Notes under the pieces: generated by a model
What the model was told of the DNA's origin: nothing
What the model saw: the letters and a program-made list of their open reading frames with translations, nothing else
Databases searched by the model: none
Shown: in pieces, positions 1-24,638 of the stretch
Layout: every line of letters starts with the position of its first letter
Numbering within the stretch: the first letter of the stretch is position 1
Assembly: GCA_964610875.1 (NCBI GenBank)
Contig: CAZSWP010000049.1
Span: 1 to 24,638 of the forward strand
Direction: 5' to 3'
Length of the DNA stretch: 24,638 bases
Source of the DNA: an uncultured archaeon
Lineage (GTDB): Archaea; Asgardarchaeota; Thorarchaeia; Thorarchaeales; Thorarchaeaceae
Made by a program: the position numbers and the translations under genes

Positions 1-246
1 GTTGAAGAAGCCCTTGGAGAAGTAGATTATTCTCTAACAGAAAAAATGAAGAGCAGTAGGGAATTCTCACGTTCTCTATTTGTGATAAAGGACATTGAAG
101 CTGGGGAGGAACTGACGAAGGATAATATCAGATCAATTCGTCCGGGGTTTGGATTGCCACCAAAACATCTGAATGAAATATTGGGAAAACATGCTGTGAT
201 AGGGATAAAGAAAGGAACACCACTCTCATGGAATCTTTTTGAATAG
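1..246 (+). CDS. Partial (5'-truncated) pseudaminic acid/N-acetylneuraminate synthase (PseI/NeuB family), C-terminal SAF domain
   Basis: Frame 1 is open from base 1: VEEALGEVDYSLTEKMKSSREFSRSLFVIKDIEAGEELTKDNIRSIRPGFGLPPKHLNEILGK...KKGTPLSW. This matches the RSL..kDI.aGe..t..Ni...RPG.GL.P SAF tail of PseI/NeuB. The ATG at 46 is internal. Confidence 0.85.
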   Translation, partial: VEEALGEVDYSLTEKMKSSREFSRSLFVIKDIEAGEELTKDNIRSIRPGFGLPPKHLNEILGKHAVIGIKKGTPLSWNLFE

Positions 247-274
247 TATGATTCTGTACTTCTCTTTCGAATAA

Positions 275-1057
275 GTGATGGAGAAAAATCCAATGAAACA
301 AGATATCAGAATTTTCGACACACATTGTCATATTGCTAGTAGCGATTTCACTGAAGATCTAGATGTGGTTCTGGAAAAAGCGAAAAAGATGAAAATTGGA
401 CTCGTGAGTTCATCCATTCTGCCAGATGAATGGAAAAGAAACATCGAAATTGCCAGAGAGAATTCACACGTTTTTCCAACCATTGGGTTCGATCCTGTAG
501 AAATCGCTCAGTGTAAAAATACAATTGATTGGATTCTAAAAAATAAGGAGTCACTTGTGGCAATAGGAGAAGTTGGCTTAGACCATTACAGAACTAGAGA
601 TCATTCTGAGAGGAGAATCCAAGAAGAGAACTTCAGAGAGATGATAATCCTAGCTAAGGACCTTTCACTTCCAATTCAAATTCATTCAAGGTCAGCGGGA
701 AAGAAAGCAATCGAAATCCTAACCTCAATGGATGCATCTGATGTTCATTTGCATGCTTTCGATGGAAGAGCTAGTTATGCCATGCAAGCATCAAAAGAAT
801 ATGGTTACTATTTTTCTATTCCAACATCAGTGGTACGGTCGCGTCAGAAACAAAAATTAGTTGCAGCAATTGACATTGAACGAATCCTTGTAGAATCAGA
901 CAGTCCAGTCTTAGGACCAGATAAAACAGTTAGAAATGACCCTAGTAATGTCACGATTGTGATATCTGAGATAGCAAAGATACTGAAAAGAGAACCTCAA
1001 GAAATACAATCTGTCGTTCTTGAAAACACAATGAGGTTATACAAATCAATTCGATGA
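275..1057 (+). CDS. tatD: TatD-family metal-dependent DNase
   Basis: Motifs DTHCH, AIGEVGLD, IHSR, LHAF and ESDSP. The usual GxHP reads GFDP. The true start may be ATG 278 or 293. Confidence 0.9.
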   Translation: MMEKNPMKQDIRIFDTHCHIASSDFTEDLDVVLEKAKKMKIGLVSSSILPDEWKRNIEIARENSHVFPTIGFDPVEIAQCKNTIDWILKNKESLVAIGEVGLDHYRTRDHSERRIQEENFREMIILAKDLSLPIQIHSRSAGKKAIEILTSMDASDVHLHAFDGRASYAMQASKEYGYYFSIPTSVVRSRQKQKLVAAIDIERILVESDSPVLGPDKTVRNDPSNVTIVISEIAKILKREPQEIQSVVLENTMRLYKSIR

Positions 1058-1088
1058 TGTTAGATAATTCTTATACGGAAGAATCTAC

Positions 1089-1745
1089 ATGAAGTTCAAG
1101 ATGAATGACGATATTGAGCAACGCCTTTCAAAAATTGTACTGGAATCAACCATGGAAGCTTCAAGAGAGGAATGGAAATCAGTCATTACAAAAAATGAGT
1201 TGCCTCTCTATAACTATCGATACGATCATGTTCTGAATGTGGTAAAGCTTGTAAAGATCATTGGAAGCCAAACTAATGCAAATATGGACATTCTTCTGCT
1301 TGCTGCTTGGCTCCACGATATTGCTAAACCCGGCATAGGTGGAGTGTCAGAACATGGAATTAAGAGTGCTCAAGCTACCAAGAAGATATTAAGTGAATTT
1401 GATATTGATCAATCGGTACTAGAAAAGGTAGTAGAAATAATAGAGAAGCATGTAGGATTGACACTTGAAAAACCATTAGAACCAATTGAAGCACAATTAC
1501 TTTGGGAAGCAGACAAGCTTGATAAAATAGGATTGACGGGCATTATTCATTTCATAATCAATGGTATAAGAATCAAGCCGAATCAAAGGATTTTCCAAAT
1601 GGTTACAAATATCGTAGACTTCATTCCGCTTGCAGAAAGAATAGGTGCAAGCATGTTTACTGAAAAGAGCAAGGAAATTGCAAAAATAAGACTCAAAAAT
1701 TTGAAAGAATTCGCAAGAAGTTTACAAAATGAAATTCTAGTTTAA
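1089..1745 (+). CDS. HD-domain phosphohydrolase
   Basis: RYDHVLNV...AAWLHDIAK...EHG...KH...EADKLD (H-HD-D signature). TATA-like AATTCTTATAC at about 1065-1076. Confidence 0.85.
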   Translation: MKFKMNDDIEQRLSKIVLESTMEASREEWKSVITKNELPLYNYRYDHVLNVVKLVKIIGSQTNANMDILLLAAWLHDIAKPGIGGVSEHGIKSAQATKKILSEFDIDQSVLEKVVEIIEKHVGLTLEKPLEPIEAQLLWEADKLDKIGLTGIIHFIINGIRIKPNQRIFQMVTNIVDFIPLAERIGASMFTEKSKEIAKIRLKNLKEFARSLQNEILV

Positions 1746-1755
1746 GGCGAGAAAA

Positions 1756-2580
1756 ATGGGAATAAACTCAAGACTGCGTGCAGGAATTCTTACGATTGGA
1801 AATGAAGTGCTCGATGGAATTGTTCTCGATACAAATGCTAATTGGATTGAAAAACAGCTTTTGAACTTGGGTGTGGAAATCTGGAGACATGCCACTGTTA
1901 GAGATACTCTTGATGAGATAGCAGAGGGATTGGAATTCCTAATACATGATTGCGATGTCATAATTACATCAGGAGGATTAGGACCAACTCATGACGATAT
2001 GACATTGATGGCAATTGCCAAGTATTTGAGATTGGATTTAGAAGAGAATGTTGATGCACTGGCAATTGTTCAAAGACAGTATGAATCATTTCACAAGACA
2101 GGTGTCATTGAAACTCGAGATATGACTGACACAAGAAGGAAAATGGGAATCATACCCAAGGGCTCAATTCCATTAGACAATAAAGTTGGTGGAGCGCCAG
2201 GGGTCTACATCGAAACCAAACAGGCTTCCATATTTTGTCTTCCCGGTGTTCCTCCAGAATTGAAGTTTATTTGGAAGGACTCAGTAGAACCATGGCTTAT
2301 CAAACATCGACGAGGTGAATACTATCAGATGATGGCTGAGTTCGATATTATTGACGAGTCGACATTCTCACCCCACATATCACGAGTCATGGAGGAGATT
2401 GAAGGAATCTGGGTGAAATCTATGCCCAAACGATATGGCACATCACTTGTCCTACGAGTGTGGATATCTTCCAGCGGAGATAGTATCGAAGATATTACAA
2501 AAAGTGTAGAATCTGCGGTTTCACGTTTAGAAGAGCTATCAGGACTTGATGCAAAAATAGACGATGAACAAATAAATTAG
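1756..2580 (+). CDS. CinA N-terminal-like / COG1058 molybdopterin-binding-fold protein (putative ADP-ribose/NADH pyrophosphatase), without a PncC deamidase domain
   Basis: ILTIGNEVLDG..LDTNANWI, ITSGGLGPTHDDMT and LPGVPPEL. At 274 aa it is too short to include the C-terminal CinA deamidase domain. Confidence 0.85.
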   Translation: MGINSRLRAGILTIGNEVLDGIVLDTNANWIEKQLLNLGVEIWRHATVRDTLDEIAEGLEFLIHDCDVIITSGGLGPTHDDMTLMAIAKYLRLDLEENVDALAIVQRQYESFHKTGVIETRDMTDTRRKMGIIPKGSIPLDNKVGGAPGVYIETKQASIFCLPGVPPELKFIWKDSVEPWLIKHRRGEYYQMMAEFDIIDESTFSPHISRVMEEIEGIWVKSMPKRYGTSLVLRVWISSSGDSIEDITKSVESAVSRLEELSGLDAKIDDEQIN

Positions 2581-2636
2581 CGCCGATAAATATATCCATC
2601 AGTTTCTATTGAAGAACCTACAGGAGCGAATAAGCT

Positions 2637-3407
2637 TTGCAAGTAGAGTTTGCCATTGAACTCAATGATATCATTGTATTTTTCATCGCAGTCATCTATG
2701 TGGTTTTAGTTCTTACAGTAGGAGATGTTGCTAGACGCAAACTCAATCTGGGTTCGGACTTCACAAGGAAGATTATTCATCTTTTTGCTGGTGCTGCGAT
2801 CTGGACTTTGCCTTACTATCCTCATCCATGGTTTGCCACTTTCGTTGCACTCACCTTTGTGATCATGCTTGGCCTGGCAAACACAGACAGGTTTGGTAGA
2901 TTTTTTGCAGCAATGGCGCGACCAGAGGATCTAGAATCAGGTAGTGTGAGAGGACCGTTTTGGTATGCTGTTTCTTTAACAATCCTTACTGCAATTTTCA
3001 CTTTCACAGGATATGAAGAGATTTACTTCATTGCAGCTGCATCTATTCACATCATGATGCTAGGTGATGGAATGTCAGCTCCCATTGGTATGAGATGGGG
3101 TGAGAACAATTGTAGAATAATCTATGGTTCAAAACGCAGTCTTCATGGTTGTCTCAGTCTATTTCTCTTTGGACTCCTTGGTGCCATGATAGCCTTTTGG
3201 TGGTTTGGTGTCATCAACTATGGTGCGTTTGTGATAGGAGGAGAGATTCAATGGATTACCATGCTGATTCTTGCATTAATTGGTGCACTTTCTGCCACCT
3301 TAATTGAACTCATAACTCCAAAAGGATTGGATAACATAACATTACCACTGATATCTTGTGTTGTTATGTTGATAGCAGGCATGATGTTGGGAGTAGTTGC
3401 ACTCTAA
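2637..3407 (+). CDS. CTP-dependent polyprenol (dolichol/phytol) kinase family membrane protein
   Basis: Multiple TM segments; motifs RKIIHL, GDGMSAPIG..WG, KRSLHG and GLDNITLP. Confidence 0.8.
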   Translation: MQVEFAIELNDIIVFFIAVIYVVLVLTVGDVARRKLNLGSDFTRKIIHLFAGAAIWTLPYYPHPWFATFVALTFVIMLGLANTDRFGRFFAAMARPEDLESGSVRGPFWYAVSLTILTAIFTFTGYEEIYFIAAASIHIMMLGDGMSAPIGMRWGENNCRIIYGSKRSLHGCLSLFLFGLLGAMIAFWWFGVINYGAFVIGGEIQWITMLILALIGALSATLIELITPKGLDNITLPLISCVVMLIAGMMLGVVAL

Positions 3408-3964
3408 CGGCTTGAATCAACAACCAATCTATAGTAGAATGTTCTACCTGCAGTCTGACTCTCTCTCTCAATACGGATTACTTGACCGATTTTAGCACCT
3501 AACACTTTGACTCCAGGATCTTCTCTACGGATTCTGGGGAGCTTGGTTTTGTCGATACCATAGTATTCCAGCACCATGTTGACCTCATCTTTAGGAGCAA
3601 TGACATGTTTGGGCACTAGGTCATGACCAAAAAGATCGAATGATGCGTAGCCACCTTCAACCAGCTCAACACGTGTAGCTCGAGCATGTTTCTTTGCTGC
3701 TGGCGTGAATCTTGAACCACCTACAACCATACCTTCTTGACACTCATTCTCCTCCATATCTCGAACTATGTCTCTAACTAGCGCTACACCTATGACTTTA
3801 GGTTCTTTGTATATCCAACAGCAGCTTTTGATATTCATATCTTCAGTTTTTTTTCTTGGAAACATGACCCATCTGTTTTCATATTCGAGAAGCTCATCTA
3901 CAGTATACGCTCTTAGACTTAGTAGCGAACGGGTTTTGATTATAATCTCAGGTAGTTCTATCAA
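3404..3964 (-). CDS. rpo5: DNA-directed RNA polymerase subunit Rpo5/RpoH with a eukaryote-like RPB5 N-terminal domain
   Basis: The C-terminal ~78 aa HDLVPKH...KLPRIRREDPGVKVLGAKIGQVIRIERESQTAGRTFYYRLVV are canonical Rpo5/RPB5. The N-terminal ~105 aa (EPKVIGV...MEENE..GMVV...FTPAAK) resemble the RPB5 jaw / Mrr-like fold. Confidence 0.93.
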   Translation of the reverse strand: MIELPEIIIKTRSLLSLRAYTVDELLEYENRWVMFPRKKTEDMNIKSCCWIYKEPKVIGVALVRDIVRDMEENECQEGMVVGGSRFTPAAKKHARATRVELVEGGYASFDLFGHDLVPKHVIAPKDEVNMVLEYYGIDKTKLPRIRREDPGVKVLGAKIGQVIRIERESQTAGRTFYYRLVVDSSR

Positions 3965-4029
3965 GTCAGATACACCAGCCAGACTAAACTCGATTGCGAT
4001 TCAGTGGACATATAAGCATTGTCAAGTGG

Positions 4030-4152
4030 TTAATCGTCTTCATAGAGACGCATGGGTTGACCACAACAAACTAGTGTTCCTGGACCAGATTTCTTTACGA
4101 CAACAATCTGTTGACAAATATCACAAACATAGGTCGCTCCTTCTTTCGCCAT
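4030..4152 (-). CDS. Desulforedoxin-like Fe(Cys)4 mini-protein (40 aa; absent from the ORF track)
   Basis: Hand translation from ATG 4152 to TAA 4030: MAKEGATYVCDICQQIVVVKKSGPGTLVCCGQPMRLYEDD. It has the exact C-x2-C-x15-CC desulforedoxin signature and the G.L.CCG.PM tail. Confidence 0.9.
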   Translation of the reverse strand: MAKEGATYVCDICQQIVVVKKSGPGTLVCCGQPMRLYEDD

Positions 4153-4182
4153 AGTATCATCTCAATTTGAATGTTAAAGCTA

Positions 4183-4201
4183 AAATGATTCTTATTCATT
4201 T
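4183..4201. promoter_or_regulatory. Palindrome AAATGA-N7-TCATTT upstream of the desulforedoxin ORF (candidate operator)
   Basis: aaatga ttcttat tcattt, adjacent to a minus-strand TATA-like GCTTTAAC (4173-4180). Confidence 0.35.
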
Positions 4202-4291
4202 ATGGTTTACTTCTTGCCTCAATAAAAAGTTCAAGATATGACCCTAAGGCTATTATCTTGTTTTGAATTCCATAAAGATAGATGATAGAAT

Positions 4292-5176
4292 TTGGAAGGC
4301 ATATCCAAAGCCAAGTTTCTGATGGTTGTAGCATCCGTTATATGGGGCTCTACATTTATTGTCGGTCGTGTTGCTGTCCAGTTCATAGATCCCCTCTTCA
4401 TAGCCTTCTTTGAGAACCTGGTAGGACTTGTTGTTCTTGCAATAGCATTGAGGAGATCGGATGTGGGTCTTGGATGGAATGAATCCTTTTCTCTCCTCAG
4501 AGAACCAAGAATTCTTCTTCTAGGGATATTAAACGGTCTAGCATATGCATTGCAATACTATGCTTTGAGTTTGACAACCGCGATTAACACAAGTCTGTTA
4601 GTCAATCTTGGTCTTAGTATTGCGATTCCTATTTTTGCAGTCATTCTAGGAAAAGAGAAATTATCTGTGCGTAGAATAGTAGCTCTAATCATGGGATTCA
4701 TTGGTGCACTCTTGATAATTACAAATGGAGATCTCTCTATTCTTTCAGAGGGGGCATTCATTGGAGATATGCTGTCCATCTCAATTGGTGTTATTTGGGC
4801 ACTATGGGTCATCGTTGCCCATGATATAATGAAGTCTGAAACACAACCTCTTAGAGTTGTTGCACCGAATACTGTTTACACCGTGGTTCTCCTAGGTATC
4901 ATAACACTAGTATTCAGTAACCTGCAATTGAGTTATCTGACATCTATTGAAGCCATTGCTGCAATAGTCTATCTAGGAGTCTTTTCGATTGGTCTTGCAT
5001 ATGTCCTATATTACGATGCCCTAAAGACGATTGGAGGCACAGGCTCCGCAATATACCTTCTATTACAGTCTGTTGTCACAATGATAATGGGAGTTATTCT
5101 TCTAGGGGAGCTACTTACGCTGATTATGTTATCTGGGGTGCTTCTGGTTCTAATTGCAATTCTGTTTGCCGATTGA
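4292..5176 (+). CDS. EamA/DMT-superfamily transporter (10 TM)
   Basis: IWGSTFIVGR, ILGKEKLS, GDMLS, YLGVFSIGLAYVLYYDAL and ILLGELLT; two EamA repeats. Confidence 0.9.
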   Translation: MEGISKAKFLMVVASVIWGSTFIVGRVAVQFIDPLFIAFFENLVGLVVLAIALRRSDVGLGWNESFSLLREPRILLLGILNGLAYALQYYALSLTTAINTSLLVNLGLSIAIPIFAVILGKEKLSVRRIVALIMGFIGALLIITNGDLSILSEGAFIGDMLSISIGVIWALWVIVAHDIMKSETQPLRVVAPNTVYTVVLLGIITLVFSNLQLSYLTSIEAIAAIVYLGVFSIGLAYVLYYDALKTIGGTGSAIYLLLQSVVTMIMGVILLGELLTLIMLSGVLLVLIAILFAD

Positions 5177-5387
5177 ACCTCAGTTTCAAAAAAGTAGAGG
5201 ATAATTCTGGGGAAAATACCTTAAAATGCGAGGGGGTTTCACTACAAAGAACATTTTTTTGTGAGTGCGTGTGCTATAAAAGTACAATAATCCAGTACTC
5301 GTAAATAGATGTGCTTGAACAGATGGTCTAGATAGATACAAATACTATCGTGCAGATTGATGTTCTAGCAGGTATGAGGCGATATGC

Positions 5388-5813
5388 TTGGTTGGGCTTA
5401 CTAAAGGAATGATTGCAGATGTCAAGAATCAGCAGGAGATAACACTCCCTTCTGATTTCTTTTCAAATCCCATTCTCAAAGATATGAAAGTGGCTATGGT
5501 AATCTATTTTGAGAGATCGGGAGAAGTCAGACTGTTTCCAATGAAAAAAGAAGGCGGTGCACGGGTCAGACTCGAGGTAGAAAAAGTAAATCCTGCTCTT
5601 ATGAAGACAATGACTCAACTCTTTAAACAGCATGATTTGAAAGTGCTTTTTACGACAGGTTTTTGTTTCGAACAAAATCGTTGCATCTATGAAGTCTATT
5701 TCGCAGCTGATGAGATAAAGAATAAGGAACCTAGCATTAGGAGAATCATTGATAACATACCAGGCCTTTACAAAAGTGAATTCGAGATATTAGAGGTTGG
5801 AAAGGACTGGTAA
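5388..5813 (+). CDS. Hypothetical protein, possibly an AbrB-like N-domain plus ACT-like C-domain
   Basis: RBS-like GAGGCGA before the TTG start. VKNQQEITLPSDF...GEVRLFP resembles a swapped-hairpin domain; VRLEVEKVNPALMKTMTQLFKQHDLKVL...IDNIPGL resembles ACT. The domain calls are by pattern only. Confidence 0.7.
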   Translation: MVGLTKGMIADVKNQQEITLPSDFFSNPILKDMKVAMVIYFERSGEVRLFPMKKEGGARVRLEVEKVNPALMKTMTQLFKQHDLKVLFTTGFCFEQNRCIYEVYFAADEIKNKEPSIRRIIDNIPGLYKSEFEILEVGKDW

Positions 5814-6398
5814 TCAGCCTTTTATTCTCAATGCCACGTTTTCCTTTGCACTTGTTTCAACTAGCTCTAGTTCTACTTTTAGAAGAGATTCAAGATAGCC
5901 TCTGATGAATGGGGCGGGATAAAATGGACTTCCGATGATAATCATATCATTTTGAATACGTACTAAACCCCATCCAGCATTCTGCAACAAATCAAGAAGC
6001 ATCTCACGATTCTCCTCAGCATAGGGGTCTGTGCCATAGTTTAATTTAATTATGTCAGTAAAAGGAGCTTGGCTGCCAGCGGTCTGTCCTAACTCGTACT
6101 GCATAGGAGGAGTTAATTTGGAGAAGTATAAAGAGGAGAGCGTTTCTGGTTCTAATGTCATTCTTATTTCATTGAAGTATATACCACGCTCTGTCCATCG
6201 ATGTACTGTGAAATCTAGAAACCATCGAACAGCATCTTCAATTAGTTGAGCTCTTGATCTTGCAACACGATCTTGGACCAAATCATCAATCCTATCAACA
6301 ATAGGTTCACTCATTGTCAGACTGATAATTCGCTTACTCGCCTTGTCATCTTCATCTTTCTTTTTGGATTCATTTTTACCGCGCTTTCCGCCTGACAA
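5814..6398 (-). CDS. Ribbon-helix-helix (CopG/NikR-type) regulator with a V4R-like C-terminal domain
   Basis: RIISLTMSEPIVDRIDDLV...SRAQLIEDAVRWFL is an RHH. YELGQTAG...LQNAGWGLVRI...FIRGYLESLL is a V4R/HNOB-like pattern. Strong RBS GGAGGAGTGA upstream. Confidence 0.8.
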   Translation of the reverse strand: MSGGKRGKNESKKKDEDDKASKRIISLTMSEPIVDRIDDLVQDRVARSRAQLIEDAVRWFLDFTVHRWTERGIYFNEIRMTLEPETLSSLYFSKLTPPMQYELGQTAGSQAPFTDIIKLNYGTDPYAEENREMLLDLLQNAGWGLVRIQNDMIIIGSPFYPAPFIRGYLESLLKVELELVETSAKENVALRIKG

Positions 6399-6425
6399 AA
6401 TTCACTCCTCCTAAGCTTAAACCAC

Positions 6426-6499
6426 AGCTACTCTATCCTGATAGTGAGTATTCGTGGCTACTCGAACATACTATGGTACATGAAAAAGTACTATAAGAA
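6426..6499 (-). promoter_or_regulatory. Putative promoter (TATA ATTCTTATAG) and phased operator repeats for the RHH gene
   Basis: Minus-strand TATA-like element at 6491-6500. TAC/TAT cores at 6429, 6449, 6459, 6469 and 6489. Confidence 0.4.
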
Positions 6500-6583
6500 T
6501 TCTTTGGGCGATTTTTGAGATTCGATATTAGAAGCCACAAACCTTAATCACTAGTTGGGAAACAGGAGAGCAAGGTAATTCTG

Positions 6584-6868
6584 TTGACGTATTGCGAACT
6601 CTGGCTAGAAATGAGAAAGGGCAGCAAAAAGGTCCGAGCCGTGCTTTTAGCACCGAAGGATGTTGATATTCCTGAGGGATTTGAGAGATTGTTGGTTGAT
6701 TCACGTAGTGGAAAGATACTCTATATCACAGAATGGTTTGAGGGGATTAGAGAAGCGAAAGCAAGTATGACAGGAGCCGCTGAGTTTTATAACGAGCGAG
6801 AGGTCAAGTATCTGTTCTTCACAGAGATTAGAAGACCCATTGAACCGGATTCCGATTCATATATTTGA
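6584..6868 (+). CDS. Hypothetical protein (94 aa)
   Basis: Protein-like composition, upstream TATA-like ACCTTAAT and an AGGT RBS; fills an otherwise empty gap. Confidence 0.7.
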   Translation: MTYCELWLEMRKGSKKVRAVLLAPKDVDIPEGFERLLVDSRSGKILYITEWFEGIREAKASMTGAAEFYNEREVKYLFFTEIRRPIEPDSDSYI

Positions 6869-6910
6869 AAAAGAAGAAAAGTGAGGGGAAAGGTCCCCTC
6901 AATTATTTTG
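6868..6910. terminator. Hairpin terminator between convergent genes (strongest for the minus strand)
   Basis: Perfect 8-bp stem TGAGGGGA-AAGG-TCCCCTCA (6882-6901). On the minus strand it is followed by CTTTTCTTCTTTTT; on the plus strand by ATTATTTT. Confidence 0.7.
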
Positions 6911-6931
6911 AAATCAATGTCACCATAGTTG

Positions 6932-7573
6932 TTATGCTACGACCCAACCAAGTATGGATGGATCCCATAGAACAACAATTCCGATTCCCAATGCAGCAAG
7001 CCCAATTATCACTAAAACTGGTGTTGATGCTAATACCTTACCAATAAATGCCATGAAATTCAGAATCACACCTGCAAACATATAGACAAGAATGAAGATG
7101 ACAACTCCGATTACTGCCATCCATTTGAGTGAGATTATCTGAGTAACGATTTCTCCACCTAATGGATCACTAGCAAATGGAGCTAAGAATCCATAGATGG
7201 TGAATGTTGCAAAAATGGCAATAGCTGCAGCAACTATGAATGCCAATGGAAATTTCGAGATTACCCTCATTACAAGAGCAAATCCTATGACTACTAAGAC
7301 CGCGGCGACAACAATAGCTCCTGGTTGAGTTGTATATACAACATAACCAACGAGTATGTCAAGCGCTCCTACGAAGAAACCCAAGAATGTTCCAATCTTA
7401 ACAAATATATCGAAGATGGTGCCAAGAAGTGGAACGGGGTCGGTGATGTTCTCGAAGAGCCATACGGCTCCAAGGATACCGGATCCTATTAGGACCCAAC
7501 CCACAACCCAGGGGTCAGCGAAGAACGCCATGATTTCACCGAGGCTCAAGTCAAATACACCGAATTGTAGCAT
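6932..7573 (-). CDS. Polytopic membrane protein of unknown function (about 6 TM)
   Basis: Very hydrophobic 213 aa ORF with RBS GAGGT, its own TATA-like TACTTTATAG (about 7617-7626) and the downstream hairpin terminator. Confidence 0.8.
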   Translation of the reverse strand: MLQFGVFDLSLGEIMAFFADPWVVGWVLIGSGILGAVWLFENITDPVPLLGTIFDIFVKIGTFLGFFVGALDILVGYVVYTTQPGAIVVAAVLVVIGFALVMRVISKFPLAFIVAAAIAIFATFTIYGFLAPFASDPLGGEIVTQIISLKWMAVIGVVIFILVYMFAGVILNFMAFIGKVLASTPVLVIIGLAALGIGIVVLWDPSILGWVVA

Positions 7574-7629
7574 TGTATTAACCTCGCGATACTAGTACAG
7601 GCAAAGGCACACAGTCCTATAAAGTATTC

Positions 7630-9153
7630 TCACCCTTGATAGAAACCCAGATACCCAGATGAAAGAGAGAATGATAGCCAAAATAACAACCCGCACAATA
7701 GGCTTATCGTGATTGGACGGTCGCCATTGACCATTTTGGTGTTAATATAACCAGCACCCATCGTGATTGTCACCAGAGTGATAAGTAATGGAACCACTGA
7801 AAGTAGAGAAATTGACCCAGGTGTGAAATTAGGGCCTTGAGATAAAAGTTCACCAATATACAAGAATGGCGACAAGGAGGCCAGAAGCCCCAACACGCCA
7901 GCACTTGTTATACTCAGGATATACACCTTTATCTTCTGGGCTGCAATTATACTTTCACGTTCTTTCACCACAGCAGAACGCTTTATCAACCTAGAAGCAA
8001 TCTTTGATATCCGATCACCAGCGTCTCTTGCTGAAATACTACACATCAAAGATACTATTCTGAATAATCGACCAACGCGTTCTCCTAAAGCTCTTGAAGA
8101 TGCATCCTCAATAAGAGGTTCAATAGCCTCATCACGAAGCTGCATTCCTTCTAGAACTGGGTCTATCAATCTCTGTATCTCTGGAGACGAATCATCACGT
8201 ACTTCAAAAAGAGCTACTTCTAGAGTATCGCCTAATCTCAATCGTTCTCCAAGGAGAATCAAAAAATTAAGAAATTCATCATACTCGTTCACTATCTCCT
8301 TCTGTGTAGAGAGAATATCTGATGATTTTTGAGGTCTATCAAAATATGCTGAGAATTTTGTTGTGAATCGCGATTTCATCAGAATGTTAATTGCTATGAA
8401 AAGAGGTGCAAGAAATATGATCAGTGGATTTGATGCTAATCCAGCCAAGGAGAAAGATAATGCGAACATTATGGGAACATAAGTAGTAACAGCTGCTACT
8501 ATTAGGATCCGAGACTCCAGTTCTAGATTCTTTTGTCTTAGAGCAAGATCGGCCTCAAAAGATTCACCTGCAAGAATTTCTAAGACATCAGTTTTTTGCT
8601 CTAAAGAAGAAAGAACACCAATGAAATACCTTCGCAAATCATCTGAAGGTTGATTATGTGCAAACTCCCTTAGAAGTTCTTCAGGAGACCTTCCCCTATC
8701 AATTTCAAGCATCATACTCTGAAATGTCTTGGAAAGATAAGGATGAGAAGAATTAGCAATCATCTCAAATGCATCAAATATTGTTCCCCCTGATTGAAAC
8801 GTGAGAAGGAATTGTTCGAAGATAATATCTGATTCCTCAGACAATTCAATCTTGTAGCTGTTCATAGTATTGATGGGATATGAAGCAACCACGTAATAGG
8901 TCAAGACGCCCACTATCAATGATAGAGGAGTGGCAACTAATATACTTGAGTTTAGGAAAAGAAGTAGAAATACAAAGAGGAGGGTCATCAAAATACCCAT
9001 AAGTCTGGCGGCTGCTAGCACACCCTCGGCACTGATTTTCATGAGGGGTTTGAGAAACTTCACTGCACGTTCCAGGTCTCTCCTCTCTCCTTCTTTGTAT
9101 CTATTCAGAAGGGGAATAAGTTGAGAAACCTTGCAGAGTCTTTCGTAAATCAA
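7630..9153 (-). CDS. Type II secretion/type IV pilus platform membrane protein (T2SSF; TadC/PilC/ArlJ-like) with two F domains
   Basis: FLLTFQSGGTIFDAFEMIA..HPYLSKTF..M..EIDRGRSPEELLREFA..QPSDDLRR and a second FL..LGERLRLGDTLEVAL repeat, each followed by TM hairpins. Confidence 0.8.
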   Translation of the reverse strand: MIYERLCKVSQLIPLLNRYKEGERRDLERAVKFLKPLMKISAEGVLAAARLMGILMTLLFVFLLLFLNSSILVATPLSLIVGVLTYYVVASYPINTMNSYKIELSEESDIIFEQFLLTFQSGGTIFDAFEMIANSSHPYLSKTFQSMMLEIDRGRSPEELLREFAHNQPSDDLRRYFIGVLSSLEQKTDVLEILAGESFEADLALRQKNLELESRILIVAAVTTYVPIMFALSFSLAGLASNPLIIFLAPLFIAINILMKSRFTTKFSAYFDRPQKSSDILSTQKEIVNEYDEFLNFLILLGERLRLGDTLEVALFEVRDDSSPEIQRLIDPVLEGMQLRDEAIEPLIEDASSRALGERVGRLFRIVSLMCSISARDAGDRISKIASRLIKRSAVVKERESIIAAQKIKVYILSITSAGVLGLLASLSPFLYIGELLSQGPNFTPGSISLLSVVPLLITLVTITMGAGYINTKMVNGDRPITISLLCGLLFWLSFSLSSGYLGFYQG

Positions 9154-9206
9154 ATCCTCAGTCCTCTAATAGCTGAATCTTCTGGTTGACTCTTAAATTC
9201 CACGTT

Positions 9207-10490
9207 TTATAGGAAATCCAGAATAGTTGTCTGTGATTGGAATTCTTTGTAGAGGTGACTCTGTTTCAAGTAATTCTCAACTGGGTTTCGTAAGTGCATT
9301 CCAATCTCGTTTATTGCTTCATCTAAGGAACTGAATTTCTTCCCACCTTGTTCCAAAGATCTCTTTGCTATCTCTCTGAATCGCCAAACACCAAGAGGCA
9401 CCCATCTCGTTGGGTCAATTTCCATGAATACAATAACTCCTGCTTGTCTTCTCATATTTGTAAGATGTTCAAGAACTGGAAGTCTGGTTGCATAATAGGC
9501 ACCAACCACATCCTTCGCATAATCTTTGCGTCCCTTGAACCATTCGTAATCATTTATCACAGGAGGATTTAGAGACCCTAACCAACATTCCAACGCTTCA
9601 AACTGCCAAGCTGAAGGTAGGAAAAGAATCTGCACCGTGTTGCCAAGAGCGTAATCAGTATGAACATGAAAATCATTTATCCAATCATACCTCAAAACCT
9701 GTTTATGTAGATCTTTTCCGATTATATCATCTACCGCAGTGATACTCCATTTTGTCGGTACAAGTCGACGTCGTTTCTTCTCACCTAATAGGCCAACAGA
9801 AAGCAATCTAGTGGTATGTTCTAATCTTATACCATCATCAAAAAGGTCCATAATTCCTGTAGCTGCTTTTAGATCTGTATCTGATGTTACTTTGTCAACA
9901 CGACGAGGAACTTTCGGATTGTCCTCAAGTCTAAATTGATCCAATGGAGCAGAAGGACCAATTGGTAAAGTTCTTCCTGTAAAGACGCTTGTAAAGCGAG
10001 GTCTCTTAATCAATGTGGCTTCTGAAATGATTGGCGATTCGGAAAGGGACATAGTCTGAGTTTCAGCAAGTAGTCTTGAGGGGTTCACTGCCGCGTCTAC
10101 TGGAAGAAGTTTCTTTGTTCTAACTAGACTGAAGCGTAATGAGAGAATCTCATCAAGACTTTTTTCTAACCATAAATCAGGACGTTCCATGAGAGAGGTC
10201 TCTGAACCAACTCTAGGAGGTACCAATGGACCTGCCAATACTTTTGGATATCCAGATTCGCCAACGAATACTGCGGGTGGAGGTGATCCTGCAAGATTCA
10301 GACCAGTAACAGAACTCTCAATATTGCTAAGGGCTTTTGCTCTCATTAAAAGCGGACAAGGGTGTATTCCACAAAGACGCCTATGACCCATACAACTGGA
10401 GCACATCCTATCATTGTAGGATTGTCTAGTGCTTGAATTTGAATCCAGTTTTGTTTGAGACATATTGCAATCTCCGAGATCAACACTCAT
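9207..10490 (-). CDS. nreA: Nre-family archaeal DNA repair protein (NreA) with C-terminal PIP box
   Basis: N-terminal CSSCMG.RRLCG..PCP, then PPAVFVGESGYPKV..GPL, RRLVPTKWSITAVDD, GAYYATRL and WVPLGVW.FRE. The C-terminal QTTILDFL is a PCNA-interacting motif. Confidence 0.92.
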   Translation of the reverse strand: MSVDLGDCNMSQTKLDSNSSTRQSYNDRMCSSCMGHRRLCGIHPCPLLMRAKALSNIESSVTGLNLAGSPPPAVFVGESGYPKVLAGPLVPPRVGSETSLMERPDLWLEKSLDEILSLRFSLVRTKKLLPVDAAVNPSRLLAETQTMSLSESPIISEATLIKRPRFTSVFTGRTLPIGPSAPLDQFRLEDNPKVPRRVDKVTSDTDLKAATGIMDLFDDGIRLEHTTRLLSVGLLGEKKRRRLVPTKWSITAVDDIIGKDLHKQVLRYDWINDFHVHTDYALGNTVQILFLPSAWQFEALECWLGSLNPPVINDYEWFKGRKDYAKDVVGAYYATRLPVLEHLTNMRRQAGVIVFMEIDPTRWVPLGVWRFREIAKRSLEQGGKKFSSLDEAINEIGMHLRNPVENYLKQSHLYKEFQSQTTILDFL

Positions 10491-10544
10491 CTACAGTTAA
10501 AGACACTTAAAGCCATGTCACTCGTTGCATCTGAGAAATTCGAA

Positions 10545-10990
10545 TTAGAACGGAAACAATGACCAGATTCGGTGACTTTCATAGGCTACTATAATAAGAC
10601 TGACTATGCAGAGACCTAAGAACATGACATCCTTTCCTGTGGGAGGCCAATCCATCAGGAATAGAGCATAGACAAACAATAATCCGATGAATAGAGTTGC
10701 CAAGAACATGAAGCGTGGCATCAATATTTTCCTATTCTGACAAATAGAGATAATGAACCTACTTTAACAGTGCGTATGACAAAGTAATCACCATGATTGT
10801 CTTTATCAACCAATTCCAGTTCAGATAATTTAGAAAGATGATGAAGAGCAAGACTGGGACTTGAAAAATTCAATTGCCGCTGTATCTCTCTAACACCTAA
10901 TTTATCATGAGTGAGTAATAGGGCATAGACACTCATTGTGCGTCCCTTGAGAAGTTTATTGACAAGTGCACGTTCATCTTCAGCTGTCAT
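10545..10990 (-). pseudogene. Membrane-anchored winged-helix regulator split into an HTH ORF (10721..10990) and a 2-TM ORF (10545..10721)
   Basis: The HTH part LKGRTMSVYALLL...GVREIQRQLNFSSPSLALHHLSKL ends FVRIGKY-TGA. The -1 frame continues (I)LMPRFMFLATLFIGLLFVYALFLMDWPPTGKDVMFLGLCIVSLIIVAYESHRIWSLFPF-TAA. The junction is GGAAAATATTGATG. Confidence 0.75.
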
Positions 10991-11063
10991 TTGTTGATTT
11001 CCACCACTAAAGCAAAATTGGTTGTACATCTTTTCATAAAAAGACGCCCGCTAACACTATCCA

Positions 11064-11798
11064 CTAGGGATAGTCTACATTTTCAGTGATTGCATTATAG
11101 AAAAGGTTCATTGGAATATCCAGTAGATTATTGGCATTCAACCAATAACCTGATTCTGCAAATCCAGTTATGTCTGGATGGCCCCATTCAGTCATTTCAC
11201 CAGACCAAGTACCATTTTGGAGGTATACCATCTGATCAGATGCTGTGTACCCAATGTAGAAGAAGGTATTGTCATCAAAAAAGATGTCAATATACCAGTC
11301 AATTGGCCATGACTGAGGAAATTCATCTGGAGGATTTGTTGTATCAAGCATAAGCGCGATAGCGTCATTGACAAGTGCCCCGCTTAGTTCGTTCCATTTA
11401 TCATTGGATATCGATCCAGTACCAACAATGTTTTCACTGTAAGGAGCAAAGAGAACTTCTATATTCCCGCCGTCGCTATTCTTGTACATGGTTACACCAT
11501 CAACAAAAGCATCAGGTTCTGAATCTTGATAATAGTTAGTTAGTCTCTCATTTACAAAAGTTGAGTTACTCATCCAATAGAAGACTATGTCATCTCGTCT
11601 ACTATTCAGATAATCAGCAGCTTTTACACCATAACCTCCAGATGGAGTTGTGGTGGTCGGATTTGTAGTTGTTGGAGTTGTGATCGTTGGTCCATTTGGT
11701 AACAGTACTGTTGCTGCGTATAGACCCGCAATTACAACAATAGCAACCACTATTGCCGCTGTTATTGATGTTCTAAGTCCAGTGTCGTAAGCTTTCAT
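11064..11798 (-). CDS. Secreted or membrane-anchored protein with a Thr/Pro-rich linker
   Basis: N-terminal hydrophobic anchor (ITAAIVVAIVVIAGLYAATVLL), linker PTITTPTTTNPTTTTP, then an acidic/aromatic extracellular domain with NST and NGT sequons. Confidence 0.8.
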   Translation of the reverse strand: MKAYDTGLRTSITAAIVVAIVVIAGLYAATVLLPNGPTITTPTTTNPTTTTPSGGYGVKAADYLNSRRDDIVFYWMSNSTFVNERLTNYYQDSEPDAFVDGVTMYKNSDGGNIEVLFAPYSENIVGTGSISNDKWNELSGALVNDAIALMLDTTNPPDEFPQSWPIDWYIDIFFDDNTFFYIGYTASDQMVYLQNGTWSGEMTEWGHPDITGFAESGYWLNANNLLDIPMNLFYNAITENVDYP

Positions 11799-11844
11799 TA
11801 TGAAACCACCTATACAAATAATGCGAAAGATTCCATATTACTCT

Positions 11845-11878
11845 ACGTTTGAAACACTATGTTCAAAACGTTGAACAC
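11845..11878. promoter_or_regulatory. Inverted repeat TGTTCAA-N4-TTGAACA plus an overlapping degenerate copy (candidate operator)
   Basis: Perfect 7-bp arms at 11860-11866 and 11871-11877. ACGTTTGAAACAC (11845) is a near-repeat of ACGTTGAACAC (11868). It lies in a divergent intergenic region. Confidence 0.55.
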
Positions 11879-11910
11879 ATAATCAATTCCTACCGGAGCC
11901 TTGTGAATCT

Positions 11911-12210
11911 ATGGAAACCCGTAGGGAAACGATAGCACATCTGTTAGAAGAAACCGAGTATCCACTAACAGTCAGTGAGATTTGTACCACATTAGAAATA
12001 AGGAGTAAAAGAATGGTAACTGAGGATTTGGGTCACATAGCAAAATCAGTGAAGCACAAGGGTTTGGAGCTTCTCATAAGTCCAGCGCGCTGTGGCAAAT
12101 GCGGATTTGATTTTAGGGTAACCCAAGGGGCCAAGAAACCTTCAAAGTGTCCAAAATGCCGCTCGGGATGGATTCTTGCTCCTTCATTTATTATCAGAAG
12201 AATAGGATGA
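11911..12210 (+). CDS. Archaeal HTH plus Zn-ribbon transcriptional regulator (COG3357-like)
   Basis: TRRETIAHLLEE..PLTVSEI...EDLGHIAKS...PARCGKCGFDF...PSKCPKCRSGWI..P.F. Confidence 0.85.
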   Translation: METRRETIAHLLEETEYPLTVSEICTTLEIRSKRMVTEDLGHIAKSVKHKGLELLISPARCGKCGFDFRVTQGAKKPSKCPKCRSGWILAPSFIIRRIG

Positions 12211-12217
12211 TGACAAA

Positions 12218-12535
12218 TCAATCATCCAAATCATTGAATTTAATGACTTTCTTTATTCCAGCTCCAACATGTTTTATACTTGTGACTCTTGTTACCACAT
12301 AATCTGAAAGACCATATTCTGCTTCTTCCACATATCCATGCAGAGCGACTTCCATACCGACACGAGGGAGAAAATGACTCTTCTTTAGCAAATTGGCAGT
12401 CAATCGTACTTCGTACGTCTTTTTGGTTGCTTCATCTTGGACTATAATTTGTGTATAACCATACCAACGTTGGGCACTCACTCGTTGTGTTACACTCTTT
12501 CCTACTTCTCTGATAATTCCTTTAATAACGGTCAT
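12218..12535 (-). CDS. Small hypothetical protein, probable single OB-fold
   Basis: IKGIIREVG...YTQIIVQD...YEVRL...LPRVGMEVALHGYV fits an OB beta pattern. ATGA overlap with the upstream EndoQ stop. Confidence 0.7.
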   Translation of the reverse strand: MTVIKGIIREVGKSVTQRVSAQRWYGYTQIIVQDEATKKTYEVRLTANLLKKSHFLPRVGMEVALHGYVEEAEYGLSDYVVTRVTSIKHVGAGIKKVIKFNDLDD

Positions 12536-13815
12536 AAAGTGTCCTCCATCAAAATCTCACCATATCGCCCGCCGCCACCAGGACGATAAGACACGTCCCC
12601 CGTTCTATAAGCACCAATGATTTTTCCAAGTTTGGGGGAGCTTTTGGAGATGTCAGAGACCTGAACTTGGGTAAGAACATTTACTTCATCATCAAACTCG
12701 GTGATTAGTTTCTCGTAGAGCGTACGAACAGTCTTTGTCGATTTTGATTTCACTCCGGAAACAACTTGTATCATATCTAGTAAAGGAGGAATGTGAAGAT
12801 ATGGTGGACGATGCGAGGGGGGTTTACTTGTTCCATCACCTAACATCATTGCTCTATCACGAACTCCTAGACGTAGGTTCTTCCCATCAACTGGACACTT
12901 GACTTTTCGATTATGAATATCCTCAAGTAGTTTCTTTCTCTCGGTTCTGTTGCTACAAAATATGTAGATATTATAGTCGTCGTATGACGGAGGTCCTTCT
13001 CCATCTTCAACGATAATGGTCCGCCTACATTTTGAGCAAAACGATAAATAGTATTTTCCTAACTGTGGATCAAGTCCTGCATTTAGTATCGGACCTCTTC
13101 CACCGATTCTTTTGATGGCTTTTTCAAGTTCTGAATAGGACGAGTCCTCCATTTTGAATGTCACAAACTCTCTACCAATTTTATCAGGACTTGGTGAGTG
13201 TGCATCGCTAGAACATATGTAAGTCAACGACCGTAATTCAGGTATGTAATCTGCAATTGCTGAGTCAGCTGAGAGACCCAACTCAAGGAAGTGTATGTGT
13301 TGTGTTTCTTCCCCATAACATGCAACAAGACTGTCAAATTTACCTTCGCGAAATATCGACCTGTAAGGAGTGAATGCATGTGCAGGACCAATCAGTCCAT
13401 CTACATCCCTTACATATGCCGCAATAGATTCAGCATCCAAATTGACTCTTGGACGACCTCCCCATTCATGATTCAGATTTGGGGAATAGGGGGATACCAT
13501 CTTTCGAATTTCATACACTGACTCAAAATCAGGAAGAAGAACCACATGATGAATTGCGTCTCTATCCTCAAACTCAACTGTAAGGATGAAGTGTGCGCCA
13601 TCATAAGTATATCCGTTATCAGATGAGATCAAAGACGTTTCTAAATGTTTCAACCAGTCAGGTTGTGTCACATCACCCGTGCCAATAATATCAATACCTT
13701 TCTTGAGTGAACCTTTGACTATATTTGGAATAGTCATTCTTTTACTTACACCAATAGAGTGCAATGAATGGATGTGGAGGTCTGTTGCATATTCGTTCAA
13801 AATCTCACTCTTCAT
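12532..13815 (-). CDS. Endonuclease Q / TIGR00375 PHP-family protein
   Basis: DLHIHS, KGIDIIGTGD, GPAHAFTP, ELGLSAD, SDAHSP..KIGRE, GLDPQLGKYY, RPPYLHIPPL and PGGGGRYG. Confidence 0.88.
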   Translation of the reverse strand: MKSEILNEYATDLHIHSLHSIGVSKRMTIPNIVKGSLKKGIDIIGTGDVTQPDWLKHLETSLISSDNGYTYDGAHFILTVEFEDRDAIHHVVLLPDFESVYEIRKMVSPYSPNLNHEWGGRPRVNLDAESIAAYVRDVDGLIGPAHAFTPYRSIFREGKFDSLVACYGEETQHIHFLELGLSADSAIADYIPELRSLTYICSSDAHSPSPDKIGREFVTFKMEDSSYSELEKAIKRIGGRGPILNAGLDPQLGKYYLSFCSKCRRTIIVEDGEGPPSYDDYNIYIFCSNRTERKKLLEDIHNRKVKCPVDGKNLRLGVRDRAMMLGDGTSKPPSHRPPYLHIPPLLDMIQVVSGVKSKSTKTVRTLYEKLITEFDDEVNVLTQVQVSDISKSSPKLGKIIGAYRTGDVSYRPGGGGRYGEILMEDTL

Positions 13816-14805
13816 CTAGATGTTAATATTGACCTTCACAGTCTTTGCATCGATTGCAGATTCGAAAGCTTTCATTCCTTCTTCAAGAGTGTACTTTGCA
13901 GACAGCATTTCTCTGACTTCAATTCTGCCCTTTGCCAGGAGTTCGATTGCTTTCTTGAAGTCGTAACCATTTGAAGCTACGAAACGTAAATCTCGCCCTA
14001 CACACTCATTCGGATCGACTTCAATAGTATCACCATAGTGATCTGTGAGAACAACAACTCCGCCATTCCGTACAAGGTCAATTGCAGTTCGGATACCATT
14101 TGCATTTCCTGTTGCATCTATGACAACTCTCGGTCCTATATCATTCGTATTGCTTAAGATACGGTCTTTCCAAGTAGTGGTAGAAGAATCAATCGTATTC
14201 CTGAGACCCATTTTTCTTGCTGCTCCCAAATGCCAGCGATTCTTTCCAACAAGGTAGACCTCAGCACCAAAGGCATCATAGACTTGTGATATCAATAGAC
14301 CATTCTTCCCGGTACCAATTACAGCAACAGCTTCATCGTTTTCAACAGGTGTGTTTCTAAAGGTTGTAAGAGCAGTAGCAAGAGGTCGTACAAAAGTCCC
14401 TGTTGTCGCGTCAACTCCCTCTGGGAGAATATGTATATTTTCGGCTGGCACAGTTATGTACTCAGCCAGACCTCCATCTATTGTCATGCCTAAGACCATT
14501 CTTGATTTACAGAGATGACGTTGCTTATGCGTGCAATAATAACAGGTACCACAACTAATTATGATGTCAGTGGTAACCAAATTACCAGGAGCCAGCATAG
14601 GATCAGAGCTCTCAGTAATGGTACCAGTGATATCAGTGCCCAGAATGATGGGTAGTTCTGCTTCTAGATCACCTTTCCAGATTTTGATATCAGTCCGACT
14701 AATTCCAACTGAACGGACCTCGATTTTTACGTAGCCAGGAAGTAGAGATGGAGTTACAGTATCAGCCAGTTGTAAACCATCGTTCGTCAATACTAAGGAT
14801 TTCAT
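13816..14805 (-). CDS. MDR (Zn-alcohol/threonine dehydrogenase-like) family protein with a degenerate catalytic Zn site
   Basis: GroES plus Rossmann layout, structural Zn C85/C88/C91/C99, DGGLAEY and GTGKNG. The catalytic motifs read GISRTD, GTD and VRP. Confidence 0.88.
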   Translation of the reverse strand: MKSLVLTNDGLQLADTVTPSLLPGYVKIEVRSVGISRTDIKIWKGDLEAELPIILGTDITGTITESSDPMLAPGNLVTTDIIISCGTCYYCTHKQRHLCKSRMVLGMTIDGGLAEYITVPAENIHILPEGVDATTGTFVRPLATALTTFRNTPVENDEAVAVIGTGKNGLLISQVYDAFGAEVYLVGKNRWHLGAARKMGLRNTIDSSTTTWKDRILSNTNDIGPRVVIDATGNANGIRTAIDLVRNGGVVVLTDHYGDTIEVDPNECVGRDLRFVASNGYDFKKAIELLAKGRIEVREMLSAKYTLEEGMKAFESAIDAKTVKVNINI

Positions 14806-14924
14806 AACTACCTTCCTCGGATGACGGAAAGGATGAAGAGATTAGGATAAACCCTTCGTTTTCATGGTGTCACACAGTACGATTTATTGCTTCGAATAAT
14901 GTTGAAAGCTGGAGGAATCAAGAA

Positions 14925-15992
14925 GTGTCAAGCTTCGGAATAGAATTCATTCCTGATAAGCCAGTATCAGAAATCGTTAAGTTAGCGAAGCTTGCTGAAC
15001 AGGTTGGATTCAAAAACATCTGGATCACTGACCATTACAATAATAGGAATCTATGGGTCACATTGACCGCAATAGCTCTAGCAACAAAAACAATCAAGAT
15101 AGGTCCAGGAGTTACAAACCCCTACCACACAAGTCCAGCTTTGTCCGCTGCAGCTGCGGTGACTCTGAATGAAGTAAGCAATGGACGAGCTGTAGTGGGA
15201 CTTGGGGCTGGAGACAAGGTCACTCTTGACACACTCGGTCTTGAGTGGAAAAAACCTGTAACTACAGTTATTGAAGCAATCCATGCAATGAAGGCATTGA
15301 TATCAGGAAAGAGATTATCATTTGAAGGGAAAGTATTCCATTTTCAAAATGCCAAACTAGCAAATGTCAAAAAAGAGATTGTAAAGGATAAGGATGGAAG
15401 ACCGATCAAAATAGATAGTAAGACGCTGAAACTTGCACCAAAGATACCAATCTATTCTGGTGCGCAAGGACCAATGATGTTAACAGAAACCGCCAAATAT
15501 GTAGATGGGGTTCTCGTTAATGCAAGTCATCCCCTAGATTTTGAAGTAGCCATTCAAAGGATAAAAATGGGAGTGAAGGAAGCAGATAGAAACTTACAAG
15601 AAATTGATATTGGAGCTTATACAGCTTTCAGTATCGCAGATTCTGAAAAGGAAGCAATGAAGGGCGATACTAAGGTAGTTGTCGCATTTATTGTAGCGGG
15701 TTCACCAGATTCGATACTTGAAAGGCACCATATTGATTTAGAAGATGGAATTGAAATTCGAGAGTGTTTGACGAGAGGAGATTTCAATGGTGCTTCACAG
15801 CTAGTGACTAACGATATGATCAATTCCTTCGCAATTGTTGGAACACCAGAGTATTGTACAAAGAGAATCGAAGAATTGTTTAATGTTGGAGTCACACACT
15901 TTGTAGTTGGTTCACCAATTGGACCAAACAAATCTAAGGCAATCAAACTAATAGGAAAGAAAATCTTGCCCCGCTTTCTTAAGAGAGGATAA
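14925..15992 (+). CDS. mer: F420-dependent methylene-tetrahydromethanopterin reductase
   Basis: FGIEFIP, WITDHYNNR, GPGVTNPY, IPIYSGAQGPMML, DGVLVNASHP.DF, VVAFIVAGSP..ILERH and GSPIGP. RBS GGAGG upstream. Confidence 0.92.
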   Translation: MSSFGIEFIPDKPVSEIVKLAKLAEQVGFKNIWITDHYNNRNLWVTLTAIALATKTIKIGPGVTNPYHTSPALSAAAAVTLNEVSNGRAVVGLGAGDKVTLDTLGLEWKKPVTTVIEAIHAMKALISGKRLSFEGKVFHFQNAKLANVKKEIVKDKDGRPIKIDSKTLKLAPKIPIYSGAQGPMMLTETAKYVDGVLVNASHPLDFEVAIQRIKMGVKEADRNLQEIDIGAYTAFSIADSEKEAMKGDTKVVVAFIVAGSPDSILERHHIDLEDGIEIRECLTRGDFNGASQLVTNDMINSFAIVGTPEYCTKRIEELFNVGVTHFVVGSPIGPNKSKAIKLIGKKILPRFLKRG

Positions 15993-15994
15993 TA

Positions 15995-16879
15995 ATGTCA
16001 GAGAAACCTTTCTTCAGCAGACGACTAACTCATTCGGAACTTAATCTATGGTTACAATTTGAGAAGAAAACCTTAGGAAACTATGAGCTTGTCGAACATC
16101 TTGCCAAATCATTCATGGACCTCGAAAACTCAATGTTCTTCATTTCTGAATGGGGAGGAGAAACAGTAGCCGCCACAGCAATATATCGTGACTCAACCAG
16201 AAGAGCCATGAGTCTCATTGGAATCCGAATTCTAGAGGAGCATATAGATCATCTGAAGACACATACAGTGAAATCATCATTACCATTTTTCAGGTCAGTT
16301 ACAATAAGAGAGGTTGACGCACTGTTATTTTTGGATGAGAAAACACCCAATCAGTTGTTTCCATTAGAGAGTGCTATTCCATTCTGGTCAGTTTCTGCTT
16401 TAGAAGCCAATAAATTTCAATTGATAGAAAAGATCTATACTTCGTCCATTGAACTTGGTAATGAAAAATCCAAAAAACACCATAATCTAACCAACTTGAA
16501 GTTTGATGATATCCAACAACTCTATTGGATGAATCAATCAGTTATACTCCCTGATACATCTAATTTTTGGATGGGTCTTGAAATGTCTGCTTCCATAGGG
16601 AGCTTGTTTAAAGTGAAGGCAGATGAATTGAGCATAGCTTTTGGTGTTGTTGAAATAGATGATACAGTATATGTCACAGGCATTATAACTTCTCAAGATA
16701 TGAATGACCCTAATTTAATAGGAGCGCAGATTTTGAGGTACTGTAGTGCTAGAAAAATCAGTAGGGTCGTTTTCACTATTCTTGATGAACGACAGCTTCC
16801 AATTCTAAATCACATATCAATCTCGCTCGGAATTGAACCTATCACAAATGAAATGGGACTCTTCAGGAGAGTACTATAA
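15995..16879 (+). CDS. Hypothetical protein, possibly a degenerate tandem GNAT fold
   Basis: Starts 2 nt after the mer stop. FFISEWGGETVAATAI...SLIGIRILEEH and AFGVVEIDDTVYVTGII...LIGAQILRYC resemble GNAT strand/helix order, but there is no QxxGxG motif. Confidence 0.65.
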   Translation: MSEKPFFSRRLTHSELNLWLQFEKKTLGNYELVEHLAKSFMDLENSMFFISEWGGETVAATAIYRDSTRRAMSLIGIRILEEHIDHLKTHTVKSSLPFFRSVTIREVDALLFLDEKTPNQLFPLESAIPFWSVSALEANKFQLIEKIYTSSIELGNEKSKKHHNLTNLKFDDIQQLYWMNQSVILPDTSNFWMGLEMSASIGSLFKVKADELSIAFGVVEIDDTVYVTGIITSQDMNDPNLIGAQILRYCSARKISRVVFTILDERQLPILNHISISLGIEPITNEMGLFRRVL

Positions 16880-16937
16880 GTGGACCATTCGGAAACCCTT
16901 TTGTTAAATCACATATCCATTTACCGAGGTAGATGAA

Positions 16938-17942
16938 ATGTCCACACTCCATATCAACCGAAGCGGTTCAGGCATTGTGTTGAAATATGGTAGTATGAAA
17001 ATTGCTCTTGACACGTATGCAAGAGGTGCAGTGACATTTCTTTCTCACTCTCACAGTGATCACATAGTAGGTATTCAGAAAGCGAAACATATTGTAGCAA
17101 CAAGAGGAACATTCGAAACATTAGCAGCTAGAGGACAACGACTAGGCTGTTCAAAGAGTATTGTGAGATACAATGAAACGTTGGGGCAGATTGGAGTTTA
17201 TGTCACTGCCTTAAATGCGGGTCATGTTATTGGGTCATCAATGTTTCTCTTTGAGTTTGACGATGGAATGAAAGTACTTTACACAGGGGACTTCAACAAT
17301 GTAGACAGTATAGTCCATAAAGCAGCAGCGCCAGTCAATGCAGATGTTCTAATCACAGAAGCGACTTTTGGAACACCGTCATGGGTATTTCCTGACAGAG
17401 AACAAGTTCATTTCGATATTGTAGAAAAAGCAAAAACTAGTATTGAGAAAGGAATTCTACCCTTTTTCCAAGCTTATTCACTAGGAAAGGCTCAGGAAGC
17501 CATTGCTTTGTTGCAGAATAATGGATTTAATGTTGTATCAGGGAATAAGACCATTGATTCAGTCAATGAGGTGTACAACAAATACGGTAATGATTTGGAT
17601 TTTATTTCAATTGAAGAGGAGGAAATGCATTCAATTCTGGAACAGGATTGCGTTGTAATTACATCATCACCCAAACATACCAACAGGAATTTTCAAAAAA
17701 TCATTGGAAGAAAAAAATGGATGGATTTTGAGAGAAGGATTCAGATTTACAAGCTCTCAGGATGGGCACTGGGACAATATGGTACGATGGGCTTCCCACT
17801 TAGTGCACACTCTGACTATCCAGGATTAGTGGATTTCGCCCAGAATGTAGAACCGAGAGTCACCTACTGTTTTACAAGCAATGCAACCACACTTTCAAAT
17901 CAGCTTAATTCATTAGGAATACAAGCTCTTCCTTTGGAGTAG
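16938..17942 (+). CDS. Metallo-beta-lactamase beta-CASP nuclease (COG1236-like)
   Basis: SHSHSDH, AGHVIGS, LYTGD, LITEATFG, AYSLGKAQE and LSAHSD. RBS GAGGT upstream. Confidence 0.9.
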   Translation: MSTLHINRSGSGIVLKYGSMKIALDTYARGAVTFLSHSHSDHIVGIQKAKHIVATRGTFETLAARGQRLGCSKSIVRYNETLGQIGVYVTALNAGHVIGSSMFLFEFDDGMKVLYTGDFNNVDSIVHKAAAPVNADVLITEATFGTPSWVFPDREQVHFDIVEKAKTSIEKGILPFFQAYSLGKAQEAIALLQNNGFNVVSGNKTIDSVNEVYNKYGNDLDFISIEEEEMHSILEQDCVVITSSPKHTNRNFQKIIGRKKWMDFERRIQIYKLSGWALGQYGTMGFPLSAHSDYPGLVDFAQNVEPRVTYCFTSNATTLSNQLNSLGIQALPLE

Positions 17943-17950
17943 ACAGAGAA

Positions 17951-18529
17951 ATGTTATACGAAATCTCAGAGCTGGTTGAACCAGTACATGCACAGTCATT
18001 CTTCTCAGTATCTGCAACAGGAGAGATACATGAGAAACTCTCTTATGAATACATAGATCCTGAAGGGTATTACAGAAATCTGATTCAAGATGACAACTCC
18101 TTGGCAGAAGAAATAAGAAAACTCTCAACTAACATGCAGTATTTCTTAGATCAAGAGAGAGTGGAGCTCAATAATGAGCATGTTCGATCGTTTGTAAATT
18201 TTGCTGATATTTTTCTAAAGGGAGCAAGTGAAGTTGTAGAAGTAATGTTTCTGATAGACTTCGCAGGACGACTAAAAATAGGTAAGAATAGGATTGAAAC
18301 TTGGCTTGAAGCAGAAATTGCACCTTATGATTTCGAAATAGTTTGGAGATATCCGGTTGGGTCCAAAGTCTTGGAAATCAATAGCCTACTTGAATATGAA
18401 ATCTATGATGATTTGGTAGTTCTTTGGGCATACGAAGGAGAGAATGTTGGCGGATATGAGATAATGGAATTCGAGATACCATCTACAGGATACGACACAA
18501 GAGTTACTAATGATTCAACTGTGGTGTAG
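17951..18529 (+). CDS. Acidic hypothetical protein (192 aa)
   Basis: Long ORF in operon-like spacing (8 nt after the previous stop); beta-rich and Glu/Asp-rich. Confidence 0.75.
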   Translation: MLYEISELVEPVHAQSFFSVSATGEIHEKLSYEYIDPEGYYRNLIQDDNSLAEEIRKLSTNMQYFLDQERVELNNEHVRSFVNFADIFLKGASEVVEVMFLIDFAGRLKIGKNRIETWLEAEIAPYDFEIVWRYPVGSKVLEINSLLEYEIYDDLVVLWAYEGENVGGYEIMEFEIPSTGYDTRVTNDSTVV

Positions 18530-18546
18530 AGGATTGTGATCCATCA

Positions 18547-18801
18547 ATGCAGGGAATAGTATCTTTAGAAAACATTGCTCTAATTCTGATAATACTTGGA
18601 TTTCTGATGATTTTCATAGGTATTTTATCATCAGTTCCAAAATCAGATTCAGAGGATTCCCAGTATACTTCGAAATCAAAGGGCGTTATCTTTATTGGTC
18701 CCATTCCAATTGTGTGGGGTTTTGAAAAAAGAACAAGAAACATTATCATCATTGTAGGTTTGACTCTAATACTGATTTGGTTCTTACTTACATTATTCTA
18801 G
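18547..18801 (+). CDS. DUF131/TIGR00304-family small membrane protein
   Basis: Two TM helices flanking the signature KGVIFIGPIPIVWG. Confidence 0.85.
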   Translation: MQGIVSLENIALILIILGFLMIFIGILSSVPKSDSEDSQYTSKSKGVIFIGPIPIVWGFEKRTRNIIIIVGLTLILIWFLLTLF

Positions 18802-19054
18802 CGTTATATCCACATTCTGGACACATGTTGGTGTTTGGTAGTGTCCTTACAATAATCCCGTTCAGGAGGCATTCAGGGCAAATTAGTAAAGAATTCTTAC
18901 AGATGGGGCATTTTGTATCATTGCTTAAATCCCTGATGCAAGTTATTGTGCCGCAAGAATGGCACTTGATGGCATGCTGATGACAGAATTCATTCTTACA
19001 TTTGTCGCATTTTATCTTAGGGCGATTTCGACATAATGCACAAGTTCTAGCCAT
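18788..19054 (-). CDS. Cys-rich multi-zinc-finger microprotein (B-box-like)
   Basis: ATG 19054 gives MARTCALC...CPECGY: 88 aa with 14 Cys in CxxC/CxxH/CxxD pairs. TATA-like TACTTATC about 40 nt upstream. Confidence 0.75.
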   Translation of the reverse strand: MARTCALCRNRPKIKCDKCKNEFCHQHAIKCHSCGTITCIRDLSNDTKCPICKNSLLICPECLLNGIIVRTLPNTNMCPECGYNARIM

Positions 19055-19192
19055 CTGAGTCAACCCCAAATTCAGAGGGTATGGCCGCTAGATAAGTATA
19101 GTGTGAGGATTTTGGATATGCAGGTTGTATTACCCAAAGATTACCAATCTCTAAAGCATAATCTAGTCAACACATGATAAGGTGCTTAGATA

Positions 19193-19453
19193 ATGCAATT
19201 TGTATGCCGTACATGTGGAAAGCAATCCTCAGATATTGACATGATTCTAGATGGTGAATGTTCATGTGGTGGAAGCCACTTCAAACTTATATCTGAAGAA
19301 CCAGTTATACTGCCAATATCTACAACCGCAAAAGAACAGCTAAGGATGGATCTTCACAATTGGATAGATTTGAATCTTGATTCCTTAGATACAGATTCAG
19401 TAGGTGACATAAGAGTCGCATTTGAATTATGTAATGATGAGTTACGACGCTGA
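19193..19453 (+). CDS. Small Zn-ribbon protein (N-terminus resembles DUF2072/OapC-type ribbons)
   Basis: MQFVCRTCG...ILDGECSCGGSHFKLI. RBS AAGGTG upstream. Confidence 0.7.
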   Translation: MQFVCRTCGKQSSDIDMILDGECSCGGSHFKLISEEPVILPISTTAKEQLRMDLHNWIDLNLDSLDTDSVGDIRVAFELCNDELRR

Positions 19454-22075
19454 TTCATTCTCGGAGTCCAAATCGTCCAAAGGACGCTCTATCTTAGCTA
19501 TTTGACTTTCTATCTCCACGTTGATATCAGTTCTACCACCAACATCAGCAATGCGTTGTACGGCTTTCAAATTATGAATCAGGGAGTCCAACCAAGAATA
19601 GATGTCACCGGGATACGCCCAGAGTTCATAATCATCCTGAAGTTTCTTTGCTAACCCTGATGGATTAAGACCATTCTTTCTTTCCCTTACAAGCCATTTA
19701 CCTAACTCGATTTTTGGGTGTTCGCAGTCCGGGAAAAAGCTACAGCCGCAATTGAAGAAGTCCGAAGTCCAGCCTGAGAATAACTCGAAGACCCATTTGG
19801 GAAGTCTTGCAGCTCCTGAACGCGGATTCTTCATACTGGTCATCTCAGCAAATATCCCTGAAAACAATCTTGTAGGCATATGTGTTCTAAAAGCTGAATT
19901 GACTTCACTCTGGAGTTTAGATGTGAGATACACATTTTGAAAAGGTTCTAACTTGATAGCAATTTCAAGAACATCCATTTTATCCAGTAATTTCCTAACA
20001 TTATATCCATCAGTTGGTGTCAGGAAGGATAATGATGTTGCACGTCCTAGTGGTGTAGTGTGAGCGCCACCTTCCTTTACTCGAATCATATGTGTTTTGA
20101 CCAGATGCTTTAAAGCATCTGATGGAGGGACTGATCCAGATAGCATTTTCAAGTAGACTCTTGCAATCTTCTTGAGGTCGACTAATCCTGTAGAGCAGAT
20201 TGTAGCAAGTATCTGTTCAGCAGAAACTTCCTTATCAGCAAAGGGTTCAACATCTTCTATTTCACCTTTGAGAAGTTCAGCAGCAATTTGATCTTCCACC
20301 TTGTCCTGTCCAGAATGATATTTTCGTTCAGGTTCAACAAGCATGTAGACTTTCCCTCTATCATGTTTGCCAAGTCGTCCAGCTCTCCCGAGCATCTGTT
20401 CAAATTCAGCAGTAGATATCCAGTCTGCACCCATTGCGAGACTCTCGAAGATGACTTGTGAAGCAGGTAGGTCTACACCAGCACCCAGAGCTGCTGTAGT
20501 AACCACGCAAGGATATCGCTGCTTATTGTATGAATATTCAATACTCCGTCGCTTTGAATAAGATAAACCCCCATGATAAACAGCACTACGTACGCGATGC
20601 TCTCGAAGCCAGTCGCTTAGACCATGTGCTCTTCTACGTGAGAATGTAAATACAATTGATTGTCCTTTGTTTCCAGATGAGCTCTCGTGTCGAAACTCTT
20701 CTTTTACTAGACGTTGAATTATATGACGCTTATGTTCCTCATTCCGTGCAAAGACTAAGTGACGCTCTAATGGAATAGGACGACCAACATATTCAACGAG
20801 GTTAAGTCCTAATTCTTTTGCTAGAGTTTCAGGAGAACCAACTGTGGCAGATAGTGCTAAGACCTGTGCCTTTGGATAATGAAAACGCATTCTCGCAAGA
20901 AGACCATCTAGTTCTGGTCCACGTTCAGGGTCTGCAAGATTTTGAATCTCGTCAATGATGATTGTCCCAACATTTCCAATCTGTTTGGTTTCGCCTGAAC
21001 GAAAAATCAAATCCAATGCTTCATAGGTAGCGCATATTATGTCAGCTTTAGACACATCCGTATCTACAATCGGTTTTCCCTCTTTGCCTACATCAAGTCG
21101 GGACATACCAACCTTAATTCCAACACGAAGGCCTAATTTCTTGTAACGTGTTCTAAAAGATTCATATTTCTCATTTGTCAATGCAACAAGGGGTGAGAGG
21201 TAAATCATCTTCCTACCTTTCAATGCGGATGGGATACCTGCCATCTCACCAATCAAAGTCTTGCCTGATGAAGTAGAAGATACAATCATTAAACTTTCAT
21301 TCTTTAGAAGACCGGCATCAATGACAAGCTCTTGAACTGGTAACAATTCTGAGAATCCTTCGTCGGAGAGTAATTTCCTAAATTCATCTGGGAGGTTCAA
21401 TTCTGAAACTCTCTTACCAGTCCCTGTGAAACCTGTAGTTAGAGTATCCACCAATGTCAATTCTGGGTCTTTTGTTGGGTCAAAATTTGGATTGAGTAAG
21501 TCAAGAAGACGAGGTATTGATTTTACTTTCGCAAGTTGTCGTTCTATATGCTGCGTCATGACTTTTGATAGGTGGACATTCATACTTTTCAGGTCGGTCT
21601 TGAGATCCGCTTTTGCACATGTAAGGCAAAGAACTTGCGTCTGTGATACTTTGATTGCATTTCTTCTTGTCAATACTGTGAATCTATCATCTCGAACACA
21701 ATGCTCACAAACTGGCACTACTCTTGCTTTTGGAGCCTGAAGACGATCCAAGAAATCTTTTAGATTCTTGAGAAAACCTGGTTTGAATTTTCTGGGAATT
21801 AAAATCACTTTTGCTTTACGTAAGAATTCATGAAACTCCTTGGGTTGATAATAGACAGGTTTGTTATACTTTACAAACCAAGAACGACGAATCTCCATAA
21901 GACCGTTCGACCGGTATCCTAGTTCAATTACTCCAGATAATTGCATTCGTTGTCTATCATGTAGAACATCAGAAATCACAGAAACATAGATGGTCAATTC
22001 TTGCCTTCCTGCACGTAATACAATAGAATAGGGTTTGGTCATCCGTTTTTGTATATCTGCATCTGCTACTTCCAA
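19442..22075 (-). CDS. Archaea-specific Ski2-like SF2 helicase (ASH-Ski2, COG1202/DUF5814)
   Basis: LLPVQ, SSTSSGKTLIGE, PLVALTNEKY, DEIQ, LSAT, TTAALGAGVDLPASQVIFESLAMG and QMLGRAGR. N-terminal CEHC/CLTC and C-terminal CGC..FPDCEH metal sites, YPGDI. RBS GAGGT upstream. Confidence 0.9.
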   Translation of the reverse strand: MEVADADIQKRMTKPYSIVLRAGRQELTIYVSVISDVLHDRQRMQLSGVIELGYRSNGLMEIRRSWFVKYNKPVYYQPKEFHEFLRKAKVILIPRKFKPGFLKNLKDFLDRLQAPKARVVPVCEHCVRDDRFTVLTRRNAIKVSQTQVLCLTCAKADLKTDLKSMNVHLSKVMTQHIERQLAKVKSIPRLLDLLNPNFDPTKDPELTLVDTLTTGFTGTGKRVSELNLPDEFRKLLSDEGFSELLPVQELVIDAGLLKNESLMIVSSTSSGKTLIGEMAGIPSALKGRKMIYLSPLVALTNEKYESFRTRYKKLGLRVGIKVGMSRLDVGKEGKPIVDTDVSKADIICATYEALDLIFRSGETKQIGNVGTIIIDEIQNLADPERGPELDGLLARMRFHYPKAQVLALSATVGSPETLAKELGLNLVEYVGRPIPLERHLVFARNEEHKRHIIQRLVKEEFRHESSSGNKGQSIVFTFSRRRAHGLSDWLREHRVRSAVYHGGLSYSKRRSIEYSYNKQRYPCVVTTAALGAGVDLPASQVIFESLAMGADWISTAEFEQMLGRAGRLGKHDRGKVYMLVEPERKYHSGQDKVEDQIAAELLKGEIEDVEPFADKEVSAEQILATICSTGLVDLKKIARVYLKMLSGSVPPSDALKHLVKTHMIRVKEGGAHTTPLGRATSLSFLTPTDGYNVRKLLDKMDVLEIAIKLEPFQNVYLTSKLQSEVNSAFRTHMPTRLFSGIFAEMTSMKNPRSGAARLPKWVFELFSGWTSDFFNCGCSFFPDCEHPKIELGKWLVRERKNGLNPSGLAKKLQDDYELWAYPGDIYSWLDSLIHNLKAVQRIADVGGRTDINVEIESQIAKIERPLDDLDSENESAS

Positions 22076-22128
22076 GAAGTTACCTCATATCGCAGGTTTA
22101 AAGAACGAACAAGACTCTTGTGGTTTCG

Positions 22129-22899
22129 TCAAAGCTCGAAAATAAAGCTTTCAACGCTCTTGCGAACAAGTCCAATGGTTGCTTCATATTCTTCCCTGAA
22201 TCCTTCAATTCCAGTCCCACCAACACCAGCTTTTTCAACAATCATCCAATCGGACATGATTTCGATATTTGAAAAAGAAGCAAATCTGCCAAATGGTATT
22301 GCCAGCACCTTGCTTTTCTCAGGACTAGCATATTTATGATGATTAAACCATTCCACGAAGGGTTTGTATAATGGCTGATTTGTGCCGGCTAGAATGAATC
22401 GGGCACGCTGTACGCCTGATATATGAGAAACATTCATTCTTTTCAGCATATCAGTGTAGTGAGCAACCGTAGGAAGATTGGGACCACCTTTCAGAATTGC
22501 AACAGGATCTACTGCTAGTACATTCCCACGCTCAAGGACGAGATGACTAACCATTGTAACTATTTCTTCTTCTTCCCGTGCAGAGAGAGGATCTATTACT
22601 TCTGGTTTTATGATGTCAACTAGCGGAACAGGTTCATCATATCGAAGTATTGTTGGGTCGAACATGAGTGCAGAGATGTGTTCTTCAATTTCAACTCTGA
22701 TACCTTTTTTCTCACCATAGCCTTTGAAATATCCAGGACCGACAAGAATTGAGTAGACTTTATCATCACGAAGAATGGACCAGAGTTGTGTAGAAATAAT
22801 CAATACCTTACCAGTTAAGTCTGCTTTCTTTAATGGTCCTGAGTTGAAATCATATGCTTCGATGTCTAACAACCAATATAGTGGACTTTGGGTCATCAT
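22129..22899 (-). CDS. Hypothetical protein (about 256 aa)
   Basis: Likely start is ATG 22899 or 22896, directly after the upstream stop at 22901. The track's 22962 start overlaps the upstream gene. Confidence 0.75.
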   Translation of the reverse strand: MMTQSPLYWLLDIEAYDFNSGPLKKADLTGKVLIISTQLWSILRDDKVYSILVGPGYFKGYGEKKGIRVEIEEHISALMFDPTILRYDEPVPLVDIIKPEVIDPLSAREEEEIVTMVSHLVLERGNVLAVDPVAILKGGPNLPTVAHYTDMLKRMNVSHISGVQRARFILAGTNQPLYKPFVEWFNHHKYASPEKSKVLAIPFGRFASFSNIEIMSDWMIVEKAGVGGTGIEGFREEYEATIGLVRKSVESFIFEL

Positions 22900-22900
22900 A

Positions 22901-24100
22901 TCAAGTATCACCATACACATGTGTAATGATAAAATCGTAAAGCAATGATGTTGCTGTTTCATCTTGATTTTCAGCTCTTGAGGCTGAAAGACTTGCTTCC
23001 ATTTTGTCGATTATCGATTCCTTGTCAATTCCATCTATCTGTAGACGAGTAGATATTTCGTCAATACATCTTTCAAGATTATCCCTGCTAGATGTACCTT
23101 GGTACCTCAAGACCCTCAAAACCCGAGCTATTTTTTCATGTAGATATTTTGCTCTATCATCCTTGCGTCTACGTTTTGCCAATCTAACATCTCGTTCCAA
23201 AAAATCATAAGGAGTAATCATTTCGGGTTCTAATTTTCCACCACGCGACATACTGGAACCAACATCCACATAGGAAGAACGGTCACCCCGCGTTCCAAGC
23301 GGTTTCGGAGCGATATGAAGTATGAAATGAGATAATGTTAGAAGACTCATTTCATTGAAATCAGCATCAAATCCATCTACAATAGCATTGATCTTTGCAA
23401 TGTAGCTCCCCATTGCAGAAGACTCGGATGAACCCTCCATAATGATCCTTTGTAGATATCTGTAGAATGCTTGAGCTCGACGCTTTAGCGAGATGAGTTT
23501 GCCTCTAATTGTGCTATCAGACCACTCGGTCACAGCTATTCCCAATGCAATGAGAACGTCTTCATGAGTGGATTGCACATGTTCATTCAACCATGTCTGT
23601 ATAACAGGTGCGATGAAGGTCTCTGCTATTTTTGTTCTTGCTGATAAAACAAGCATTGCTTTTTCAACAGGAATATCATCCTCCTCCATTGCAGTTTCGA
23701 TGTTTGCAATCTCTCGAACTCTAAGTTCTAATTGGCTGGAGTATTTTCCATAAAGATATTCGAGCCAGCGTCCTTCATCAATAGCAAATTCCTGAACATT
23801 TCCAGGGATATTCGGTATATTAGACCCAACTGTATTTCGTCTATGTATCTCCTGCATTAGTAGATTGACAGCTTCACGGATTGAAAGAATACCGTCTAGG
23901 TCAATGAGATAGGCAACCATAGCTATTTGAAGAGGACATTTTAATTTGTCCGCAATTTTGCCAGCTAGATCAATGGGAACTCTACTCACTCTGTCCCTCA
24001 AATCAGCGTGCTTCTCCTGAAACTCTTTGACCAGATTCTGTCTGCTCTCGACAGCCATCTTTTCTACATCAGGATCATTTAGCACATTCAGTCGCCTCAT
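22901..24100 (-). CDS. Hypothetical alpha-helical protein (about 395-400 aa)
   Basis: Long ORF. Likely start is ATG 24100, or GTG 24085 preceded by GAGGCGA. The TATA-like TACTTATAC at about 24165-24173 argues against the 24181 start. Confidence 0.8.
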   Translation of the reverse strand: MRRLNVLNDPDVEKMAVESRQNLVKEFQEKHADLRDRVSRVPIDLAGKIADKLKCPLQIAMVAYLIDLDGILSIREAVNLLMQEIHRRNTVGSNIPNIPGNVQEFAIDEGRWLEYLYGKYSSQLELRVREIANIETAMEEDDIPVEKAMLVLSARTKIAETFIAPVIQTWLNEHVQSTHEDVLIALGIAVTEWSDSTIRGKLISLKRRAQAFYRYLQRIIMEGSSESSAMGSYIAKINAIVDGFDADFNEMSLLTLSHFILHIAPKPLGTRGDRSSYVDVGSSMSRGGKLEPEMITPYDFLERDVRLAKRRRKDDRAKYLHEKIARVLRVLRYQGTSSRDNLERCIDEISTRLQIDGIDKESIIDKMEASLSASRAENQDETATSLLYDFIITHVYGDT

Positions 24101-24211
24101 TCCAAATCTAATTTCAACTAGTATTATGAAAAAATAAAACTGGAGAACAATATCAATGATATGTGTATAAGTACATATCATATTCTACTCATTGAACAAG
24201 GAGTTACTCAT

Positions 24212-24445
24212 TCATGCTCCAAAAGATAGCAGTAGAAAGTGAATACCATAGCCAATGAAAATTGCACCTAAAACCATTGCAAATATAATCTTGATTCTTG
24301 AATAGTGACGGGCATGCTCAACGTGCACAGCAAGCCAACCAAAAGCAAGAAGACCAAAGAATAAGAATACTACTGAAAATGCGCCTAAGGAAAGGCTCTG
24401 TGTTATCGATTCAACCCAATTAGTCCACCATTCAAACTGGAGCAT
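24212..24445 (-). CDS. Small 2-TM membrane protein
   Basis: Two hydrophobic helices separated by HVEHARHYSR. RBS GAGGT and TATA-like TTTAAA upstream. Confidence 0.7.
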   Translation of the reverse strand: MLQFEWWTNWVESITQSLSLGAFSVVFLFFGLLAFGWLAVHVEHARHYSRIKIIFAMVLGAIFIGYGIHFLLLSFGA

Positions 24446-24542
24446 TGTTTAGACCTCTGAATAAGTTAGTATGTCCGCCATTGACATGAGAATTTAAACA
24501 TCTCGGTCGTTCAATAAACGTGCAACAGGACATCACTTGTGA

Positions 24543-24638
24543 TTAAGCAACGAAGGAATATTCATCCTCAAACTCTTTTTTATCGATTGTGATCTTTCTA
24601 ACTACCCGCCCCTTTTTCTTAGCAGCTTTTCTCTTCTC
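24543..24638 (-). CDS. 3' end of a gene entering from the right edge (Lys/Arg-rich tail)
   Basis: Open frame EKRKAAKKKGRVVRKITIDKKEFEDEYSFVA-TAA from the window edge. Confidence 0.55.
   Translation of the reverse strand, partial: EKRKAAKKKGRVVRKITIDKKEFEDEYSFVA

What the first reader, a model, noticed from the sequence alone, without database searches (positions are those of the whole stretch)
3404..3964. Full-length, eukaryote-like RPB5 (jaw plus assembly domain) encoded outside the rpo operon
Seen: a 186-aa ORF with a canonical Rpo5 C-terminus and about 105 extra N-terminal residues; its 3' neighbour is a convergent kinase gene, not rpo2/rpo1. Established: typical archaeal Rpo5 is about 75-85 aa, lacks the eukaryotic jaw domain and heads the rpo5-rpo2-rpo1 operon. 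By-eye comparison with human RPB5 as I recall it: KTRSLLSLRAYTV resembles the KT..QL..DRGY.V segment, and EPKVIGVALVRDIVRDMEENECQEGMVVGGSRFTPAAK resembles EPKVGIKT....RMQEENI..A.IVV..GMTPSAK. Inference: this is a eukaryotic-signature Rpo5 with a jaw domain derived from a restriction-endonuclease/Mrr fold. It could be the only copy or an alternative subunit that specialises the RNAP. Similar fusions may already be reported for Asgard archaea; I cannot check.
Basis: partly seen in the sequence, partly recalled or inferred. Interest (0 to 1): 0.75.

Follow-up and report, generated by a model that had tools for sequence, protein, structure and literature searches.

The report
Archaeal Rpo5 with RPB5-type jaw
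This Thorarchaeota-type Asgard archaeon's only gene for the small RNA polymerase subunit Rpo5 carries an extra front half, a dead restriction-nuclease domain homologous to the "jaw" of eukaryotic RPB5, which the papers I could read call eukaryote-only; I also find it in most Asgard lineages and some Bathyarchaeia.

Summary
Window 3404-3964 (minus strand) encodes a 186-aa protein: residues 1-104 form a catalytically dead Mrr-type PD-(D/E)XK domain, and residues 108-183 are a canonical Rpo5/RpoH assembly domain.

A profile of the N-domain alone hits the eukaryotic RPB5 jaw in the PDB (E 2.5e-7). The whole predicted model superposes on human RPB5 (Z 17.2, 177 residues).

It is the only Rpb5_C gene found in the 95%-complete genome. 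No rpo5 precedes the rpo2-rpo1 operon, which lies on another contig.

- **Long form:** Thor, Heimdallarchaeaceae, Hodarchaeales, Jord, Frey, Borr and others, plus about 23 Bathyarchaeia species.
- **Short form:** the Lokiarchaeia and Odinarchaeum genomes examined.
- **Gene position:** all 61 short-form loci examined sit directly upstream of rpo2. None of the 46 long-form loci checked has rpo2 within 1.5-4 kb.

A single origin shared with eukaryotic RPB5 fits the trees but is not proven (AU p 0.4 and 0.74). Placement on downstream DNA is inferred, not shown.

Papers I could read state that archaea lack this domain, and I found none describing it. The scan had already found the same thing in other Thorarchaeota genomes.

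The parts
3404..3964 (-). rpo5 (rpoH) gene, long two-domain form, 186 aa plus stop codon; TTG start
3653..3964 (-). N-terminal jaw-type domain (residues 1-104): dead Mrr-type PD-(D/E)XK fold, helix-strands-helix-strand-helix-strand; the catalytic D, (Q/E) and K columns hold V33, W50 and Y52
   Evidence: Mrr_cat 28.3 bits; N-only model pLDDT 93.8; PDB profile hit to RPB5 at E 2.5e-7; VIA Z 9.1-10.8 to RPB5-N and nucleases; catalytic columns
3689..3706 (-). TPAAKK (residues 87-92), aligned with the TPSA(K) motif of eukaryotic RPB5 that contacts downstream DNA; T87 and A90 are kept in at least 90% of 30 diverse archaeal long forms
   Evidence: alignments; the role of the TPSA motif is from PMC6690254
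3644..3652 (-). short hinge (residues 105-107, within the low-confidence stretch at about 101-120)
   Evidence: pLDDT 61-62 for residues 101-120
3416..3643 (-). C-terminal assembly domain (residues 108-183), canonical Rpo5/RpoH/Rpb5_C; R167 and R179 are invariant in 30 of 30 and align with the yeast Rpb5 arginines R200 and R212 that salt-bridge to Rpb1
   Evidence: Z 13.8, rmsd 1.5 A over 77 residues to Thermococcus Rpo5; role of R200/R212 from PMC1802627
3973..3976 (-). GGTG, a likely Shine-Dalgarno element 8 nt before the TTG start (inferred)
   Evidence: read from the sequence
4010..4015 (-). TTATAT, a possible TATA box between the upstream microprotein gene and rpo5 (inferred, untested)
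   Evidence: read from the sequence

Best explanation
This gene encodes the sole Rpo5 (RpoH) subunit of the RNA polymerase of a Thorarchaeota-type Asgard archaeon, in a two-domain form built like eukaryotic RPB5. The C-terminal 76 residues are the usual assembly domain that docks on the largest subunit. The N-terminal 104 residues are a domesticated Mrr-type restriction-endonuclease domain that has lost its catalytic Asp, (Glu/Gln) and Lys. That domain is homologous to the RPB5 'jaw'. Shown here: the domain architecture, the homology of each half, loss of the catalytic residues, single copy, position outside the rpo operon, and wide conservation. Inferred: in the assembled enzyme the N-domain sits at the lower jaw beside the downstream DNA channel, as in Pol I/II/III. 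There it would act as a guard rail and weak DNA contact through the conserved TP(A/S)A-KK patch, filling the void that Rpo13 occupies in Sulfolobales. Also inferred: the fusion arose in archaea and eukaryotes inherited RPB5 from an Asgard ancestor that already had the jaw.
For: - **Identity of the halves:** Rpb5_C 88 bits, RpoH equivalog 92.8 bits, Mrr_cat 28.3 bits.
- **Alignment to RPB5:** eukaryotic RPB5 chains align from query residue 35-49 through 180.
- **N-domain alone:** human RPB5 E 2.5e-7, plant NRPB5A 1.3e-5, yeast 0.016, and no nuclease chain at E below 10 in the PDB. hhalign of archaeal N versus animal RPB5 N gives 98.2%, E 5e-14, 109 columns. RPB5 N versus Mrr scores weaker (E 1e-9), so the archaeal domain is the intermediate.
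- **Structure:** full model pLDDT 86. Foldseek's top 34 hits are RPB5 and RPB5-like chains over about 200 columns, with TMq 0.62-0.74 (0.71-0.74 for the best). VIA gives Z 17.2, rmsd 3.3 A, 177 of 186 residues, 28% identity to human RPB5 7vba_E.
- **Dead nuclease:** V33, W50 and Y52 sit in the D, Q/E and K columns. No (D/E/Q)xK in register in any of 30 long forms.
- **Functional constraint:** TPAAKK aligns to TPSAK. R167 and R179 are invariant.
- **Sole copy:** one PF01191 match in a 95%-complete genome. The rpo2-rpo1N-rpo1C operon on contig C47 has no rpo5 upstream. The near-complete relative G313 (98%) also has only the long form.
- **Conservation:** the N-domain is found in 222 of 400 Asgard genomes. 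Named holders include Heimdallarchaeaceae, Hodarchaeales, Jordarchaeales, Freyarchaeum and Borrarchaeum, plus about 23 Bathyarchaeia.
- **Trees:** eukaryotes lie on the side of the moderately supported split (81/91) that holds most Asgard long forms. One clade of all long forms is not rejected (p-AU 0.4). All Rpo5/RPB5 N-domains together against Mrr nucleases is the better tree.
Against: - Pfam's own RNA_pol_Rpb5_N model (PF03871) matches 0 of 30 archaeal long forms at E up to 1.
- The archaeal N-domain scores higher against Mrr nucleases (hhalign E 2e-24) than against RPB5 N.
- By fold alone it ties with EndoMS and AF1548 (Z 10.8 and 10.4, against 9.8 for RPB5 N).
- The free quick N-domain tree put eukaryotes next to Mrr nucleases (SH-aLRT 92).
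- The C-domain tree is a polytomy and needs at least 4 changes of long/short state. Bathyarchaeial long forms sit with TACK short forms, so more than one fusion or a transfer is possible.
- The eukaryote sample was animals plus one unknown only.
- The predicted inter-domain orientation rests on a hinge with pLDDT about 62, and AlphaFold may have learned it from RPB5.
- No complex model, expression data or biochemistry is available.
Confidence: 0.75

Rival explanations
1. Convergent fusions. An Mrr-type domain was fused to Rpo5 independently in archaea (perhaps separately in Asgard and in Bathyarchaeia) and in the eukaryotic stem. The archaeal N-domain would then be a look-alike of the RPB5 jaw, not its ancestor.
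For: The archaeal N-domain is closer to Mrr nucleases than to RPB5 N. The free N tree placed eukaryotes beside Mrr. The C-domain tree needs at least 4 state changes and puts Bathyarchaeial long forms with Bathyarchaeial and TACK short forms. PF03871 does not match. A Bathyarchaeota family of dead Mrr proteins nests among the archaeal jaws, which shows the domain is mobile.
Against: Both have the same domain order, the same partner, the same hinge position and the same loss of the (D/E/Q)xK. RPB5 N is closer to the archaeal N than to Mrr (E 5e-14 against 1e-9). The constrained single-group N tree is better than the free one. A single long-form clade is not rejected on C-domain columns. Eukaryotes fall among Asgard long forms rather than short forms.
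Confidence: 0.15
2. The N-domain is real and homologous to the jaw, but its main job is not DNA guidance. It would be a docking platform for other proteins (initiation or elongation factors, chromatin proteins), as is also proposed for eukaryotic RPB5.
For: The domain carries no net positive charge (17 K+R against 17 D+E in the window). The first helix with the invariant R18 is conserved, and the equivalent alpha-1 helix of yeast Rpb5 is the part critical in vivo, while the DNA-facing prolines are dispensable (PMC1802627). Some lineages carry 2-3 copies of the domain or acidic tails, which suits a binding platform.
Against: The most conserved stretch is the one aligned with the TPSA DNA-contact motif, followed by basic residues. 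Cross-linking and structures place RPB5 N on downstream DNA (PMC1802627, PMC3479171, PMC6690254).
Confidence: 0.07
3. It is an accessory or alternative Rpo5 paralogue, and the housekeeping short rpo5 was missed because the genome is incomplete.
For: The genome is a 124-contig assembly, 95% complete. Sister genera carry two tandem long copies, so paralogy does occur.
Against: The rpo operon contig is intact upstream of rpo2 and holds no rpo5. No second PF01191 match at E up to 1. 70 of 85 genomes of the family show only long forms, and none shows a short one. Across archaea no genome examined had both forms.
Confidence: 0.02
4. The N-domain is an active nuclease or defence module that merely rides on the polymerase subunit.
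For: Mrr_cat is matched above its cut-off. Several non-Thor lineages keep the first catalytic Asp.
Against: All three catalytic positions are replaced in the window (V33, W50, Y52). No long form keeps the (D/E/Q)xK. 28 of 30 also match the 'inactive restriction endonuclease' family NA-iREase1.
Confidence: 0.01

Closest known systems
Eukaryotic RPB5 / RPABC1 / POLR2E (Pfam PF03871 + PF01191; e.g. PDB 7vba_E, 8uhd_E, 1dzf), shared by Pol I, II and III
   Same: Two domains in the same order: a PD-(D/E)XK-fold jaw followed by the assembly domain. The whole chain superposes (Z 17.2, 177 residues, 28% identity). The N-domains are homologous by sequence profile. The TP(S/A)A motif and both Rpb1-binding arginines are kept. 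The nuclease site is dead.
   Different: The archaeal jaw is about 104 aa against about 135. It lacks the roughly 25-residue insertion after helix 1. It fails Pfam PF03871 and still matches Mrr_cat. It serves a single polymerase.
Classic archaeal Rpo5 / RpoH (about 75-90 aa; PDB 9bct_H, 8cro_H, 7ok0_H, 2waq_H)
   Same: The C-terminal domain is the same (47-50% identity to Thermococcales Rpo5; Z 13.8, rmsd 1.5 A). The role as an Rpo1-binding subunit is presumably the same.
   Different: The classic form has no N-domain and heads the rpoH-rpoB-rpoA operon: 56 of 56 short-form loci, plus 5 Asgard ones. The window's gene has the jaw and lies elsewhere.
Mrr-type restriction endonucleases (Pfam PF04471) and inactive relatives (PF22722 NA-iREase1; AF1548, PDB 1y88)
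   Same: Fold and sequence family of the N-domain (Mrr_cat 28.3 bits; hhalign E 2e-24; Z 10.4 to 1y88). The shared motifs are G(Y/F) in helix 1, VGV..VR, and (S/T)xFTxxA...IELI.
   Different: Catalytic D...(Q/E)xK is lost. The domain is fused to a polymerase subunit.
Rpo13 of Sulfolobales
   Same: By inference it occupies the same void between Rpo5 and Rpo1N beside downstream DNA (PMC3479171). It is a functional analogue.
   Different: It is an unrelated small helical protein encoded separately. No homology.
RPB5 homologues of nucleocytoplasmic large DNA viruses (e.g. ASFV, PDB 8q3b_E)
   Same: Two-domain RPB5-like chain (Z 14.0-14.3 over about 180 residues).
   Different: Only 16% identity. 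Viral lineage.

Membership tests
Rpo5/RpoH/Rpb5 assembly domain (Pfam PF01191; NCBIfam NF007129) | Profile match above the curated cut-offs | tested here: met
   88 bits against 23.5; 92.8 bits against 83
Rpo5/RpoH/Rpb5 assembly domain (Pfam PF01191; NCBIfam NF007129) | Two arginines that salt-bridge to the largest subunit (yeast R200, R212) | tested here: met
   R167 and R179 are invariant in 30 of 30 long forms and aligned with the eukaryotic arginines. Their role is from PMC1802627.
Rpo5/RpoH/Rpb5 assembly domain (Pfam PF01191; NCBIfam NF007129) | Stoichiometric subunit of the purified RNA polymerase | not testable with these tools
   Needs proteomics or a structure of the enzyme
Eukaryote-type two-domain RPB5 | PD-(D/E)XK-fold jaw domain N-terminal to the assembly domain, both superposable as one chain | tested here: met
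   Z 17.2, rmsd 3.3 A, 177 residues to 7vba_E; Foldseek TMq 0.71-0.74 for the best RPB5 chains
Eukaryote-type two-domain RPB5 | Sequence homology of the N-domain by itself to RPB5 N | tested here: met
   Profile of the N-domain alone: E 2.5e-7 to human RPB5; hhalign 98.2%, E 5e-14
Eukaryote-type two-domain RPB5 | Match to Pfam RNA_pol_Rpb5_N (PF03871) at its gathering score | tested here: not met
   0 of 30 long forms match at E up to 1. The model covers only the first 89 positions, which is the most divergent part.
Eukaryote-type two-domain RPB5 | TPSA motif that contacts downstream DNA | tested here: met
   TPAA(KK) at residues 87-90 is aligned with TPSA. T87 and A90 are at least 90% conserved. 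The DNA contact itself was not tested.
Eukaryote-type two-domain RPB5 | Insertion of about 25 residues between helix 1 and the first strand | tested here: not met
   Absent from all archaeal forms (alignments)
Eukaryote-type two-domain RPB5 | N-domain lies on the lower jaw beside downstream DNA in the enzyme | not testable with these tools
Mrr-type restriction endonuclease (PF04471) | Profile match above the cut-off | tested here: met
   28.3 bits against 21; 29 of 30 relatives
Mrr-type restriction endonuclease (PF04471) | Catalytic D ... (D/E/Q)xK | tested here: not met
   V33, W50 and Y52 are in these columns
Archaeal rpoH-rpoB-rpoA operon | rpo5 immediately upstream of rpo2 | tested here: not met
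   rpo2 is on contig C47 with no rpo5 before it. None of the 46 long-form loci checked (22 Asgard with 1.5 kb flanks; 23 Bathyarchaeia and 1 Jordarchaeum with 4 kb flanks) has rpo2 within the flank.

The most novel reading that the evidence does not exclude
The RPB5 jaw, taught as one of the few polymerase features that are purely eukaryotic, was invented in archaea by capture of a dead Mrr restriction nuclease and relocation of rpo5 out of the rpo operon. It was already present in the Asgard ancestor of eukaryotes (Heimdall and Hod lineages have it). It is shared, by common descent or by transfer, with part of the Bathyarchaeia. The archaeal proteins would then be the missing link between Mrr nucleases and RPB5 N.
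Probability: 0.6. Interest if true: 0.8.

Novelty: new variant of a known kind. Interest (0 to 1): 0.7.

Why it matters
Reviews and structural papers state that the N-terminal module of Rpb5 exists only in eukaryotes and that no archaeon has it (PMC1802627, PMC3479171, PMC3424549, PMC6690254).

If the archaeal two-domain Rpo5 is the ancestor of RPB5, one more 'eukaryotic' polymerase feature moves back into archaea. Its origin from a defence nuclease becomes traceable through a less diverged intermediate.

The function of the jaw could then be studied in a simpler single-polymerase system.

It also matters for annotation. Public records in several lineages call only the last 84-93 residues. The cultured Asgard archaeon examined here (Lokiarchaeum ossiferum) has the short form, which may be why the long form has gone unremarked.

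Tried and rejected
The genomic context of metagenome representatives (P0181, P0146, P0229) could not be read. I used the search for related loci on genome contigs instead.
- **Fold search with the N-domain alone cannot separate RPB5 N from nucleases.** Foldseek E-values are all near 1e-3. VIA gives Z 10.8 EndoMS, 10.4 AF1548 and 9.8 RPB5, which are tied.
- **Pfam PF03871:** no match.
- **The 'shorter' homologue search returned only 7 proteins,** all Thor-type and probably truncated gene calls. It gave no outgroup.
- **The eukaryote search returned only animals among the listed hits**, so eukaryotic diversity in the trees and in hhalign is poor.
- **The first C-domain tree had mis-extracted rows with very long branches.** It was rebuilt from a full-length alignment.
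- **The free quick N-domain tree placed eukaryotes beside Mrr nucleases**. The constrained search found a better tree, so that placement was a search artefact or long-branch effect.
- **Compact RPB5-like proteins P0229 and P0195 have no match in IMG/VR**. Their origin stays unknown.
- **The desulforedoxin gene upstream is linked to rpo5 only within the Thor family**. I rejected it as a general partner.
- **Three family genomes (G319, G321, G327; 86-91% complete) showed no Rpo5 at all**. I read this as assembly gaps, not as absence.
Full report
**The object**

Window 3404-3964 on the minus strand is an open frame of 186 codons that starts with TTG. A GGTG lies 8 nt upstream of the TTG. A TTATAT lies about 46-51 nt upstream, in the 65-nt spacer after the preceding gene; its role is inferred only. 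More than 100 homologues of 184-190 aa begin with the same M(V/I)ELP...KTR..L.LR.Y, so the long reading is the real gene and not an over-extended ORF.

**What the two halves are**

Residues 110-181 match Pfam RNA_pol_Rpb5_C (88 bits; cut-off 23.5) and the NCBIfam equivalog for RNA polymerase subunit H (92.8 bits; cut-off 83). Residues 56-104 match Mrr_cat (28.3 bits; cut-off 21), and weakly the 'inactive restriction endonuclease' family NA-iREase1.

Against PDB sequences, short archaeal Rpo5 chains align to residues 105-183. Eukaryotic RPB5 chains align from residue 35-49 through 180, well into the jaw domain.

**Testing the N-domain on its own**

I collected 30 diverse long forms from genome-search loci (alignment A1) and cut out the N-domain (alignment A2).

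- **Profile against the PDB.** A profile of A2, which holds no residue of the C-domain, finds human RPB5 at E 2.5e-7, Drosophila at 2e-6, Arabidopsis NRPB5A at 1.3e-5 and yeast at 0.016. No nuclease chain appears at E below 10.
- **Profile-profile comparison.**

| Comparison | Result |
|---|---|
| Archaeal N vs animal RPB5 N | 98.2% probability, E 5e-14, 109 columns |
| Archaeal N vs Mrr nucleases | E 2e-24 |
| RPB5 N vs Mrr nucleases | E 1e-9 |

  The archaeal domain is therefore an intermediate: still clearly Mrr-like, and the nearest thing to RPB5 N.
- **Pfam.** The RNA_pol_Rpb5_N model matches none of the 30. It covers only the first 89 positions, which is the most diverged part.

**Structure**

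- **Full-length model (pLDDT 86).** It has RPB5 chains as its best matches over about 200 columns, with TMq 0.71-0.74. With VIA-align, human RPB5 in Pol I (7vba_E) gives Z 17.2, rmsd 3.3 A, 177 of 186 residues and 28% identity. Short archaeal Rpo5 gives Z 13.8 over 77 residues, and nucleases give Z 11 or less over about 100.
- **N-domain alone (pLDDT 93.8).** It is a PD-(D/E)XK fold that ties between EndoMS (Z 10.8), AF1548 (10.4) and RPB5 N (9.1-9.8).

Fold alone does not discriminate. The sequence profiles and the shared architecture do. One caveat applies: the hinge has pLDDT about 62, and the relative orientation may be learned from RPB5.

**A dead nuclease under constraint**

Aligned with Mrr nucleases that carry D...(Q/E)xK, the window has V33, W50 and Y52 in these columns. 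None of the 30 long forms keeps the (D/E/Q)xK. Roughly half of the non-Thor forms keep the first Asp (xIDIIA).

The best-conserved N-domain positions are:
- R18 in helix 1,
- G59 in VGV,
- T87 and A90 in FTPAAKK,
- E100.

TPAAKK aligns with the RPB5 'TPSA' element, which contacts downstream DNA in human Pol II (PMC6690254). In the C-domain, R167 and R179 are invariant. They align with yeast R200 and R212, which clasp Rpb1 (PMC1802627).

**Copy number and position**

The genome (3.75 Mb, 124 contigs, 95% complete) has a single Rpb5_C match. rpo2, rpo1N and rpo1C lie on contig C47, followed by what look like L30e, NusA, S12 and S7 genes (assigned from ORF sizes and order only). The 1 kb upstream of rpo2 holds no Rpo5. 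The gene's neighbours here are:
- a 40-aa desulforedoxin-type ORF upstream on the same strand,
- a convergent membrane protein of unknown family downstream,
- an EamA transporter.

**Distribution**

Among 400 Asgard genomes, 370 have an Rpo5 match and 222 have the N-domain. The whole family of the window has the long form, and four genera have tandem pairs. By exact look-up of the proteins:

- **Long form:** Heimdallarchaeaceae (221 aa), another Heimdallarchaeota lineage, Hodarchaeales (189 aa), Jordarchaeales, Freyarchaeum deiterrae, Borrarchaeum, and a lineage labelled Odinarchaeota.
- **Short form (79-87 aa):** Odinarchaeum yellowstonii, Lokiarchaeum ossiferum, Harpocratesius repetitus, and the large 'Lokiarchaeota' family. 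Baldrarchaeota loci are also short (88-aa open frames).

Other Bathyarchaeia have the short form.

**A rule of position**

All 56 short-form loci have rpo2 directly downstream. These span Thermoproteota, Nitrososphaeria, Archaeoglobi, Hadarchaeota, Thermoplasmatota, Nanoarchaeota, Baldr and Odin. The 5 Asgard short-form loci show the same.

None of the 24 long-form loci has rpo2 within 4 kb. None of the 22 Asgard long-form loci has it within 1.5 kb. These are related genomes, so this is an association, not a statistic. It does suggest that fusion and departure from the operon went together.

**Trees**

- **C-domain columns only** (careful IQ-TREE, 111 rows, 77 columns). Animal RPB5 plus three compact metagenome proteins form a clade (98/84). 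A moderately supported split (81/91) puts nearly all short forms, the Bathyarchaeial long forms and Jordarchaeia on one side. Eukaryotes and most Asgard long forms (Thor, Hod, Heimdall, Frey, Borr) lie on the other. Long/short needs at least 4 changes. Forcing all long forms into one clade costs 5.3 lnL (p-AU 0.4, not rejected).
- **N-domain columns.** The free quick tree placed eukaryotes beside Mrr nucleases. The search constrained to keep all Rpo5/RPB5 N-domains (plus a Bathyarchaeota dead-Mrr family) together found a tree 16 lnL better (p-AU 0.74).

The data are compatible with one origin and do not prove it. Eukaryote sampling was limited to animals.

**Literature**

- Zaros et al. 2007 call the N-terminal module 'only found in eukaryotes' (PMC1802627).
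- Wojtas et al. [quoted passage not shown]
- Steczkiewicz et al. 2012 list Rpb5 N as a PD-(D/E)XK group restricted to Eukaryota (PMC3424549).
- The 2018 Rpb5 review repeats that RpoH lacks it (PMC6690254).
- A 2026 survey of archaeal polymerase subunits modelled Thor and Hel Rpo5 but does not mention the domain (PMC13257274).
- Eme et al. 2023 do not list it among informational ESPs.

Nine full-text searches found no description. Subscription papers and supplements were not searchable, so prior mention cannot be excluded.

**Earlier notes of this scan**

Earlier notes report the same feature in other Thorarchaeota genomes. My tests agree with them.

**Verdict**

This is a real, conserved, single-copy Rpo5 with an RPB5-type jaw derived from a dead Mrr nuclease.

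- **Shown:** architecture, homology of both halves, loss of catalysis, copy number, position and distribution.
- **Inferred:** placement on downstream DNA, and direct ancestry of eukaryotic RPB5.

Noticed in passing
window 4030-4152 (-): A 40-aa desulforedoxin-type ORF (C-x2-C-x15-CC; Pfam Desulfoferrod_N E 3.9e-13, TIGR00319 42 bits) lies 65 nt upstream of rpo5 on the same strand. The same pair is found in 23 of 30 loci of the Thor family, but in none of the other Asgard long-form loci; the only such ORF in the Bathyarchaeial loci is one distant opposite-strand ORF in L079.
   Followed up: partly
L061:1456-2880 (-) (genome G053, family f10); proteins P0147, P0159, P0178, P0190: Rpo5 proteins of 290-480 aa with two or three tandem dead-Mrr (jaw-like) domains and lysine-rich linkers before a normal C-domain. 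All 11 matching genomes of family f10 and the 3 of f9 show 2-3 N-domain matches each.
   Followed up: partly
protein P0154 (561 aa; MHA1712704.1): A long-form Rpo5 whose C-domain is split (residues 116-154 and 517-559) by an insert of about 360 residues. The insert contains a stretch matching the Cpn60/TCP-1 chaperonin family (profile positions 243-360).
   Followed up: no
L063-L085 (Bathyarchaeia genomes, e.g. LUCE01000009.1, CP070765.1): About 23 Bathyarchaeia species encode a contiguous two-domain Rpo5 away from rpo2. Other Bathyarchaeia (L087-L091) have the short form in the operon. L083, labelled Thermoproteota, groups with Jordarchaeia (100/99) and may be mislabelled.
   Followed up: partly
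proteins P0188, P0166, P0173, P0210, P0216, P0217, P0245, P0269, P0271: A family annotated 'restriction endonuclease' in Bathyarchaeota: a dead Mrr domain (keeps the Asp, lacks QxK) followed by a Cys-rich part with a conserved ...RLxSDNAxFHF... motif. Its Mrr domain nests among the archaeal Rpo5 jaws in the N-domain tree.
   Followed up: partly
public records WXG42409.1 (Freyarchaeum deiterrae), MFQ6074875.1 (Bathyarchaeia), P0478-P0481 (Thor MAGs): NCBI gene calls give only the last 84-93 residues of what is a 180-200-codon open frame with a GTG or TTG start. The jaw domain is therefore missing from the deposited proteins.
   Followed up: partly
proteins P0229, P0195, P0232 (metagenome contigs of 1-5 kb): Compact (172-189 aa) RPB5-like proteins without the eukaryotic insertion. 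They group with animal RPB5 in both trees (97* and 98/84*). P0229 matches both PF03871 and Mrr_cat. Their origin is unknown, and neither P0229 nor P0195 (the two searched) was found in IMG/VR.
   Followed up: partly
genomes G335-G336, G337-G364, G367-G381, G391-G395: Four genera of the window's family carry two adjacent, diverged (about 60% identical) long rpo5 genes. The window's genome has one.
   Followed up: no
window 9207-10490 (-), 19442-22075 (-), 7630-9153 (-): Ordinary archaeal neighbours: an Nre-family protein (Nre_N + Nre_C), a DEAD-box helicase with DUF5814, and a T2SSF-type membrane protein. None relates to the polymerase.
   Followed up: no
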